IMG/VR virus record: IMGVR_UViG_3300005805_000051
Location: 32,001 to 96,000 of that record
DNA: 64,000 bases
From: a virus
Direction: 5' to 3' (one strand)
Shown: in pieces, positions 1 to 64,000 of the stretch
Numbering within the stretch: the first letter of the stretch is position 1
Layout: each line of letters opens with the position of its first letter
Notes under the pieces: generated by a model
What the model saw: only the letters and a program-made list of their open reading frames with translations
Databases searched by the model: none
What the model was told of the DNA's origin: nothing
Program-made: the position numbers and the translations under genes

Positions 1-1858
1 ATTCTTTGATTGCTGCAACCAGATATGGCACTAATCCTTGATATGCCATGACTTTAGCATCGTTGAGGTCTTCGGATTCAATTGTGTGAACTAATTCGGG
101 GAAGACCCGTTCTACATCTTGAGCGATAAGGAATGACCGCGTAACATCCGCGTCATCACCCGTGAACCGCCCCATCACCGTGCGAAGAGTCTGTAGTCGT
201 GAAGTGGCGTTTGAAATTGGCTCAGTTAAAATCTTTGTCCGTTCATCGGACATCGCCGACCAAGCGGTGGCCCCATTAACTAACTGGACACCACCAGAAC
301 CCCCAACCCCCGGATTTGCATACGCTCGTAGTACTGGAGCGGCCCCTGTACCATAGACATCAATGACCCATGCGTGCGCCTGATCCGAGGCGCGTTCCCA
401 TCTAATCTCCCCACCTTCGATCGATGTATCTCCGCGACGCAACACAAACCCGGTTGATACACCTTCATACGCGACGGTGGCGGTCGTAGCAGAAGAGGCG
501 CTTCCCGCACTTCCCGTGATGTTGATGCCCCATGTTCCAGAAGCTCCAGCTCCGCCGGTGGAAGGCGCACCCACCGTGTTGTAACTGATGGTCTTACCCG
601 CACTTCCATTATAGCTGGTGCCTGATGCCTCACCAGCACCACCATTGTTAAATATGATGGCGTTGGATACTTGAGTTGCTTGCGCCGCGGTCGTCGCACT
701 AGTGGCGGTCGTGGCGGTTGTGGCACTTCCCGCACTTCCCGTAATATTAATGCCCCAAGTTCCAGAAGCCCCAGTTCCGCCCGTGGAAGGCGCGCCTACC
801 GTATTATAACTGACCGTGATAGCTCCCGATCCATTATACGTCGTCCCTGACGCGGCTCCACTTCCTCCGTTGTTGAAGGTTACCGCGTTGAGGTTGCTTC
901 CAAGTGTAACACCTGAAATGGTTGAGGCTGCGAGCTTACTGACAGCAATCGCAGCACTCCCGCTGATGTCTGCGTTAACGATACCTCCCGTCAACGACAA
1001 CTTACTATATGCAATCGCCGCGGAGGCGCTGACGTCTCCATTGACAATCGTACCATCAGCAATCATTGAACTTGTAACTTTTCCTGCCCCAATGGTAGTC
1101 GCTCCAGTACCAGAGATGGTCACATCCCCGGACATAGCAAGAGCTTCAATCCCACCGGTCGCATTCCCTAGTAACAACCGACCGGCGCTAGTGGTCGCCA
1201 GCTTGTCGTGCGACAACGATCCGGCAGCAATCCGTGCGGCGGGCAAAGTACCATTTGAAATATTACTTGCGTTAACCGTCGTAATGTTGATGCCGTTTCC
1301 GGTCAGGAATCCCGCAGCTCCTGCGCTTACATTCGACGTCGCATAGATGTTGACTGCGTTCATGTTACCAGCAGTGGCCGTCACATTCCCTGACGCAGTA
1401 ATGGTGCCAGATGCAGTGATGAACCCCGTGGCGATGACATTCCCGGTCGCGACATTGCCGGTCGCACTGATAGTCGTGGTGTTCAGTGCAGTCGTGTTGA
1501 CATTCTGTGTCGCGGTGATGTTCAACGCACCCGTGATGTTCGCGCTCAGTACCAAGTTGCGCGTCACCGACAAGGAGTTGCTCATCGTCACATCACCGGT
1601 AATCGCCACATTCGCATTAAACGTCGCAATGCCGTTGATGGTCGTATTTCCGTTAACGGACAGTACATTACTGGTCGTCAGATTGACAATCGTTGCAGTC
1701 CCATTCAGACTAACATTGCCAGTTGAAACGCTCGGAGTCGCATTCTGTGCAACCTGCAAATAGACGCTCGTGTTCGCAACATGGCTAATGAGATTATTTG
1801 TCGCATCAAACCATGTATTGAAACTATCGGTCGTCTGAATAATGGAAGGTAACGGCAT
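1..1858 (-). CDS. Tail fibre with C-terminal intramolecular chaperone (peptidase S74-like); runs off the window start
   Basis: Absent from the ORF track because no stop lies in the window. Manual translation from ATG 1858: MPLPSIIQTTDSFNTWFDATN... G/T/A/N-rich ...WSAMSDERTK...FLIAQDVERVFPELV...YQGLVPYLVAAIKE, with SD(E)RxK and IAQ(D/E)V..VFPELV S74 motifs. Confidence 0.85.
   Translation of the reverse strand, partial: MPLPSIIQTTDSFNTWFDATNNLISHVANTSVYLQVAQNATPSVSTGNVSLNGTATIVNLTTSNVLSVNGNTTINGIATFNANVAITGDVTMSNSLSVTRNLVLSANITGALNITATQNVNTTALNTTTISATGNVATGNVIATGFITASGTITASGNVTATAGNMNAVNIYATSNVSAGAAGFLTGNGINITTVNASNISNGTLPAARIAAGSLSHDKLATTSAGRLLLGNATGGIEALAMSGDVTISGTGATTIGAGKVTSSMIADGTIVNGDVSASAAIAYSKLSLTGGIVNADISGSAAIAVSKLAASTISGVTLGSNLNAVTFNNGGSGAASGTTYNGSGAITVSYNTVGAPSTGGTGASGTWGINITGSAGSATTATTATSATTAAQATQVSNAIIFNNGGAGEASGTSYNGSAGKTISYNTVGAPSTGGAGASGTWGINITGSAGSASSATTATVAYEGVSTGFVLRRGDTSIEGGEIRWERASDQAHAWVIDVYGTGAAPVLRAYANPGVGGSGGVQLVNGATAWSAMSDERTKILTEPISNATSRLQTLRTVMGRFTGDDADVTRSFLIAQDVERVFPELVHTIESEDLNDAKVMAYQGLVPYLVAAIKE
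500..875 (-). repeat. Internal duplicated module of the tail fibre (SYNTVGAPSTGG(T/A)GASGTWGINITGSAGSA x2)
   Basis: About 501-590 and 726-815 are near-identical, with mostly synonymous differences. Confidence 0.85.
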
Positions 1859-1860
1859 GA

Positions 1861-2139
1861 CTACTCCTGCGTCTTCGTCGGTTCAGGCGTCGACCGCGAC
1901 ACCAGTGTGGTAATGTGCTGCACGAGTTCTTGCAGTAACGATTCACAGCGGTCTAGCCGATTCGACATCATCGAAAATCGGGTTTCAAAATCTTCTCGCT
2001 GTTGCGTAACTTCCGCCATGCGCTTGGCGGTGCCGCGAGACGCGCGGGCCTTGAGTAACGCGGCTCGGTCTGTGACGACCAAGCCGCGGGAGTCCGTGTC
2101 TCGTGCTACCAGAGGATTGTCTGTCTGAACATATGACAT
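1861..2139 (-). CDS. Small conserved T4-like phage protein downstream of the VrlC-like gene
   Basis: LVARDTDSRGLVVTD motif with a coiled-coil C-terminus; TAAATA box 5 nt upstream of the ATG. Confidence 0.7.
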   Translation of the reverse strand: MSYVQTDNPLVARDTDSRGLVVTDRAALLKARASRGTAKRMAEVTQQREDFETRFSMMSNRLDRCESLLQELVQHITTLVSRSTPEPTKTQE

Positions 2140-2152
2140 GATTGTATTTATC

Positions 2153-5100
2153 CTATACGTCTAACGCAATTGCTCGTAGGTTTCGCAACCGTGGCACAAT
2201 CGTCGTATCTTCTGACCGCATCACAATCTTAATCGCAAAGGTACGGAACCGTGTGTATTCTACGCTATTGGATGTATACGCAGCGGTATTGGCAGTTGTG
2301 CGATACTCATACTCACGGAACTCACGATCTGTATTCGAGAATACATTTTCCTGCGTACTCTTGACCTGCATTCGTACCCAGTTCTTTTGATCGAAGGTTT
2401 CCTTGTCCCCTGTTGCTAACACTTTGTAGTAGACATCGATGTTTGTCGCGGGCGGGCGATTAGCAGAGACATAGACCTTGAGGTCTGCCGCTTCAAACCC
2501 ATCGGCGAGATTGACACGACGCGTTACATAGCGGGCTTTCTGCTCTCCGTAGATACTAACCTTGTTGCTGGTTTCTCCACGATATGTCAGCACCGGGGTC
2601 GTCGAGAATGCCCCAGTTGCTAATGTCGGGGCAGGAACTGTGATTGTTTCCAGATACCCGCTCCCATTAGTAGTAACATAGACATTCTGCACTTGTCCCG
2701 TGCTGTTAATGTAGAAGGTAGCTACCCCACCCGTGCCGCATTCTGCACCATTGGCCATGGTTCCTGTAATTGAAACCGTCAGCGTATTGGTATTCGCATA
2801 CGCGGCGTTTGCGGTAGCATCCATCTGGCCCGGATTTTCGATGATGACACCGTTACTATACAACTGTCCATTGTCGATGACATTTCGCACCGCAATCAAG
2901 TTGAACCGTGAGGTGTCATACATTGGAGCAACCAGATTGGAATCTGTTTTGAACGATACCACCAGTTGCAAGCTATCAGTGTTGCTGTTGTTGATACGCG
3001 CACGGCTGGTCAACGGAATATTCTGATCCAGTCGTGTAGAGAATGTTGACTGATAGGTGTTGGTTACTGCGTCCGTTACCTTCAACTGATAAGTGGCATT
3101 ATTCACCGTCTCAGGGAAATCAATGTGTTGTGTTTCCACATGATACAAATCAAAGAAGTAAGTACCGTTTGAATCCGTGGTTAGCAAATTACCACTACCA
3201 AACGGACGCAGCGTTGGCGTTTCTGCTAACTTGAACACTGCCGTAGCGGGACTCGTTGAAAAGACCGCCCGATTCAATACGAACATAAGGTCTTCTTCTT
3301 GCTGCGGTGTCCATGTGCGCGAGTTCTGCGACTTGAAGAATGAACCCGCATACGGTTGTTCCGAAATGCGACGGGTCGTTCCGATAATGTTCTGACCAAT
3401 TTCTCCGACCATAAGCTCATAATCAAAGCTGTTGGTCAGCACCACAATCGCGTACTCTTGACCAGCAGCTAAGTATACGGGATTTGCAAAAGTAAACCGC
3501 GTGTAGTGATCGGCATTTGTCGGATCGGGCGTCGTATTTGACGGCACCACATTCACGCTATATGCAATTGCCGACCCCAACACTTCATCCGCAGACGGGA
3601 ATCCATTGACAGTGGTTCGCAGTTGTACCGTGACCGGCACATTTCCGCTATCTTTACGACCAAAGAACAAATCCAAGCTAGTGATGTAGACCCCGGATGG
3701 ATTTTGTTGAGCATCCACAAGGAATGTCTGGGCTACGGGATCGATATACGCCCCCGGTGTCACGGTGACGCGTGTTCCGGCATCGGTAATACGAGTAGTA
3801 TCGGCTCTAGTTCCAGTTGTAGCCTGTCCCGAAATACTGACCGCAACCGTTGAAACTTTTTGATTCTCTACAACCTTTGTCTGTCCTTGCGCTTCATATG
3901 CGGTTTCGGCCGACATCTTTGCGACAGATGCAGACAAGTTATCTGCTATTTTGAAGATTCGGCGACCCGTATTAAATCGTAGCGAGGATAACGTGATTCC
4001 CTCGATACTTCCGTTGGCTAACCGCCGCAAACTGGATGTATCTGTGGTGTACCCATATCCCGGCAAGAAGAACATACCATATGCACACCCCGGTTGGCGC
4101 GAGCCGGCACTAGGAGCATTATAGGACATTTCTCCAGACAAGTTTGTAGTAAGCGGATCAGTTTTTACATTTCCAATACTGTACCGACTGCTTGCGGTCG
4201 GTGTTGTACTAAGTGCGCTACTGAGTGTGGCCACTTTCGTACCGCCATCATATGCGGTGATGGTTGCACGACTTCCTTCACCCGGTCCGTTAGTGACATA
4301 CAGGACTTGATTTTGGTAGGCATTTGTGACAGCACTAGCACCCGTATCTAAACATACAGATGTCGTGTTTGAACTTCCACTGGTCTGGAATCGACCCGCA
4401 TATGACACATATTCACTAACCGGCACAGCGGTGTGTGCGGTCGAGCGAAGGCTACTCAACGCGGCGGTTACATGAATGTTTTCACCAGACCCGAAGAAGC
4501 GACCACGCGGATTCACCACACGCAACACATTGCCAGTAATCGCAGCAATCACCGCTTGACCTGCATTTGATGCGGCGTTTGAAGTGATAGTTTCTCCGAC
4601 AATAAACGTTGCCGCAGCGGCATTTGACGCTAACCGCACTTCGCTTGCGCGTTCAATATAATTGGTGACATCCACTTCATCGAACGAGGCGACCAATGTA
4701 GAATCAGGTTTTAATCCGGTCGTCACAAAAACTACATTTGCTTCGCGAATCGTGGGAACAATATTGGTGTCGATTACGCGATCGCCCAAATTAGTTTCGC
4801 GCACACTGGTGGTCGCACTAATTGTGTTTCCCGTGCGTTGATGTCTTTCTGTCACGCGGGTAACACTGGAATCAATGGCTACATCAAACCATCGCGCACG
4901 ACCAGTTCCATCTGACCCCGGTCCGGCCACGGTTCCAGCCGCAACGCGAGTAAAGTCAGTTCGTGGCTGACCCACCACCGTGGTTTCCCAATCATTCCAC
5001 ACCGTACCAAACGATTTGGTGCCCCAATTGTCTTCTGCATTAAACAGATTGGTTGACACTTGAGGCGCACGGACCGTATCAACCCAAATATCACTGGACG

Positions 5101-8100
5101 GGTTTAATGTAACGCGACCGTTCCATGACGCAACAGCAAACGGATTTACATTGACCAGCTTGGAGGCCAGTGGTTGTGAAATAAACGAAGTCGTAGTATA
5201 TGTGGGAAGAATAAATGTTGATACTTCATTTCTAACGGGCGAAGGACGCATTACATTGGTACTTTGAGTGCTGTCCCAGTTTCCGACACGCAACCCTTGC
5301 GATACGAATGCCGGACGCAGTTCACGTTGCTGCGTGTCCATCGATGCTTGATAATCTTCATCAGATACATCGGCAATCGCATACGAGGCAAAAGGATCAA
5401 TCAAAATACCATTCTTAAATCGTTCAATATCATCTTCGTCCAGTTCAGGAGTCGCTAATGTGCTGTCTTCTAACTGACTCAACTGCACATAGTATTCCAA
5501 ACGTTCAATACGCTTTTCTAACCGGCCAATATCGCGCATCGTGTATCGGCGATGCTCTACTGTCTCGACTTGCACCAGTTCTGCATTCACGGTATATGGG
5601 GGATAGGTTACCAGATACAGCGTCATTGTGTCTTCTGAATCTGCCGGAGGTACCGGATTCACCGCAGGCAATCCGCGCACTACCTTCATCTGCTTGTCCG
5701 TCGTCAAAACCACCTTATCCACGCGACCCAGATAGTGTGCGTAATCCATCTGGAAGTATTCTTCAGGGTGCGGATAAAAGTTCTGCGTATCGAATGTCTG
5801 CGTCGCTCCCACATACGGCATATACGCGGTGTTCGCCAAGACGGTATTTGCTTGACGCGTCGGTCGGAAGTCCACATGGTCGCGTAGCTCTACCGTGTTT
5901 CCCGTTGCGGGATCAGTAAATGTCGGAATGTTTGCGTAACTGACACCGTTATAGCTGTTCGCGGTGAAGTATCCGCTGGTGCCGGTGTGCGAGAATAAAT
6001 CAACCACCACGAGCATCTGATTCGCGGTCGGGTGATGAATCTGCCCCGGCTTCAAGACCAACGCTGCGTGGTCGTAGCACCAGTTTCGCTGACCCGTATC
6101 CAGTGTATACCGACTTGTGACATCCACATACTCACTGGTGCTAGTAATCGCTGCATTTGCATTGGTGACCGCATACACTTTTTGCAGGGTCACCGCATCA
6201 GGTACGCCCAATCCAATCACTTTGAACGAGGCATTAGCGCGCACGGCGGATGCGTCATTAATCGCGATTTGTCCAACCGAGGTGTTGCTTACCAGATACC
6301 CCGTGGCATTAACCGTGCGACTAGTGGTATTTCCAGAAACGAATGTCTTGGTGCGGCGCACCGCAGTTAATGCGGTGTTTGAAGTGACTTCCAGACGACC
6401 AATAATGGACAGGGCGCCACCACCTGTCGCACTTGTTGGTAGCGTCAACGATGCGGTAGTGTATGGCGACGAAATACTCGTCGTCATGTTGTTTAATGGT
6501 ACTACCGCGCTAGAGTTTGCAATCACAAAACTTAAGTGACCTAATGTAGTGGTCACCGGATAGAATGTGGCGCCAGTCGGAGCAGTAATGCTATAGGTAT
6601 TGTGTGTAGCATTTGAGCTTGACGCGGCCGCTCCTGTCCATGTGTACATGGTGGAGAAAGTTTCGTCTTTAATCGATGACGGTGAAATCCAGTTTTCACG
6701 AATCTTGAAAAGCATCGGATTTTGATCCGTGCCCGTCATCGTGGTATTTCCGGCCGACACTAATCCCGTACGACTTTCAATTGCCACCGTCGCACCAATC
6801 ACAAGGGTATTTGCAGTCGTGACGCTGCGAAGCGCACGGTCGCTAAAGCTCACGACCACATTAGCAGAAGTGTTGATGCGATCCATCAATCCTGCGGCGT
6901 CCATCGTCAGCGTCAACGTTGCGCTGTTTCCTGTTGACGCAAACACCGATGTCACCACATCATAGTATAAGGTTTCTCCGTAAATGCCATAAAACTTGAC
7001 CGTTGCCCCATTAAACGCGTTGTTTGCTTGCGGAAGCAACCATGTTGACGAACCCGCACTGGAGGTGTTGTGCGTCAACACCACTTGCTTTGATGACTGG
7101 GTAACCGTAATCTTTGTCAAGCTACTGTCACTATTGGCCGCCGCAGTCACCTGATAAGTCTTTGTCTCAAACTCCATCCCCGTAAGATAGAGATTATACA
7201 GTGTATTTGCGTTACCATTTCCAGCGGAGTATACGAGCGACCGCACACGGCCGGTACCGATTCGACTATAGGGATACAGCGTGGCGGACTGTTTGATTTC
7301 ACTAAAGTCCACGCAGTGTAAATCTACCTTCTGCGTCGTAGTCAAATCAAACATGCCGTTTCCGCGTTTGACGCCCACAAACGGCCCAAAATAAGTGCTG
7401 ATTAATCCGTTGTCGATATTCTGTGTCGTGCGTGGGCGTGGCACCACCAACTTCGTAGTGCCCAGCGTTTCAAACTCATACCCGCGCACATACGCCTTGC
7501 CTGCACTCAGTTCCAGATTCATCAAATCATTGGAGATGAATCCGTAGGTGCTATTGGTAAATCCGACAGAAAACGCGTTGTTAACAGTCAAACTTTGCGA
7601 TGCATACGACCCGTCAACGGCGGTAATGGCGCGCTTTTCACCATTTACCACCAACACATCACCCGCTTGTAATCCAGTATAGAAAGTATACGCAGTGGCA
7701 TTTACGGGCGTGAAGCTAGAGTTTGAAACTAATGCTCCACTAAAGTTGGTCGGAGACGCGTTGACAATCAGAGTGCTGTTTGCGTTACCGGTCAGCGTTC
7801 CGATGCCGCTTGGTAGGTTGGTCGGGGGATTGTGGTCTTTCGCCGTTAAGACAAATGGGCGCACCACATAACTACCGGATTCGTCGAAGGTACGACGCGC
7901 AAGAACATCTTCAGTAATGGGTTCGGTTGTCGCTTGATTACGAACTTCTAAATCGCCGACACGCGCAATTTCAATGAAGTTTTCACTTGCATTCTGTTCG
8001 ACCTGCGTTGAGTTATTGGCATCAATCGTGCGGGTCGCGAGCGTCGCAGTCAACTTCAACCGGTCGGCGCCGGGAGCCGCGTAGTTTGACGAGTTTAACG

Positions 8101-8779
8101 CCGGATCTAACAAGCTACTGTCATCCAACGAAGTAATGAAGTCCTCGGACATTTCAAAGCCGATACGCGCCCGAGGTTGATTCGTCGACGAACTAACCAC
8201 CACTGTTTGTTGTGGAACATCAACTGCGTGCCCCAACAGATAGTAGGTACCAGCACGAACACTGAATACCGCCGCGTCACGAGTTACTACTGCACTGGGA
8301 GCGGCAGTCATCGTATAGGTCGTGGTGCCGACAACGATGCTGAGTTGCTCGTCCCCTGCAAAACTCTTGTCATTCATCGGGGCGATAATAATCGCCGAGT
8401 AGGTTTCGCTTGACTGCTGCGCGACTTGCACGACGCGGCCTTCTGCACCGCTGGTGCCGCCACGAACAATACCTCCGATACCCGTATTCGCGTTGTAGAA
8501 GTTCGCAATATTGACCGTCGAGTCCTTGACGAGCTGTAATGCGGTCACATTATTCGCATAGGTTTGTTCACCACCGACCAGCGCACGCCCCTCGGTATAC
8601 AACGAGGTCGCGAGTTGCTCCACTTGATTTTGGAGCATCGACTGAATTTGATTCAGTTCGCGAACCTGTACCGGTCGTTTGGTTTGAACAAGGATTCGAT
8701 GAAATCGCTTGGATTTCTCGAAATCATCCCAATACGGTTGACCGGCAATTGTTTCATTCGTGGTGTTAGAGAGAGGCAT
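2153..8779 (-). CDS. Large virion structural protein, VrlC/DUF4815-like
   Basis: PYWDDF..KRFHRIL, QVRELNQIQSMLQNQ, NYAAPGADRLK, LARRTFDESGSY, RRYTMRDIGRLEKRIERLEYY, DPVAQTF and C-terminal PRLRNLRAIAL. Confidence 0.85.
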   Translation of the reverse strand: MPLSNTTNETIAGQPYWDDFEKSKRFHRILVQTKRPVQVRELNQIQSMLQNQVEQLATSLYTEGRALVGGEQTYANNVTALQLVKDSTVNIANFYNANTGIGGIVRGGTSGAEGRVVQVAQQSSETYSAIIIAPMNDKSFAGDEQLSIVVGTTTYTMTAAPSAVVTRDAAVFSVRAGTYYLLGHAVDVPQQTVVVSSSTNQPRARIGFEMSEDFITSLDDSSLLDPALNSSNYAAPGADRLKLTATLATRTIDANNSTQVEQNASENFIEIARVGDLEVRNQATTEPITEDVLARRTFDESGSYVVRPFVLTAKDHNPPTNLPSGIGTLTGNANSTLIVNASPTNFSGALVSNSSFTPVNATAYTFYTGLQAGDVLVVNGEKRAITAVDGSYASQSLTVNNAFSVGFTNSTYGFISNDLMNLELSAGKAYVRGYEFETLGTTKLVVPRPRTTQNIDNGLISTYFGPFVGVKRGNGMFDLTTTQKVDLHCVDFSEIKQSATLYPYSRIGTGRVRSLVYSAGNGNANTLYNLYLTGMEFETKTYQVTAAANSDSSLTKITVTQSSKQVVLTHNTSSAGSSTWLLPQANNAFNGATVKFYGIYGETLYYDVVTSVFASTGNSATLTLTMDAAGLMDRINTSANVVVSFSDRALRSVTTANTLVIGATVAIESRTGLVSAGNTTMTGTDQNPMLFKIRENWISPSSIKDETFSTMYTWTGAAASSSNATHNTYSITAPTGATFYPVTTTLGHLSFVIANSSAVVPLNNMTTSISSPYTTASLTLPTSATGGGALSIIGRLEVTSNTALTAVRRTKTFVSGNTTSRTVNATGYLVSNTSVGQIAINDASAVRANASFKVIGLGVPDAVTLQKVYAVTNANAAITSTSEYVDVTSRYTLDTGQRNWCYDHAALVLKPGQIHHPTANQMLVVVDLFSHTGTSGYFTANSYNGVSYANIPTFTDPATGNTVELRDHVDFRPTRQANTVLANTAYMPYVGATQTFDTQNFYPHPEEYFQMDYAHYLGRVDKVVLTTDKQMKVVRGLPAVNPVPPADSEDTMTLYLVTYPPYTVNAELVQVETVEHRRYTMRDIGRLEKRIERLEYYVQLSQLEDSTLATPELDEDDIERFKNGILIDPFASYAIADVSDEDYQASMDTQQRELRPAFVSQGLRVGNWDSTQSTNVMRPSPVRNEVSTFILPTYTTTSFISQPLASKLVNVNPFAVASWNGRVTLNPSSDIWVDTVRAPQVSTNLFNAEDNWGTKSFGTVWNDWETTVVGQPRTDFTRVAAGTVAGPGSDGTGRARWFDVAIDSSVTRVTERHQRTGNTISATTSVRETNLGDRVIDTNIVPTIREANVVFVTTGLKPDSTLVASFDEVDVTNYIERASEVRLASNAAAATFIVGETITSNAASNAGQAVIAAITGNVLRVVNPRGRFFGSGENIHVTAALSSLRSTAHTAVPVSEYVSYAGRFQTSGSSNTTSVCLDTGASAVTNAYQNQVLYVTNGPGEGSRATITAYDGGTKVATLSSALSTTPTASSRYSIGNVKTDPLTTNLSGEMSYNAPSAGSRQPGCAYGMFFLPGYGYTTDTSSLRRLANGSIEGITLSSLRFNTGRRIFKIADNLSASVAKMSAETAYEAQGQTKVVENQKVSTVAVSISGQATTGTRADTTRITDAGTRVTVTPGAYIDPVAQTFLVDAQQNPSGVYITSLDLFFGRKDSGNVPVTVQLRTTVNGFPSADEVLGSAIAYSVNVVPSNTTPDPTNADHYTRFTFANPVYLAAGQEYAIVVLTNSFDYELMVGEIGQNIIGTTRRISEQPYAGSFFKSQNSRTWTPQQEEDLMFVLNRAVFSTSPATAVFKLAETPTLRPFGSGNLLTTDSNGTYFFDLYHVETQHIDFPETVNNATYQLKVTDAVTNTYQSTFSTRLDQNIPLTSRARINNSNTDSLQLVVSFKTDSNLVAPMYDTSRFNLIAVRNVIDNGQLYSNGVIIENPGQMDATANAAYANTNTLTVSITGTMANGAECGTGGVATFYINSTGQVQNVYVTTNGSGYLETITVPAPTLATGAFSTTPVLTYRGETSNKVSIYGEQKARYVTRRVNLADGFEAADLKVYVSANRPPATNIDVYYKVLATGDKETFDQKNWVRMQVKSTQENVFSNTDREFREYEYRTTANTAAYTSNSVEYTRFRTFAIKIVMRSEDTTIVPRLRNLRAIALDV

Positions 8780-8795
8780 ACTTTGTTCCTATACG

Positions 8796-10334
8796 CTAAA
8801 AGGACAGCACAAACCGAATGGTTTCAATCTGAGCAGGATCACGATATACAGGGGCTTTGTGGTCAACCACCAGAATATCTCCAGAGAACGGTGTAATGTC
8901 TGGTGCGGACACCGATTCTACCGCGGCTTGCGAACCAGATGCGGGAACAATCGGAGTAAACGCTTCGGGGGTTGCTGGAACCGTCGTTGCTCCGGCAATT
9001 TGTCCTGTCGCATTTCCATTTCCAATTCCCGAGATATTTATACCCGTTACAAAAGTGCCATAAACATGGGTGAGCTTCACTTTGGTTGCTTGGGATTCGG
9101 TGACCACCCCATAGGCCACCCCATTGGCACCTTTATCTTGGAAGACCAGCTCATTCGTAGTGAACAACCCTGTTGTATTTGAAATACCCAGTTCCCACAT
9201 CTGAACATATTCATCGCCGGTGGCAATAGTGCTGGTGCCATAGAGTTGGGGATTCCGAACAATACCTACGCGACGATAGCTCACCGCAAGAGGTAACTCT
9301 CCCGAAATACCCGTGGAATCTAACGTGGAATAAACCATGACCGCAGACCCTGATAATTCATGTTCAATGTTGATGCCATGGTTTGTGATATAATGAGTCC
9401 CGGTCGTGTTTGTGAAACTATTACGCGGAGAAATAATGGCGGCCGCGGAAGCACCGGTTCCACCACCCACACCATCAACAAAGGTGACGTTTGCGTAGCT
9501 ATAGTTACTGCCACGCAACACCATGTTAACCTGTTTAATAGACCCGGCGTCCACAACCGCGACGCCTTGTGCGCCGGTACCATCACCCGTAATAGTTACC
9601 TGTGTACCTTGACTGTACCCGCTTCCACCTTCTTCAACAACTACCGTGTAGATTGCACCGTTGCTGAACCGCGCGTCGTTGAACACGGTGTATTGGTCTG
9701 AACCGTCGTCGTACACATCCCCAAAGTTTGGGCTGGTGTTGTTGGTTTCTAATGTGCCGGCCACGGTTTTAACCGGAATGTATTCCGGTGTCAAATACTT
9801 TGTGACTAAATCGCCATCAATCTTATACAAATATTTCCATGTATAGGAATAAGGTGTCCCTGCGGTCGTAACCAACTTGGTCACATCTTCCAACCCTTCC
9901 GTGGATGGTTCTGCGATGCTGGTAGAATTGCCGTCAGGGTAGCGCCCGTTATACAAACACTTGAAGACTTCGTTGTTACTGTTCAGTACATAAAATGGAC
10001 TAGTTGCATTCGCATACATGACCGTCGTATTTGATCGATGATCATACATGTTGTAAATTGCTGCATTCGCCCAATCATGTCGCGGCGCGACCTGATACAC
10101 GTTATTTGGTGTCAAACGCACCAGCGCAATCATGTCACGCCAGTAATCAAAGGTAGTTTCTTTTACCGTGTCAGACGGGGTAGAAATTGCCGCAAAATTG
10201 GTGTCTGCGGAACTTGACCATGGCACGGAACGACCAATAAACAAGTAGAAATTATCTCCTTCTGCGGTTGAAAGAGCTTCCACAAATTCTTTGGCGTTTT
10301 TAACCCGATACTTGCGTGTAACAATTGAAGGCAT
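8796..10334 (-). CDS. gp8: Baseplate wedge subunit (T4 gp8-like)
   Basis: YLFIGRSVPW, VFKCLYN, YTWKYLY, PFSGDILVVD motifs; synteny. Confidence 0.85.
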   Translation of the reverse strand: MPSIVTRKYRVKNAKEFVEALSTAEGDNFYLFIGRSVPWSSSADTNFAAISTPSDTVKETTFDYWRDMIALVRLTPNNVYQVAPRHDWANAAIYNMYDHRSNTTVMYANATSPFYVLNSNNEVFKCLYNGRYPDGNSTSIAEPSTEGLEDVTKLVTTAGTPYSYTWKYLYKIDGDLVTKYLTPEYIPVKTVAGTLETNNTSPNFGDVYDDGSDQYTVFNDARFSNGAIYTVVVEEGGSGYSQGTQVTITGDGTGAQGVAVVDAGSIKQVNMVLRGSNYSYANVTFVDGVGGGTGASAAAIISPRNSFTNTTGTHYITNHGINIEHELSGSAVMVYSTLDSTGISGELPLAVSYRRVGIVRNPQLYGTSTIATGDEYVQMWELGISNTTGLFTTNELVFQDKGANGVAYGVVTESQATKVKLTHVYGTFVTGINISGIGNGNATGQIAGATTVPATPEAFTPIVPASGSQAAVESVSAPDITPFSGDILVVDHKAPVYRDPAQIETIRFVLSF

Positions 10335-10372
10335 GTCTGTATGTCCTCTACATCATTCTATTTATTGTCACT

Positions 10373-13300
10373 TTAAACAACCGTCGCGGTCGGGACAACA
10401 ATGTCCACAATGCGTGGCTTCGAATCGGCCGTTGACGCGGCAACTTCATCTCCGTGGATATTGATGGGATCGTTACCGTATTCAGCAATTGCGGGATTAT
10501 TATTAACCCCAATGAACAACCCTACCACAATCGCATCTACGCTAATCGTAATACTGAGCGCCCCTGCAAGGGGTTCAATAGTCGCACTTCGCGTCGCGGT
10601 CGGCGCACTTATTGTTTCAATTGCAGATTCTGCAACACTATTTGGGCCCGCAGGAATAACTAAATGCACCAGCGGGGCCGGTGCTGTGCGAGTGACTGTG
10701 GCCGTTGTAATAACAATTGCCCGGTTGGGCTTAACCGCAGGTGCGCTAACCGTAATAATAACCGACGTCACTTCAAAGTCTAAGTCTGCATTACGGAATG
10801 TTTCAATTTCTTGAATGCCAGCATTTAAATTAACCGTAATGCTTTGATTCGGGATAAGCTTTGCACCAGCCGGATGCACAAATCGTTTCACCGCATCCGC
10901 ATATCGCGTGTAATCTTCTTCGACAGACAACACATACGCAAACGGTTGATACGTCGACGCATCCTGCATGTATTGGTCGGCGGATGCAAAACTTTGAGTG
11001 GTCTTAAATCGAGGTGTGCTGGTGACGGTTCCACCCAACACTAATTGAAGTTGTGCGTTATTTCCGGATGCGCTGGATGAGGTCGTGCTGTTTACCGTGA
11101 AGGTTGCCGCAGAGATGTACCCTGATCCGCCAGACACCACTTCAAGTGACCCGATGACGCCGTTGCTCGCTTGCGTCGATAGCTCGGCCGCTTCGTACGG
11201 ATAAACCGACCGGGAGACATACGACCCGTTTGAAAATTGCGGTTGATTTGGCACTGGCAATGTAACAACGGGGCTTCCCAAAATGTATCCGCGACCCACA
11301 CCAGTAACAAGAATATCGTCTACTTCACCGATTGCGGTTCGGACACCATTGATATAAATTGGCACCACAGTCGTTGCGAGTAGAATCGGCTCGATAATCG
11401 AGGCTAAGTCAGCTTCGTATAATCCACTTCCCGTGGCCCCCATACTCCAATCGGTGGCCCCAATCGTCGGAGGTTCCTGCCCTAAAGTAACGGACGAAGT
11501 ATTCCCCGATTGCACACGCGTTTGTGCAGAGGTTCCACCGGTCAAGGTGGTATTTGCGGTAAAGGTGCCGGTGGAGCCTTCAAGCACCAATGCGGTGCTG
11601 TTGATAGTGGAGTGCAGTGTTCCGGTGCCCCCACTACCCGCCGTGATTGTTTCCCCTACCGTGAAATTGTTGGTCGAGGTAATTGTGGTGACTAGCGTCA
11701 ACCCTTCGGCGGCAATGGTGTCGCCGCTAAGGAGTTCGTCATCAACTGCTAATCGCCACGATAAGACGTCAAGAAGAGAAATACCACTAATAAAGTAATC
11801 TGTACTCTCTAACCCTGATTTATATTCAAGGGGAATCGTCGGGAATACAGGATTGTTCACGGTAAAGTAAATAGTATCGCCCGCTTCGGTAAGAATCTGA
11901 CCCGCTGTAATGTCAGAAACATACGCTTCAAGACCAGACCCACCCGTGCCGGTGTTGTCTACAATGACCGGGATACCGGCATAGTACCCTTCACCGGGCG
12001 TATCAATATTGATGATTGAGATTTCTGACGAAGATAACCCCGTAACTCGACCGATGGCTCCATATCCGTTAATCGTTGGCGGGGTATTGGGCACATACAC
12101 CAAATCACCGACTTTATAATTGCTACCACCACTATTAACTAGGAACCCGGCGACTGCGCCCGTTACGGTTGCTTGAATTCGCAGGGGGTCTTCTAGGGGC
12201 AGTGTACTGACGCGTTCACCCACCTCAAAATTTGTGCCGGGTTTTTGCTCTTGGACAAACGGTTGTGTATAGATTTGTGTCTCTACCTGCGTCGGGGGCA
12301 CACCAAACACTGTCGACATCAGATAGCCACCTTCTGTGGTTACCTGATATGCAGTACCGCGAGTAACTTCTGTGGAAGGCGTTGCGGTGAGAGTAATGTG
12401 TGTGCCATTAGTTGCCACATTCGCTACTGTGACGCGCACCGCGCTCACGCTACCATTGGCGATATAGAACGACTGTCCTGCGGCTACCAACAACGCCACA
12501 TTTCCAGAGGCCACCATTGTCGTGCTGCTGGTGTTAATCGCAAAAGTTTCGGTGCGCGTAACCGCACGACCGGGTTCGTCGACATCTAAGATAAGATTAA
12601 ACGGAATATCATTTGTAATAACATCATCAAGATTTAAGGACAGAATAGTATTGCGTCCTTCAATTTCTTCACGCACTTGTGCAACGCGGGCGCGCACATT
12701 ACTGGTCAATCCCACAATCTCACGCGATTCTAGCGCATACACATTACCTGTTGCTATTCCACCAAAAGTTAATCCCGTGGTATAGGAACCGGTTGATGTT
12801 GCGTTGACCGTAATCGTGCGAGTATAGCCAGTGGTGTTACCCGTTAAAACCTCACCAGTTGTCAAACTTCCATAAATGGCATACACATCCACCGCTGTGC
12901 TATTAACAGTTTGATAAACAGTGGCAAAATCACCAGCGGCGGTGTCAAGAATTTCTCCGTTACTAAAGGTATTCGACGACGCGCTGGTGGTTACACGATA
13001 AATCAAACGCGGAGGCGTCGAGTCTACCTTTAAAATGGTCGAGCGGTCATACGTCGCATCTGACGCCGTAAATGTATATTCGCGGGGATAGCGAATCGTG
13101 ATTTCTCTTCCAAACAATGCCCGGAATAAGAACCGATAGGAATCTTCACTACCACGCGCTTGATAAAAGCTCAGAATTTTTGGGATTAATCCAGCGGCAT
13201 CCGCCCCTTCTTGCGGAAACTCTCGCAAATACGTATCTTGAAAATACGAAATGAAATCTGCAATCGTAGCTTCGTATTCATGAAAATCTAAAATTTGGCG

Positions 13301-13732
13301 TAGTGCGCCCGCCGCTTGCCGCACGGACTTTTGCGTTTCAACCGAATAAGTATTGCCATAATACGTGCGTTCTGGCACATCATACAACAATAACGACGTA
13401 CTGTTCGTTACACTTCGAACCGTAAAAAATTCTTGCCCAACCTTAATGCGGTCATACTGCACTAAAGTGGAGTCTGTCTCGACTCCGCGATCAACTAACG
13501 TAAATGTGGTATTTGAGCCAACTACCGTCGAATTTCCCGAGAGAACCGTAAGCACCCCTTGCTGGGCAACATAGACGGACTCAATAGGATTTTCGTCGTT
13601 TTGCTCAAGAAATTGAAAATATGCTTTAAGAAAAGCAAAAAATTGCGGATATTGAGCCTGAATAAACTGCGGGACAATTTCCCCGAGTCGAGTTGAAGTT
13701 CGGTGGTGAACGTCTTGTGCGTAATGCGCCAT
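10373..13732 (-). CDS. gp7: Baseplate wedge initiator (gp7-like)
   Basis: PQFI..QYPQF..FLKAYFQFLE, FYQARGSEDSYRFLFRALFG, QD..YQPFAYVL..VKRFVHPAG; lies between gp6 and gp8. Confidence 0.75.
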   Translation of the reverse strand: MAHYAQDVHHRTSTRLGEIVPQFIQAQYPQFFAFLKAYFQFLEQNDENPIESVYVAQQGVLTVLSGNSTVVGSNTTFTLVDRGVETDSTLVQYDRIKVGQEFFTVRSVTNSTSLLLYDVPERTYYGNTYSVETQKSVRQAAGALRQILDFHEYEATIADFISYFQDTYLREFPQEGADAAGLIPKILSFYQARGSEDSYRFLFRALFGREITIRYPREYTFTASDATYDRSTILKVDSTPPRLIYRVTTSASSNTFSNGEILDTAAGDFATVYQTVNSTAVDVYAIYGSLTTGEVLTGNTTGYTRTITVNATSTGSYTTGLTFGGIATGNVYALESREIVGLTSNVRARVAQVREEIEGRNTILSLNLDDVITNDIPFNLILDVDEPGRAVTRTETFAINTSSTTMVASGNVALLVAAGQSFYIANGSVSAVRVTVANVATNGTHITLTATPSTEVTRGTAYQVTTEGGYLMSTVFGVPPTQVETQIYTQPFVQEQKPGTNFEVGERVSTLPLEDPLRIQATVTGAVAGFLVNSGGSNYKVGDLVYVPNTPPTINGYGAIGRVTGLSSSEISIINIDTPGEGYYAGIPVIVDNTGTGGSGLEAYVSDITAGQILTEAGDTIYFTVNNPVFPTIPLEYKSGLESTDYFISGISLLDVLSWRLAVDDELLSGDTIAAEGLTLVTTITSTNNFTVGETITAGSGGTGTLHSTINSTALVLEGSTGTFTANTTLTGGTSAQTRVQSGNTSSVTLGQEPPTIGATDWSMGATGSGLYEADLASIIEPILLATTVVPIYINGVRTAIGEVDDILVTGVGRGYILGSPVVTLPVPNQPQFSNGSYVSRSVYPYEAAELSTQASNGVIGSLEVVSGGSGYISAATFTVNSTTSSSASGNNAQLQLVLGGTVTSTPRFKTTQSFASADQYMQDASTYQPFAYVLSVEEDYTRYADAVKRFVHPAGAKLIPNQSITVNLNAGIQEIETFRNADLDFEVTSVIITVSAPAVKPNRAIVITTATVTRTAPAPLVHLVIPAGPNSVAESAIETISAPTATRSATIEPLAGALSITISVDAIVVGLFIGVNNNPAIAEYGNDPINIHGDEVAASTADSKPRIVDIVVPTATVV

Positions 13733-13742
13733 GAACGATCCC

Positions 13743-15650
13743 TTAGAACACGATTGCGCCGTTGATGATGCGACCCGCTGTGGTGCCGCGACGGTCTAAC
13801 AGATCAGGTAGCACTCGTACACTCACACTCTCCGCAGGAATCCGCACAATCTGTGACCGACGTGCGATAATGTCCGTTGTATTTGGAATCGCCTGTACGC
13901 GTACTTCCCCGATAAAATTTGTCGTAATATTTGTCGGATAGAAGTGTGTCAGAGACACCGCTCCCGTGGCAAAATTTACCGTACCAACACCACTCTTGAC
14001 TAAGGTTTTACCGGTAGCAGGATCATCGCGATATACATTAATCACATTTGCATGATTTTCAATAAAACATCCAGAATACACGAATCCTGTCGTATCTGCA
14101 TGCGAGAATCGTTGTGTGCCTACTCGACTTGTGACGGTCACCAATTGATTTGCGTCAGTTGCTTCAAAAACAGGGTTAGAAAATTCTAAAGTGTATGACC
14201 CAGTAGTCGCGACCACCCGAAAGCGTTTTTCCATTTTTACCGCAGTGATATTACTTTGAATGCTTTGTTCTGCACTGTCGATAAGCTTTGATACCTGTGA
14301 GTATCGGAAAATGGAACCAAACTGACCCACGGTAATCTGCCCATACCCGACAATTGCATTACTGATTAAAGCGGCAAGTTCAGAGGTATTGCGTGAGGTT
14401 AACGCGGGAGTATACTTAGCCTCAACATCAACCGCGACATAGATGTAGTCGGGGTCAACAAATTCATATCCAAGAATCGGCAACGATTTTGGACGCAATA
14501 CATGGTCGAGAATCGAGTTCTTTTGCGTATCTCCGAACTTATCACCGTTGAACGGTTTCAGGGCGATAAACATCTTCCCATATACCGGAGGATCGTTATC
14601 TTCACCGCCCCAGATGGATACCGATTCGATGCCGCTATACTCGGTGAGCAGTACTGTTCTGGCATCTTCTGGGGTCACAATACGACCCTGTACCTGATAA
14701 ATCGCCGGAGCATTCTTTTTGATACTATCAATCGATTCGCGAACATCTCCACCGTACGCCGGTACGTTGATGTTGTTCAGCACGGTGGCCACCGTCACGC
14801 CGGTGGTATTGACGACGAGATTTCCCACGGTATCGGCGAACGAGAAGGTGTTAGCCCCGTTCCCGCGCGTCCCACCAGAAATCAGATAATCCGCAACCAC
14901 TTGTTGCCCGACTGTTAGGTTGCGACCAAGACGGCCGTCTCCGAATTGAATATCGTAAGTGCCATCATTGTTTTCAAACAGGAAGTAAACATTTGTAGTC
15001 GGACCAACCACGACGGCTGATGTTGCACGGTCATAAATGAACGAGGTTGTGCTATTTGCGTCAGGCTTCACCGAAATCGTGATGGTGCGGGTATCAATTG
15101 TTTCGTTGGGGAGGGTCAACTTTACCCCAGAGGCTTGAATGTCTCCCGACGCAACGGTAAAAGTTTGGGTCAGCTTAATACCTTCGTATAGCTCGGCCCC
15201 GATGAACGTCACGGTGTTTGCCGCAAATGTTTCCTGTTCGGCGTCATCAATCGTATAAAAAGTCAGCGTTTGATTACCCGTCGTTGATGAGAACTTCGTA
15301 TAGCGGGGAAGTTCTACCGTAACCTCTGTCGTGTCGACACCATTCAAGGTTACATCGACAATCGCAGTTGCACTTGAAATAGAACGCGGGACGTAGCCTA
15401 GCTGACGCGCGGCAGCCACCACCGAGTTTCGAATCTGGGCGGTTTGCAGGAAGACTTCGTTAATTGCAAAATTGGTATACCAGCCATGGTAGTAAGCATC
15501 ATATGCCAACACATCCAGAATCGTGCTGATGGCTGATCCCTCATAGTTATAATCTTGCAGTAGCGTCTGACTTTGTAAAAACCGCTTGAGGTCAGCACGA
15601 ATGGTATCAAAGTCCAGTGGGACAATTTGAATTTCGGAAGGTAGTGGCAT
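13743..15650 (-). CDS. gp6: Baseplate wedge subunit
   Basis: LDFDTIRADLKRFL, DYNYEGSAISTILDVLAY, AQIRNSVVAAARQLGYVPRS, FGDG, WGGEDNDPPVYGK. Confidence 0.95.
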   Translation of the reverse strand: MPLPSEIQIVPLDFDTIRADLKRFLQSQTLLQDYNYEGSAISTILDVLAYDAYYHGWYTNFAINEVFLQTAQIRNSVVAAARQLGYVPRSISSATAIVDVTLNGVDTTEVTVELPRYTKFSSTTGNQTLTFYTIDDAEQETFAANTVTFIGAELYEGIKLTQTFTVASGDIQASGVKLTLPNETIDTRTITISVKPDANSTTSFIYDRATSAVVVGPTTNVYFLFENNDGTYDIQFGDGRLGRNLTVGQQVVADYLISGGTRGNGANTFSFADTVGNLVVNTTGVTVATVLNNINVPAYGGDVRESIDSIKKNAPAIYQVQGRIVTPEDARTVLLTEYSGIESVSIWGGEDNDPPVYGKMFIALKPFNGDKFGDTQKNSILDHVLRPKSLPILGYEFVDPDYIYVAVDVEAKYTPALTSRNTSELAALISNAIVGYGQITVGQFGSIFRYSQVSKLIDSAEQSIQSNITAVKMEKRFRVVATTGSYTLEFSNPVFEATDANQLVTVTSRVGTQRFSHADTTGFVYSGCFIENHANVINVYRDDPATGKTLVKSGVGTVNFATGAVSLTHFYPTNITTNFIGEVRVQAIPNTTDIIARRSQIVRIPAESVSVRVLPDLLDRRGTTAGRIINGAIVF

Positions 15651-15656
15651 AGTTGC

Positions 15657-16058
15657 TTACCGCACCCGCTTCAAGACCAGTCGTGTGGTTTGAATCTGGG
15701 GAATGTTTTGAACAATAAACCCGACTTCAATCAAAATGGCATGTTCGTCCAGCATCTCATTCTGCGGACCACGATTCTTGTAGACATCCACAAATTTGAC
15801 CGTGGCGCGAGGTTCAAACTGACGAATCACATTCCGAATATCATTTGCTAACACAAACTCCGTAATATCGTCATACGGTTCAAATAACCGCAACATGATG
15901 GAATTTCCCAACGCCGGCTGAAAGGGACGCTCATAAAAATTCGTATACAATAAATTCATTACGGACTGCTTGACGGCCTCTTCCTCCGTCAAGACAGGAA
16001 TGTCGCGAGACACCGGGTCTTTCACGAAGGAAATGTCTAGGTCGCTGTATACTGCCAT
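15657..16058 (-). CDS. gp25: Baseplate wedge subunit
   Basis: YSDLDISF, AVKQSVMNLLYTNFYERPFQP, FEPR. Confidence 0.95.
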   Translation of the reverse strand: MAVYSDLDISFVKDPVSRDIPVLTEEEAVKQSVMNLLYTNFYERPFQPALGNSIMLRLFEPYDDITEFVLANDIRNVIRQFEPRATVKFVDVYKNRGPQNEMLDEHAILIEVGFIVQNIPQIQTTRLVLKRVR

Positions 16059-16093
16059 GGTAGCTGTATTTAGCTGGAATAGAAAACCGTATC

Positions 16094-17806
16094 CTACGCG
16101 GCAATAAACACCGGATTGATGCTGTCATCCTGTCCGGGACAGGTATGGTCAATCCACGCAAAGGACGCCCCCGATGACCCGGCACCACCAATAATATCAA
16201 TGACGCATATACGTTTATCTGCATCCCATTTGTCGGTTCCTTGTCCTTGAGGACCACCGGTCGGATCAAGAATCGCAATTGCATCACCAGATGCATCGCT
16301 TGCATTTCCACGAATCCCAACAATCCCCACCTTTGGATCGTTAACATTTCGCACCACTGCCGCAAGAAACTCGCGATGCGGTCCCATATTGTCACGGAAT
16401 GCTGAAGTTTTGACAGCTTCAAACAAATCAGGATTCTCTTTAACCGCCGCATCGAACGCGGAACCCACAGATCCGTAGTAGGCAGAACGAATAGCCGACG
16501 GGTTGTATTTCTGACCCCACGGGTCAACCAACGATCGGCAATCTTCTCCACCCGCTCCGTATTCGCCAGTGAACCCCTCTTCGGTATTTACACCAATCGG
16601 ATTGAGTCGTTGTTGCCGAGACGCGAGGCGGTCAATATATTGTGACGCCAAATTAGCGTCTGCGATCAATGCATTTAAAGCCGCCGTTTCAGCACCCGGT
16701 GCATAGGGTTGATGCACAATCAGGCCTTCTAGAAACTCATCATTGAAGGTTTTAGTCATCACCAGTCGTCGACGACTTTCGGGGGTAAAGGTAATATGCA
16801 ACCATGCTTGTCCTTTTCCTACTGGCACCAAGCTGTGCGATAGGATCAATTGGTCAAACACTAGGTTGTTTTTTGCCCACCGCGCAAGTTGAAACAGCTT
16901 CGGAGCCTCAGCTAAACTCCCATCACCTATCGTGAGATCAATCGCTTCGCCGCGCTCATGCGGGCTGGTGCTGCTGTTCTCGCTTCGGAATCCTTCAAGA
17001 ATGCGTGGGGTGCCCCAATTTTGTCGTCGTGCATATCCAGCCAGCGGTTCGTAAATGTTTTCCGCAATCAACACCAGCCGATAAAAAATCTCATCCTGTA
17101 GTAGACCATGTTGGTTTATCAAGACACTTGTGGGTTCATTACTCGTCGGTACCGGATTCGGCGCGGGTAGTGTTGTAGTTCCCAGTTGCCCAGTTTCGAC
17201 TTTAGTCACATCCCAAAACCGCTTGCTGCTCTCGATTTCTTTCTTTGTGCGAAAAATCGTTGAGACAGGCGGAATGCCTTTTCCTAGCGGTGCGGACAAC
17301 AATCCCGTGAGGGCTGCTTTGGCCGCCGTTTCTGAAAGTTGTTTGGCCGCTTGTGACGGATTGACCGACAATCCTTCAGGGAATGGTCGACGCAGCTTCG
17401 TCAAGTTCGTTTCTTCGACGATACTGACACCAAGACCCATCGCACCAGCAAGCTTCGAGACACTCCCGAGCGCACCGCGTCCAATCGCGCCCGCAGCTTT
17501 TCCCACTTTCCCTTCCATCGCCGCTTGTGTGCGTTTAGAAGCGACGGCTAATGCTTTGGCCGCAGCCGCCTTCAGTGCATATTGCCCAATCTGTTGTGCT
17601 AACACACTACTGCCACCGGTTGCAACGGCAGCTCCCACCGTCGTAGCAGCACTTTTCATCTTACTAATCAAACTCTTTGTTCGTTGCACGGCCCCTAAAA
17701 GCTTTGCAGATATGGGGTTCTGAAGATTAACCTTAATCTCTTTTGGGGGCCGGCTACTCGCAAGGAGTTCAGCATCCGAACGTAAATCTTTAAATGCGCG
17801 TGACAT
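16094..17806 (-). CDS. Baseplate-associated protein with a central peptidase M15-like domain
   Basis: ENIYEPL..EGFRS..STSPHERGEAID..FDQLIL..WLHITF; lies between gp5 and gp25. Confidence 0.7.
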   Translation of the reverse strand: MSRAFKDLRSDAELLASSRPPKEIKVNLQNPISAKLLGAVQRTKSLISKMKSAATTVGAAVATGGSSVLAQQIGQYALKAAAAKALAVASKRTQAAMEGKVGKAAGAIGRGALGSVSKLAGAMGLGVSIVEETNLTKLRRPFPEGLSVNPSQAAKQLSETAAKAALTGLLSAPLGKGIPPVSTIFRTKKEIESSKRFWDVTKVETGQLGTTTLPAPNPVPTSNEPTSVLINQHGLLQDEIFYRLVLIAENIYEPLAGYARRQNWGTPRILEGFRSENSSTSPHERGEAIDLTIGDGSLAEAPKLFQLARWAKNNLVFDQLILSHSLVPVGKGQAWLHITFTPESRRRLVMTKTFNDEFLEGLIVHQPYAPGAETAALNALIADANLASQYIDRLASRQQRLNPIGVNTEEGFTGEYGAGGEDCRSLVDPWGQKYNPSAIRSAYYGSVGSAFDAAVKENPDLFEAVKTSAFRDNMGPHREFLAAVVRNVNDPKVGIVGIRGNASDASGDAIAILDPTGGPQGQGTDKWDADKRICVIDIIGGAGSSGASFAWIDHTCPGQDDSINPVFIAA

Positions 17807-17815
17807 ATTATATCC

Positions 17816-19306
17816 TTAGATCAACGGAGGATCGTTCCATCCTTCTGGGGGTGGTCCGGGGGGTGTTCCTCCTCCCCCTCCAGTACTACCGCCGGGCCCT
17901 GATGTCGTATTGTCTACTACCGCGTCAACAGGGATGGCAAACTCTTCGGGTTCGATAATCGGTGGAATATAGTTTTGCATCAGAGAAGCGAGAGTTAGTG
18001 TGCTACTGCCTAACTGGTCAGTAAGCGTAAAGACTTTCTTGTCCGCGTATTCTGCAAATGCCCGATACCGGAATACATACGGTACCACACTAGTAACGGT
18101 AGGATAACCATACGGTTCCGTAATAACCATTAGCGTGTCATTCGCAATCGATGCAATCCGAGGGAATCCCTGTGGAAATGGCGCACTCACAAACGGCGGT
18201 GACGGGAAGGTCAAATACATTCCAACAGCAACATCTTCGGTAAACTTGGTGTTGGTGCCAACCACCACCGTGTTGCCTTGCTCAAAGCGTACGGTACCGC
18301 CGCTTGCAAATGGATAGGAGGTGGCCGGCGGTGGTTCTTCACCCGGCGGTTCCGTATCCACATATATTGTGCTTTGTTGACCGGGAAGAGCTTTGGTTGC
18401 AGAGGTGAAATCACCAATTTCTTCCGACAGATTCTGATGTGCTGTATACGCTTCGCTGTTTTGCACATCTTCCGGGGTGTCAAACTGACGGTCACGGAAC
18501 TCAATGCGTTCCACCGACTTTCCGTTATACACTTGCGGATTCGACACGGGAATTTCTTCCGGTGGGGCCACTTCTGGCACCAACGGCATGCCTTTAGCAT
18601 CCGTTAGTGATTTTGCAAATTGTAGGCTCTTCCCGACATTTCGCGCATACGAACTGATCGTAGACACCGCAGATAATAATCCCGCAAGCGTACTAATCGA
18701 CCCCGGTGAACTCGGGAACACTCCCGTCACGCGCGGCACCAACACCCCAAAGATAGGCACAATCCCCGTTGGTAACGATAAGAACGGTGTCGTTGCGTTC
18801 GCCCCGACTCCGCCAATATCCACCTTCGGAGCGGCGAGCGAAATCTTATTGTCGGCGCGCATGAAAATATTATCCCCGCGCATCTTTAACTCACCCTTGA
18901 CATTGATGGCTAAGCCGTTATCGGCTTGAATCTCAAAGGCTCCGTTACGGACATAAATGTTTGCTCCACCGGACACCGTGATTTTATAGTCACCGTTGAC
19001 AATAATCTCATGGTCGGCCACCGTCACATCTTGCCGTTTTGATTTTGAGACATACTTCACCGCTCCATCAGGACGCAGTTCGATGTGAGAACCCGTACGA
19101 TGATAAACCTGTATGCGTTCGGCGCCCGGCGTATCATCCATCTCAAACAGATGACCAGATTCCGTCGCGGTCACATTGTTGTAGGGGTACTCTGCGGCGT
19201 ATGATGGAGGCAGTTCCGTAATCGTTGGGGCGGCCGCGCCACGAATCGGGTCGTTCTTCGCTTTTCGAAATACCCGTAGGATATTAGCACCAGCGCCTAA
19301 AAACAT
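17816..19306 (-). CDS. gp5: Baseplate hub/spike protein gp5, C-terminal part
   Basis: YPYNNVTATESGHLFEMDDTPGAERIQVYHRTGS followed by VxG beta-helix repeats; has its own SD-like sequence. Confidence 0.85.
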   Translation of the reverse strand: MFLGAGANILRVFRKAKNDPIRGAAAPTITELPPSYAAEYPYNNVTATESGHLFEMDDTPGAERIQVYHRTGSHIELRPDGAVKYVSKSKRQDVTVADHEIIVNGDYKITVSGGANIYVRNGAFEIQADNGLAINVKGELKMRGDNIFMRADNKISLAAPKVDIGGVGANATTPFLSLPTGIVPIFGVLVPRVTGVFPSSPGSISTLAGLLSAVSTISSYARNVGKSLQFAKSLTDAKGMPLVPEVAPPEEIPVSNPQVYNGKSVERIEFRDRQFDTPEDVQNSEAYTAHQNLSEEIGDFTSATKALPGQQSTIYVDTEPPGEEPPPATSYPFASGGTVRFEQGNTVVVGTNTKFTEDVAVGMYLTFPSPPFVSAPFPQGFPRIASIANDTLMVITEPYGYPTVTSVVPYVFRYRAFAEYADKKVFTLTDQLGSSTLTLASLMQNYIPPIIEPEEFAIPVDAVVDNTTSGPGGSTGGGGGTPPGPPPEGWNDPPLI

Positions 19307-19322
19307 ACTCTACCTTTCGTGC

Positions 19323-19715
19323 TTATGTCGGAAACGGCGGACTAGATGCCGGAGCAAGAGGGTTCTGATACCGATACCCCGGCAACACTCCGAGCATGAC
19401 CGGTTGTTGTGCGAGCTGTCCGTCCAAGAAAAATCCCAAGACCCACGACGCAATCGGCGGCGACTTCGGGCATCCCGAGTTTCCTAATGGTGCCATGGCT
19501 AAGGCCCACGGAAGATCGTCAGTTGCAATACCCGTCGCCGCACTCTCGCTGGTAGTAGTCTGTGCGGACTCGTTGTGAAATCCGAAGATTCGGACGCGCG
19601 CCCGGCCAAGCTTTAAGGGGTCTTTGTTATCTTCGACGACACCAATCCACCAGACGAATCCATTCTTGCCCATGAAATCGTGCGCGGATGGTGTGCCAAA
19701 AGCATTTAACGACAT
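19323..19715 (-). CDS. gp5: gp5 N-terminal OB-fold domain as a stand-alone gene
   Basis: GFVWWIGVVED..DPLKLGRARVRIFGFH..LPWA..WVLGFFLDG..AQQPVMLG. Confidence 0.9.
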   Translation of the reverse strand: MSLNAFGTPSAHDFMGKNGFVWWIGVVEDNKDPLKLGRARVRIFGFHNESAQTTTSESAATGIATDDLPWALAMAPLGNSGCPKSPPIASWVLGFFLDGQLAQQPVMLGVLPGYRYQNPLAPASSPPFPT

Positions 19716-19724
19716 ACAACACCT

Positions 19725-21149
19725 TTACGCAATAGAATCCGAACACGCTTCAAAAGTTGTTTCATACTGATATGCGTCATTTCCCATATTTATGATGGTA
19801 TGTTTGACCGCTAAAATAATATACAATCCCGATCGCAAATCAGCAAATCCGCCCGTCGTGGTGTCATTATTCAAGACATTGGGAATCTCAATATGCACAA
19901 CCGACCCCACATTCAGATTTGGGGCACCAGCCACCTTTACCCGCACGGTAAACATTTGCAGTTCGAGCAACTCACGATTTCGTACCGCTAAAGTTTGCTC
20001 AATAAAGTTTTCCGCCGGACGATGCTCCCGTGGAAACGGCGAAGTATCGTTGCCGGCGCTAATGCTGGTCGTGGGTACCACAAATACTCGGGCGGTTGGG
20101 TGTGCAACCGTAGCAAACTCAGGCGGATATAGTGGTCGCGCATTCAACCGCTCGCGACTCTTAAACAGATTATCGTTTACTGATGTTGTGGTCACGCGAT
20201 ACTGTCCTGCTAACACATCAACCCCGATAGTCGCCGACGAAAAATATCCTTCACTCAAGCCATATAAGAAATCAAAGTTATTGACGATATCGATTTGTTC
20301 TGCGGCAATATAACGATCTCCCGCACGAGTCGGTGCTAAACCACCAGCTTGACGACGCACATAAACGGGATTCTCGTTCCACTTCTTGCGGCCTTGTTTC
20401 ACCATCTCTTGTAGTGACCGGAAATAGAACCCATCTAACGTTTCATAGAAAAAAAAGTTTGCGCGATTGTCTGGGGTGTATGCTTGCAATGTCGCTAACT
20501 TAATCGCATTCAGCGGGGTAATATACGGGGCTACAAATCCAAACGGTTTTGCGTCTGCACTGAATGTAGGTTCAAAATACGGTCGACCGTCAGGAGCGGT
20601 AGTGGTACCGTACGGTTTTGTGGTGCCAATATATTCAGACAGCACTGTGTTGATAACTTGCTCGACGCGCAAGTTCTTGAACACCCGAGAAAACCGTTTT
20701 TCGCTAGACTTTAGCAGTTCGGGACTCGCAAGACCAAGACGATAGGTTTCTGACCCTTGTGATTGGGGAATGCGCTCCGTTTGATTGTATACGGCAAAGT
20801 TTAACACTGCACTAGTGCTGGTTGCGGCTTGATAGGGATAGTATCGATACGTTCCTGTGCGAGGGTTGAATACACGAAACTTGACCGAAAGATTTTCTAT
20901 GCCCATAAGAGGCACAACACTCGACAAGTTCATGTCATCTTGAACGCGCAACTCTCCCGTCAGTGTGGGGTTAAACACACTTTCATAAATGTTCAAGGAG
21001 GTCATGTAGTTCCGCGCATCACGAAATACCGCAGCTTGTTTTGCAGTAATATTTCGTGCCGTTAGATCACCGAGAGTCGGCGTTTTTAAGTCACATTCCA
21101 GTAACTCAACATCTTTAAGAGCAAACGGAGAACTCATTCCACCAGACAT
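19725..21149 (-). CDS. Baseplate hub/tail protein (gp27-like position)
   Basis: LNIYESVFNPTLTG, FFFYETLDGFYFRSL, SGLYIILAVKH; lies between gp53 and gp5. Confidence 0.7.
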   Translation of the reverse strand: MSGGMSSPFALKDVELLECDLKTPTLGDLTARNITAKQAAVFRDARNYMTSLNIYESVFNPTLTGELRVQDDMNLSSVVPLMGIENLSVKFRVFNPRTGTYRYYPYQAATSTSAVLNFAVYNQTERIPQSQGSETYRLGLASPELLKSSEKRFSRVFKNLRVEQVINTVLSEYIGTTKPYGTTTAPDGRPYFEPTFSADAKPFGFVAPYITPLNAIKLATLQAYTPDNRANFFFYETLDGFYFRSLQEMVKQGRKKWNENPVYVRRQAGGLAPTRAGDRYIAAEQIDIVNNFDFLYGLSEGYFSSATIGVDVLAGQYRVTTTSVNDNLFKSRERLNARPLYPPEFATVAHPTARVFVVPTTSISAGNDTSPFPREHRPAENFIEQTLAVRNRELLELQMFTVRVKVAGAPNLNVGSVVHIEIPNVLNNDTTTGGFADLRSGLYIILAVKHTIINMGNDAYQYETTFEACSDSIA

Positions 21150-21152
21150 AGT

Positions 21153-21737
21153 TTATGCTCGCAGTAATGCGTCTAACTGATTTTCTATTGAAGGCACAAT
21201 ACGCGGTTCGACAATCTTGATTTCTCGTCGAGTATCGTTTGCTTCTTCTTCTTGCTCGTAGACAGTTTTAATTTCGCGTACGGCGGTACCTAAACTCAAA
21301 TATGTTTCCCGATTGACAAAGTACCGTTCCCCATCAATAAGTTGGATGTATTGGGTGTCAGGCAACGGAGTTACTTCATTCTGGCTACGAGCAACACCAT
21401 CTAAGGCACCTGCGCTACTTTCGTATTTTTTTGCGATGTAGTTTTCAAATTCTTCGTTTGACATCGGCCAATCATACCAATCACGCATATTGTTGGCTAA
21501 CAAAATTAACCACACATACTGGGTGCTGCCATAAAACTTTGCCGCCACTGTATCTGCGCGTTCCGACTCTTGTACCCGATAGGTAACAAATGGAATCGAC
21601 TCCGACCCCGTAGCCAAACTTTGCAGTTGAAATCGCACGGTCATATCTGGCACCGTGCGATTGACAGGCAGACCAGTGTCGTCCGTATATTCAGTCGCGG
21701 TATAAGGAATGCGTGGAAGACGAGTAAAATAATTCAT
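21153..21737 (-). CDS. gp53: Baseplate wedge subunit
   Basis: YFTRLPRIPY, ERADTVAAKFYG..WLILLANN..DWPMS, YEQEEEAND..REIKI. Confidence 0.9.
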   Translation of the reverse strand: MNYFTRLPRIPYTATEYTDDTGLPVNRTVPDMTVRFQLQSLATGSESIPFVTYRVQESERADTVAAKFYGSTQYVWLILLANNMRDWYDWPMSNEEFENYIAKKYESSAGALDGVARSQNEVTPLPDTQYIQLIDGERYFVNRETYLSLGTAVREIKTVYEQEEEANDTRREIKIVEPRIVPSIENQLDALLRA

Positions 21738-21739
21738 GG

Positions 21740-22762
21740 CTAGAATCGATAACGAGTTCTATTTTTTGTAATTGTATCAAACACTCCAGCATTTTCTAAT
21801 GTTCCCTCTACGGTAACTGGGTTTTCAATCACAATTTGATTTCGTGTTAAAAATGACACTTCTTTGAATGTCATAGACACATCAATTTTTGTTGGATATC
21901 GTTTGACATCGTTTCCTACAGTTTTAAACAACTTTGGAGAGTCTACTCCGTCTGCATAATTCACTTGCATACTTGTCAGCACTGAAGGCAACAGTGTGAA
22001 TGTGGTGTCTGCAATCGAATAAATAATTTGCCATTCTAACGGAAACTTTAACCATGTTCCAAACTGTCCAGCTAGTGTAGACGTAAACTCGGGTAGCATG
22101 TAAAACTTGAAGTATTGAAGAATCTTATCTATTGTTTGAGATTCGTGCAATGACTTTGGTTGAAATGTGTACACAAAAGTGTGTTCGCGAAATGGCACAT
22201 TTTCATATAACACTTCGGTAAACGGGTTCACCGTTTTATTCATTGCTAGTGTTGCCGCATCTTTAAATGTTTCGCTGATTCCGCCTAACCCTTGTAATGC
22301 CCCTGTTGTGCCTGCATCAACGAGGGTCGAACCGGCTTCACCCGCAATACCAGCAAGCCCACCAACAGTAGCTTTTACTTTATCAATCCATCCGTCCGCA
22401 TTTTGTACCGCATTTTTTAATTTGTTGGCTTCTTCAAGAATGTTTTTTCCACCTACCGCTAACGAACCTACAGCACCACCTAATGATGCGTCACGATATC
22501 CCACAGAAAATGTGGTTGATAACGCGGACGATGGGATAGGAAGTGCAATCGTGCGTCGAGGTCCGGGCAATCCGTCTAGTAATGAAGTCGGTGTCCCTGA
22601 AGAACCACCGATAGAAACTATTCGATTGCGTTCATATGGACCAAACAACACATACGGGATACCAAGCTTTGACAGATTGGTCGGAAACTTGACACAATCT
22701 GTCCCGAATACCGTAAGCGGATCTCTTGACGGGTCGTCGTATGAATAAAAGTTATCGGCCAT
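21740..22762 (-). CDS. gp48: Baseplate tail-tube cap
   Basis: NP..EVLYENVPFREHTFVYTFQPKS..ES, P..WQIIY, LTSMQVNY, TFKE; start moved to ATG 22762. Confidence 0.8.
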   Translation of the reverse strand: MADNFYSYDDPSRDPLTVFGTDCVKFPTNLSKLGIPYVLFGPYERNRIVSIGGSSGTPTSLLDGLPGPRRTIALPIPSSALSTTFSVGYRDASLGGAVGSLAVGGKNILEEANKLKNAVQNADGWIDKVKATVGGLAGIAGEAGSTLVDAGTTGALQGLGGISETFKDAATLAMNKTVNPFTEVLYENVPFREHTFVYTFQPKSLHESQTIDKILQYFKFYMLPEFTSTLAGQFGTWLKFPLEWQIIYSIADTTFTLLPSVLTSMQVNYADGVDSPKLFKTVGNDVKRYPTKIDVSMTFKEVSFLTRNQIVIENPVTVEGTLENAGVFDTITKNRTRYRF

Positions 22763-22804
22763 ATTGGTATCTAAATAGGAAACGGACATTAGTATATAGG
22801 GACT

Positions 22805-23260
22805 ATGGCACGATATCATCAGGGGAAGTTCATTCCGAGGAACCCCCACAAGTATGTGGGTGACCCGAGCAACATCATCTATCGGTCGTCGTGGGAATTT
22901 AACTTCCTACAATGGGCCGACCGTGAAGAGAATGTCTTGCGATACGCATCGGAAGAGCTACATATCCCGTACTACTTTCAAGGTGACGGCAAATGGCATC
23001 GGTATTTCCCCGACTTCATCTTGCATGTCAAAGATAAAAACGGCACACAGCAGGTTTGGATGGTAGAAATCAAGCCGCAGCACCAAACACAACATCCCCA
23101 AACGAAGCGGTTTCGGTCAAAACAACGGCAGCTTCGGGAGACGATGGAGTACGCGAAGAACCAAGCAAAGTGGGCGGCCGCCGATACCTTTTGCCGCAAT
23201 AAAGGGTGGCGGTTCATGATTCTTACCGAAAAGGAACTGTATGGCGACCGATCCCTTTGA
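22805..23260 (+). CDS. gp4: Head completion protein (TnsA-like nuclease fold)
   Basis: GKFIPRNPHKYVGDPSNIIYRSSWE, HRYFPDF, EIKP, NQAKWAAA. Confidence 0.95.
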   Translation: MARYHQGKFIPRNPHKYVGDPSNIIYRSSWEFNFLQWADREENVLRYASEELHIPYYFQGDGKWHRYFPDFILHVKDKNGTQQVWMVEIKPQHQTQHPQTKRFRSKQRQLRETMEYAKNQAKWAAADTFCRNKGWRFMILTEKELYGDRSL

Positions 23261-23993
23261 CGCACTCGTCCTGCGGAACGCACCCCAGTTTCTTGCAGGC
23301 AACTATCGTATACTCCCTCGTAATGCGTTTCGCGGGGTGTTTCACGACGCTCCTCCCGACCGTCGAGTCTTGACCGGTCAGACCCTTCCAAATGTGCCAA
23401 ACTTGACTTTTGTGCCGTTACTCAAGCAGCTTGGTGCGATTGCCAACCAGCGGACACCCGCAGGCGTGGCCGCATGGGTTAAAACCGCGACCTATTTGCT
23501 TGGCCGGGTCGATGACGACGACCAGCGCGAAGTCATGCAGAAATACCAAACGCTAAAAAGCTTTAGTGTTTCTCCGTCGCAAATGTTGCCGGGATTTCTC
23601 TATACCTTTCGCTATCAAGCAAAAGCAAATCAGTTTGACCGATTCCCCCTGACACTGGTATTAGACAAAGACAAAACCAGCATCTTGGGATTGAACTTCC
23701 ACTATTTGCCGTTAATCTGGCGGTTTGCATTCTTTGAAGCGTTAATGCCGTTGATTGCACCACTCCCTGTGTCTCAGCGGACACGGATTCTTGCAACTTA
23801 TCAACGTCTTTCTACCGGCACTAAATACTATTATTGGGAATCAACCGTGAAACGATACACGATGAAGCAGATTCAAAGTCGTGCGATATTCATAACCCCG
23901 ATTGAGTGGGCCGCGGCAATAGCGTATCCGAGCGATATGTTTATTCGGACAACATCCAATATAGTGTATACCCAGAGTCTTCGTAACAAGTAA
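23241..23993 (+). CDS. gp2: DNA end protector protein
   Basis: G.LYTFRY, DRFPL, GLNFHYLP, VKRY, EW..AI..P. Confidence 0.85.
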   Translation: MATDPFDALVLRNAPQFLAGNYRILPRNAFRGVFHDAPPDRRVLTGQTLPNVPNLTFVPLLKQLGAIANQRTPAGVAAWVKTATYLLGRVDDDDQREVMQKYQTLKSFSVSPSQMLPGFLYTFRYQAKANQFDRFPLTLVLDKDKTSILGLNFHYLPLIWRFAFFEALMPLIAPLPVSQRTRILATYQRLSTGTKYYYWESTVKRYTMKQIQSRAIFITPIEWAAAIAYPSDMFIRTTSNIVYTQSLRNK

Positions 23994-23994
23994 T

Positions 23995-24729
23995 ATGTCG
24001 ATTACATCCTTTCGTCCAGACGCGTTTTTTGCAAAAACGGCACATTTTGCCAGTCAAGGGCGCGGTCTATTTACGCTCACCCCTGATACCGCAAAAGCCA
24101 CGCAAGGTGCAGTCGACGACGGGGGTCACATTCTTGATACGACAAAGACCTCCCGTGATTACAACAAAGCTAAAATTACCGAAGGTCTGGCGTTATTATC
24201 GCGAGGATTGGTCGCTAAAAATTTTAGCATTCCGTCGCTACAATTGAATACCTATGAACCATTTAGCTACATGGGCCCCACCAAAAAAATGCCATATGGG
24301 TTACAGTTTAGTGACCTTGAGGTAGAATTTTATCTAATGGGGTCGTCTCAGTCCGAAGCTGGTTGCTTACATTATTTGTTCTCTCGTTGGATGGAAGGCA
24401 TTGCGGGCCCGCGTGTTGGAAGTAACGAGTTTTCATTACCAGACAGCAATATGCCTACTTCAGACGCAACGGTGTTTGAAGTCGAATATTATAACAACTA
24501 TATCGCTAGTGCAGAAATTCGTATTTACTCACCTACGGATGAAGTTCTACCTACAGCAAATAATGTCACTTCTCCCTCTAAACCGCAAGTCATCACCCTA
24601 GTCAAGTTTAGTGAACTTTTTCCGATTGCGTTAGGGCCGCTCCAACTTTCGTGGGAATCACCGGATGCTCCGTTGTCTTTGAGCGTAACTTTTGCTTACT
24701 ACTATCATCGTGTTATTTCTGTCGTCTAG
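23995..24729 (+). CDS. Tail-tube-fold protein (gp54/gp19-like)
   Basis: GPTKKMPY, WMEGI, ELFPIALGPLQLSW..LSVTFAYYY. Confidence 0.75.
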   Translation: MSITSFRPDAFFAKTAHFASQGRGLFTLTPDTAKATQGAVDDGGHILDTTKTSRDYNKAKITEGLALLSRGLVAKNFSIPSLQLNTYEPFSYMGPTKKMPYGLQFSDLEVEFYLMGSSQSEAGCLHYLFSRWMEGIAGPRVGSNEFSLPDSNMPTSDATVFEVEYYNNYIASAEIRIYSPTDEVLPTANNVTSPSKPQVITLVKFSELFPIALGPLQLSWESPDAPLSLSVTFAYYYHRVISVV

Positions 24730-24749
24730 TTTTTTTAGTGAGGTATATC

Positions 24750-25511
24750 ATGAAACTTCCGTTAGTTGATACATACGCATTTCCGGTAACCGTCCCGTCA
24801 TCAAATACAAGCATCACGATTCGACCATTTTTGGTGAAGGAAGAAAAGCTGTTACTGATGGCACAGCAAAGCAAAAGTTACGACGAACAGGTCGAAGCGA
24901 TTGCTCAAGTGATTCGTAACTGCACGAACAATCAAGTTGAGCCAAAAACCGCCCCCTTCTTTGATATCGAATATCTCCTGATTCAACTTCGCACTCGCAG
25001 TGTGGGAGAAACAATCAGTCCCTACTATGTGTGCCGAAATAAAGTAAATGAAGAAGAATGTGGGCACCGTACGGCGGTGACCATTAATCTCCAAGAAATC
25101 AAGGTGACAGACTTCGTTACCACTATTCCGGTGAAGTCACTACAGGTATCACCACGATATGTACTAAACCTTCGCTATCCAACTGTCTATACCGTGCAAC
25201 GGCTGTTATTATTTAACGCTTCCGTAGATGACGCGGAACGCAGCAAACTGGCCGTAGATGTCGTCGATAGCTTGATTGACGTATTCGATACCCTCGAAGA
25301 TAAAGATACCGGCACTCTGTATAAGTTTGACGACTTCAATCGAACACAAAAGATTGAGTTTTTAAACAGCTTGCTCTCGACCGATTACGAGAAGATTACC
25401 CAGTTTGTGGCTGAGATGCCGACCGTGTATGTAGAAACATCATACACATGTGAAAAATGTGCGTTCGAACACAGCATCCGGTTACAGGGCATGTCGGATT
25501 TTTTAGGCTAG
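24750..25511 (+). CDS. gp26: Baseplate hub assembly chaperone
   Basis: RPFLVKEEKLLLMA, FDIEYLLIQLRTRSVGE, LRYPT, C-terminal CxxC..LQGMSDF; ATG 24750 follows GAGG. Confidence 0.9.
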   Translation: MKLPLVDTYAFPVTVPSSNTSITIRPFLVKEEKLLLMAQQSKSYDEQVEAIAQVIRNCTNNQVEPKTAPFFDIEYLLIQLRTRSVGETISPYYVCRNKVNEEECGHRTAVTINLQEIKVTDFVTTIPVKSLQVSPRYVLNLRYPTVYTVQRLLLFNASVDDAERSKLAVDVVDSLIDVFDTLEDKDTGTLYKFDDFNRTQKIEFLNSLLSTDYEKITQFVAEMPTVYVETSYTCEKCAFEHSIRLQGMSDFLG

Positions 25512-25693
25512 GGTTTCAGTATGATACGTTAGGCAATCACTTTCAAACGAACTTTGTGCTGATGCAAGACCACCACTGGTCGTGGACAGACATTCAGAAC
25601 ATGGTGCCGTTTGAACGGGACATTTACATCATCCTCTTGCGTCAGTGGGTCGAGAAAAAGAATGAGGAGACAAAGAGGCAGACCACACGATAA
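25499..25693 (+). CDS. gp51: Baseplate hub assembly catalyst; probably reached by a -1 frameshift from gp26
   Basis: NFVLMQDHHWSWTDIQNMVPFERDIYIILL; no SD-led start before the conserved part. Confidence 0.8.
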   Translation, partial: FFRLGFQYDTLGNHFQTNFVLMQDHHWSWTDIQNMVPFERDIYIILLRQWVEKKNEETKRQTTR

Positions 25694-25703
25694 ATAGGCG
25701 CAT

Positions 25704-28169
25704 ATGGCAGAAAATCGCAATCCTTCAAAAAAAATATCCTTCGTGGAGCAGTTTTACAAGCCCGAAGCAGTTCAATCTGAGATGGCTAAGACATTTCTGA
25801 ATGTCACAAAAGAGCTATCGGATAAAAAAGCAATGGCTCTAAAAAAGACTATTGCCCCGTTCGAGAAGCAAGTTGAAGGAACTTTAATTAGTTCTTCGGG
25901 TGAAAAGCAATCACTGGTTGAGTTATATTACAATCAGATTGCTGAGATTTATTATGGCTCCGCCGAAGCATCAACGGATATTATTAAGCGAGAACTGCTT
26001 CCTACGTTGGAAGATATCAGTTCATCTCTTCGATCAGAAATTGCATTAAGTGACGAAGAAAAAGACCCTCTTCTAAAAATTATCGGAGAAGCACAAGATG
26101 CGTTAAAATCTCGCATCAGTGTTATTGGTCGTGTTGCGGCAAAAACAAAAGCTCTTGCCGGCAGTGGCGTTGTTCAATCGTTCCTCGCAGGGGCAGCGAC
26201 CGACAACCCCCTAGTAGCATTAGCTGTATTTGCCGCTAGCAACCGACCAAACAAGAAAAAAACCGTCGAAATTGAAGAATCGCGCCGGCAAGCATCAATG
26301 GAGCGAGGAAAAAAATCGTTTGCCGCATTAGACGAAGCGACTGCTCCTACCGCAACCAAAGAAGGTCGAGCAGGAACACGACCATCAGCAAAAGCGTTGT
26401 CATCGTCTGCTGGAGGCGATGGAGGATTTGCTCTTGGTGATGGGGAGGGTGGTGGTGGAGGTATTGCAGGCATTCTTGCAAAACAAACCACCACATTAGA
26501 AAGCATTGACGCGTCGATGAAAGGTATGGTTGAACTGTTTAGTAAGCAGTTTGACCTTCAACAACGGCAGGCGGAAGAATCAACATTTGAAACTAGCTCT
26601 GCGGTCAAGATGACTAAAGAAAAAGCTGATGATGGCAAGGAAGAAAAAAAACAAAAAGGATTTCTGGAAACCTTACTTGGTGGATTTGTCGGAGTTGCAG
26701 ACTTTATCAAAGGCTTACTTCCTAATTGGATGACCGAACTTGGTGGTAAACTTTTTGGAATGATTTCTACGCTTGGGAGTACCTTAAGTACCGCACTTTC
26801 GTCTCTTGGTTCGACTCTTTCTGGTGCATTTTCAGCTCTCAAAGGTGGACTTTCAAGTCTTTTGTCAAATATTTTGCCCGCTGGAGCAGGAGCTACCGCA
26901 GCATTTTTAGGTGGTGGATTGGCTGGTGTGGCGGCCACAGCCGCTACATTTAAAGCCATCAACGCAGGTCCAGCCCTTGTCGGAAGTGTTTACAAGAAAG
27001 CTAAAGAATACGGACTCGATCAAACAGGTTCAGTTACTGAAATTTCAAAACGTATTCGTGCCTATGAACAATCAAAAGGCATGACCCTTTCGAAACAAGC
27101 CCGTGTTATTAATGAAGGTGGAAAACCTGTTCTCCTAGAAGAAGGCGATCCTCGATTGACCGCAGCACCGGCGGCCGCACCTGAAAAGGCTGCATCATCT
27201 GCGGCACCTACATCTACTGGCACTCCGTCTTCTCCACCACCAGCTCCACCAGCCCCAACACCTTCGGCAGCACCAGCAGCAGCACCAACGCCTCCAGCAC
27301 CTCCACCACCGTCTGCAACACCGACGCCTGCACCCACGGGCCCGGCTGCTGAATCATTGGGGAGTGTTGATGAAAACATGAAAATGATTATGCAGCATGA
27401 GGGCGTGCGGACACGACCCTATAAAGATTCTCTCGGACTGTGGACCGTTGGTGTGGGGCATCTCATCGGTGATGGAAAAACGCTCCCCCCTGAAATGAAC
27501 CGCGAATTTTCACAAGCGGAAGTCATGAGCATGTTCAAAAAAGATTATGAACATCATGCCACAGCCGCAGCAAAAATTCCCGGCTTCAACAAAATGAATT
27601 CTACGGGCAAGGGCGCGCTCATCGACCTCACCTTCAATATGGGACCAAAATGGTATACAAAGTGGCCCAATACCGTAAAAGCTCTTAGTGCTGGAGATGC
27701 GGAAGGTGCGGCAAGTGGTCTTGAAAATTCAAAATGGTATCGTCAAGTAGGCAACAGAGCGCGAAAAATTGTTTCAATGGTTCGTGCAGGATTTTCGGGT
27801 AAACCCACAACCACCCCTGACGCTGCGTCTGGTAATGTCCCCACACGATTTGCCGAAGCTTCAACCGGCGGTGGTGCGGGAGGGGGAGCGGGTGCTGGTA
27901 GTGCAACCACATCTATGGCACAAGCATCTCCCTCAACTGGTGGTGCCCCAATAACAGCCGCTCCTGCTGGTGGTGATATGGTAGCCACAGGTCGTGCATC
28001 GATGACCCCAAGCTTACAAGTTGCCTCCGCTGCTCCGTCTTCAGGTGGTGTAGTTGTTGGAGGTTCAAGCACCAATGTCATCAACAACGGGGGTGGTGGA
28101 CAACCGATGGGACGACTACCCGCACCAGTCGACGGGGAACCCGTTGTGCGTCGTGTGATTAACGCCTAA
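25704..28169 (+). CDS. Tape-measure-like protein (gp29 position) with a Pro/Ala linker and phage lysozyme (GH24) domain
   Basis: Helical N-terminus, G/S/L heptad-like repeats, HEGVRTRPYKDSLGLWTVGVGHL..LIDLTFNMG..SKWYRQVGNRA. Confidence 0.75.
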   Translation: MAENRNPSKKISFVEQFYKPEAVQSEMAKTFLNVTKELSDKKAMALKKTIAPFEKQVEGTLISSSGEKQSLVELYYNQIAEIYYGSAEASTDIIKRELLPTLEDISSSLRSEIALSDEEKDPLLKIIGEAQDALKSRISVIGRVAAKTKALAGSGVVQSFLAGAATDNPLVALAVFAASNRPNKKKTVEIEESRRQASMERGKKSFAALDEATAPTATKEGRAGTRPSAKALSSSAGGDGGFALGDGEGGGGGIAGILAKQTTTLESIDASMKGMVELFSKQFDLQQRQAEESTFETSSAVKMTKEKADDGKEEKKQKGFLETLLGGFVGVADFIKGLLPNWMTELGGKLFGMISTLGSTLSTALSSLGSTLSGAFSALKGGLSSLLSNILPAGAGATAAFLGGGLAGVAATAATFKAINAGPALVGSVYKKAKEYGLDQTGSVTEISKRIRAYEQSKGMTLSKQARVINEGGKPVLLEEGDPRLTAAPAAAPEKAASSAAPTSTGTPSSPPPAPPAPTPSAAPAAAPTPPAPPPPSATPTPAPTGPAAESLGSVDENMKMIMQHEGVRTRPYKDSLGLWTVGVGHLIGDGKTLPPEMNREFSQAEVMSMFKKDYEHHATAAAKIPGFNKMNSTGKGALIDLTFNMGPKWYTKWPNTVKALSAGDAEGAASGLENSKWYRQVGNRARKIVSMVRAGFSGKPTTTPDAASGNVPTRFAEASTGGGAGGGAGAGSATTSMAQASPSTGGAPITAAPAGGDMVATGRASMTPSLQVASAAPSSGGVVVGGSSTNVINNGGGGQPMGRLPAPVDGEPVVRRVINA

Positions 28170-28201
28170 AAAAAGCCCCGTTGGCCGAAACCAACGGGGC
28201 T
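28168..28201 (-). terminator. Intrinsic terminator between convergent genes
   Basis: 11-bp stem AGCCCCGTTGG/CCAACGGGGCT with an A7 tract (U-tract on the minus strand). Confidence 0.85.
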
Positions 28202-28222
28202 GAGTTCCACCCGACTTACGCA

Positions 28223-29149
28223 CTAATCATCATCAAACTTCCGCAGTCGTGCGTCGTCTTCGTCCTCGTCGTCATCACTGACACTCGGGGGCGTCCACGG
28301 GCGTGCCGAGGTTGGAACCGGCACGTCATCATCCTCATCCAGCTTCGCAACCGCAGGACGACGGGTGGCACTCACAGGGGCATCATTCGGCGTCAGGTAT
28401 ACTGACGTATCGAATGTCATCACCTTATCAAGCTTCTTCTTCAACTCTTCATACGACTTGAACTTCTCCGGTGCGACAATCTCCGTCAGCGACCGCAGCC
28501 CGTTCAGCACCTGAAGAATCGCGGTTTCGTTGCCCTTCAGCAGCGGTGACGGCGCTTCAAATGCAGAATCATCATAGTTGGGATAGCCCGCCTGCTTCTT
28601 CTGACGCAGACGGAAGTTCGCCCCGTCAATCACATGGAACGGATCAACCGGCTGATCATCCTCGAACTCCGGCTCAATCGCCTTCGTGATCTTGTCGAAA
28701 ATCTTCTGACCGAAACGGAACAGAAACACCTTACCGTCGTTCTCGGGATTTCCCTTGTCCTGCACGACATAGATGTTTGCCACATAGGTCTTCTTACGTG
28801 ACTGCTTTCGTACCTGATCTCGCAGGGTATCATCCTTCGTCGCCCACATGCGTGAGTTGTAATCCCCAACGGGATCAGACTCTCCAATCGTCGTGCGACT
28901 CAGTTCGATATACCAGCCGTTCGGTCCTTCAAACGCATGACGATAGAACGACACAAACGGAATCGTCTCCGGCGGGGGCGCAGGAAGAAACCGGATGATC
29001 GCGGACCCATTGCCTGCCTTATCGACGGTCGGCTTCCAATAGCCTTCGTCGTCGCGGGCCCCGCCTTCCTTCGTCTGACTCTTGACCGCCGCCTTGAGCT
29101 TATCCAGCGAACTACTCTTCAACAGACTCTGAAACTGAGATGGTGACAT
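28223..29149 (-). CDS. gp32: Single-stranded DNA-binding protein
   Basis: WKPTVDKAGNGSAIIRFLPAP, WYIE, NIYVVQD, GANFRL, NYDDSAF; acidic tail. Confidence 0.97.
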   Translation of the reverse strand: MSPSQFQSLLKSSSLDKLKAAVKSQTKEGGARDDEGYWKPTVDKAGNGSAIIRFLPAPPPETIPFVSFYRHAFEGPNGWYIELSRTTIGESDPVGDYNSRMWATKDDTLRDQVRKQSRKKTYVANIYVVQDKGNPENDGKVFLFRFGQKIFDKITKAIEPEFEDDQPVDPFHVIDGANFRLRQKKQAGYPNYDDSAFEAPSPLLKGNETAILQVLNGLRSLTEIVAPEKFKSYEELKKKLDKVMTFDTSVYLTPNDAPVSATRRPAVAKLDEDDDVPVPTSARPWTPPSVSDDDEDEDDARLRKFDDD

Positions 29150-29214
29150 ACTCTTTCATTCTCCTTAACACTGACATTCCAAGCAAGATAGACAATATAG
29201 ACAGTATAGACAAA

Positions 29215-29523
29215 TTAACCAAGTTTATCCAATAGAAACGAATTATCTTTCAACAATCGCCGACGAGACATCTCTTCCAACAGTGCCAACTTTAAGGTCG
29301 GGGTCAATAGCGGCTTTACGGATTCGTAATCCCGCTGGTAATATTCACAGAGTTCCAGAATCGCCTCGAAGTGCGATATCTGGTACCGTTGCACAACGGT
29401 CAGCACCACTTTAGTAAACGCTTCCGGGGTAATCTCGGCATCTTGTTCCGGCAAGCGTTCATCTGCGTGTTGGAACATTTGTCCGAAACTACGAACCGTG
29501 AGCGTAGAATTTGTGCTGTCCAT
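29215..29523 (-). CDS. gp33: Late promoter transcription co-activator
   Basis: ISHFEAILELCE..ESVKPLLTPTLK; adjacent to gp32. Confidence 0.7.
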   Translation of the reverse strand: MDSTNSTLTVRSFGQMFQHADERLPEQDAEITPEAFTKVVLTVVQRYQISHFEAILELCEYYQRDYESVKPLLTPTLKLALLEEMSRRRLLKDNSFLLDKLG

Positions 29524-30085
29524 ATGTCTTTACATGTTGTAACTGCTTTGACCACGCCGGCGAAATTGACACATGATGGAAGTGTGTGATGTTTTCGTAC
29601 GACTCCCGTAGTATAGCACGATTTTGAAGAAATGTTTTAGCCATGTCGATATATTTTTGTGGTGGCACACGACGCCACTTCGCATAATCGGCTGTCCATG
29701 AAAATTGTGCAGCTTGATAAACGACACCACAGACAGTGTGTGGATACGCATCAGACGACATCCGGTTGAAAACTACCGCCGCGACCGCCTCAATGCCTGC
29801 TACGGGTTCATATGCCGATTCAAAGAAAATATTTTGGGCAAGACACAACACTTCATTCGTGACCCGCTTCGGTCGCGTGACTTTTGCGCGTTTCACTGAC
29901 TTAACTTTTTCTGGCGTACTCCGCTGTAATGTGGCCGGACGAATTGCAATATGGTCGACAGGGGTGAATGTGTATACATTTTTCGGACGATTCCCGATGC
30001 CTTGACTTATGGCCATGACAATCAGAGTCAGGGCTAACCCTCGTGACGCCCAAATCCGAATCGACGATTCTCGTTTTCGTGCCAT
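29489..30085 (-). CDS. SleB-like cell wall hydrolase (Hydrolase_2) with N-terminal membrane anchor
   Basis: CLAQNIFFES..AVAAVVFNRM..YPHTVCGVVYQ..QFSW..GQHKFY; SD GAGGAG. Confidence 0.9.
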   Translation of the reverse strand: MARKRESSIRIWASRGLALTLIVMAISQGIGNRPKNVYTFTPVDHIAIRPATLQRSTPEKVKSVKRAKVTRPKRVTNEVLCLAQNIFFESAYEPVAGIEAVAAVVFNRMSSDAYPHTVCGVVYQAAQFSWTADYAKWRRVPPQKYIDMAKTFLQNRAILRESYENITHFHHVSISPAWSKQLQHVKTYGQHKFYAHGS

Positions 30086-30099
30086 TGCTCCTCGCTTGG

Positions 30100-30138
30100 A
30101 AAAAGAAAAACGCCGGTTTTGGGTCAGCGGAGCCGGCG
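30100..30138 (-). terminator. Intrinsic terminator downstream of the tmRNA
   Basis: CGCCGG..CCGGCG stem followed by TTTTTCTTTTT on the minus strand. Confidence 0.65.
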
Positions 30139-30139
30139 C

Positions 30140-30400
30140 GCTGTGATGATCACTTCTGTTGCAAGGTGGAACATCGAACCCCTGACTCATGAATGAGTCA
30201 AGTAGCTGCTAGGCAGCCATTGCGAACTGATAGGTGTCAGTTGCGAGTGTCTCTGTTTAACGTCAGCGACTTGACGATAGCCTCCATAGCTTTCTGCCGA
30301 TACTCTGTCGAATCCAAGTCACCCCCGTAAGTTTGAATGGTGGAGGTGGGCGGGTTCGAACCGCCGTCCAAAATATCCGAACGCTACTTCATCAGCTACA
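30140..30400 (-). ncRNA. ssrA: tmRNA, circularly permuted two-piece form; tag (A)ATDTYQFAMAA
   Basis: Acceptor piece ends GGCGGTTCGAACCCGCCCACCTCCACCA (to 30338). An 11-nt spacer precedes the coding piece GGGGGTGACTTGGATTCGAC (from 30326). G3-U70 pair present; tag ORF at 30244-30209. The outer ends are approximate. Confidence 0.9.
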
Positions 30401-30405
30401 TTCTG

Positions 30406-30411
30406 TATTTA
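30406..30411 (-). promoter_or_regulatory. T4-type late promoter box (TAAATA) driving the tmRNA
   Basis: Same (A/C)TAAATA box at 2145, 10359, 16067, 22772(+), 25691(+), 31180(+), 33483, 36282, 38737, 40724, 41422, 41746, 44188, 48763, 55979, 57586(+), 58597, 59941 and 62349, each just upstream of a gene start. Confidence 0.75.
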
Positions 30412-31158
30412 TGTCAACACCGTCTGTTGTACCTCGGCAAACCGTGCCACGCGTTCTTCTAGCAACGGGCGCCAGAGTTCAGCCGAAGATTCTTGCCAAA
30501 CCAACAGTTTCGGGCACAACTGTACAATCACGATGGTATCTATAGTACCACGACCCAACCATTCTGTCAACGCATCCGCATAAAATGTGGCTTGCAAGGC
30601 ATAGTTAGTCACCCGATTGTCCGTTTTGGGTTTTTTGCCAGTTTTAAAATCAATCACCGCAAGACGACCATCGGTCAGTTCCGCACAAATGTCCATGCGT
30701 CCAGCCACTTTATGACGCGTAGACATGATGCGTGACTCGGACAATAATACCGTGCGAATCCGCGCATTCAGCAGCGTTCCGATCGCCGCGGCCATCGGTG
30801 GGTCAGATGGGTCTTTCAAATATTTCCACAGAGGCTGCCCCGTGATGAAGGATTCGCAGAAATCATGCCAACGGGTACCGTTTCCCGCGGCGGTTTTGGT
30901 GACTCGATCCGCTTCCACTGCCCCGACGCGTTTCCGCCACTTACGAAGTGCCGATTGCCCTTCATCATCAGTCGCACTCAGCAGTGTCGTAATCGACGGA
31001 TAGCGTTCTCCTTCGCTCGTATACCAACGTTTCCCGTCGTGATAGGTTTCACTCAAGGTGACGCGCAACGGTTGAGGGTCGTAGGTAATCGTCGACGCAG
31101 GAATGTCAGCCGCATTCCAAAACGGATATTCATGAACATGCCATTCCTGTTGTGTCAT
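30409..31158 (-). CDS. PD-(D/E)XK exonuclease
   Basis: YPSITTLL, WRKRVG..EADR, GTRWH, AGRMD..VIDFKT, YALQATFYA. Confidence 0.85.
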   Translation of the reverse strand: MTQQEWHVHEYPFWNAADIPASTITYDPQPLRVTLSETYHDGKRWYTSEGERYPSITTLLSATDDEGQSALRKWRKRVGAVEADRVTKTAAGNGTRWHDFCESFITGQPLWKYLKDPSDPPMAAAIGTLLNARIRTVLLSESRIMSTRHKVAGRMDICAELTDGRLAVIDFKTGKKPKTDNRVTNYALQATFYADALTEWLGRGTIDTIVIVQLCPKLLVWQESSAELWRPLLEERVARFAEVQQTVLT

Positions 31159-31201
31159 AACCCTAGTATACTACACTTCTAAATAGAGATGGAGGTATCC
31201 T

Positions 31202-31375
31202 ATGAACGGTGTACTTGTTGGTATTGTTCTCGGGCTGTTGCTTGTTGCGTGGGCCGTCACAACATTTATCGGCAAAGAATCAGGCGGACATGATCGTGTG
31301 CCGTTTGACTCGCGAAACTCCCCGTCATTCGGAGGCTCCACGCACCATGACGATCATGATAAACCCCTTATTTGA
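31202..31375 (+). CDS. Small single-TM membrane protein (57 aa)
   Basis: Manual ORF MNGVLVGIVLGLLLVAWAV...; GGAGG SD and TAAATA upstream. Confidence 0.7.
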   Translation: MNGVLVGIVLGLLLVAWAVTTFIGKESGGHDRVPFDSRNSPSFGGSTHHDDHDKPLI

Positions 31376-31392
31376 GTATAGCTGAGGTCTGT

Positions 31393-31584
31393 ATGGAACT
31401 AGTTGGAGGCGTTGTTTTTGCAGTTGTTTTTGCGGGTGTCCTCGGGTATGCGTTATTGGGAAGAAAATCCCAAGACTCCATCGAGGCCACGCGTGAAGAA
31501 ATCTTACGACATCACGGGGTAGACGTTGACCCCGTGGATTTTCATAGTGATATCGACCCCGGCGACGACAATCGATTCATCTAA
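31393..31584 (+). CDS. Small single-TM membrane protein
   Basis: GAGG SD; MELVGGVVFAVVFAGVLGYALL then an acidic tail. Confidence 0.7.
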   Translation: MELVGGVVFAVVFAGVLGYALLGRKSQDSIEATREEILRHHGVDVDPVDFHSDIDPGDDNRFI

Positions 31585-31586
31585 CG

Positions 31587-31620
31587 AAAAAAGGACGGGC
31601 ATTTTACCCGTCCTTTTTTT
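31587..31620. terminator. Bidirectional intrinsic terminator
   Basis: A6-GGACGGG loop CCCGTCC-T7 between convergent genes. Confidence 0.9.
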
Positions 31621-31630
31621 ATTGTACCAG

Positions 31631-33163
31631 TTAGTTCACGCGACCGACGAACAGTCGAGCGCGATCCCACGAAACGTTAAACACCTCACCAGCTTTCTTA
31701 TTGACGGGAGTCGCATCACCAGTTGCAGGATGATAGAAGGTACCACTGAAATTTCGAGCGGCACGAAACTGGTGTGTGCCGGGTTCTCCGTAGAACAGAT
31801 AGACACACCGACCATCACTGTGCTGCGCGCCGTCAACACGCACTTCGTGCGAAATGCCTTGATCAACGATACGTAGTTGACTCCATGTGTTGCCAGAGTG
31901 ATGTAGCGTAGTATATGTCATGACATCCTTCGGTAGTAACGCGCATATCTTCGGGGTGTTCCAGAAACCATTCTCCACTTGCAAGCCCTTGTCAATGGAG
32001 ACTCCTTCACCGGAGAACCACACATAGGACTGTCGTGCAATCAAACTCTGAAGCGCCAGCGCGACAATCGCTTCATCGTTCAGCTCCTGCTTGTTCGTGG
32101 TAACAGACACCAGATCGCCACTCCCGTTCGGTTCTGACTGAATTCCCAACTTACGCTTGGGTTTGCCTTCGTAGGGAATGGAAAAGATGTGACGAATCTT
32201 ATCCCAAAAATGACCGTCGCGACTGCCATGCACATCATAGCAATCAGCGGGATCAATAGAGAAGGCATCCAGCTCATGTGCTTCCTCGGTGCGCGGTGAG
32301 GTGAGCGTCAGCAGTGCGGTGCCTCCTGCACTCTTATACGCTTGCACAAACTGCGCGAGACGCACCGGGTCAGGCTCGCCGGTTTGCCATGCTTCGTTGC
32401 CCCCATCGAAGAACGCATAGACATACCCCGTACTGTCAACCGCACGACCCACTTCCGCGAGTTTTACGGCAAACGCTTTGCGGTCGGTCATATTATCACC
32501 AAGAGTGCCAATATCACCTTGCGATACGACGAGTCGCAACTTTCGGTCGACGCACTCTTGCACAAAGTCGCGCCACTCCGTCCAATAGTTCGGGGTGCTA
32601 CCGGGATTTACGGTGCGGCCGCCGTGCATCTTCTCCCAATACGACCCACTGAGTAGTGTCCAGACACGCACACCGTGATACCCGGCTTGTGCGAGCAAAT
32701 TTAGCTGTCCTCGAACGCGATCTCGGTCGCGTGTCCATAACGCAAATAAATCCCCGGCATGAGCAAACAACGGTAACACGGTACCGGTGTCATCCACGAA
32801 GGCGTTCTGCTCAATGCGGAGACGACCCACCAGCGGCCGCTCGACCACCGGAATCTCTCGCGAAAGTGTCACGGGAATCTGTGTGTTTTGCGTCAGCAAA
32901 ATTTTGCTATGCACGGCCACATACTTGTCGCACTCTACTGCATAGTAGACATCGCCTTGATTGACTTCAATCGCCGCATAACCATTCTCATCGGTGGCGC
33001 GCCGCAGTTCTTCATTGAGACGGAAGGTTGCCCCCACCAGTGGCGCGCCGTCGGTATCGGTTACCACTACCGCAATCGTCGCACGAGGAATAGAAGGCTC
33101 AGGAGTCGGTTGGGGATCGGGACGACCAAAGAGCCACTGAAACAATGACGAGAGAATAGACAT
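31631..33163 (-). CDS. Ig-like (carboxypeptidase-regulatory) domain fused to a glycoside hydrolase-like TIM barrel
   Basis: VVVTDTDGAPLVGAT..TDENGYA; GYHGVRVW, NEAWQ, DVHGSR, QSEP (clan-A-like acid/base and nucleophile positions). Confidence 0.5.
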   Translation of the reverse strand: MSILSSLFQWLFGRPDPQPTPEPSIPRATIAVVVTDTDGAPLVGATFRLNEELRRATDENGYAAIEVNQGDVYYAVECDKYVAVHSKILLTQNTQIPVTLSREIPVVERPLVGRLRIEQNAFVDDTGTVLPLFAHAGDLFALWTRDRDRVRGQLNLLAQAGYHGVRVWTLLSGSYWEKMHGGRTVNPGSTPNYWTEWRDFVQECVDRKLRLVVSQGDIGTLGDNMTDRKAFAVKLAEVGRAVDSTGYVYAFFDGGNEAWQTGEPDPVRLAQFVQAYKSAGGTALLTLTSPRTEEAHELDAFSIDPADCYDVHGSRDGHFWDKIRHIFSIPYEGKPKRKLGIQSEPNGSGDLVSVTTNKQELNDEAIVALALQSLIARQSYVWFSGEGVSIDKGLQVENGFWNTPKICALLPKDVMTYTTLHHSGNTWSQLRIVDQGISHEVRVDGAQHSDGRCVYLFYGEPGTHQFRAARNFSGTFYHPATGDATPVNKKAGEVFNVSWDRARLFVGRVN

Positions 33164-33187
33164 AAAAACTCCAAAAATAGGGAAAAG

Positions 33188-33463
33188 TTAAACTTCGCGT
33201 TTACCGCCAAGGGTATTAATCGTGCTGTGTCGATGTTTGCTCTTGATCCGCTTCAGGGTGTCTGTCCATGTGGATGGCAAATTTTGACGACCAATCCGAT
33301 AGCCGTCTCCTAACGCTGGTGCGGCCGCGCAGCGTTCCAATGTGTGCAGTTCCTCACACTGTGGACAGGGCTGTGTGGTGGGATAATCGCGGTCCGCAAT
33401 CGGCAGGTTGACATCAGCAATCACCAATCCACATGCGGTACATTCAAAATCATACATCGGCAT
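33188..33463 (-). CDS. FmdB-family zinc ribbon protein
   Basis: MPMYDFECTACG...CPQC. Confidence 0.85.
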   Translation of the reverse strand: MPMYDFECTACGLVIADVNLPIADRDYPTTQPCPQCEELHTLERCAAAPALGDGYRIGRQNLPSTWTDTLKRIKSKHRHSTINTLGGKREV

Positions 33464-33485
33464 CTTGTATATCCTCTAGAACTAT

Positions 33486-34139
33486 TTAGGCGTCCGGAAA
33501 TCGCGCCGCATGCAGCGCCAAACGCGTTTCCGCGAGGGCATGCACCGTGGGGTCGAGTTCTGTACCCAGATAGCACCGACCGGTGTCTCGCGCCGCGATT
33601 GCGGTCGTGCCGCTCCCCATAAACGGGTCATACACAATAGACTCAGGGGGCGTATAGTTACGAATACAGCGCACCGGCACCATCACTGGCATCCCATAGG
33701 TATACTGCTCATAGTGCCCATACCCATCGTTCCAGACATCCGGCGCAAACGACGCGTCTTGTGATTGTCGCGCCGCGCGCCACACGCCCGTGCTAAAGGT
33801 CATGACATTCCCGTAGGTCAATCGGAACAGATTGATTTTATCGCTCTTAACCCAAATCTTGTGACTCCGCAGCGTATAGCCGAGGTCGGTCATTGCATGA
33901 TACAACGCCAGATGTTTCGGCACAATCGTGCTGCGATGTTTGCGATCGGTGAATGCAACCGTAATCAGGCCCAGTCGCGGACGAAACAACACAAACAACT
34001 CTGACAAAAATGTTTGATACGCGGTCAGATCGACCGTGCTGCCGACTTCATCAAAATCAGGCGGACTTGTAAACACATAGTCATAGGTGAGGGTTGGCGC
34101 CAGTGTTCGTGCATCCCCACATACAATCGTATTCATCAT
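33486..34139 (-). CDS. Beta-class amino DNA methyltransferase (N4-C/N6-A family)
   Basis: VFTSPPDF precedes YDPFMGSGTTA..GTELD; SD GGAGAGG. Confidence 0.8.
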   Translation of the reverse strand: MMNTIVCGDARTLAPTLTYDYVFTSPPDFDEVGSTVDLTAYQTFLSELFVLFRPRLGLITVAFTDRKHRSTIVPKHLALYHAMTDLGYTLRSHKIWVKSDKINLFRLTYGNVMTFSTGVWRAARQSQDASFAPDVWNDGYGHYEQYTYGMPVMVPVRCIRNYTPPESIVYDPFMGSGTTAIAARDTGRCYLGTELDPTVHALAETRLALHAARFPDA

Positions 34140-34189
34140 ACAGGCACACCTCTCCCATTCTTTATAATATCTATTATAATTTTTATAAG

Positions 34190-34512
34190 ATACTTGCGGG
34201 GATGTTTGGAGAGACACCTCTCCCTTGCGGGATTACAGGTGTCTCTCCCTTGCGTATGGACGCCTCGGATCGACTCAGGATGCGATGTAACGTGGCGGTT
34301 AGCCGGTACCACAACGCACCGTATGGTGCGACATCTGCCTCTCACCCTCGCGGGTCTAACGGGAGGTCATCATCCCCATCCTGACGAACATGATGACCGC
34401 GTAGGTCGTGAGGTTCCACGTGCCCTACATCGTTGGTCGTACGGACCGATTCTCGCGAATCGGCGTATTCGCTGCACCGCGACATTCAAGCGCGGAAACG
34501 AATACTGACTGT
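34190..34512 (-). ncRNA. Unassigned highly structured non-coding element (ncRNA, leader or origin transcript)
   Basis: At least seven consecutive stems, three closed by GNRA loops on the minus strand; promoter directly upstream; no credible ORF. Confidence 0.6.
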
Positions 34513-34518
34513 CCACTC

Positions 34519-34547
34519 AGTATAGCGAGTGGGGTCGTGCGCGTCAA
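34519..34547 (-). promoter_or_regulatory. Sigma70-type promoter TTGACG-N17-TATACT
   Basis: -35 at 34547-34542, -10 at 34524-34519, 17-nt spacer. Confidence 0.8.
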
Positions 34548-34551
34548 GCGA

Positions 34552-35802
34552 TTATTGGAATCGACCTTGTGTCAGGTTCAGTTGTGAGAACCCACTGCGG
34601 TCGACCAGCTTGACGAAACCTCCCCGACGATCACTGGCGACGAACCCTTCGTGGTCGCCGCGCGTCAGGCCCCCGTCCCCTTGTAGGAACGGACTAAACT
34701 CGGTGCGTAGATTCAGCTTGTTAATCAACGCAAGTTTTGCGTCGATTACGAGGGTTTGCCACGCAATAATGGGTGCCAGTGCCGGAGCAAGTCGCTTCAC
34801 CGTCCCGATAAACGCGAGATACTTTTCCCGCACCCCGGTTTTTCCGGCGACGCTCTTTCGGGCGGCACTTTCTTTTTCTTCGAGTCGCTCAAGAAAATCG
34901 ACAAACTGCGCCACAAACTGTTGCGGAGCTGGCGTAATGGGCTGCCCTGCTCGCACGAGTTGATTCTGAAACTGCATCAGCAGGTCACGCAAGGCAGGAG
35001 TGGTCTTAAGTGCCGACAAAAACGGATTGCGTTGTAATAGGGCCGTTTGTTTGGAAATCTTAGCAAGGAGCGCATCAATCTCTCGCGTTTCGGCAGCGGT
35101 CATGGTCACGCTACCGGAAACATCCTGATATCGCGTGGGGAACAACAAGACATCAGAGGACGCGCCTAACGCATTCAGATTTGCACCCGGTGTCGCACGT
35201 AGGGTCGCGAGACTCGACCCCGTATAGGTCGTGTGGAACGCAATACCGACCGACGCAGCGAGGACACGTTGACCAAGCGGACTCGCTTCAGGAATGCCAT
35301 ACACAATGGTGTTGGGTTTGAAAGTTACATGTGGCACACCATCGATAGTTTGCCGTTTTCGTAAACTTGGCACAAACATCAGGTCGCCTTGCAGGACGGT
35401 CGTCCAGTTCAGTTGCGAGAGTGCGGTAAACGCAACCTTGAGCGTGTCCACCAAGCCGGGTGCATGCCCGTACAGGCGTTCAATATCGGTCAGGGATTTT
35501 GCGACCCGCGGCGTTTTAGCTAACGCGCTTTTTGTTGCGACGAAAAACTGGCCGTCATCAGGGTCACGACCCACGACCATTGACGGCGCACCGTCCACTT
35601 TCACGGACAAGTTATACGCTTTGTCCGCATGTCCTTTCAACACATTCGCGACTTGGGTCAGGTAGACGACAGCGGACGCTGCACCGGGATGGTACGACGT
35701 CCACACCAAATCTTCGAGATGGGTCAGGTGAGACACCACCTGTCGTGGGGCTGCGGCTTCCTGCAACGACACCCACGCATGAAAGGACGAGAGGGAAATC
35801 AT
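34552..35802 (-). CDS. DUF6267-like protein with RNA-ligase-type nucleotidyltransferase motifs
   Basis: HLTHLEDL, SVKVDGAP (KxDG), FFVATKS, LQGDLMF, EGFV, VKLVDR; start overlaps the Dps stop (TAATG). Confidence 0.7.
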   Translation of the reverse strand: MISLSSFHAWVSLQEAAAPRQVVSHLTHLEDLVWTSYHPGAASAVVYLTQVANVLKGHADKAYNLSVKVDGAPSMVVGRDPDDGQFFVATKSALAKTPRVAKSLTDIERLYGHAPGLVDTLKVAFTALSQLNWTTVLQGDLMFVPSLRKRQTIDGVPHVTFKPNTIVYGIPEASPLGQRVLAASVGIAFHTTYTGSSLATLRATPGANLNALGASSDVLLFPTRYQDVSGSVTMTAAETREIDALLAKISKQTALLQRNPFLSALKTTPALRDLLMQFQNQLVRAGQPITPAPQQFVAQFVDFLERLEEKESAARKSVAGKTGVREKYLAFIGTVKRLAPALAPIIAWQTLVIDAKLALINKLNLRTEFSPFLQGDGGLTRGDHEGFVASDRRGGFVKLVDRSGFSQLNLTQGRFQ

Positions 35803-36260
35803 TAGACCGATTTCAGGTGGGAGCGCAACTGCCATGCCCACTTGTCGTGCTGCATGATACGGTCTTGGAAGAAGTTCGCGAGTCCGACATCTCCCAGAGC
35901 TTCAGCAGCATTGAATGCGGCATGCAGTGACGTCAAGACGCCAGTGTTTGCGTCCAACACCGCTTGCAGATGTTCGGTGGGATTGCCCCCTTTGACTTGC
36001 ATGTCCGCAATATTCGTGGTGGACAATGCGAACCCAAGCGTTGCCGGGGCGTAGAACTTGTGAAACCGCAGTCCTTCAGCCACGGGGTCAATGGAGTCGT
36101 GAACATCGTCGTAAATCTTGGCGAAGAAGTCGTGAAGGGGTCCGAAGAACGGTCCTTCCACATTCCAGTGCGCGCCGTGGGCCCGGAAATAAAGACTATA
36201 CAAATCGGCCATCAATTGACGGGACGCCGTAACAAATGCTTCTTCTTGAGGTGTAGCCAT
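35802..36260 (-). CDS. dps: Dps ferritin-like protein
   Basis: AHGAHWNVEGPFFGPLHDFF..D..AE, HDKWAWQLRS. Confidence 0.95.
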   Translation of the reverse strand: MATPQEEAFVTASRQLMADLYSLYFRAHGAHWNVEGPFFGPLHDFFAKIYDDVHDSIDPVAEGLRFHKFYAPATLGFALSTTNIADMQVKGGNPTEHLQAVLDANTGVLTSLHAAFNAAEALGDVGLANFFQDRIMQHDKWAWQLRSHLKSV

Positions 36261-36306
36261 GGAAACTCCTTCTTCTCATGCTATTTAGGAACCCACCTCG
36301 TTCACG

Positions 36307-36341
36307 AATGGGGGAAGAGGTATACCCCCTTCCCCCACATT
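36307..36341. terminator. Strong hairpin between hsp20 and dps
   Basis: TGGGGGAAG/CTTCCCCCA stem; U-tract weak. Confidence 0.45.
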
Positions 36342-36357
36342 ACAAACATGATAGGTC

Positions 36358-36852
36358 TTAGCTATCCGATTTTGTGCCGGCCGCAATCGCTTTTGCGACC
36401 TGTGACGCAATCGCAATTTTTCGCGGCTTGTGTGTTTCGGGAATCACATTCTCCAAGCGCACCCGTAACATGCCATGCTGAAGCGTTGCGCCCTGCACGA
36501 CGACGGTTTCCGCAAGCGCGACCGTCTTTGTGAAACTGCGAAGACCCACCCCGCGATACAGATAGTCGTCCTTCGTCTCGGACTTCTTTACGGCACCACG
36601 AATGGTGAGCAGGTTCTTCTCAAGTTCCACTTCTAGATCGTCTTCGGTAAATCCCGCGACCGCGAGTTCCAGTTCATACTCGGTGTCGGAGAGCCGCTTC
36701 AGATTATGGGGGGGATAGTTATTCTGGTCAGAGACGCGGTGTTCAATGTGCGCGAGTTCATCAAACAGACGGTCGAACCCGACACTGAAATGCGTCCACG
36801 GTTCCAGAGGTAGGGAAAACCCATTACCAAACAATAAACGACGAGCAGTCAT
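36358..36852 (-). CDS. Small heat shock protein (Hsp20, IbpA-like)
   Basis: GFDRLFD, NYPPHNL, ELAVAGF, YLYRGVGLRSF, GMLRVRL..IPE..KPRKI. Confidence 0.95.
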   Translation of the reverse strand: MTARRLLFGNGFSLPLEPWTHFSVGFDRLFDELAHIEHRVSDQNNYPPHNLKRLSDTEYELELAVAGFTEDDLEVELEKNLLTIRGAVKKSETKDDYLYRGVGLRSFTKTVALAETVVVQGATLQHGMLRVRLENVIPETHKPRKIAIASQVAKAIAAGTKSDS

Positions 36853-36854
36853 AA

Positions 36855-36910
36855 TAGTCCTCCTTTGAGCGACTAAAGATTCACGCCACATCCCCGAAGG
36901 CAATGTGACG
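36855..36910 (-). promoter_or_regulatory. ROSE-like RNA thermometer in the hsp20 leader
   Basis: UAGUCGCUC-AAAG-GAGGACUA hairpin pairs UCGCU with the SD; upstream hairpin capped by cUUCGg. Confidence 0.65.
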
Positions 36911-36940
36911 CTACGGTTACAACACTAGTATATAGCAAAC

Positions 36941-37165
36941 TTATTCAGATTTCCATGCCCAATTGACCACGATCCAGTCGTTCAAACAATCCTCAAACCC
37001 ATAGCGTGTCTTTACGCAGTCTTCCCCAAACTTTTTGTTCATCTGCTGCTGCCAATAGGGGAAGTATGTCGTGCGAATCTCCTCTTCGGACATGGTGATG
37101 ACTTCATTGCCCACGAGGTTGCCGTCGTTGTCAAAGACGGGTTCATTGTAGCAGTAGTAGCGCAT
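36941..37165 (-). CDS. Small conserved phage protein
   Basis: MRYYCYNEP..SEEEI..YFPYW..EDCLNDWIVVNWAW; start overlaps the upstream stop. Confidence 0.7.
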   Translation of the reverse strand: MRYYCYNEPVFDNDGNLVGNEVITMSEEEIRTTYFPYWQQQMNKKFGEDCVKTRYGFEDCLNDWIVVNWAWKSE

Positions 37166-37743
37166 TATCGGGCCTCGCACATAAAATATGGAGATTCTTG
37201 ATTCTTCCACGTCGAGAACGCGGCTTTGGCTCCGCGATAGTAGTTGTGATACGCCTGCACGGTGGCGTCCCACGAGTTTCCTGCGACTTTATATGCGTCC
37301 GGCATCGCTTGGGGTGGGGCCGACGAACGGTCGGATGACATATACAGCTTGCTGGGCACACATCCGAGTGTGAAATACAATGCAGGATGGTGCTTGGCAC
37401 TATACGCGTGGTCTTTGCCGTAGCGTCGCGTATATTCTTCTGTCAGTTCCGCGAACAAACGGAACAACCACTGGTAATGGTCAGGATGTGACCGCACCCA
37501 CACATTACAGGGATGATTGACATGTGTCGCTTTGAGCAACAATCGTTCACGGGTTTCATCAAAATGCCGCCACCGTTGAATACGACGATTGTTGTCAGTT
37601 TTATCGATATATGGCGTGCCATCTACCATACGATGGGCGGTAGACAGGAGTTGTGCCGATTCTAGAATCATCTTCACACAATGTTTGTCATTGTGCAGCC
37701 GCGCCGCAATCTCAGGATTTGTGTCCAGCACGAATATGTTCAT
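37165..37743 (-). CDS. Pyrimidine dimer DNA glycosylase/endonuclease V-like protein
   Basis: MNIFVLD..DKHCVKMILESAQLLSTAH, THVNHPCNVW, EYTRRYGKDH, PQAMPD. Confidence 0.85.
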   Translation of the reverse strand: MNIFVLDTNPEIAARLHNDKHCVKMILESAQLLSTAHRMVDGTPYIDKTDNNRRIQRWRHFDETRERLLLKATHVNHPCNVWVRSHPDHYQWLFRLFAELTEEYTRRYGKDHAYSAKHHPALYFTLGCVPSKLYMSSDRSSAPPQAMPDAYKVAGNSWDATVQAYHNYYRGAKAAFSTWKNQESPYFMCEAR

Positions 37744-37752
37744 GCGGACAGT

Positions 37753-37938
37753 TTACTCGTCTTCGTAGAGTTCGTCAAGGTCGTCGGTATAGTCATCCAC
37801 ATCCCGAAAATTTTTGGCAAATGTTTGAATGCGTCGGAGGCTTTCATTGGCCCGACGCTTGTGCCGTTTTTCGCGATTTTGCTTGTTAATGCGTTCGTGA
37901 CGAAGCTGTTCGTGATTCGGAGCTTTCTTGACACTCAT
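37753..37938 (-). CDS. Small basic/acidic hypothetical protein
   Basis: Fills the gap in operon orientation. Confidence 0.55.
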   Translation of the reverse strand: MSVKKAPNHEQLRHERINKQNREKRHKRRANESLRRIQTFAKNFRDVDDYTDDLDELYEDE

Positions 37939-37943
37939 GATGA

Positions 37944-38699
37944 CTATAGAATCTCGGGAAAGGCTTTCTTTACAAGGTCTTTGGTAATCGGGAACTTCTT
38001 TTGAAGCGTCTTGTTCTTTACTGCAAGTAGCACATCCGCTTCGGTGGGATGTAACGCTTCCAGCGTTTGAATGAACATCGACTCTAGCTTATACTTAGGC
38101 ATGGTCACTACCGGTGGGGCATCGCGTTGTAGCAGTTCATTGTTCGTCCGAAGAATCTGCGCTCGTAGATGGGCAACCTGCTGACTGATTTGTTCCGCAA
38201 TCGCTTTGGCTGCGTTCAGGTGCTGACGCGTCGTTTGCACCTGCGCGGTGGCACGATTCAGTCGGCTTTGCGCTTCAATAACGGCTTGCTTTGCGTTCAC
38301 GAACTCTTCTTCCGCGTCTTGAAACGCTCTCGTGGTGGTGAGAAGCTCGTTACCCTTCTGCGACTCAATATCTTCGGCGGCTTTCAGTCGATCCCGCTGT
38401 TCCTCGGACATTTCGGTTAAGGCCAACTTACTCGGTTGTAGCCACAGATACGAGAGCTTGCGCGTTTCTGCATGAAGATTCGTTTCGCTCAAGCCGATAG
38501 GATTGGGATTGCGCTTGAACGGAGGATCACCCTCCGGAAGATTGTATTGAATCTTCGGATCGAATCCGTGCTTGAGCAGGAGACGAAGCGTCGGGCTATC
38601 ATGCTTTCGCAACCACTCAATCTTCTTGAGAACCGCACCGTCGCCGGTGAACTCTTTGAGCTTACTCAATACTTCTGAAATCAATAATCGTGCAGCCAT
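37944..38699 (-). CDS. Conserved T4-like phage protein with a coiled-coil insertion
   Basis: LLISEVL..LPEGDPPF..ETRKL and ESMFIQTLEALHPTEADVL..VKKAFP. Confidence 0.7.
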   Translation of the reverse strand: MAARLLISEVLSKLKEFTGDGAVLKKIEWLRKHDSPTLRLLLKHGFDPKIQYNLPEGDPPFKRNPNPIGLSETNLHAETRKLSYLWLQPSKLALTEMSEEQRDRLKAAEDIESQKGNELLTTTRAFQDAEEEFVNAKQAVIEAQSRLNRATAQVQTTRQHLNAAKAIAEQISQQVAHLRAQILRTNNELLQRDAPPVVTMPKYKLESMFIQTLEALHPTEADVLLAVKNKTLQKKFPITKDLVKKAFPEIL

Positions 38700-38746
38700 A
38701 CCATGCATCCTTTATGTGAGGAATAGTCCTCGCTGGTATTTAGGTG

Positions 38747-39322
38747 TCAGATTCGCGCAGCAAACAGTTGCTGACTGATGTGCCACATTGCAATTCCCGC
38801 CGCAGTAGAAACATTCAGGGAGCGCACAATCCCTTGCTGTGGAATGGAATAGCACGGTTCCTGCTGACGAATCTCTGCGGGGATCCCGTGGTCTTCTGCA
38901 CCGAAGACGAGACAGAGCGGATGATAGCGCGTGATGTCTAGTGTATGCAACGCGTGGCCACCCTGTTCAATCAAGACGGGCGTGTAGCCATTCACACGAA
39001 TCGTCTGCAATACCGCGTCCCAATCCAGCGTATCGGTGTCCGTCGTCACATCATAGGGCAGCACATCAATATAATGATGCGCGCCGACCGTGGAACGACG
39101 ATCGTATTTCTTCCGACCAAAGACAAAGACTTTTTCTGCACCCATCACACATGCAGTGCGAATGATGACGCCGGCATTGAGGTCGCCGGTAATGTTAGCT
39201 AATGCAACCGCAAACGGCAACTGACGCGCGACTGCCGCTCGTTTCAGTTCCTCCAACGACAGATGCTTGTATTCATCCGCAACATTGAAGGATGTCGTTT
39301 TGATAGGGGCATCCGGATGCAT
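38747..39322 (-). CDS. SpoU/TrmH-family RNA 2'-O-methyltransferase
   Basis: NAGVIIRTA..G, LVFGAEDHGI, IPQQGIVRSLNVSTAAGI (SPOUT motifs 1-3). Confidence 0.92.
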   Translation of the reverse strand: MHPDAPIKTTSFNVADEYKHLSLEELKRAAVARQLPFAVALANITGDLNAGVIIRTACVMGAEKVFVFGRKKYDRRSTVGAHHYIDVLPYDVTTDTDTLDWDAVLQTIRVNGYTPVLIEQGGHALHTLDITRYHPLCLVFGAEDHGIPAEIRQQEPCYSIPQQGIVRSLNVSTAAGIAMWHISQQLFAARI

Positions 39323-39324
39323 GA

Positions 39325-39510
39325 TTACGACTTTTTGCTGTACAGATTCTTTGCGTTGTAGCCGGTTACGGTAAAGTTACTCGGGGCCCACTGTCGCTCT
39401 AACGGGGTACCACACGCGTCACAGTTCACCTGCTGACTGTCTGTATACGACGCAAACCAGCGTTCCTGTGATTTGACGCACGACGGACAAAAGAACACCC
39501 AAATTGGCAT
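39325..39510 (-). CDS. FmdB-family zinc ribbon protein
   Basis: MPIWVFFCPSC..CDACG. Confidence 0.75.
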   Translation of the reverse strand: MPIWVFFCPSCVKSQERWFASYTDSQQVNCDACGTPLERQWAPSNFTVTGYNAKNLYSKKS

Positions 39511-39513
39511 GGT

Positions 39514-39708
39514 TTATCTCCAGTTCACGCTCTGCCATGCGGAATAGCAGACCTTTGAACAAAAGATGTGCTTATCCCAATCCTGCGTCTTTTCGTTCAG
39601 GTATTGGTAGTTATACGGCTTGTCGTGTTTGTCGGTGTGGTTACGACCACAAAACTCGCATTCCTTATAGGCAATGCCACTCACGGTACGGCGATTTGGG
39701 TTTGACAT
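39514..39708 (-). CDS. Small zinc-finger protein (CxxC..FCSxxC)
   Basis: CEFCG...FCSKVC; SD GGAG. Confidence 0.65.
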   Translation of the reverse strand: MSNPNRRTVSGIAYKECEFCGRNHTDKHDKPYNYQYLNEKTQDWDKHIFCSKVCYSAWQSVNWR

Positions 39709-39749
39709 GATAACGATAGCTCCACGAAGATACCCTTAGTATAACAGGA

Positions 39750-40718
39750 CTACGATGCAGATGGGGAGGTTTTCTCGCGAACCTGAAGGAACGACGGCAC
39801 ATCCGACACGCGGTCATCAATCGGCAGTTCCATCGTCGGTGTGGGTGTTGATGCGGGTGGGGCTTCCACCAGTCGAATCTTGCCCGTGCGCGGCGGCGTG
39901 AGGGTGACGACTTGCGGAGATGGGGGGTCACTAGGTGCGTCAACCACCACAGGGGGAGTCCGCTGTGTAAATAAAATATTTGCGGCAATCAAGAGCATGA
40001 CCGCCATCGGGTCGAAGACGAGCATCAACAATGCAGTCAACCACACGACTGCTTGGCGAATCGTGTCGAGGTCATCACTGCCATATACGGCTTGTGCGAC
40101 ATAGCGCAACGGCCCAATATCAGCGGTTGCTTTATTGGTTTCGGTTTCTGTCGTGATGCGTTCTTTTTGTGCCGCACTGAGGTCGGCGTTAATGCGTTTC
40201 AAGTCGGCAAGTAACGCCGTGCGTCGTGCTGCGTTTTCACGCTGCACCGCAACCGCTCCTGTTGACCCGCGTAAGCGTTGTGCGGCGCCCAGTTGTGATA
40301 CCAGTTGTGATGACTGCTCATTCAACACTTTCAGTTCGGTATTGATTTGGTCGCGTTCCTGTTGCAGTTGCATTTCTCGCTGTTGGACTTCATTCAGGGT
40401 CAGTTCTGCGGTGGCAGCCACGCCTTCCGTTTCTACATGAGCGCGAGTGAGGAAGCCAAAAATGCCTAAACTGGTAATCAGCATCAGCGTTAGCGTAGCG
40501 GCATAAAAGTACGCACGCACCCCGCGTGCCGCCAAATGTCGATAGCGGTACATCCACGAGACGGCGACCAGCTTTGCGACTTCGAGCGTACTGGCGAGCG
40601 CGACCACGGGCCAGAAGGCCCCCGCATAGATGAGTGCTAAACCGAAAACGGAGAAAAACGCGGCTAGTCCTGACAGAGTAAGCCCTGTCAAGAGTGTGAG
40701 CCAAGCAAAAGGTAGCAT
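39750..40718 (-). CDS. Multi-TM coiled-coil membrane protein conserved in T4-like phages
   Basis: LEVAKLV, LMLITSLGIFGFL, GPLRYVA, VFDPMAV. Confidence 0.75.
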   Translation of the reverse strand: MLPFAWLTLLTGLTLSGLAAFFSVFGLALIYAGAFWPVVALASTLEVAKLVAVSWMYRYRHLAARGVRAYFYAATLTLMLITSLGIFGFLTRAHVETEGVAATAELTLNEVQQREMQLQQERDQINTELKVLNEQSSQLVSQLGAAQRLRGSTGAVAVQRENAARRTALLADLKRINADLSAAQKERITTETETNKATADIGPLRYVAQAVYGSDDLDTIRQAVVWLTALLMLVFDPMAVMLLIAANILFTQRTPPVVVDAPSDPPSPQVVTLTPPRTGKIRLVEAPPASTPTPTMELPIDDRVSDVPSFLQVREKTSPSAS

Positions 40719-40726
40719 ACTGGTAT

Positions 40727-41353
40727 TTATCCTTTGGTTTCTTTGGCTTCCTTAGTTTCTCTCCAACGTCTCCATCGCTCCCGCATTTTTTCTCGCGCCC
40801 CCTCGCTGTGTTTTTTGCCTTTGAATGGATTGTTCGTTAGCATTCGTTGTCTATTCTTTTCAGTGAACGATTTAGGCATTTTTTTATTTCGCTGGCTTTC
40901 CGAACGACGAGCGCAGGCTTCCGGGGACATATCGTAGGTTCTGTTTCGGTTAGAAATAGATAGTCTCGCTCGATGTTCTTCTGTAAAGATACGGTTTTTG
41001 AGTTTTTCTCGTCGTTTTAATTCTGCATCAGGGCGTGTTTTTAAATATTGCTGGAGGTATAACCAGCCATGCTCACCCCCATCCGTCATATTGTAGCCTA
41101 ATTCTTTTGTATTGAGGGTAGCTATCCAATACATTTCACGGTCATTTACTTCTTCGGGGGTTGTCTCTTCTAAAACGGTATGAGTAAAAACCTCAGGGCC
41201 GTATTTACGAATGGCCTTATGAAGATATGCAGTAGAACCTTGACGCGCAGATTTACAATGTCCCGACCATCGTTCATGTAGTTTAGAACGCGTCTGCCCG
41301 ACGTATTGTTTTCCGTTGACAGTATTGGTGAGAAGATAGATAATAGCAGACAT
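40727..41353 (-). mobile_element. Free-standing GIY-YIG homing endonuclease with NUMOD3-like motifs
   Basis: IIYLLTNTVNGKQYVGQT..H..AIRKYG..E..GYNMTDGG; GKKHSE..REKM; AT-richer than flanks. Confidence 0.9.
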
Positions 41354-41450
41354 GACAGCCTCCTTGATAGGTTGTTGATGTTAAGGGCAGTGATGAGTTG
41401 GCGCTCATCACTGCCTGTTTTTATTTAGGAATCTGCGTGGTTACGCATTT

Positions 41451-41726
41451 CTATTCACTATAAGCGTATCCGCATACTTCACAAACCCAAAGCCGACCCT
41501 CTTTATACATATTCCCACCACACTGCGGGCAGATGCGGTACTGGTTGCCGTCCTTGTCGGTAAAGGTCTTTTCGTGCGAGGATTTCTCGTCGCCGCTCGG
41601 ATTTAGCGGATCTTTCGGCTTTGATTCTTTCTTCGACGAGTTCTTGTCCTGCGACTGCTGGAACGCGACCGCAGGAGTCGCAGCGAAGAGAAGGGAACCG
41701 GTGAGGAATGAACGACGCGTCATCAT
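41451..41726 (-). CDS. Small protein with a Tat-like signal and C-terminal zinc ribbon
   Basis: MMTRRSFL..AVA; CPQCGG..CEVCGY; AAGGAG SD. Confidence 0.65.
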   Translation of the reverse strand: MMTRRSFLTGSLLFAATPAVAFQQSQDKNSSKKESKPKDPLNPSGDEKSSHEKTFTDKDGNQYRICPQCGGNMYKEGRLWVCEVCGYAYSE

Positions 41727-41748
41727 AGACAGAACTCCTTGTGCGTAT

Positions 41749-43035
41749 TTATCCGACAATCGTAAACCATCCCATTTGTGCAATGGCATTGATGTTTGAG
41801 TCGGGACGAATAGTCAAAGTATAAACTTCCGAGGTGCCGTTGATATAGCGACCGATTTGGTTACGAAGGTCTTGCGCCGTACCAATATTTAACGGCTGTC
41901 CAGCGGTCGCATACCCTGACGCGATTTCTGTGCCTCCCGATACTGCGGTAGCATTGGTATCAAAATCCACCGTACCATTTGGGTGATATTGAAATCCTGC
42001 ATTAGTCAGGGTCGGATTTCTCAACACTCGATACAACAGATTTTTGTCTTTGTTTGTGCTGTCAATCGCAATATCTGCTTGCGACAACACCACCACCGCA
42101 TCGAGGGAGTTGGCATTCAATCGCACACTCACCATCGGGCGTTCCGTATTCGCGGTCGCGGCTTTATAGGTGACCCCTGTGCCGGCTGAAGTAATCGGAG
42201 AGGACGCGCTATAACCACCTTCAGAACTGACGGTAGAACAGATATGACACAGCGACGCATTACCGCTGCTTGTCGCTATCCGTGTGATTTCGTATCGCAA
42301 TGGCAATGTCGCGGTCTGCATGTACGGAAGCGTTTCCCGATTGTCATGATAAAAGGTGTGCGCCACATGGGGTACACCGTCCACCATAAATCCACACCGC
42401 ACGGCCCCGACGCCCAGCCATTCAATATCGATGAAAAAAATCTGCGTCTTGGTAATGTCGAGGGTACGCTCGCTATTGCCAGTGCCATCAAACTTGTCCA
42501 TGTTCCATGTTGATTGCGCGACACGATTTTCTACTAAAGATCCGTTCGCCCAACTGCGGACGACAAGATTCAAACTATTCGTGCTACCGCTTTGTTCAAG
42601 AAACACCCCATTATTCGGCGTAAAATAACCCACGCGTTGACGCAGGGTGGTATTTGCTGCCGCCATTGTAAAGGTGTTCAAGATATAGAGAGATTTACCG
42701 GGTTGATAAGGAAAGACTTTCGTCGTTTCGTAGATGGTTTGGTCGTTGTTCGCGCCGGTGACGGTCAGTATCACACTACTGGAGTTTTGATTGTAGGTTT
42801 TTGTTGCACTGCCGGATGTATTCGCATCCCACTGGGGGCCTTCCGTATAGCGGTGCTGACTATCAAATAAGGTAAACGGCTCGGCAACACGCATGCGACC
42901 AAACGCATCGACCATCATGCCTTGCGGATTGGCGGGATTAGGAATAACTTGTCCCCACCGGTCGGCAATCATCACCACTTCATAGCGTGTGCCGGGTTGT
43001 CCGAGTTGTTTGGTATCAACGCGATATTGTGCCAT
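41749..43035 (-). CDS. Putative virion structural beta-protein
   Basis: DAFGRMRV..PFTLFDS, YQPGKS, QRVGYF, DIEWLGVGAVRCGF, LPLRYEI, STVSSEGGY. Confidence 0.65.
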   Translation of the reverse strand: MAQYRVDTKQLGQPGTRYEVVMIADRWGQVIPNPANPQGMMVDAFGRMRVAEPFTLFDSQHRYTEGPQWDANTSGSATKTYNQNSSSVILTVTGANNDQTIYETTKVFPYQPGKSLYILNTFTMAAANTTLRQRVGYFTPNNGVFLEQSGSTNSLNLVVRSWANGSLVENRVAQSTWNMDKFDGTGNSERTLDITKTQIFFIDIEWLGVGAVRCGFMVDGVPHVAHTFYHDNRETLPYMQTATLPLRYEITRIATSSGNASLCHICSTVSSEGGYSASSPITSAGTGVTYKAATANTERPMVSVRLNANSLDAVVVLSQADIAIDSTNKDKNLLYRVLRNPTLTNAGFQYHPNGTVDFDTNATAVSGGTEIASGYATAGQPLNIGTAQDLRNQIGRYINGTSEVYTLTIRPDSNINAIAQMGWFTIVG

Positions 43036-43050
43036 GCTCTATCTGACCCA

Positions 43051-43452
43051 CTAAAACAAATAATCTTGCGAGAACTTGAAGTCCGCACGAAACTTCATCG
43101 TCGTCTTGTCGATAGGACTGAGTTCGCCATTCACGAGCAAGTCGCCGATTTTGCGTGTCTCATCGGTGACCGAATACAACGGAAAGGTCATTCGCACCAT
43201 TTTGTCGGTTTGATGGACAACATCCGAGGGGTTACCCATTAGATATCCATAGGCGCGCAAAACATCTTGAATCTTGTTTGCCGCAGTACTCAACCCCATG
43301 ATACCTTTGGTCGCCACGAACGGCGTGAGACTATCGCGTTCGCCTGCATCGATCCCGGCAAGACGCAACGCCCCAAGCAGATTAGATAGATCAACGGTCT
43401 GCGGTGCGCCGGGTTCCGAGGCTTCTTTGAGGTAATGACGGAACGTCTTCAT
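43051..43452 (-). CDS. Hypothetical protein with a capsid-targeting-like N-terminus
   Basis: MKTFRHYLKEA. Confidence 0.7.
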   Translation of the reverse strand: MKTFRHYLKEASEPGAPQTVDLSNLLGALRLAGIDAGERDSLTPFVATKGIMGLSTAANKIQDVLRAYGYLMGNPSDVVHQTDKMVRMTFPLYSVTDETRKIGDLLVNGELSPIDKTTMKFRADFKFSQDYLF

Positions 43453-43494
43453 ATAGGTATGTAGGAGAACCCCACGGATTCTCGGTTACGCGCC

Positions 43495-43584
43495 TCACTT
43501 CTTGGGCGTTTTTGTTTTTTTCAGCACTTCATTTTTAATAGGTTGAGGGCTGATTCCAGAAATAAATTGGTTAAAACTTAACAT
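43495..43584 (-). CDS. 29-aa ORF, possibly a remnant (MLSFNQFISG...)
   Basis: Manual translation; AGGA upstream; the N-terminus resembles the other CTS-like starts. Confidence 0.35.
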   Translation of the reverse strand: MLSFNQFISGISPQPIKNEVLKKTKTPKK

Positions 43585-43592
43585 GACGCATC

Positions 43593-44182
43593 CTAATGTT
43601 TTAATTTTAAGTGTATTTTTAAATTACCCGCATCAAAAAAGCGGTCGCAAAAAGGACAAGGATGCTTAGGTCGTAACTTTGCCGCCTCGGACATGCGTTG
43701 TTTAGTTTCTTTAGTTTTAGGTTTTCCTTTTGTCGGATGAGGTAAACCTAAATCGCGTAATTTTTTATGCATCGCTTGTCCACCTTTGACATGCCATTTT
43801 TTACGTTCTTCCTCAGTCATTTTCTTCCAAGTAGACGCGGCGCCTTTTTTCCAGCATTTTGTTGATGCTTTATGAAAAAATCGTTCCCTTGTTGACGATA
43901 ATAATCAACAGCACTATTTCCACCTATAACCATATTATAAGATTTTTTATCTTTTACTATTTTTTCGGTAATAATATTTTTTTCCATTTCAAGAAGTTCT
44001 TCTCGCGTAGCAACAAACGCGATAATTTCTTTTTGAAACTGCTCTTTGCCGTATTTTTTTATGGCCCGTTGTAACGCAATTCCCGAACCAAAATATCCGT
44101 CATTTATATTTTCTGTTGAATGTATACCCAAATAATATTTTTGGTTTACTAAACAGATTGTTTTATAAAGATAGTGTAGCAT
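43593..44182 (-). mobile_element. GIY-YIG (Seg-like) homing endonuclease split over two frames
   Basis: YLYKTICLVNQKYYLGIH..DGYFGSG..AIKKYG..YNMVIGG; the second frame carries KGKPKT..KQRMS and CPFC..HLK; very AT-rich. Confidence 0.8.
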
Positions 44183-44217
44183 ATCTTTATTTAGTAATCT
44201 GCATGTTTTGGGCTAAA

Positions 44218-45624
44218 TTATGCAGATAGTTTTTTACTTCCCCAACCCCAACGACACGACCAGTATCTGGCTTTCCATCTTGGTCCGGGATTGTCACAAT
44301 TATGTCTTGCTCTAAAATTTTTGCGTCTTTCGGGGTCGTCTCTCTTAATTTCCATATTCGGATCCCCGAAGTTGACCTTCACGACATTACCTTTGTCGTT
44401 TTTGACGTAGACCGAAAACTTCTTCGGGCCATCTGGGGTGCGGAACGGCTTATTCAGCGTGACCTTGCGTCCCTGATATTCTGCGGCTTCGCTCAGGGAG
44501 TTGATGGGCTTCATCTCAGCGGCTTCTGCAAGTGTCTCAAAGATAATATCTACGACATCCATATCGTGTTCCTTGAGTTGTGCCGTCCATGACGGGGCTT
44601 TCTTGTAGTACTGCCCGTAGACACTATCAAAATACCGAGCGAAGTGAGTGAACGAGGATTCCCACCGCTTTTCCAATGGTGCGCCCGTGGAATCAAAGTG
44701 GACGTTCTTCACTGGTCCGCGATAGACTTCGGTGCCCACTTTCCAATACCCTTTGCCATCGCTGTCGTTGAGATTCTTGGGCACCGCAAGGAGGACGACA
44801 TGCTTGCCTTGGTTGAACTCGCGCATCATCTCACGCGATTCCATTGTCGCGAGTTGGTCGTAGTAGTCAGGACGCTCCGCGAGATGATCCAATGCAATTT
44901 CCCGTGCAGTGGTGTCATCAGAGGTATGTTCGCGCTCGACCTTCATACCTTTTGCGAGCTGCTGCTCAATATGGTCAACGGTCACTTGGTGCTTTTGTGC
45001 AATTTCTTCGACACTCATCGTCGGTTTATCTAACACGGTGTGTAAACTTTCTTGCATCTCACCGGGTGTCATTGACTTGAAAATCGCAACGGATGAATCA
45101 GTGCCCCACTCGCGTTGTGACGGATCGGTCAGGTCGTAGGCTTCGTTCTTCTCGGTTTTCCATTTACCGCCGCGTTCCTTATACCATTTTGCGGCCCAGC
45201 CGTTGGCGTATGCGCTAGGATAGACATCGAAGCGTTTCTTCGCTTCCGATTTTGCGCGGCTCCACAGCGAAGGATTTGTCGGCACATTTTTTTCTGAGAG
45301 CATAGCTTCTCCGATACGATTACTGACAGGGCGTGGCGCCCCACCCGTACCTTTCCGATCGGTTACGGGGTCTTGCGCTTTCTTGCGCTTCACCGCATTC
45401 GCAATCGCTTTCTTTCCACCTTGAGCGCGAAGCTGTGCGGCTTTTTCTTTCGATAGACACTTGGGTTTGCCTTCACCTTCCCCGCCACGATCTTCCGCAC
45501 CACCGCACTTTCCGATGCGTTCACCTTTGGTGTTATAGCGATCCCAACCACCCCCACCGATGCCGCCTTCTTTGCCTTTTCCGAACCACTTACGCAAATC
45601 TTCGTCGACGGGAAATGATGACAT
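44218..45624 (-). CDS. Modular protein made of several small phage domains (DUF5661-like, DUF6321-like); candidate internal head protein
   Basis: EDLRKWF..KPKC, PTNPSLW..YPSAYANGW, GMKVEREHT..AREIALDHL..PDYY, VNFGDPNMEIK..RRKNFRARHNC..ARYWSC. Confidence 0.7.
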   Translation of the reverse strand: MSSFPVDEDLRKWFGKGKEGGIGGGGWDRYNTKGERIGKCGGAEDRGGEGEGKPKCLSKEKAAQLRAQGGKKAIANAVKRKKAQDPVTDRKGTGGAPRPVSNRIGEAMLSEKNVPTNPSLWSRAKSEAKKRFDVYPSAYANGWAAKWYKERGGKWKTEKNEAYDLTDPSQREWGTDSSVAIFKSMTPGEMQESLHTVLDKPTMSVEEIAQKHQVTVDHIEQQLAKGMKVEREHTSDDTTAREIALDHLAERPDYYDQLATMESREMMREFNQGKHVVLLAVPKNLNDSDGKGYWKVGTEVYRGPVKNVHFDSTGAPLEKRWESSFTHFARYFDSVYGQYYKKAPSWTAQLKEHDMDVVDIIFETLAEAAEMKPINSLSEAAEYQGRKVTLNKPFRTPDGPKKFSVYVKNDKGNVVKVNFGDPNMEIKRDDPERRKNFRARHNCDNPGPRWKARYWSCRWGWGSKKLSA

Positions 45625-45629
45625 AGTAC

Positions 45630-47111
45630 TTATACCCAGTCTTTTGCGTCAATATCTTTTGTCGGCCAGTTTCCATTATTTTGCACAATCATGTGTGCAA
45701 CTGACGATCGCTCACCTCCAAATGGAACTTCATGATACCACGGGTCTAAATTTTTGACGCGCTTGCCATTAGGTCCAACTACGTCAAAGTGTTTCTTTGA
45801 CCGAAGCGATACATCCGAAGCGGGCACTACTTTCCAATTCTTCCCATTGTAGACATATTCGCCCCATTGTTCTTTCCATCCGCCGGTCGGTAGTTTCGTG
45901 GGAGGTGTCTTGATAAACTTTACTGCCGCTTCTTCGCGAATGAACTGTTGAAATGCACGATTCCACGATTCGCTTGTTGAAGTTTTGGTGGTTGATGCAG
46001 ATGCTTTTGCAGGAGCCTCCGTCGATTTTTCCGCCGGTTTCTCACCCGCTTTCCCTGTACCCTCAGCACTTGCACCAACACCCTTACGCTGCAACCCGAA
46101 CTCGTCACCGAACTTATTGCTCATGTCCACGAGTTCCTCGATGTCCATGTCCACCTTGATGACCGGCACATCGACGACATCTTCTTTGCCATTCATCATG
46201 TCGTAGGTCGCAAGTGCAGCCCAACGGTGATGCCCATCCAGCACATACCCGTCCGACGACACAATCAGCGGTTGACGCAACGGATGTTCTGGCTTCTGCG
46301 TGTCAGGATTGGTCAAGAGTGCCCATGCCATACCCGCAACCTTATCCGCATTTAGCTGATTCTGCGTCGCTTTAATCTCAGTCGCGGGAAGAGTGTCGCC
46401 GGTAGTGACATCATAGCCCTTGTCTTTGAGATATTCCAAAAACGCGGGTTCTGCGTTCACTTCCATGTCCTGCGGATTTCCGCCCTTTTCCTTCGCGAGT
46501 TCGACTGCCATGTCCCATGCCTTTGACCCCTCGACCGCTTTGGTCTTGAGCTGCGGCATGGCATCGCGTGGGATTTCCTTGTTCCCCCCGCAGTAGAGAT
46601 TCGTACCCGGCACACTCACGGCGCACAGGTCAAACTCGGGGGGCTTCACCAAACCCTTTTCCTTCGCAGTCTTCTTGACGAGCTTTCCGAGTTCGTCGTC
46701 TGCGAGGTCAGGATTCTGTGACTTCAGTTCTTTCGTGAGTTGCTTGATGTTGTTGAGATAGTTGGCAGCGTGTTTGCCAAGCTGCGCCATTCGCGTGGCG
46801 AGCTTCTTCTCAATCTTCGGATTGTCACCGATGGCTTGTTCGGGTTTCTCCGGCCCGATTTCTTTCGGAACATCCGTTTGCTTCACGGTCTTCACCGCTT
46901 GCGGGTCTTGTTTTAACTGTTTGATGCCTTCGACGCCGCGAGCTTTTTGCTTTTCACGCTCAAGCTCTTGATATCGTTCTTTCGAAACATTCGGCTCAAC
47001 CAGTTCATGTTTAGCGGGATTGAATGATTTGACGGTATATCGTGCGCCGCTGGTTTTGCTTTGCACATAGTCTACTTCATTCAGTAAGTCCCATTCGAAA
47101 TCGAAGTTCAT
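45630..47111 (-). CDS. Protein with a ParB/Srx-like domain
   Basis: IKATQNQL..KV, PLIVSSDGYVLDGHHRWAA. Confidence 0.75.
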   Translation of the reverse strand: MNFDFEWDLLNEVDYVQSKTSGARYTVKSFNPAKHELVEPNVSKERYQELEREKQKARGVEGIKQLKQDPQAVKTVKQTDVPKEIGPEKPEQAIGDNPKIEKKLATRMAQLGKHAANYLNNIKQLTKELKSQNPDLADDELGKLVKKTAKEKGLVKPPEFDLCAVSVPGTNLYCGGNKEIPRDAMPQLKTKAVEGSKAWDMAVELAKEKGGNPQDMEVNAEPAFLEYLKDKGYDVTTGDTLPATEIKATQNQLNADKVAGMAWALLTNPDTQKPEHPLRQPLIVSSDGYVLDGHHRWAALATYDMMNGKEDVVDVPVIKVDMDIEELVDMSNKFGDEFGLQRKGVGASAEGTGKAGEKPAEKSTEAPAKASASTTKTSTSESWNRAFQQFIREEAAVKFIKTPPTKLPTGGWKEQWGEYVYNGKNWKVVPASDVSLRSKKHFDVVGPNGKRVKNLDPWYHEVPFGGERSSVAHMIVQNNGNWPTKDIDAKDWV

Positions 47112-47130
47112 GGAACGCTCCTCTGCGAAA

Positions 47131-48720
47131 CTATCGCGATGACGCAGCTTGCTGCTTGCGCTGCTTATCTTGAAAATCCCGCTGTTGCGCGGCCAGCTTC
47201 TGCTGCTGGTGGCGCGCTGCCATCTGTTCTTTCTCTTGTTTCTGTTGTTGCGCGAGACGCTGTGTGGCGCTCATCGCTGACGGCGAGGTCGGACCTTGCA
47301 CCGCTTCTTTCTTTAGTTGTTCGATAATACGGCGCGCGTTAGGCTTGGTGGCTTCGTCCATCGGCAACCCCGTTGGCGATACTGCCGCGTTCACGAATCG
47401 CACCAGTTGCGGGGGAATCAGCTCTTCGTTCCAGTTGATGCCCATCTTGCTGACGAGTTGCAGCATACGACCGAGATTCCGCAGACGTACAATATTCGGT
47501 ACCTTGTTCTTCTGGAAATACACCGCGAGAGCTTGATTCACAATCGCTTCGGGAGTCGCACCAGTGGGACGATCCACAAACGCACTCGCGAATGCAAGCG
47601 CGGCGGTCTTTTTCAACGGCAGTGTCAGCCCGCTGATCGGCTTCTCACCCTTGACTAACACTTCCGCTTCTGCGAGCGGTTCGACCGCAAACTCGGGGTT
47701 CTGATCATCGCTATATTTGAAGTAGTCGTGTAATGCGGTAATCGCGGTGTCGGCATCGGTTACCTTTGCTTGCACCCACGCTTCCACATTTGACGGAGGT
47801 TTTGCCGATACACGATCATGTAATGCAGTCGCTCGGTCGATGATGGACATCAACTGTCCTTTCATCATTCCGAGGTCGTCATTCTCTTCAACCGCTTCAT
47901 TCTGTGCAGAATAGCCCTTATCGACGGCGTTGAAAAAGTCGGCTTTCTTATCGTCAGGGATGTCGGCGGGTGAATCATAGCCGTGCTTCTTCAACATATC
48001 GCGGAAATAAGTTTCGTAATCGGTATTGTATTCCGCTTCCTGTAGCGACACATTCTTGATGGGCGCTTTAATAATACGTTCGCCCCATTTCGTCATAGGG
48101 TCATCTTTGAATTGCACCGATTTATCTTTACTGACATTGACGTAGACATAATTGCCGTCGATCTTGTCAACCCGACCTGAGAATCCTGCGCCGCCTTTGA
48201 CGGCGAGTCCCGCATGAACGTAATCGCCAACTTTGATTGGACGGATAGAGGCGGCTTCCTTGATCATCTCACCCGGCTTGAACACCTTGACAATCTTTCC
48301 ACCCTTGTTTTCGACGGAGATGGTCGCTTTCGGGAACTTCTGACGGAACATCTTGGCGGCATGCACAATATCCGACTTTTCTAAACTGTGCATCTGGTCA
48401 AGCACCTTCGCGGTCGGCTTGTAGTTATAGTCTGAACGCTTCCATGAGGGGGTCGGGTCGCCAATCGCCATGACGGTGAAGGTTTCAGGAGCTTCGGACA
48501 GCGAATCCTCACCCATCGCCATCTTAGTCGCGGTGGCATACATTACTTCTTTGCCACGACCGGGGTATCGCTTCTCGAAGTCGTCAGCGGACTTCTTCAT
48601 CCCCTTGACGAGACGTTCACGCTCTTTCTTCTCCGCGTCGGTCATTTCTTCTTCGCGAATCTGACCGCGTGTCTGATCGTCAACAATATGTTCCCACATC
48701 GGGGTTTGACCTTTGGACAT
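47131..48720 (-). CDS. Modular charged protein; candidate internal head polyprotein
   Basis: Modules VKGMKK..VMYATATKMA, YETYF..KADFFNAVDK and EAWVQAKVT, separated by (L/I/V)xE sites; late promoter. Confidence 0.65.
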   Translation of the reverse strand: MSKGQTPMWEHIVDDQTRGQIREEEMTDAEKKERERLVKGMKKSADDFEKRYPGRGKEVMYATATKMAMGEDSLSEAPETFTVMAIGDPTPSWKRSDYNYKPTAKVLDQMHSLEKSDIVHAAKMFRQKFPKATISVENKGGKIVKVFKPGEMIKEAASIRPIKVGDYVHAGLAVKGGAGFSGRVDKIDGNYVYVNVSKDKSVQFKDDPMTKWGERIIKAPIKNVSLQEAEYNTDYETYFRDMLKKHGYDSPADIPDDKKADFFNAVDKGYSAQNEAVEENDDLGMMKGQLMSIIDRATALHDRVSAKPPSNVEAWVQAKVTDADTAITALHDYFKYSDDQNPEFAVEPLAEAEVLVKGEKPISGLTLPLKKTAALAFASAFVDRPTGATPEAIVNQALAVYFQKNKVPNIVRLRNLGRMLQLVSKMGINWNEELIPPQLVRFVNAAVSPTGLPMDEATKPNARRIIEQLKKEAVQGPTSPSAMSATQRLAQQQKQEKEQMAARHQQQKLAAQQRDFQDKQRKQQAASSR

Positions 48721-48798
48721 AGACTGCTCCTGTTATGCGGGTCGACCCCGCGATGCTGTTGGTATTTAGGAAAACACAGAAGCGCGGAAAGACGGAGA

Positions 48799-49038
48799 CT
48801 AGTCCTCCCATTTCTGGAGCGGGCACCCCTCTTTCCCTTTGGGGCTGTACACCTTTGCGGTAATCGGACACAGACAGACTTTGCACATGTGCATGGAGCG
48901 CGTAGAACTCAGATGCATATATTCCATCTGGTTGCACTGCGAACACACTTTTGCTCGGCTCTCAGCGCGGCCCCGTTGTTCGTCGGTGGGAAGAAACATG
49001 ATGGCCCATGCATGGAGGATTTCAAACAGGTCTGGCAT
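48799..49038 (-). CDS. Small Cys-rich protein
   Basis: R..VCSQC..CKVCLCPITAKVYSP..CPLQKW. Confidence 0.75.
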   Translation of the reverse strand: MPDLFEILHAWAIMFLPTDEQRGRAESRAKVCSQCNQMEYMHLSSTRSMHMCKVCLCPITAKVYSPKGKEGCPLQKWED

Positions 49039-49040
49039 CG

Positions 49041-49280
49041 CTAACGCACCCATTTTCCATGCGGACACGCTTCCGGTCCAGCTTTAGGGCTGTATACTTT
49101 TTTGTGTAGCGGGCACCCACATGCCGCACAGCTATACTCTTCAAAGCTGCTACGCCAGTGTTTGAACTCGCAGGTATCACATACCGCTAATCGTTCCAAC
49201 GCCAGTTCTTGTTGGGCCGGGGTGGGACGAAACGCACGATACCATGCGGTTGCGATATCTCGCAACTCGGGTAGTCGCAT
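49041..49280 (-). CDS. Small Cys-rich protein, paralogue of the neighbour
   Basis: RLAVCDTC..CAACGCPLHKKVYSP..CPHGKW. Confidence 0.75.
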   Translation of the reverse strand: MRLPELRDIATAWYRAFRPTPAQQELALERLAVCDTCEFKHWRSSFEEYSCAACGCPLHKKVYSPKAGPEACPHGKWVR

Positions 49281-49281
49281 A

Positions 49282-49911
49282 TTACTTTCTCTGATACGAC
49301 CACTTTCGCTCGGTCGTACGAAGCGCGCTCCAGCCAAGTGACTTCAGATACGCATGGGTTTCGCTGTGCTTATACAGACCCACATCGTCAAACACCCAGA
49401 CGGCCCCCTGCGGAGAGCGGGGATGGAAGAAATCGATTTCCGTTTTTAGATGACGCACGGTGTGCGGCCCGTCAAAATGCACGAAGCTATACTGGTTGAC
49501 CAGTTGCTTATGTTCATTATAGACCGGCACGCCATCCGCGTACCGGGTAAAGAACTCCGTATCTTCTAAGTTGAAGAACAGGAAGGAGATTTCCCGACGC
49601 TGGCAGAGCAGATACATGTTTGCTAGACAGTCATCGCGCATGCTGTTCGTGTAATCGCAGCGGATGACCTGCTCATCGTCCCCTTCGGGATATTCAATAT
49701 TCCCATAGGGGTCAATCGCGATATGCGTCTTCTTCTGTTCTGTCTTGAACAGCGTGTCGATGATGTGAAACGACCCACCCCCACGACGCAAGCCGATTTC
49801 GCAGGTGAAACCGTCCACATCCTTGATGCGTTCGATTCCTTCAACAATCACATCGTAGTTCAAGCTATCAGTTTCAAACTCAGGTTCAATCGTAAAGTTC
49901 GTGACGCGCAT
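49282..49911 (-). CDS. Class I SAM-dependent methyltransferase (TylF/Methyltransf_24-like)
   Basis: CEIGLRRGGGS, AIDPYG, FVHFDGPH, VFDD. Confidence 0.8.
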   Translation of the reverse strand: MRVTNFTIEPEFETDSLNYDVIVEGIERIKDVDGFTCEIGLRRGGGSFHIIDTLFKTEQKKTHIAIDPYGNIEYPEGDDEQVIRCDYTNSMRDDCLANMYLLCQRREISFLFFNLEDTEFFTRYADGVPVYNEHKQLVNQYSFVHFDGPHTVRHLKTEIDFFHPRSPQGAVWVFDDVGLYKHSETHAYLKSLGWSALRTTERKWSYQRK

Positions 49912-49922
49912 ACCAATCCTCG

Positions 49923-50525
49923 TTACTGTGAAAGTTGAGATAACCGCTGACGGAGAGCTTTTGCCATGATGTGCATCAAGCAACTATGCACATCTTCGAC
50001 CGTTTCATATGCAGATAATGGCACATGTAGATTTACATCCGCAAGGTCGCGTAACGGACCCCCAGTGAATCCGGTCAACGTAATCAACTGGAGATTCGGT
50101 CGTGCGGAACGCACGAACCGAGCGGTATGCACGACATTCAGTGAGGTACCGCTGGAACTAATCAGCACGACGACGCCGGGGTCATCTTGACGAGTGTGTC
50201 GACGCAATTGTAGCGTAAACACTTCTTCGTAGCTGATGTCGTTACTAATCGCCGTCATCAGCGGAATATTCGTCGCGAGGCTGATCACATGATTACTGAA
50301 GCGACCATAGGAACTTCCCTTGAGATGGTCGCACGCCCAATGCTGTGAAATTGCCGCAGACGCACCGTTTCCTCCAACAAAAACGGGATAGTGTGCCGTA
50401 GCTGCTTCTACTAGTATATCTAACGCATACGCGAGCTGCGTGGAATCGATGCTCGTCAGACCCCGATGCACATCGGCCGCGTGGTCAGTATGTAACTTCG
50501 TTAAATTGATTTCGTCGGTCATCAT
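49923..50525 (-). CDS. gmhA: Phosphoheptose isomerase (SIS domain)
   Basis: GNGASAAISQHWACD, TAISND, ISSSGTSLNV, LTGFTGG, EDVH. Confidence 0.9.
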   Translation of the reverse strand: MMTDEINLTKLHTDHAADVHRGLTSIDSTQLAYALDILVEAATAHYPVFVGGNGASAAISQHWACDHLKGSSYGRFSNHVISLATNIPLMTAISNDISYEEVFTLQLRRHTRQDDPGVVVLISSSGTSLNVVHTARFVRSARPNLQLITLTGFTGGPLRDLADVNLHVPLSAYETVEDVHSCLMHIMAKALRQRLSQLSQ

Positions 50526-51528
50526 AAACGATACGCACTCCAGTATAATCGAAACTCACAGGATAGCAAGTATAATCACGATAGAGTTCTCGTTGTGCCC
50601 GCAACGCGAGATGTGGGTCTGGCGCACAGAAGAGCAGATAGCCGCCGTTTCCAGCACCGAGCAGCTTACCCCCAAGCAATCCAAATTCTAATCCCTGTTG
50701 ATACACGGTATCAATGTGCGAGGTGGAAATCGCAGGATGCAGAGTGCGCTTGATTTGCCATGCATCGTTGAGTAACCGACCGAACGAATAAATGTCGCGC
50801 AAGCTGACATATTGCGTCGCCTGTCGGGCCAGATCGGCGAGGTGATTGATTTCCGATACCGGCATCGGCGTCTTCAGAATCTCATTTGCAGACACCGTGC
50901 GTTCCGGCATTTGTACCAAGAATAAACACCCCGCGAGTTCGTCCCATCGCGCACCATGTAGGGTGGGTTGCGACATGTCGTCAAGAGTTTTGATCTGTAC
51001 GCCGTGTCGAGGAGTGCCCGCATGAACGCCATATTGTGCGAACAGAAATCCTCCGTGCGCCGCCGCAATATGGTCTTGAATTCCGATCGGTGACTTCACG
51101 CGGGTGAGTTCAATGTGTTGAGCATGCAGTCGTGTGAGTGTTGGGTCGAAGTTTCCCGCATCGATATGCGGCATCTTATATGCCATTAGTGCATGAGATA
51201 AGCATACGGTAAATGCACTACTCGCTCCGAGTCCTGTCCCAACGGTCGGAATATCTGCAAACGAAGTAATCTCAATGTGGGAAGTTGCATCGAAATACCG
51301 CAAACTTTCCGCCACGATATCGTGTTGCAGTTCTGCGGGTGATGTTGCATACTCGGTCTTGGAATACGACAACTTGATATGTGGCAGTGGCGTGGGCATC
51401 ACGGCGACATACACATACTTGTTGAAGGTAACGGACAGCGTAGCCCCACCATGTGTTTCATAGTGAGCCGGGATATCCGACCCTCCTCCGAAAAAGCTCA
51501 GTCGTAACGGAGCTTTGACTAGAATCAT
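50485..51528 (-). CDS. hddA: GHMP kinase, heptose-7-phosphate kinase type
   Basis: APLRLSFFGGGSD, DIP.GTGLGASS, GIQD, GGKLLGAGNGGY. Confidence 0.9.
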   Translation of the reverse strand: MILVKAPLRLSFFGGGSDIPAHYETHGGATLSVTFNKYVYVAVMPTPLPHIKLSYSKTEYATSPAELQHDIVAESLRYFDATSHIEITSFADIPTVGTGLGASSAFTVCLSHALMAYKMPHIDAGNFDPTLTRLHAQHIELTRVKSPIGIQDHIAAAHGGFLFAQYGVHAGTPRHGVQIKTLDDMSQPTLHGARWDELAGCLFLVQMPERTVSANEILKTPMPVSEINHLADLARQATQYVSLRDIYSFGRLLNDAWQIKRTLHPAISTSHIDTVYQQGLEFGLLGGKLLGAGNGGYLLFCAPDPHLALRAQRELYRDYTCYPVSFDYTGVRIVYDDRRNQFNEVTY

Positions 51529-52502
51529 TCCGCAACCTCTTCCTTCAGCTCGGCAATCAGTTGCTTCCACTTATGAATAATAGTTGGCCATCCAAAGCGC
51601 CCAACGGCATATGCACGAGTCATCGCTCGCTGCTGCGTGGAATCCGCATAGAAGGTCGTATCACGCATTGCAAGGATGGTCTTTGCGAGATGTTCCGCAA
51701 AATATTGAGCATGCGCTTGCGTTTCAGCAGTCCCATCATACCAGTGAGTCAATCCACCCGAGGTATCAGGCAGTGCTGCTAGATTCGGATGCACACACAG
51801 ACAGCCGGCCATCATTGCTTCAATCAGACACCGACAGGAGGTTTCTTGCCAGATGGACGGATAGGCAAAGATGTGCGCTTGCTGATACGCCGCACGAACT
51901 TCTTCCTGTGAGACAGCAGCATGATAGCGAATCTTCGGGTGATTCTTGCACTCGTCAAAGAGTGCTTGATACGGCTGATCGCGCTCTTCCCATCCATACA
52001 ACTTGAAGGACGAGAACACATCCAGTTCAATATAATCGAAGATGGAGGCTAAGTGCTTGAATACCGGTACAAGGATTTCTAATCCTCGATGGGGCGTCGA
52101 CGTGTAGATGAGACGAATCGGATTTGTACGCGGGTCGGGTTTTTCAACAAACGGAATCGGGTCAACGCCGGTTTCAATGACGCGGTGCTTGCGTGAGTAT
52201 GGCAGATTCAGATGCGTTTGAAACTGCTGATACTGCCAATGGGAAGAAAAGACAATCCGATCGAAGCGATCACGACTACTGGCTGCTTGCAAGTGCGACG
52301 CTTCAGGATCATGCGGCAAATCATGCAGATGATAAATGCGAAGCTTGTCGGGATCGAGTTCGCGCACTCGCGAGGTGATGATTTGCACCCCATCAAGTTC
52401 TTCGGGTTCCAGCAAATCAAACAGTCGCCGGGTGGTGATTTCTGTGCCACCGTTCGCGTTCTTGTTCAGTTCATTTACGCCAATCAAATCTTGGTTTCGC
52501 AT
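51525..52502 (-). CDS. GT-B glycosyltransferase (GT4-like)
   Basis: GGTE, IYTSTPHRGL, IFAYPSIWQETSC..EAMMAG..ALPDT. Confidence 0.9.
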   Translation of the reverse strand: MRNQDLIGVNELNKNANGGTEITTRRLFDLLEPEELDGVQIITSRVRELDPDKLRIYHLHDLPHDPEASHLQAASSRDRFDRIVFSSHWQYQQFQTHLNLPYSRKHRVIETGVDPIPFVEKPDPRTNPIRLIYTSTPHRGLEILVPVFKHLASIFDYIELDVFSSFKLYGWEERDQPYQALFDECKNHPKIRYHAAVSQEEVRAAYQQAHIFAYPSIWQETSCRCLIEAMMAGCLCVHPNLAALPDTSGGLTHWYDGTAETQAHAQYFAEHLAKTILAMRDTTFYADSTQQRAMTRAYAVGRFGWPTIIHKWKQLIAELKEEVAE

Positions 52503-52505
52503 ACT

Positions 52506-53063
52506 CTATTCCTCACGAAGGCGTGTCGTATAGCCGAGTCGTTGAAGACCGGGACTCATAATCAATTGACACGCATCATACACATCGGTTGCACTGAACG
52601 AGGGATAGATATTCGACCCCCCATCATCATATTTAGCCCCCACAAAAATCGTGGTTAACCCCGCCCGATGACCGCAGACGATATCTTTCCAGCGATCACC
52701 AATCATAAAACTCTGTCGAGGGTCGATGTGATATTTGTCTATCAACTTCAACACCGATCCGGCGTTTGGTTTATAATCGGGGCTTTGCCTATCGCTGCAA
52801 TACACAATCTCATCGAATCCAAACTCGCGATACAGGTGTGCGTGGAACTGCTCCAACACCTCAACTGCCAACACACCATCACGAATGCCGGGTTGATTTG
52901 TGACCACGAAATGCTTGTAATAGGGTCGGGTCAGCGCAAGGGCATCATGAATACGCGGATAGAGTTCGAACTCTTCGGGTATCCATGCAGAGGTCTGCTC
53001 GGTGCCACGGTCAATGAGTTTGGTCAGCACCCCATCACGATCGAAAAAAATCGCGTTGGTCAT
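52506..53063 (-). CDS. gmhB: Heptose 1,7-bisphosphate phosphatase (HAD IIIA)
   Basis: FFDRDGVL, VVTNQPG, KPNAG, SFMIGDRWKDI. Confidence 0.9.
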   Translation of the reverse strand: MTNAIFFDRDGVLTKLIDRGTEQTSAWIPEEFELYPRIHDALALTRPYYKHFVVTNQPGIRDGVLAVEVLEQFHAHLYREFGFDEIVYCSDRQSPDYKPNAGSVLKLIDKYHIDPRQSFMIGDRWKDIVCGHRAGLTTIFVGAKYDDGGSNIYPSFSATDVYDACQLIMSPGLQRLGYTTRLREE

Positions 53064-53066
53064 GAC

Positions 53067-53492
53067 TTAGTACTGCTTCCATTGTCGCGCCCAGACGCGT
53101 TGACGTAACTCGCTAGAGCTAAAGGTATGCAGTCGCGGAATAAACTCGATCGCAATCCCACGACGCTCACAGACCGCTTTTCCCGTATAGTCCCGTTGTG
53201 ATGTATAATCTGACCCCAAGAACCGTACATCGAGAAGTTCAATCGCTAGCAAGTTTTCTAAATCCGCTTCCGTCTCATATGGAATGATACGCGTGACGCA
53301 GGAGAGGGCGGACAGTTGGAGCCAGCGTTCGTAGAGCGTTTGCACGGGGGCATTTTTTGTCACACGGTCAACTTGGGGATTTGCATGCAAGCCGACCACT
53401 AATGAGTCACACCGATTGCTACAGGCGGCGAGAAAATGCACATGACCGGGATGTAGTAAATCAAATGCCCCGCAGGTAAATCCAATACGCAT
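53067..53492 (-). CDS. HxGH nucleotidyltransferase (TagD/RfaE domain II-like)
   Basis: GFTCGAFDLLHPGH, LVVGL, ER, GSDY, R.H.FSSSELR. Confidence 0.9.
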   Translation of the reverse strand: MRIGFTCGAFDLLHPGHVHFLAACSNRCDSLVVGLHANPQVDRVTKNAPVQTLYERWLQLSALSCVTRIIPYETEADLENLLAIELLDVRFLGSDYTSQRDYTGKAVCERRGIAIEFIPRLHTFSSSELRQRVWARQWKQY

Positions 53493-53500
53493 ATATCCTC

Positions 53501-54055
53501 TTATCGAAACGGTGGCCCGTCCGCCCAGACCACAAGTGCCCGTCGAGTACCACGCGTCACCGGAGTCACCCCGTGCAATACGAATGACGGAAAGATAATC
53601 GCATCGCTTTTTTTGCGCGATGCGATGTGCGGAAAATCTGAAGTGAGCTTGAGCTGTACATCCCCGCCCTCGTATGTATCGCCATCGCTGAGTTGGATGG
53701 TCATACTGAGCTTCCGCGGCTGGACGGTATTCGGGGCCCAATCCAGATGATCACGAAACTGCCCATTATACTCAGGGCTATATTCCGTGTATTGGATTTG
53801 GGTCAATGATGACAACTCATAATCAAAGTGTTCGCGATTGACTTGAAACAAATATCGCGCCATCTTTTCATAGAGCCAACGCGTATCATCGGTGACTGCA
53901 AACAAGTGAAGTCGACATCGGCGAAACTGATGATCGCGTGTTTCGAGCGGGTGTTTTGCGACATACGCAAGCAACCACTCGATTTCTCTATCGGTCAAGA
54001 CGCGTTCGGTGGATTGAAACGCTTCTCGTTGTACAGGAGGAACCAGCGCAAACAT
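53501..54055 (-). CDS. 2OG-Fe(II) oxygenase
   Basis: IQYTEY..HLD..RKLSMTIQLS..YEGG..FPSFVLHGVTPVTRGTRRALVVW. Confidence 0.9.
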   Translation of the reverse strand: MFALVPPVQREAFQSTERVLTDREIEWLLAYVAKHPLETRDHQFRRCRLHLFAVTDDTRWLYEKMARYLFQVNREHFDYELSSLTQIQYTEYSPEYNGQFRDHLDWAPNTVQPRKLSMTIQLSDGDTYEGGDVQLKLTSDFPHIASRKKSDAIIFPSFVLHGVTPVTRGTRRALVVWADGPPFR

Positions 54056-54062
54056 GATAATC

Positions 54063-54656
54063 TCATCGGAACTCTGGGCCAACGACCCAGACGACCAGCG
54101 AACGGCGCAGGCCTCGGGTTACGGGAGTCACTCCATGCAAGAGGAATGATGGAAATAACACACCGTCACCCTTTGTTCGTGATGCGAGATAGGGTTTTGC
54201 CGAGGACAACTTGATTTCGAGATCGCCGCCTTCATAGTCGGCGCCGTCAGTAAGTTGAATCGACATACTGAGCTTTCGCGGAGTAGCGGTATTACCAGCC
54301 CAGTCGAGATGGTCGTGATAAACGCCATTATCCGTATGATGATATTCGGTATACTGAATCTCCTGTAACGCATGGAGTTCGTATCCGAAGAATTTCTGAT
54401 TCATTTCAAACACGAATTGCGACAGTTTATTGTAGAGCCACTTCGTCTCGTCATTGATACGGAGGAAGTTGATTTTGCTGCGCCGCACCGAATCATCACT
54501 AATCCCGCCGGGTTTTGTGCCCCCGATCAAGCCTTCCTGTCGATCGAGAGTATCCACATACTTCACGACCCGAGTGACTTCGTTATTAGTTAGGACTTGC
54601 TGAAACTGACGAAATGGTTCCGTATTTTTCGGAGGCACAATATAAAACATACTCAC
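54063..54656 (-). CDS. 2OG-Fe(II) oxygenase, tandem paralogue
   Basis: IQYTEY..HLD..RKLSMSIQL..FPSFLLHGVTPVTRGLRRSLVVW. Confidence 0.92.
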   Translation of the reverse strand: MSMFYIVPPKNTEPFRQFQQVLTNNEVTRVVKYVDTLDRQEGLIGGTKPGGISDDSVRRSKINFLRINDETKWLYNKLSQFVFEMNQKFFGYELHALQEIQYTEYHHTDNGVYHDHLDWAGNTATPRKLSMSIQLTDGADYEGGDLEIKLSSAKPYLASRTKGDGVLFPSFLLHGVTPVTRGLRRSLVVWVVGPEFR

Positions 54657-54668
54657 ATATCCTTTACA

Positions 54669-55016
54669 TCAAGCAGGGGGTAACGAAAAGAACGATTCAT
54701 CTCCCTCGATAGGTACGGCGCGCCAACCAATTGCTGCGAGAGCTTCTGCAATTTCAGGATAGATAACGCCTGCGGGCCCGGAACAATAAAAGTCCAAATA
54801 ATCTTCGTTCTGGTCACGCAAGTCTGCCACAATTCCACCAGCAGTGCGCCATGTGCAACCAACGGGCGTCGGATCGTCCTGATAGTAGAGATCGGTATTG
54901 CACAGGGCTGAATACAGATGCTGGGCGAATATCTTATCCTGAAGCCGAGCGCGAATCTCAGGGTTGCCGCGTAATGCAGCGATAAACGACGCAAGGGAGA
55001 CGGTGGGAGGAGTCAT
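54669..55016 (-). CDS. Conserved hypothetical phage protein
   Basis: AQHLYSALCN..TWRTAGGIVADLR..DYLDFYCSG. Confidence 0.75.
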   Translation of the reverse strand: MTPPTVSLASFIAALRGNPEIRARLQDKIFAQHLYSALCNTDLYYQDDPTPVGCTWRTAGGIVADLRDQNEDYLDFYCSGPAGVIYPEIAEALAAIGWRAVPIEGDESFFSLPPA

Positions 55017-55031
55017 ACGTGTAGTATACCA

Positions 55032-55964
55032 TCAGAAGGTGACGCTGACTACAAATCCTGTCTGCGTCGGGTTTGTGCCGGTAGATAGACCAAGATACGG
55101 ACTGAGCCAGACATTCGTGAAGGGCTGATTGCGGAAGGTGCCGATATTGAGCGAGACGGGGAGGATACCGATTCCGCGTGTGCTGTTATTGATGGTAGCT
55201 GCGGGGGTCAGAAACGCCCAGCGGGTGTTTTCGACGGAGCGAGACTTGCCGTGTTTTAGCCACGGCAACGCAATCACCCCTGCGGTTGATGCGGTCGCTT
55301 TTGCGCCCGGCACGGTAGGAATCGTGACAATTGCCCCCCACCCGCCTTGCAGTGTCGGCTTCACATACCACCCTTCACCAGCGGGAGTGGTCACCACCGT
55401 CGTCGTATCGGTCACCGGGATCAGCGTACGTTCATTGTTCGGGCCGATTTCGTACAACCGAATCAGATTGGTCGCAACATTTTGTTTCGTGCGACCCACC
55501 GTGTTGACAATCGCAAACTGCTGTGAGAGGGTATACGATGCCCGGGTGCCGACGCTTTCAAAGGAAAGACGCCAATCTTTGAAGCTGACCGTGGGAGGAG
55601 CGTCCAGCGTCGTATCGACGGGAATGTTCCATGTAACGGTGCCGGTGCCACGACTATCGGACTGTGCGAGTGACCATGATAGTTGATCCACCTCGATTTT
55701 GAGCTTTCGATTTTCTTTTAGAAGTGCCGATACCTGTGCGCGATCTTCCGTCGGCACATAACGCGTTACCACCTTTTCGGTGATAATGGCCTCGGGGATG
55801 CGAATCGTTTTGACGCCGGGAACGGGATGACTGATGCTCGGTGGTGTCACGATTTCCGACTGAAACGCACCAAAAATCGCCGCGAGCGCAAACAAGAGAT
55901 TGAAGAGAATCAATCCAAGAACGACATACTGCCCGTATTTGCGAAACGCATTCACGTATTCCAT
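55032..55964 (-). CDS. Membrane-anchored protein with a beta-rich C-terminus ending in Phe
   Basis: N-terminal TM segment, short coiled coil; late promoter and GAGG SD. Confidence 0.6.
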   Translation of the reverse strand: MEYVNAFRKYGQYVVLGLILFNLLFALAAIFGAFQSEIVTPPSISHPVPGVKTIRIPEAIITEKVVTRYVPTEDRAQVSALLKENRKLKIEVDQLSWSLAQSDSRGTGTVTWNIPVDTTLDAPPTVSFKDWRLSFESVGTRASYTLSQQFAIVNTVGRTKQNVATNLIRLYEIGPNNERTLIPVTDTTTVVTTPAGEGWYVKPTLQGGWGAIVTIPTVPGAKATASTAGVIALPWLKHGKSRSVENTRWAFLTPAATINNSTRGIGILPVSLNIGTFRNQPFTNVWLSPYLGLSTGTNPTQTGFVVSVTF

Positions 55965-55981
55965 ATTCACCTCTACTATAT

Positions 55982-56350
55982 TTAGACGCGTTCCCACACA
56001 TGGGAGGAGCTTAACCGAAATGCACCGAGATACCCCGACCACCCCGAATGTTGTGGTGCAATCAACGATAAAAAGCGTTTATCGCGGTAGTCATACAGAT
56101 AATAAGTTTGCCCCACGACCGGAGTAAAATTAATCTCGCTGTTATACACTAATCGATTTGTCTCATAATCAGCCAGCAATTTTTCATAGACGACGCGTAG
56201 CTCGTCGTAGCGTTCGACAAAGTGATGCTCGACATCTGGCGATACACGGGTCTTCCACAATGTGATGTCGTCTCGATGGATCGGGGGCGCACTGGAGTCC
56301 AACGCATAATCTAACCCTGAAGCAAAAATTAACGCCGTGGTGTTACTCAT
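55982..56350 (-). CDS. DUF2452-like protein
   Basis: FTPVVGQTYYLY..FLSLIAP..W..YLGAFRL..W. Confidence 0.65.
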   Translation of the reverse strand: MSNTTALIFASGLDYALDSSAPPIHRDDITLWKTRVSPDVEHHFVERYDELRVVYEKLLADYETNRLVYNSEINFTPVVGQTYYLYDYRDKRFLSLIAPQHSGWSGYLGAFRLSSSHVWERV

Positions 56351-56356
56351 GATAAT

Positions 56357-57367
56357 TTAATATAGATCACTATATCTTTTAGGAACGAGCGTGGACGAAA
56401 GCCACTCAATGATGTTAGTTGCAATCGTCGGAATTTCTGCATTGCGTCGGAACCATTCCTGCCCGCCGCGACGCACTTTGTCGAGTAGGGCTAGATCGCC
56501 GCGCACTTGTGCGAAGCGGTCAACAATCCGCTGGGCAAAAATTTCTGGTGTGGGGTCGAATTCAATCGCAAAATAATGCTCGTTATTGATGAGCGGTTCC
56601 ATGCGGGTCGCGTGGGTGAACGGATGCATGAAGAGCGGATAGCCGCCACATAGAAGGTCAAACTCCCGAAAACAGAATCCTGATGTGCCTCGTAGGGCAA
56701 GCGATCCGCGATGAGACGCATATTCGCGAATCAATGCACCTTTCTCGATAACTCGATGATTGAACCCATTTTCTGCAAGGCGACCTTCATAGAACTGGAC
56801 ATCAGGATGATTTCGTAAATGCACCAGTGCTTGACGCTCAGGGGTGCGTTCGTGAATGGTTCCGGCAAAAACAAGCTTATCAATCGTGCCTGTATAGGGT
56901 GGGAGTTCTGTAAATGCGGATTGCAAATAACGACTGTGGGGGTCTTCCGCGACAAATGAAAACTCGTTTCGTGAAAAATACCCCGGCACTAACTTCGACA
57001 CATTATAATTAGGATTGTGTGCGGCCAGTTTTTCAAATTCGTGCTGACGATGCTGCGACACCATCGCTCCCATGCATTTGGGATGTGACGAGGCTTCGAG
57101 AGCCGTCTGCGGGCCGTCGGTCATGTCGATGACGACAAATGTGCCTTTTTCTCCATAAAGAAACAATACTTGCCCGTCGATGTTGTATAAAGAGTCGTTT
57201 TCAACTTTCGGAAACCGACGAAACGACCCCTCCGCGTCAATCCAATATGTCATGTGTCGCGTGACATTTCGAATCGGAAGACGCGCTAATACTTGGTCTG
57301 CGACCCGAGAGTATAAATCTTGCCCTGCCGGCCAGAGATTGAGAGTGACAGCATCGTAGAAGTGCAT
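56357..57367 (-). CDS. Putative GT-B glycosyltransferase-like protein
   Basis: LVFAG..R, SLALRG..CFREFD..G.P, PLINNEHY. Confidence 0.5.
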   Translation of the reverse strand: MHFYDAVTLNLWPAGQDLYSRVADQVLARLPIRNVTRHMTYWIDAEGSFRRFPKVENDSLYNIDGQVLFLYGEKGTFVVIDMTDGPQTALEASSHPKCMGAMVSQHRQHEFEKLAAHNPNYNVSKLVPGYFSRNEFSFVAEDPHSRYLQSAFTELPPYTGTIDKLVFAGTIHERTPERQALVHLRNHPDVQFYEGRLAENGFNHRVIEKGALIREYASHRGSLALRGTSGFCFREFDLLCGGYPLFMHPFTHATRMEPLINNEHYFAIEFDPTPEIFAQRIVDRFAQVRGDLALLDKVRRGGQEWFRRNAEIPTIATNIIEWLSSTLVPKRYSDLY

Positions 57368-57393
57368 GTGGCGAGTATACCACAGATATGTAG

Positions 57394-57485
57394 TGGTCCT
57401 CTCACTTGGATTCGAACCAAGACTACGCCCACATCTAGGGCTGCGGCGGTATAAGCACCGTGTGCTGCCGTTACACTATGAGAGG
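57394..57485 (-). tRNA. tRNA with UAU anticodon (nominally Ile) and a 22-nt variable arm
   Basis: CCTCTCA/TGAGAGG-A-CCA; loop CT-TAT-AC; variable stem GCCC/GGGC; TTCGAAT. Confidence 0.85.
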
Positions 57486-57490
57486 AAAGA

Positions 57491-57565
57491 TGGTGGGTCC
57501 GGCAGGGATCGAACCTGCGACAAACTGGTTAAAAGCCAGCGGCTCTACCACTGAGCTACGGACCC
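57491..57565 (-). tRNA. tRNA-Lys(UUU)
   Basis: GGGTCCG acceptor, CT-TTT-AA, encoded CCA. Confidence 0.95.
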
Positions 57566-57596
57566 GAACGAGATTTAGTATACCATAAATACGGAC

Positions 57597-58208
57597 ATGA
57601 ATATCTTCCGTTCAAAATCATTTATTGCTGCCTGCGCGTGTGCTGGATTTGCTGTGTTGCTCTTTGCCTTCAACGACGCGACGGCTTTCTGCGTCACTCC
57701 GCCCGTATCTAAACAAGGCGCTCGGCCACGCACGACCTTCCGCTATCGTGTGGTCGGGTATCAGCCCACAGGGGCGGAGGCGTGTGTTGACCGTGCATTT
57801 GCCGCATGGAACGACGCACTAGTCGATGGGTCAAATATTCAATTCATCCCTGCGGGAAGTAAAGAAAAAATTGATGTCACTATTTTCTTTACCGACATCA
57901 AAGGTGACGTTGCGGGAGAAGAAATCGCCGGCGGAACAACCCCGGCGTTCAGAGATGCGGAGGGGTATGTAACGGGATTTGGAATTATGATTTCCACGAA
58001 TCCCGCTCTCGTATCGTCTTGCGACGGCTACTATAAAGTAACCCTGCACGAAATTGGACACGGATTAGGACTCGGGCATCCCTATGGGATTAACGGCACA
58101 TCCGTGATGAATATGCTGTCTTCTACGAACGACGAGGGCGGGAACGTAGCAGAGTTTCCAACTGCATGCGATATCGGGCAGATCGAGTCCGCGACCACGT
58201 ATCGATAG
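57597..58208 (+). CDS. Secreted metzincin (matrixin-like) metalloprotease
   Basis: Signal peptide; HEIGHGLGLGH; SVM Met-turn. Confidence 0.88.
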   Translation: MNIFRSKSFIAACACAGFAVLLFAFNDATAFCVTPPVSKQGARPRTTFRYRVVGYQPTGAEACVDRAFAAWNDALVDGSNIQFIPAGSKEKIDVTIFFTDIKGDVAGEEIAGGTTPAFRDAEGYVTGFGIMISTNPALVSSCDGYYKVTLHEIGHGLGLGHPYGINGTSVMNMLSSTNDEGGNVAEFPTACDIGQIESATTYR

Positions 58209-58563
58209 CATCCCCTTCGTCTTCATCCGGCTCGGCACCGTCGTCATCGTCGTCGTCCGGTTCATCATCATTCGGCAGCGTCTGATTACTCACTGCATCC
58301 ACGATCACGGGTTCTGGAGTAGATGCCGCAAAACCCATCGGGGTCTTCGAACTCTTGCCGGCGCTCATCTCGTCGTCCTCATCAGAAAAATCGATCACAT
58401 CATCCAGTTCTTGCCAAATCGCGAGTCCGATTTTTCCCAGTGCAGCGATTTCTGCCTCTTCCGTGAGCTTCTTGTGCTGAAGATCACCCCTGACAGTATC
58501 GAACCCATCGATGAGTCCGCGTGAAATTGCACTCGCTACGATGTTCTTGATGTGAACTCGCAT
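58123..58563 (-). CDS. Acidic hypothetical protein
   Basis: Late box and CAGG upstream; the 3' end overlaps the convergent protease gene. Confidence 0.6.
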   Translation of the reverse strand: MRVHIKNIVASAISRGLIDGFDTVRGDLQHKKLTEEAEIAALGKIGLAIWQELDDVIDFSDEDDEMSAGKSSKTPMGFAASTPEPVIVDAVSNQTLPNDDEPDDDDDDGAEPDEDEGDAIDTWSRTRSARYRMQLETLLRSRPRRS

Positions 58564-58615
58564 ACGGCCTGCTTTCTGAGAGACGAACGTTTATAGTATT
58601 TAGTGAATAGAAGGG

Positions 58616-58701
58616 TGGTGCCTCTGACAGGATTCGAACCTGTAAGCCTGTGAAGGCGGTTGATTTTAAGTCAACCGTGTATGCCGTTCCACCACAGAGG
58701 C
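58616..58701 (-). tRNA. tRNA-Leu(UAA)
   Basis: GCCTCTG acceptor, CT-TAA-AA, long variable arm, CCA. Confidence 0.95.
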
Positions 58702-58707
58702 GTATAT

Positions 58708-58791
58708 TGGTGCCCGCGACAGGACTTGAACCTGTATGACCGAAGTCAGTGGAGTTTGAAGCCACCGTGTATGCCATTCCACCACGCGGGC
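58708..58791 (-). tRNA. tRNA-Leu(CAA)
   Basis: GCCCGCG acceptor, TT-CAA-AC loop with a C31/U39 mismatch, long variable arm, CCA. Confidence 0.85.
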
Positions 58792-58801
58792 GTTATTCAA
58801 T

Positions 58802-58875
58802 TGGCTGGGACGCTAGGACTCGAACCTAGACAAAGAGCTTCAAAGGCTCCTGTGCTGCCATTACACCACATCCCA
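58802..58875 (-). tRNA. tRNA-Gln(UUG)
   Basis: TGGGATG acceptor, CT-TTG-AA, GCCA end. Confidence 0.95.
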
Positions 58876-58879
58876 ATCT

Positions 58880-58953
58880 TGGTAGCAGGGCCGGGAATTG
58901 AACCCGGTTCTTGGCGTTATGAGCGCCACGAGTTTCCGTCTCTCTCCCCTGCG
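58880..58953 (-). tRNA. tRNA-Met(CAU), initiator-like
   Basis: C1/U72 mismatch, A11-U24, CT-CAT-AA, CCA. Confidence 0.85.
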
Positions 58954-59025
58954 ACATGAATACATTCTACCACAGATACTGAAGTCGTCTATCGTTATTT
59001 GTAGGCATGCCATTATTTGGCAGAT

Positions 59026-59388
59026 TTACTCATCATCCGTTGCTTCACCCACAACCGTTACTTCGCCGGTGGCATATGAAGTTTGAATCGTGGTCTTTTG
59101 TTGAATCGGCTTCGGTTTGCGCGGTTTGCGAATATACCGATTCGCGTTTCCAAAAATTTCAGGGTATGTTTGGACGAGAGCTTCACGCAACATATAACTC
59201 ATGGTCGCACTTTGTGAACGGGCGAAACGATAGAGTTCATCGACTTCGCGTCGTGAGACACGAAAGGTCAAGACAATGTTTCGCATTTCATCAGGGGTGC
59301 GCGTGATGCGCTTCCGTGGATCGTCAGGCGTCGGTTCCCGCCAAATCGCTTTGGCAGACGTTCTTTTCGGTGAAGTGGATGCAGCCAT
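59026..59388 (-). CDS. Putative ribbon-helix-helix DNA-binding protein
   Basis: VLTFRVSRREVDELYRFARSQSATMSYMLREAL. Confidence 0.5.
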   Translation of the reverse strand: MAASTSPKRTSAKAIWREPTPDDPRKRITRTPDEMRNIVLTFRVSRREVDELYRFARSQSATMSYMLREALVQTYPEIFGNANRYIRKPRKPKPIQQKTTIQTSYATGEVTVVGEATDDE

Positions 59389-59935
59389 ATTGAGCAAGAA
59401 AAAACGCGTCAGCGATGTCCGCAACGGGACTTCCTACGCGTGTCGCTTTGGGATGACAGATTGCGGCCCACGATGCCGTGTCTGGCTTCCGTTTTGTAAA
59501 CGCCGCCCAAATATCATCTTTCGTCGCAATCCCTCGTCCCGTGGCAAATTTTTTCATCGTGGTGGGCGCCACGATTCGAAGAGGAATCTGCGGATGGTGT
59601 TCAAACAGTTTGACTTTGAGGGTGCCGGTGTTTTCGCTGAGTTGCGTAATGCGCCCATTTGCGCTGAACGCGTAATCTTCTAGTACGATGAGTTCCGGCT
59701 GTACACGGTCAATAATTCCCAAGACCCATGTCGCAAGTTCCAGATAGCGTTGGACTTCTGTCTCTGCACTGGAGAGCGACCATTCAACATTCGGGAGATC
59801 GGGATACGGTTTGCCCGTTTTTTTGTAGTTCACAAACCATCGGGGGGTGTTCAGCAAACGATTCGTTAGTACACACACCGCAGGACAGGTGTAGGAGTAA
59901 TCGATGCCGATGATGGTATTCACGGGTGATGCCAT
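59324..59935 (-). CDS. RuvC-like Holliday junction resolvase
   Basis: IIGIDYSYTCPA, VLEDYAF, PTTMKKFATGRG.ATKD, DIADAF. Confidence 0.88.
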   Translation of the reverse strand: MASPVNTIIGIDYSYTCPAVCVLTNRLLNTPRWFVNYKKTGKPYPDLPNVEWSLSSAETEVQRYLELATWVLGIIDRVQPELIVLEDYAFSANGRITQLSENTGTLKVKLFEHHPQIPLRIVAPTTMKKFATGRGIATKDDIWAAFTKRKPDTASWAAICHPKATRVGSPVADIADAFFLAQYGCIHFTEKNVCQSDLAGTDA

Positions 59936-59968
59936 GATGGTATTTAGCATCACCCGTGAACAGAAGGA

Positions 59969-61465
59969 TTAGTTCAAGCGTTTCAGTGTCACGCGACGAA
60001 TTTCCACCGGCGCATCAAAGTTCACCGGCTCAAAACGCACCGTGAACGGCGCACTCGTGAGTGGCAACTCTGTCAACACCACGCGGAAGGCGTGAGAGGT
60101 GGTCGTAGGGAAGCCATGACCATCACCATCCAACAACTTGATGCGACCAAGTGGTGTACCCGACGTGGTGCTGATAATGTTAATCCGCGCCCGACCGCGA
60201 CGGACGAGCGGACCTGTTTCCACTTCTAGCACATAAACCGCATCGCGTTCAAGCAGATCAGCGGTGTTCAGCGTCAGTGTGAGTGGTGCTGCGGCGGTTG
60301 TCGTGCCCACGGACGCGCCTTGACCCACCGTATGTGGGCGCGTTGCGGTTTCCTTCCGCGTGATAGTCGGGACGGGTAACGCATTATCGGACGGTACCGC
60401 ATACTGCACGGTGTTCGTCAGGGTGGTCATGATGTCCTTCACGGAAACGGTCACATCGCTACCGTCCGCATCGGTGTAGGTATAGACCTGCTGACCCCAC
60501 GGCCCATCCAAGTCCGGCATCTCTCCCCGATACAACGAGAAGATGCGATCGATGTTTGCGTGATGCATAAAGAAAATCGGATCGAGCGCGGCATATTTCA
60601 GCGTGCCCATATCGCGATTCGACCCAAAGCGAGTGCCACACCAATCATGTCCGTCGTTGTGTGGATTGGACTCGATGATGCCCTGACTGGTACGGTCGGT
60701 ATCAACCTTACCACCGAACTCTTCCCACGGAAGCGTGAGCGCAAGATTGATGTATTCGGGACTCATGTAGCGGGAGGTTTCCAAGACATGCGCCTTTGAA
60801 CTCGCGGCCACTTCGTTGTCCGGCGTCATCTGGCTCTTCGCGAGTGACGGGCCGCGATTACCGTTGTACAGCGCGAGATTGTCAAATCCGAGCGTATCTG
60901 CACTGACCATGTTCTCTTGCGTCAGGTCGTAGCCCCACAGCGGACTTGCGAGATTTCGTGCCACGCGTTCCTTCGTGTTGGGGATCTCCTGATGCACCGT
61001 CCAATCCCAGAACGGATAGGCAAAGGTGCTGTCGTCCAGACCTTGTTCCTTCAACGCTTGCGCGAGAATCCGTTCGAGAAAGAAGACATAGCCGCGATGC
61101 CACGGGAGAAAATGCCAGCTCCAATGCACTTGTGGGGCGTAATGCTGCCACTCGGTGCAATGCTTTGCGTGAATCAACGCATAGTTCTCCCACTTCCGTG
61201 CGTCCGCAATCGGGAACTGGTTTCGTGCGTAGCCGACCGCTTGGCACAGCGTTCGTACCTCTGCATCGGTTAAGTCCCAGACGCTCTTTCTGACACGCAC
61301 AGGCGCGGTGCTGGACAGATTAAACCGACGCTTTACGGAGCTGATCGGGTCATGCGTTGTTGTTGGAGGTGCGGGTGTTGACACACACGCGGTGGTGCCG
61401 ATAACGGTCGCACCGACCGCACCGACCACACCAATTTCAAGAAATCCACGACGACTCTGTTTCAT
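59969..61465 (-). CDS. Tyrosinase/polyphenol oxidase (type-3 copper) with a Tat lipoprotein signal
   Basis: SRRGFL..TTAC; CuA HAKHC..QVH..FLPWHR; CuB HNDGH..AALDPIFFMHHANIDR. Confidence 0.92.
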   Translation of the reverse strand: MKQSRRGFLEIGVVGAVGATVIGTTACVSTPAPPTTTHDPISSVKRRFNLSSTAPVRVRKSVWDLTDAEVRTLCQAVGYARNQFPIADARKWENYALIHAKHCTEWQHYAPQVHWSWHFLPWHRGYVFFLERILAQALKEQGLDDSTFAYPFWDWTVHQEIPNTKERVARNLASPLWGYDLTQENMVSADTLGFDNLALYNGNRGPSLAKSQMTPDNEVAASSKAHVLETSRYMSPEYINLALTLPWEEFGGKVDTDRTSQGIIESNPHNDGHDWCGTRFGSNRDMGTLKYAALDPIFFMHHANIDRIFSLYRGEMPDLDGPWGQQVYTYTDADGSDVTVSVKDIMTTLTNTVQYAVPSDNALPVPTITRKETATRPHTVGQGASVGTTTAAAPLTLTLNTADLLERDAVYVLEVETGPLVRRGRARINIISTTSGTPLGRIKLLDGDGHGFPTTTSHAFRVVLTELPLTSAPFTVRFEPVNFDAPVEIRRVTLKRLN

Positions 61466-61773
61466 GCTGACACTCCGGTGGGGCGAGGTTGACGTGTTGC
61501 GGGATCGCCCCCACGCACCCGCAGACGATCGGCGCCATGTTCATCCACACACATATTCACGAGTTCGATTAATCGTGAATCCATGTACGGCCGCGCAATA
61601 ATATAGGTAGGAATTTTCGGGGACGGGGTAACGATATCGCGTTCACACCGAATGCAGGTCCACGCATCCTCGCGTTCGCGCCACTGCGAAAGCGTCGGTC
61701 GCCATTCCCATTCACGATATACGCCGGGATGCCCCGTTAGGAGGCATCCCATCCACTTCACCCATGACCACAT
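61462..61773 (-). CDS. Hypothetical protein
   Basis: GGAG SD; MWSWVKWMGCLLTGH..CIRC. Confidence 0.6.
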   Translation of the reverse strand: MWSWVKWMGCLLTGHPGVYREWEWRPTLSQWREREDAWTCIRCERDIVTPSPKIPTYIIARPYMDSRLIELVNMCVDEHGADRLRVRGGDPATRQPRPTGVSA

Positions 61774-61783
61774 ATACACTCCG

Positions 61784-61951
61784 TTATTTGTTACACTTAC
61801 CACAACCCTCGTGACGAATGTCTTCAATCGCACGCCAGAGGAAGTCCTGCTGCATTTGCTGGTCGTTCTTCCATTGCATGTAGGCGCGGACGACCCCACC
61901 ACCGAGAATAATGCCCACGACGAGACTTCCTGCCCATCCTATAAGTTCCAT
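61784..61951 (-). CDS. Small single-TM protein (55 aa)
   Basis: Manual ORF MELIGWAGSLVVGIILGGGVV..; AAGGAG SD. Confidence 0.65.
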   Translation of the reverse strand: MELIGWAGSLVVGIILGGGVVRAYMQWKNDQQMQQDFLWRAIEDIRHEGCGKCNK

Positions 61952-61993
61952 ACAATAGACTCCTTCACGGCCCCAACTATTGAAGTTACGTGA

Positions 61994-62329
61994 TTACTGC
62001 TTGAAATACAACAATATCGTATTCGGTTTATCAAAACGAATACCCATCAATCCAAAACTGACATACTTTTTGAAGTCATCAAATTTTACTTCAAACTTAT
62101 CAGCACGGACGGAGAAGATCCACGCCGTTTCGGATTTTTGCGCCTTCAGTAACGCATTTTTTCCTAATGTAATGGCGAGTAAGTTTAAAAACTTCGCTGG
62201 AATGTCCGTCTTCGGATATCCCTCGGGCCCGTGATAGCCAGACGAGGTGTCCATCGCAGTGGGGAGTGGTGACGCTTCCTGTATTAACTGGTCTAGTGCG
62301 GCGTCCGAAAAGATTTTGGTTTTAGGCAT
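61994..62329 (-). CDS. Hypothetical late protein
   Basis: TAAATA box and GAGGAG SD. Confidence 0.7.
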   Translation of the reverse strand: MPKTKIFSDAALDQLIQEASPLPTAMDTSSGYHGPEGYPKTDIPAKFLNLLAITLGKNALLKAQKSETAWIFSVRADKFEVKFDDFKKYVSFGLMGIRFDKPNTILLYFKQ

Positions 62330-62379
62330 CTACAATATCTCCTCTGACTATTTATGATAACAATTAAATCTTCACGATA

Positions 62380-64000
62380 TTACCGCACTGGACAGACGCC
62401 GCCGACACAATCATCGTCCAGACCAATCTGTCCATCGGTGATGGAGGTAATCAATTTGGTCTTGGCGACAAGGGCATCGTATTCTTCTTTTGTGATCTCT
62501 TCGTACGGTGCCTGCTTGAAATTGTGACCCGAGTGTAGCAGGAACGACAACGACTTATGTCCCGTCGCAAAATGCTTGGCGAGATACTTCTTAATCTCCG
62601 GCAGCTCTTCCTTGCGGTAGTAGACCGTGCAGGAGACGCTGTTATCGCTCCAGTGTTGCTGTAGCTCCTTCACGACCTTCAACTGCTGGAGTGCGGTCAT
62701 ATCCTTTGCCAGCACGGTGCCTTCAGGGAATGAGAACGGGAACGAGACGACGACGGTGGAATAATCCTGCGACCCATCAAAGTTCAGCCGATACTCAATA
62801 TCATACCCGTGGTTGCGGCACACCTCCACCAGCGGATGATTGGATGACATTGCAATACGACGAATCATAAACTGGGCATAACCGGGGTGAATACCGGGTG
62901 TGACGCCGGGGAGCAACGACAAAGTGCCGCTCGGCTTGCAGGTCGTCAACTTCACACTCGTCGGGAACTTCTTCTGTTCCGAATAGGCGACATCAAACGC
63001 TCGCAACGCTTCATAGGCGGACTTCAACCACTTCTTCTGCTTGTCGGTCGCTTGCAGATAGCCGGTGACACCGATGCCCATTCGCATGTTTGCATTCACA
63101 ATCTTTTCGGTTTCCTTGTGGTGACAATGGAGCGCGAGCGAATGCTTGTTGATGCGATAGAGCAGTGTCATCACATCCACGAACTCCTCGTAACTTTCAA
63201 TATTCGGGAGGAAGATTTCGGCTAAGCAGCAGGTTTCAAAATTGCCCAGTGACTGCTCTGCACAGGGATTGTAGCCCAACACGGTCGGGTCTGCATACTG
63301 TGTCTCGCCGAGCCGACCAATCTCTTTAGACAGCTTGAGATTGATGAGGCCATACGGCTCGCCCTTGCCTTCATAGCCATCCCAGAAGAACTCATGCAGT
63401 TGCGAAATGTCATCACACGCGACGCTGTTGTTAGACATCGCACGCCATGACGGAATGTTACCTAAATCCCACCGCTTCGCAAGGAGATATTCGACATCAT
63501 CCGGATCACCAATCGCGAGTTGTGCCGACCGACGCACATTGCCCGCGACAACGATACTGCCGATGATGTTCATGACATCCAAGCAATCAATCGGACGCAT
63601 CGCTTTCCCCGCCCGCTTGTGAAGGATCTCCGTAATCTGGGCAATTCCCTGACAAAGAATCTCTGCACCAGACGCGACACCACCGAAGCCCTTGATGGGT
63701 GCCCCCTTGCCACGAATCAACTGCGTGGAGTAGGTAAACGATTCGGACTTGCGCCGCGCAAACGCCGCTTCCAGTGTGCGTTCCAACAGTGCGACCCACC
63801 CTTCCCGCGTATCGGGAATGATGAAGTCCGCATCGGCATGGTCGTGACGCGTGGGGCCGACGAACGATTTCTTGACCTGCGGGAGCTTGCTGACATGTTC
63901 GCGTTGAATGCTGAAACCGACGCCGCTGCCGAGCATGAGCATATCCATCGCCCATGTGAAGGGACGGACGGGTTCATCAATCACGACGAACGCGCAGTTC
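62380..64000 (-). CDS. nrdJ: Class II (B12-dependent) ribonucleotide reductase; 5' part lies beyond the window
   Basis: LMLGSGVGF, VVAGNVRRSA, NPCAEQ..CCLAE, TTCKPSGT, C-terminal CVGGVCPVR. Confidence 0.95.
   Translation of the reverse strand, partial: NCAFVVIDEPVRPFTWAMDMLMLGSGVGFSIQREHVSKLPQVKKSFVGPTRHDHADADFIIPDTREGWVALLERTLEAAFARRKSESFTYSTQLIRGKGAPIKGFGGVASGAEILCQGIAQITEILHKRAGKAMRPIDCLDVMNIIGSIVVAGNVRRSAQLAIGDPDDVEYLLAKRWDLGNIPSWRAMSNNSVACDDISQLHEFFWDGYEGKGEPYGLINLKLSKEIGRLGETQYADPTVLGYNPCAEQSLGNFETCCLAEIFLPNIESYEEFVDVMTLLYRINKHSLALHCHHKETEKIVNANMRMGIGVTGYLQATDKQKKWLKSAYEALRAFDVAYSEQKKFPTSVKLTTCKPSGTLSLLPGVTPGIHPGYAQFMIRRIAMSSNHPLVEVCRNHGYDIEYRLNFDGSQDYSTVVVSFPFSFPEGTVLAKDMTALQQLKVVKELQQHWSDNSVSCTVYYRKEELPEIKKYLAKHFATGHKSLSFLLHSGHNFKQAPYEEITKEEYDALVAKTKLITSITDGQIGLDDDCVGGVCPVR

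Follow-up and report, generated by a model that had tools for sequence, protein, structure and literature searches.

A permuted two-piece tmRNA gene in an uncultured T4-like myovirus belongs to a small, divergent family

In a survey of 18,146 phage genomes, tmRNA genes were reported in 402, giving 133 unique structures, of which 53, counted among isolates, were two-piece, 50 of them belonging to phages of marine or aquatic origin (Buchholz et al. 2022; PMC9004378). The phages tabulated in that study include the T4-like cyanophages, HTVC008M, Mosig and the phiCbK group, and in Methylophilales phage Melnitz the tmRNA gene is located directly upstream of that encoding the late-transcription coactivator (PMC9004378). 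The tmRNA database holds 79 unique bacteriophage tmRNA sequences, counted across all gene forms, and built the Rfam model RF04321 (PMC11915505). Permuted tmRNAs were confirmed here in HTVC008M (alpha type), S-CRM01 and S-SSM7 (cyano type) and DLP6 (beta type), and the isolated T4-like phages HTVC008M, S-CRM01 and S-SSM7 were found to score 78-91 bits with RF04321. The novelty attached to the present locus by the original prediction could not be upheld, given that phage two-piece tmRNAs have been published (PMC9004378) and are present in isolated T4-like phages.

Architecture and genomic setting of the gene

The stretch of DNA analysed, hereafter the window, comprises 64,000 nucleotides corresponding to bases 32001-96000 of the IMG/VR record IMGVR_UViG_3300005805_000051. 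The record, of 108,995 bases, is that of an uncultured T4-like myovirus, estimated by CheckV to be approximately 60% complete, and the window encodes gp32, baseplate wedge and hub proteins, a tail lysozyme, a gp33-like coactivator and a PD-(D/E)XK exonuclease. Nearest isolated phages are distant, with gp32 being 48-55% identical to that of Synechococcus phages and 48.6% identical to that of Stenotrophomonas phage DLP6, and the exonuclease at most 36% identical to proteins of isolated phages.

The check proposed with the original prediction, in which one-piece and permuted tmRNA models were to be compared using ARAGORN and Infernal, came out in favour of a permuted gene. ARAGORN called a permuted tmRNA on the minus strand (30118-30430) with the tag ATDTYQFAMAA*, and the Rfam model RF04321 (tmRNA_permuted) aligned over its full length (1-213) to 30399-30209 of the same strand with 93.9 bits against a cut-off of 47 (E 7e-17), whilst the standard one-piece tmRNA model reached only 36 bits. 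The two parts of the RNA occur in swapped order, in that the encoded CCA (30340-30338) is followed by 11 nt and then by GGGGGUG from 30326. The tRNA-like domain consists of a 7-bp acceptor stem with G3-U70, a discriminator A, CCA, a 5-bp T stem and a 7-nt T loop, and the tag frame has an Ala resume codon (GCA), a UAG stop codon and a hydrophobic-Ala-Ala end. The features of the locus are as follows.

30409-31158, minus strand: PD-(D/E)XK exonuclease gene, upstream neighbour (phrog_298, 2e-46; PF12705)
30406-30413, minus strand: putative T4-type late-promoter box CATAAATA, overlapping the TAA stop codon of the exonuclease gene
30338-30399, minus strand: acceptor piece, 62 nt (Rfam alignment, RNAalifold, family conservation)
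30399-30394, minus strand: 5'-terminal helix strand GUAGCU (Rfam model pairs)
30386-30383, minus strand: middle helix strand UAGC (Rfam alignment)
30377-30369, minus strand: P2a strand in the acceptor piece (Rfam alignment, RNAalifold)
30365-30349, minus strand: T arm, stem GGCGG/CCGCC, loop UUCGAAC (read directly, RNAalifold)
30348-30342, minus strand: acceptor 3' strand CACCUCC (read directly)
30341, minus strand: discriminator A (read directly)
30340-30338, minus strand: encoded CCA (read directly)
30327-30337, minus strand: intervening segment UUCAAACUUAC, 11 nt, separating the encoded CCA from G1 of the acceptor 5' strand
30245-30326, minus strand: coding piece, 5' part (Rfam consensus pairs)
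30326-30320, minus strand: acceptor 5' strand GGGGGUG (seven pairs including G3.U70)
30307-30299, minus strand: P2a strand in the coding piece (Rfam consensus pairs)
30290-30287, minus strand: middle-helix partner GCUA (Rfam consensus pairs)
30282-30277, minus strand: 5'-terminal-helix partner GGCUAU (Rfam consensus pairs)
30276-30261, minus strand: PK1 hairpin (Rfam-modelled hairpin seen; hairpin stem alone identified)
30209-30244, minus strand: tag reading frame, from GCA 30244-30242 to UAG 30211-30209 (ARAGORN)
30183-30200, minus strand: hairpin 3' of the stop codon, 7-bp stem and 4-nt loop (compensatory pairs; minimum-energy fold)
30145-30182, minus strand: PK2-like domain, loop carrying GCAACAGAAG (layout comparison with relatives)
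30100-30139, minus strand: intrinsic-terminator-like 3' end, 7-bp G+C-rich stem 30139-30133/30116-30110 with a 16-nt loop, then UUUUUCUUUUU
29489-30085, minus strand: cell-wall hydrolase gene, downstream neighbour (PF07486, 4e-22)
29215-29523: gp33-like late-transcription coactivator gene

All of the elements that had been predicted, namely the TAAATA box, the acceptor piece, the 11-nt segment, GGGGGUG, the tag, the hairpin and the terminator, were found at the positions given for them. The gene, described as about 260 nt, was found to be longer, measuring approximately 296-300 nt on the minus strand from its predicted start to the terminator (~30399 to 30100).

The original prediction named only a hairpin and a terminator after the tag; a PK2-like domain sits between the two and is more strongly conserved than any other section of the coding piece. 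In this domain GGGG (30182-30179) can pair with UUCC (30171-30168) and GAUG (30175-30172) with CAUC (30148-30145), and we infer that 30182-30145 may form an H-type pseudoknot, with its pairing in the window being short. The same layout, consisting of a G-rich strand, a stem, a pyrimidine strand, an AACAGAA-type loop and a stem, could be read by eye in phage, Accumulibacter-type beta and bacterial alpha-type sequences, with stem sequences that differ. Minimum-energy folding was uninformative (z = -2.3 over the entire RNA and -1.2 over its 3' part).

A family of related genes was retrieved when viral and metagenome contigs were scanned for sequence patterns, its members lying on contigs L090 (=L252), L112 (=L250), L247, L254 and L251. 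The local gene order of exonuclease (31158-30409), tmRNA, hydrolase (30085-29489), gp33-like gene and gp32 is identical in the window and L090. An ATG codon at 30085, preceded by a GAGGAG ribosome-binding site, was taken as the true start of the hydrolase gene because the L090 homologue (66% identical) begins past the terminator; a 233-codon hydrolase reading frame extending to 30190 overlaps the tmRNA and was rejected as an artefact. The notion that the locus is an attachment-site remnant was likewise dropped, as the gene is complete and no integrase match was found in the whole record.

The RNA is predicted to start 6-7 nt past the CATAAATA box, at ~30399/30400. Of the 11 ATAAATA sites that the window contains, six are found no more than 30 nt upstream of an ORF start, compared with 0.65 for random positions, and none of 5000 random draws reached six; ATAAATA and TAAATAG also rank first and second among 7,488 7-mers for placement upstream of ORF starts. 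Because of this enrichment and the presence of a gp33-like gene, the CATAAATA box, a TATAAATA-like sequence, is probably a T4-type late promoter. The same box is present 3' of the exonuclease gene in L090. In the closest relatives the box is located approximately 55 nt upstream of the tmRNA, with a hairpin leader inserted, and in L090 the ~48 nt separating box and tmRNA contain a GGAG-ATG-TAA mini-frame and a hairpin; the 5' end in these relatives would therefore be set by processing, or the leader retained, and the promoter alone may not suffice to set it.

At the other end of the gene, the terminator stem is present in the minimum-energy fold and the U run extends to 30100, with both stem and U run being kept in L254 and L251 despite different downstream DNA. 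A consensus terminator scan, which covers loops of 3-8 nt only, made no call here, the unusually large 16-nt loop being outside its range. The expectation that the gene has its own promoter was supported by a late-type box at 30413-30406, and a terminator of its own is probable from a conserved terminator-like stem and U run, though the consensus scan was negative.

Conservation of the RNA and its helices

The tmRNA is 93-95% identical between the window and L090, L112, L254 and L251, whereas the neighbouring proteins of L090 are 53% (exonuclease), 66% (cell-wall hydrolase) and 75% (gp32) identical to those of the window. Within the family 20 of 21 columns upstream of the RNA are variable, compared with 2 of 62 across the acceptor piece and 4 of 11 across the intervening segment; the coding piece varies in 6 of 82 columns of its 5' part and in 2 of 42 of the post-tag domain (PK2). 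The onset of conservation is sharp, at 30398/30399, and tracks the predicted RNA exactly. When the window sequence was aligned with ten phage and bacterial relatives, RNAalifold recovered the acceptor stem, the T arm and P2a, with double-sided changes in 11 of 19 pairs, and the third acceptor pair was G.U in all 11 sequences. Comparison of the window with L090/L112 shows two pairs of the hairpin that follows the stop codon replaced on both strands (C-G to U-A and A-U to C-G) with the pairing kept. Given the conservation bounded by the RNA against diverged neighbour proteins, together with the compensatory changes in the stems, the gene is under purifying selection as an RNA. The intervening segment would be expected to be removed during maturation, and its higher variability fits such a removal without proving it. 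Its length in other permuted tmRNAs ranges from 4 to 188 nt, placing the 11 nt of the window at the short end.

Two helices joining the pieces, additional to the acceptor stem, had been predicted. The first, CAGAGUAUC with GAUAUUUUG (30377-30369 with 30307-30299), corresponds to the helix that the Rfam models designate P2a, and compensatory changes among the relatives lend it covariation support. The second, GUAGCUG (30399-30393) with CAGCUAC (30208-30202), exists as a complementarity, but its pairing between the pieces was unsupported and competes with a conserved 5'-terminal helix. Both Rfam models pair the 5' end instead with the segment preceding the PK1 hairpin (GUAGCU, 30399-30394, with GGCUAU, 30282-30277). 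This 6-bp helix occupies an unchanged position in 10 of the 11 relatives and is formed by at least eight different sequence pairs, including GGCUGU/ACAGCC, UGCUGU/ACAGCA, AUUGCC/GGUGAU and GGUCGU/GCGGCC. Furthermore, G30399 is an A in the family, which converts a G.U to an A-U pair in the 5'-terminal helix and removes the seventh pair of 30399-30393/30208-30202, and, outside the window family, a complement of the 5' end past the stop codon was seen only in DLP6 and one Dechloromonas-type sequence. A comparison of duplex energies between the 5' end and either the pre-PK1 or the post-stop segment did not discriminate between them, G+C-rich random duplexes also being strong. As shuffled sequences also gave long helices in a narrow-window table (4.7 vs 5.8 bp), the argument for the 5'-terminal helix is based on its conserved position and covarying sequence, not on its length.

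Neither the gene nor 14 kb around it had a nucleotide match in 50,697 phage records, and no relative came to light when viral contigs were searched with a protein pattern from the exonuclease. The family is small, divergent and known only from metagenomes.

Lineage, tag and probable function

Among the lineage-specific Rfam models, beta_tmRNA (RF01850) was the best, outscoring both alpha_tmRNA (RF01849) and cyano_tmRNA (RF01851) in clan competition and aligning over positions 1-331 with large deletions, but its 67.5 bits fell short of the cut-off of 84. The window gene falls below the cut-offs of all three lineage-specific models, and was found by the merged model and ARAGORN only. It also lacks the combination that marks the alpha type, namely an acceptor strand of GGGGGCG, a reduced T loop and a best score with RF01849; its T loop is the canonical UUCGAAC, whereas three printed bacterial alpha-type sequences carry a GGCGGUA-type loop.

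The exact signature of the window gene was not encountered in any of 185,579 bacterial species genomes. Permuted signatures with the same acceptor stem were found in these genomes mainly in Rhodocyclaceae and other betaproteobacterial records, the tags of which read ANDE(R/Q)FA(L/M/I/V)AA and the ARAGORN geometry of which is very close to that of the window. In the Accumulibacter-type genes of Rhodocyclaceae, for instance, ARAGORN reports 306 nt and a tag start at 183, compared with 313 and 187 in the window, and the gene can hence not be singled out as compact, as the original prediction had it. In BLAST searches only the tRNA-like domain aligned to bacterial genes.

A tree was inferred from 25 bacterial alpha-type, 27 bacterial beta-type and 24 phage sequences. 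The bacterial alpha and beta sequences each formed one clade, with the phage sequences between them, and the window family formed a 100/99-supported group on a long branch that was not nested in the bacterial clades. This phylogenetic comparison with known permuted lineages, which had been proposed as a check, therefore established the family as a group without fixing its place among them, as AU tests rejected neither a placement on the beta side (p = 0.78) nor one with the bacterial alpha sequences (p = 0.68). The suggestion of a possibly independent permutation found no support: the parts occur in the two-piece order of the alpha and beta types, so that there is no sign of a separate permutation event, and beta_tmRNA aligns end to end.

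These observations also bear on whether the gene is a passenger cassette that has no role for the phage, having recently passed from one phage to another or been acquired from a bacterium. The downstream context differs in L254 and L251, and the high identity of the RNA relative to its diverged neighbours could also reflect recent transfer between phages. Nonetheless, such a passenger is improbable, in that the signature occurs in 0 of 185,579 bacterial species genomes, the branch is long and stands apart from both bacterial clades, conservation ends exactly at the RNA ends with compensatory changes in the stems, and a phage late-promoter box is found directly upstream.

We consider it probable, at roughly 0.8, that the gene, which is real, intact and maintained by selection in a T4-like myovirus, encodes a working two-piece tmRNA that operates by the mechanism set out below. 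Its role is most likely ordinary trans-translation, with the gene expressed at the late stage of infection and SmpB supplied by the host. No smpB match was found in the window, as had been noted, nor in the whole 108,995-base record at its ~60% completeness, hence the function of the tmRNA would depend on SmpB of the host.

In the proposed mechanism, the late transcription apparatus would start at ~30399 after the CATAAATA box and stop near 30100, giving a precursor of ~296 nt. RNase P would cut 5' of G30326 and 3' trimming would remove the 11-nt segment back to the CCA at 30340-30338, yielding an acceptor piece of 62 nt and a ~220-nt coding piece that would be held together by the acceptor stem, P2a, the middle helix and the 5'-terminal helix. 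Host alanyl-tRNA synthetase would charge the RNA via G3.U70 and the discriminator A73, and host SmpB and EF-Tu would deliver it to ribosomes stalled on broken mRNAs. Translation would then resume at GCA 30244, add ATDTYQFAMAA, the last residues of which match native bacterial degrons, and stop at UAG 30211-30209. The likely benefit to the phage would be that ribosomes are kept free late in infection, when host ssrA expression would presumably fail and damaged mRNAs build up.

The encoded tag, ATDTYQFAMAA, is read from GCA 30244 to UAG 30211-30209. In a set of 136 other unique permuted tmRNAs gathered for comparison, the tag begins with AND in 127 and with ATD in none, whilst the ending AMAA is found in 11 and FAMAA in nine. 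The tag had been predicted to be unusual, and on these counts it appears so in its front half, with an ordinary end where proteases would read it. The codons GCA-ACU-GAC align with GCA-AAC-GAU/GAC of related phage tmRNAs, indicating that ACU (Thr) replaces the usual Asn codon, and relatives show a synonymous GAC/GAU change at tag codon 3. Within the family tag positions 4 and 7 vary and A-M-A-A is kept. L112 and L247 have AGA in the position of the GCA resume codon of the window, and the resume point is therefore uncertain across the family.

The atypical start of the tag, together with the variation at positions 4 and 7 beside a constant A-M-A-A, could point to a working tmRNA that alters the fate of the proteins it tags, in which the ATDTYQ front no longer binds the host protease adaptor, and rescue continues whilst degradation is slowed or redirected; selective tagging has been raised as a possibility for phage tmRNA (PMC9004378). 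We regard this as unlikely, given that FAMAA equals a native tag ending, present in nine other permuted tmRNAs, so that the main degron is intact; tags of the form ANDE[RQ]FAMAA come from Rhodocyclaceae-type genomes. A broader combination appears similarly doubtful, in which the family is a long-resident, phage-adapted lineage rather than a recent capture and is timed by its late promoter, ATDTYQ alters the handover to the protease, and phages, whose genes sit between the alpha and beta clades in the tree, have carried the permuted form between bacterial classes.

A different role would be mainly that of a competitor, with the RNA soaking up host SmpB or blocking host trans-translation, as in the mycobacteriophage DS6A, the tRNA-like-domain-only RNA of which has been described as an inhibitor (PMC4131195). 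A tandem duplication in L251 does create a contiguous unit consisting of the tRNA-like domain only. However, a complete tag frame with resume codon, stop codon and degron-like end is kept, and the highly conserved post-tag domain would be needless for a decoy, making this role highly improbable. Ordinary trans-translation late in infection is retained as the preferred reading.

Comparison with known two-piece tmRNAs

The window gene adds a divergent family, known from metagenomes only, to the known phage two-piece tmRNAs, and it is one that older annotation pipelines would miss, as it fails all three lineage-specific Rfam cut-offs. The locus opens no new question, and offers no advantage over isolated phages with a tmRNA for addressing the function of phage tmRNAs.

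Several of its features have counterparts in the betaproteobacterial RF01850 genes of Rhodocyclaceae, among them Accumulibacter, Dechloromonas and Thauera. The acceptor stem GGGGGUG/CACCUCC is identical and the T loop canonical in these genes, the FAMAA tag end is encoded by nearly the same codons, and the tag is followed by a putative pseudoknot, its loop of the AACAGAA type, and by a terminal hairpin. The window gene differs from them in having an extra hairpin after the stop codon and in its tag, which begins ATDTYQ rather than ANDE(R/Q).

Stenotrophomonas phage vB_SmaS-DLP_6 (KU682439.2) encodes a permuted tmRNA of beta type at 102838-103059, with 103.7 bits for RF01850. DLP6 is an isolated T4-like phage which shares with the window phage a 48.6% identical gp32, a covarying 5'-terminal helix and a homologous odd tRNA(UAU) of ~90 nt. 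Its tmRNA, however, is unannotated in the record and located beside a tRNA cluster rather than gp32, its intervening segment is 31 nt long and its tag is ANDDSFAPMAIAA.

The cyanophages S-CRM01 and S-SSM7 are also T4-like myophages with a permuted tmRNA, and their proteins make them the nearest isolated relatives of the window phage. Their tmRNAs pass the RF01851 cut-off (74.3 and 109.4 bits, respectively, vs 70), whilst the best lineage model for the window gene is that of the beta type.

Pelagibacter phage HTVC008M carries its permuted gene in a T4-like genome, between an exonuclease gene and gp33, with an RF04321 score of 90.6 compared with 93.9 bits for the window, and has a post-tag domain with an AACAGAA loop as in the window. 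In contrast to the window gene, which passes no lineage model, that of HTVC008M passes the alpha_tmRNA cut-off (83.8 vs 50). Relative to the HTVC008M/Melnitz type, the window gene has an intervening segment of only 11 nt and a tag that starts with ATD; the glutamine riboswitch reported in Melnitz had no Rfam match in the window, even with E values of up to 10. Taken together, the conservation of the RNA above that of its neighbours, the late-promoter box and the synteny with HTVC008M make a stronger case that T4-like phages keep a late trans-translation RNA of their own.

A beta-type permuted tmRNA in an isolated phage

A permuted tmRNA of the beta type was identified in Stenotrophomonas phage vB_SmaS-DLP_6 (DLP6; KU682439.2:102838-103059, corresponding to L258:1501-1722), scoring 136.8 bits with the permuted tmRNA model RF04321 and 103.7 bits with the beta_tmRNA model RF01850. 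This gene, which encodes the tag ANDDSFAPMAIAA and lies just upstream of a tRNA cluster, is absent from the annotation of the GenBank record. In the window family (window 30202-30208, minus strand), in DLP6 and in one Dechloromonas-type tmRNA (L128), the complement of the RNA's 5' end was found directly after the tag stop codon, forming a second copy of the 5'-end partner that precedes PK1. This second copy could allow an alternative pairing, or could have arisen by chance.

Other features of the window

Two further features of the window were recorded:
57394-57485, minus strand: tRNA of unusual length (~90 nt) with a long extra arm and the anticodon UAU; Ile by ARAGORN
40727-41353, minus strand: GIY-YIG/homing-endonuclease-like gene; phrog_314, 8.5e-41

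The tRNA is homologous to the annotated 92-nt tRNA-Ile-TAT of DLP6, with which it aligns over its full length (56 of 95 columns invariant). The endonuclease-like gene is surrounded by phage genes, and an ATAAATA box at 40730 coincides with its end, ahead of the next gene.

Variation among related two-piece tmRNAs

Among the closest relatives of the window tmRNA, a stretch of approximately 48 nt separates the CATAAATA box from the tmRNA in L090 (2463-2520), and likewise in L112, L254 and L251; within it lie a mini-frame consisting of a start and a stop (GGAG-ATG-TAA) and a hairpin of approximately 10 bp that is conserved. The window lacks this stretch, hence its promoter abuts the tmRNA directly. 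Two family members, L112 (1151-1463) and L247 (4226-4538), carry AGA at the position of the GCA resume codon of the others, owing to which the tag called by ARAGORN begins two codons later (DQYQFAMAA); either translation resumes here on a codon that does not specify alanine, or the resume point is shifted in these members. In other phage two-piece tmRNAs that were retrieved (L089:3138-3502, L061 and L042/L086), the intervening segments span 141-188 nt, long enough to accommodate small genes or RNA elements.

The family member on metagenome contig Ga0194119_10026785 (L251:2173-2573) harboured a tandem duplication of approximately 106 nt, which covers the acceptor piece and the intervening segment and reaches ~29 nt into the coding piece. 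At the duplication junction, the parts of the tRNA-like domain are joined without interruption and in standard order, devoid of a tag region; the resulting unit scores 72.5 bits with the one-piece model RF00023. This arrangement could be an artefact of assembly, or could represent a natural domain-only RNA akin to that of mycobacteriophage DS6A.

Follow-up and report, generated by a model that had tools for sequence, protein, structure and literature searches.

What occupies the 412-nt gap that separates two minus-strand genes in the genome of an uncultured T4-like phage? The window that we analyzed is a stretch of 64,000 nucleotides, bases 32001-96000 of a 108,995-bp IMG/VR contig from a T4-like (Kyanoviridae-like) phage, estimated to be 60% complete. 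The gap lies between the gene for a DUF6267 protein and an N6/N4 DNA methyltransferase gene, and the genes around it are all co-oriented (Table 1). An earlier note, made from the letters of this DNA alone, had read a promoter, a row of hairpins and an AT-rich palindrome in the gap and had offered three explanations, namely an undescribed ncRNA, perhaps partnered with the adjacent ligase-like protein, a regulatory leader, or a T4-style replication origin. The element is conserved, strand-specific, structured and non-coding, and it has a conserved promoter. We believe that it is a new, clade-restricted, independently transcribed structured ncRNA that probably acts in trans, and we put the probability of this reading at about 0.6.

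Table 1. Features of the RNA locus and its surroundings, in window coordinates.
Feature	Position	Strand	Remarks
DUF6267 gene, 429 aa	34552-35841	minus	upstream neighbor, putatively RNA-ligase-like
-35 hexamer TTGACG	34542..34547	minus	begins 4 nt after the DUF6267 stop codon
-10 hexamer TATACT	34519..34524	minus	17-nt spacer
Whole RNA gene	~34193-34512	minus	roughly 320-330 nt; conserved core of ~225 nt (P4-P10)
Variable 5' domain	34444-34512	minus	two hairpins in the window, three in most relatives
5'-domain hairpin 1	34465-34505	minus	inside the variable domain
5'-domain hairpin 2	34446-34463	minus	GCGA loop
Junction CAAnGAUG	~34428-34435	minus	invariant
P4/P4a	34400-34429	minus	loop with invariant CCU; invariant bulged A; double changes in 4/6 P4 pairs
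P5, 13-bp hairpin	34365-34398	minus	97.8% of cells paired; 10/13 pairs changed on both sides
P6	34338-34363	minus	invariant CCCG(U/C)U...GAGAGG(C); encloses P6i
P6i hairpin	34344-34355	minus	GCGA loop (window); relatives have mostly GNRA loops
Pseudoknot	34356-34360 (GUUAG) with 34298-34302 (CUAAC, P9 loop)	minus	
Three-way region	34259-34335	minus	closed by P7; holds P8, P9 and the joining strand
P7, long-range	34331-34335 with 34259-34263	minus	double changes in 2/5 pairs
P8	34315-34330	minus	double changes in 5/5 pairs
P9	34292-34313	minus	invariant GGUA...AACCGCC; double changes in 3/6 pairs
Joining strand, ~28 nt	34264-34291	minus	
P10, long terminal hairpin	34208-34248	minus	12-bp arms, inner GCAA loop
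3' tail	34193-34207	minus	ends in the conserved CCGCAA, the last conserved stretch; putative 3' end
AT-rich spacer	34150-34192	minus	followed by the methyltransferase Shine-Dalgarno and ATG (34139); not counted as RNA
Palindrome TTATAATA-tc-TATTATAA	34162-34179		inside the AT-rich tract
11-mer GGGAGAGGTGT, two copies	34146-34156 and 34214-34224		
Methyltransferase gene (N6/N4 DNA), 217 aa	33486-34139	minus	ATG at 34139; downstream neighbor
Permuted tmRNA	30118-30430	minus	Rfam RF04321, 93.9 bits; ARAGORN tag ATDTYQFAMAA; just after the PDDEXK gene

Homologues and genomic context

Close relatives of the DUF6267 protein were aligned (alignment A1), and JGI metagenome contigs were then scanned. 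Homologues of the element were sought with nhmmer after a protein-anchored scan and with three independent DNA-pattern scans, and all of these routes converged on one set. Using the element itself, nhmmer and blastn gave a match in all nine downstream-extending loci with a DUF6267 protein 46-93% identical to that of the window (L005, L007-L014), and three pattern scans of IMG/VR DNA built on different invariant motifs added L092, L095, L097, L113, L142 and L156, with zero new members from the third scan of viral contigs. This gave 13 further distinct homologues, or 14 sequences, from at least 10 metagenome datasets comprising metagenome and viral contigs. The set was assembled without P0002 and P0004-P0007 (Logan/ENA protein relatives, 53-88% identical) and lacks RNA copies of intermediate distance; its 14 sequences represent about 8-9 lineages of a single clade. 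Between lineages, the RNA core is 62-82% identical, against 59-63% for the flanking coding DNA.

Outside this clade, the element was not found. Distant DUF6267 loci in IMG/VR have the gene with no gap behind it, and blastn searches of 50,697 GenBank phage records with the locus and with the L095 RNA returned nothing, as did a 25-bit pattern fitting all 14 members when run against 185,579 prokaryote genomes (one per species). Searched with a covariance model of the core (R1), the contig of the phage itself gives one match (126 bits), and five complete Kyanoviridae-like genomes and 74 more distant DUF6267 loci (453 kb) give none. The RNA is limited to one phage clade. The nearest cultured carriers of DUF6267 are Kyanoviridae, including cyanomyophages, Pelagibacter phage HTVC008M and Methylophilales phage Melnitz, at an identity of 36% or less.

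All 14 loci share a constant gene order, Hsp20-(Dps)-DUF6267-RNA-(MTase)-Zn-ribbon-PDDEXK. Only in the window and in L005 (2357-2839) does a methyltransferase gene separate the RNA from the FmdB zinc-ribbon gene, and this gene looks like a recent insertion; in the other 12 loci the zinc-ribbon gene comes directly after the RNA. The window also has a 510-aa ORF with a weak CarboxypepD_reg domain (31631-33163, minus strand) between the zinc-ribbon and PDDEXK genes, which in relatives are ~100-300 nt apart, and tblastn of this ORF against all 13 relatives gave zero matches. Along with a permuted two-piece tmRNA, the contig carries six tRNA genes. The tmRNA of the relative L013 (4830-5028, 67.8 bits) is arranged as in the window, and in relatives the distance from the new RNA to the tmRNA is only ~1.2 kb.

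Some loci show signs of rearrangement. In L007 and L009, the core of the RNA is 82% identical to that of the window (alignment A3, described below), and the 5' domain is 73% identical to the L095 type and only 51% identical to the window, a mosaic pattern that suggests recombination within the RNA gene. In the same two loci, the FmdB zinc-ribbon ORF (~2361 in L009) has an apparent ATT/GTT start after a GGAGGTGA Shine-Dalgarno sequence instead of ATG, so a non-canonical start codon may be used. At L041 (1273-1662), Dps and the first 130 residues of DUF6267 match at 82-87% and then the similarity ends, which would mean either that the assembly is chimeric or that a recombination breakpoint lies within the DUF6267 gene; as similarity is lost there, L041 is uninformative as a family member.

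Promoter and transcript ends

The promoter TTGACG-17-TATACT (34547-34519) agrees with the consensus at 10 of 12 positions, and the pattern TTGAC-N16-19-TATNCT occurs at only this one site in the 64-kb window. In all 14 homologues the -10 hexamer is TATACT, TATATACT or TATGCT, with 5-7 nt between it and ACAaUCAG, the conserved 5' end. The -35 hexamer is kept at the same place as TTGAC(G/C/A) in eight of them, and in eight the -10 region reads TGCTATATACT, which is of the extended -10 type. A sigma-70-type promoter, with either a TTGAC-type -35 or an extended -10, is kept in 14/14 homologues, and its distance to this 5' end is fixed. The near-consensus promoter that the earlier note had recognized stands. 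The inverted repeat CCACTC/GAGTGG, inside which that note had placed the -10, is present in the window and conserved nowhere beyond L005.

From the geometry of the promoter, transcription would start at ~34512, with ACAGUCAG as the first letters. No intrinsic terminator was found after the RNA on the minus strand, and no antisense promoter was found at the RNA locus.

Structure and covariation

The 14 sequences were aligned with MAFFT (alignment A3; 403 columns, 66% mean column identity), and the alignment was not fitted to any structure. RNAalifold predicted 69 pairs, 36 of them with compensatory changes. The structure that we name here has 68 pairs in 13 helices, which gives 940 cells on A3, and 96.2% of these cells hold standard pairs, compared with 81.6 ± 0.7% after shuffling (none of 500 shuffles reached the observed value) and 30-54% when the partners are slid. 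Pairs changed on both sides number 35 of 68, compared with 23.3 ± 2.4 in shuffles (0/500) and 3-14 when slid, and the covariation score is 0.474, compared with 0.200 and 0.05-0.11, respectively; because the 14 rows are about 8-9 related lineages, the per-cell counts are inflated and the shuffle controls overstate significance, a problem that does not affect the slid controls or the numerous pairs in which three or four pair types occur. The covariation among viral-metagenome homologues that the earlier note had proposed to test is present.

By double changes, P5, P8, P4 and P9 are the strongest helices (Table 1). Individual pairs show the same behavior, such as pair 126-133 of P4a, which is C-G in nine sequences, G-C in four and U-A in one. 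Two invariant tandem U-G wobble pairs sit beside the loop of P5. There are zero double changes in P10 and P6, and the 3' strand of P10, GGGAGAGGUGUC, is invariant in 14/14, with its pairs kept by one-sided (G-U) changes only.

Seven hairpins had been listed in the earlier note, and all of them are found where it had placed them. Six are helices kept in the 14 homologues, five of these with compensatory changes; the sixth is P10, with its one-sided changes, and the seventh, 34465-34505, falls in the variable 5' domain. That reading had missed helix P9, the long-range helix P7 and the pseudoknot.

In the pseudoknot, GUURN, just after the invariant CCC of P6, forms 5 bp with the NYAAC loop of P9. 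Its cells are paired at 94.3%, and the terminal pair is G-C in eight sequences, U-A in three, A-U in two and other in one. RNAalifold extends P6 instead. We favor the pseudoknot because the closing pair of P6i (columns 189-204) covaries cleanly, with A-U in five sequences, G-C in nine and zero mismatches. With 14 related sequences, noise was too high for a comparison of all columns against all to yield further covarying pairs. The 3' strand of P3 might instead pair with the CAAnGAUG junction, an option that the data allow but do not support. On our reading of A3, the 5' strand of P7 appears to have two possible partners in both sequence types, the 3' strand of P7 and parts of the joining strand, and these pairings could be alternative, switch-like conformations.

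The fold of the minus strand is more stable than shuffles by z = -4.9 over 377 nt, and over 320 nt the minus strand has z = -3.9 and the plus strand z = -3.2. The alignment has 117 G-U cells, with three invariant U-G pairs among them, and on the opposite strand the structure is only 84.9% paired, which argues that the folded molecule is the minus-strand transcript. This assignment agrees with the promoter and with the GNRA loops.

Coding potential and known RNA families

No conserved reading frame was found in the element. Most of the 14 members have stops in every frame on both strands, variable columns are spread over the codon positions as 73/72/75 with no 3-periodicity, and the indels are not multiples of three. 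Local ORFs had no match in Pfam or PHROG. Together with the compensatory changes in 35-36 pairs, this is what we would expect of a structured ncRNA gene.

Applied to the whole window at their gathering thresholds, the 4227 covariance models of Rfam 15 identified the tmRNA and tRNAs and nothing else. With E relaxed to 10, scans of the element in the window, of L095 and of five relatives gave only unrelated, non-recurring chance matches (snoRNA, TCV_H5, miRNA), and no description of this RNA was found in the literature on DUF6267 or in surveys of structured RNAs in phages. Segments of 16S rRNA, a T-box sequence, hammerhead and twister cores, a k-turn and boxA were considered and set aside as short matches at chance level or not conserved in the family. 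With a conserved promoter, covariation, no ORF and no match to any known Rfam family, the proposal of an undescribed ncRNA is strongly supported.

The AT-rich spacer

Between the RNA and the next gene lies an AT-rich spacer, and the palindrome described by the earlier note is indeed there. The sequence of the spacer and the palindrome are unconserved, being absent even from L005, which is 91% identical. The same note had pointed out that GGGAGAGGTGT occurs both in the last stem and as the Shine-Dalgarno sequence of the methyltransferase; both copies are present in the window, and the second is not conserved, since L005 reads GGAAGAAGTGT there. The CCACTC/GAGTGG repeat, the palindrome and the second GGGAGAGGTGT copy are not conserved and therefore carry no evidence of function.

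What recurs in the spacer is a short box, MTAAATAH, which is found in 12/12 of the relatives without the methyltransferase, 49-146 nt before the start of the zinc-ribbon gene. In the window it occurs 18 times compared with 8.7 expected, a 2-fold excess, and 15 of the 18 sites are on the minus (coding) strand; examples are at 30405-30412, 38736-38743 and 48762-48769. By analogy, MTAAATAH fits a candidate T4-type late promoter of this phage. The phage shows no enrichment of the canonical T4 box, TATAAATA (1 site in the window). On the simplest reading, the AT-rich spacer is a promoter plus untranslated spacer for the next gene and not an unwinding element.

A probable trans-acting RNA or a possible leader

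We propose that ~34193-34512 on the minus strand is the gene for a previously undescribed ncRNA with its own sigma-70-type promoter (34547-34519), and that the host polymerase would transcribe it early in infection, by analogy with T4-like phages. The predicted architecture comprises a variable 5' hairpin domain and a core with a three-way junction, mostly GNRA-capped hairpins, a 5-bp pseudoknot that ties an internal loop to a hairpin loop, and many invariant unpaired bases. The RNA would act in trans as a folded molecule, for example as a protein-binding scaffold or decoy, and a catalytic or self-associating RNA is a possible alternative role in trans. We rank a trans-acting ncRNA first because the fold is kept whichever gene follows, because a variable spacer with a separate promoter-like box comes after it, because there is no expression platform, and because RNAs with partner-binding or catalytic roles are typically of this size and have this many invariant unpaired bases. 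Trans action is thus chosen by exclusion, as most likely, over control of the adjacent gene.

The alternative of control in cis, to which we give a minor share of the probability, is that an early transcript into the downstream genes (zinc-ribbon, PDDEXK nuclease and, in relatives, tmRNA) begins with the RNA as its 5' leader. Because there is no intrinsic terminator before the next same-strand gene, the transcript may run into the co-oriented genes that come next, and it would then also be compatible with a long leader or with a precursor that is processed. The fold might then, with similarly modest likelihood, control read-through, stability or processing, perhaps via alternative pairings such as those of the 5' strand of P7. 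However, neither an expression platform nor a constant downstream gene, as a riboswitch or attenuator would have, was found. The next gene is the methyltransferase in the window and L005 and the zinc-ribbon gene in the 12 others, and it is reached only after 60-160 nt of unconserved AT-rich spacer that contains a separate TAAATA box of late type. We found neither a terminator/antiterminator pair nor conserved base pairing with the Shine-Dalgarno sequence of the next gene, and the Rfam matches, even at E = 10, include no riboswitch, T-box or leader family. At ~330 nt with a pseudoknot, the RNA is also far larger than known phage antitermination RNAs. These results weaken the regulatory leader of the earlier note, and we continue to prefer an RNA that acts in trans.

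We hold it improbable that the RNA is more than an orphan motif and represents a new functional class of large RNA, whether a ribozyme, a self-assembler through GUUAG/CUAAC, or a cofactor or substrate of DUF6267, which a clade of T4-like phages would use early in infection to take over or protect host RNA metabolism.

The DUF6267 neighbor

The protein encoded just upstream is annotated as hypothetical and is common in Kyanoviridae. In alignment A1, KxDG, QGD, HEGFV and VKLVD are invariant, which places the KxDG, EGF and VK motifs in invariant columns. By sequence, the protein had no match in the PDB. Its AlphaFold model (pLDDT 70) aligns best to RNA ligases, with Z of 6.1-7.9 and rmsd of 4.2-4.9 over 169-188 residues, and next to DNA ligases; a Z below 8 on a model of this pLDDT can only suggest a ligase fold. 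The closest structures include REL1 (Z 7.9, rmsd 4.5, 184 aligned residues), NgrRnl (Z 7.5, rmsd 4.3, 184 aligned) and T4 Rnl2 (Z 6.6, rmsd 4.2, 173 aligned), with further RNA-ligase matches to T4 Rnl1 and Trl1, and the Foldseek matches to ligases are weak (E-values of 0.08-0.5). The model is suggestive of an uncharacterized RNA-ligase-like nucleotidyltransferase.

Could the RNA serve this protein as a dedicated partner or substrate, the two forming an RNP or a ligase-guide pair? In every member it directly follows DUF6267, and the motifs and the resemblance of the model to RNA ligases would fit such a role. However, hundreds of Kyanoviridae and related phages have DUF6267 without the RNA, the RNA is present at none of the 74 more distant DUF6267 loci, and the two genes apparently have different promoter types. 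As most phages with DUF6267 do without the RNA, an obligatory partnership is unlikely, and we regard a dedicated one as doubtful. The ligase-like character that the earlier note had seen in the neighbor holds up as a structural suggestion; the partnership it had drawn from it fares less well.

Unlikely readings: a replication origin or no RNA gene

The third proposal of the earlier note, a T4-style origin, would make the element a replication-origin transcript, that is, a promoter-driven RNA that forms a persistent RNA-DNA hybrid at the AT tract and primes or opens the origin. The locus has a strong promoter and, ~320 nt on, a nearly pure A/T tract with a palindrome; the RNA has purine-rich runs (GGGAGAGG); and the structured pre-primer ColE1 RNA II is a precedent for selection on the fold of such an RNA. 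In T4 origins, however, the unwinding element directly follows the promoter, and here a conserved unwinding element in that position is missing, the tract being ~320 nt away and its sequence and palindrome differing even from L005. The MTAAATAH box, with its coding-strand bias and its presence in all 12 relatives, fits an ordinary late promoter in the spacer, and it is the pairing of the RNA that is under selection. The GC-skew check suggested by the earlier note likewise gave no sign of an origin, as the cumulative skew runs straight through the region with no turn at 34 kb (weak evidence in a T4-like genome), and no antisense promoter was found. We therefore consider an origin very unlikely.

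We give a negligible likelihood to the reading that there is no RNA gene here at all and that the element is instead a small protein gene (on one strand or the other), a gene in decay or a leftover of a mobile element whose folding is fortuitous. In its favor, the window, L005, L097 and the L008 group have open antisense frames of 102-112 codons, and, compared with cultured Kyanoviridae, the element is an insertion specific to its clade. However, these frames differ in phase (frame 2 in the window, frame 0 in L008) and are interrupted in 8/14 members, the element has neither codon periodicity nor flanking terminal repeats, and coding cannot explain the covariation.

Comparison with known systems

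The phages that carry this RNA belong to an abundant but uncultured group of T4-like phages, in which it lies beside an RNA-ligase-like gene and near the phage tmRNA. It would add a new family to RNA databases and explain a 400-nt gap in such phage genomes, and as a defined molecule of ~330 nt it is open to direct synthesis and testing.

Several known systems share features with it. Like riboswitch and T-box leaders and the put RNA of HK022, it is a structured RNA right after a promoter, with co-oriented downstream genes and no intervening terminator. In contrast to these, it has no expression platform or family match and its downstream gene varies, and it is several times larger than put RNA. 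ColE1 RNA II and the T4 origins oriF and oriG resemble it in the sequence of promoter, transcript and AT-rich DNA tract, and RNA II is a structured pre-primer; here, however, the AT tract is unconserved, looks like the spacer of a late promoter and does not adjoin the promoter of the RNA, and neither a skew signal nor an antisense regulator was found.

The pRNA of phi29 is, like the new RNA, phage-encoded, promoter-driven and structured, and it works in trans. It uses loop-loop complementarity, and GUUAG/CUAAC could in principle pair between molecules as well, although we have modelled it as intramolecular. pRNA is about 120-174 nt long and belongs to phi29-like podoviruses, whereas the RNA described here is from a T4-like phage and has no Rfam match, and we know of no T4-like packaging motor that uses RNA.

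GOLLD and ROOL are large, many-helix, pseudoknotted RNAs that were found by covariation in environmental and phage DNA, often share genomes with tRNA or tmRNA genes, and had no known function at discovery, all of which recalls the present case. They differ in size, roughly 580-800 nt compared with ~330 nt, and the new RNA matches neither Rfam model in sequence or structure and is confined to one narrow T4-like clade. Large many-helix pseudoknotted RNAs with dozens of invariant unpaired bases are rare, and past cases have been ribozymes, riboswitches or unusual assemblies.
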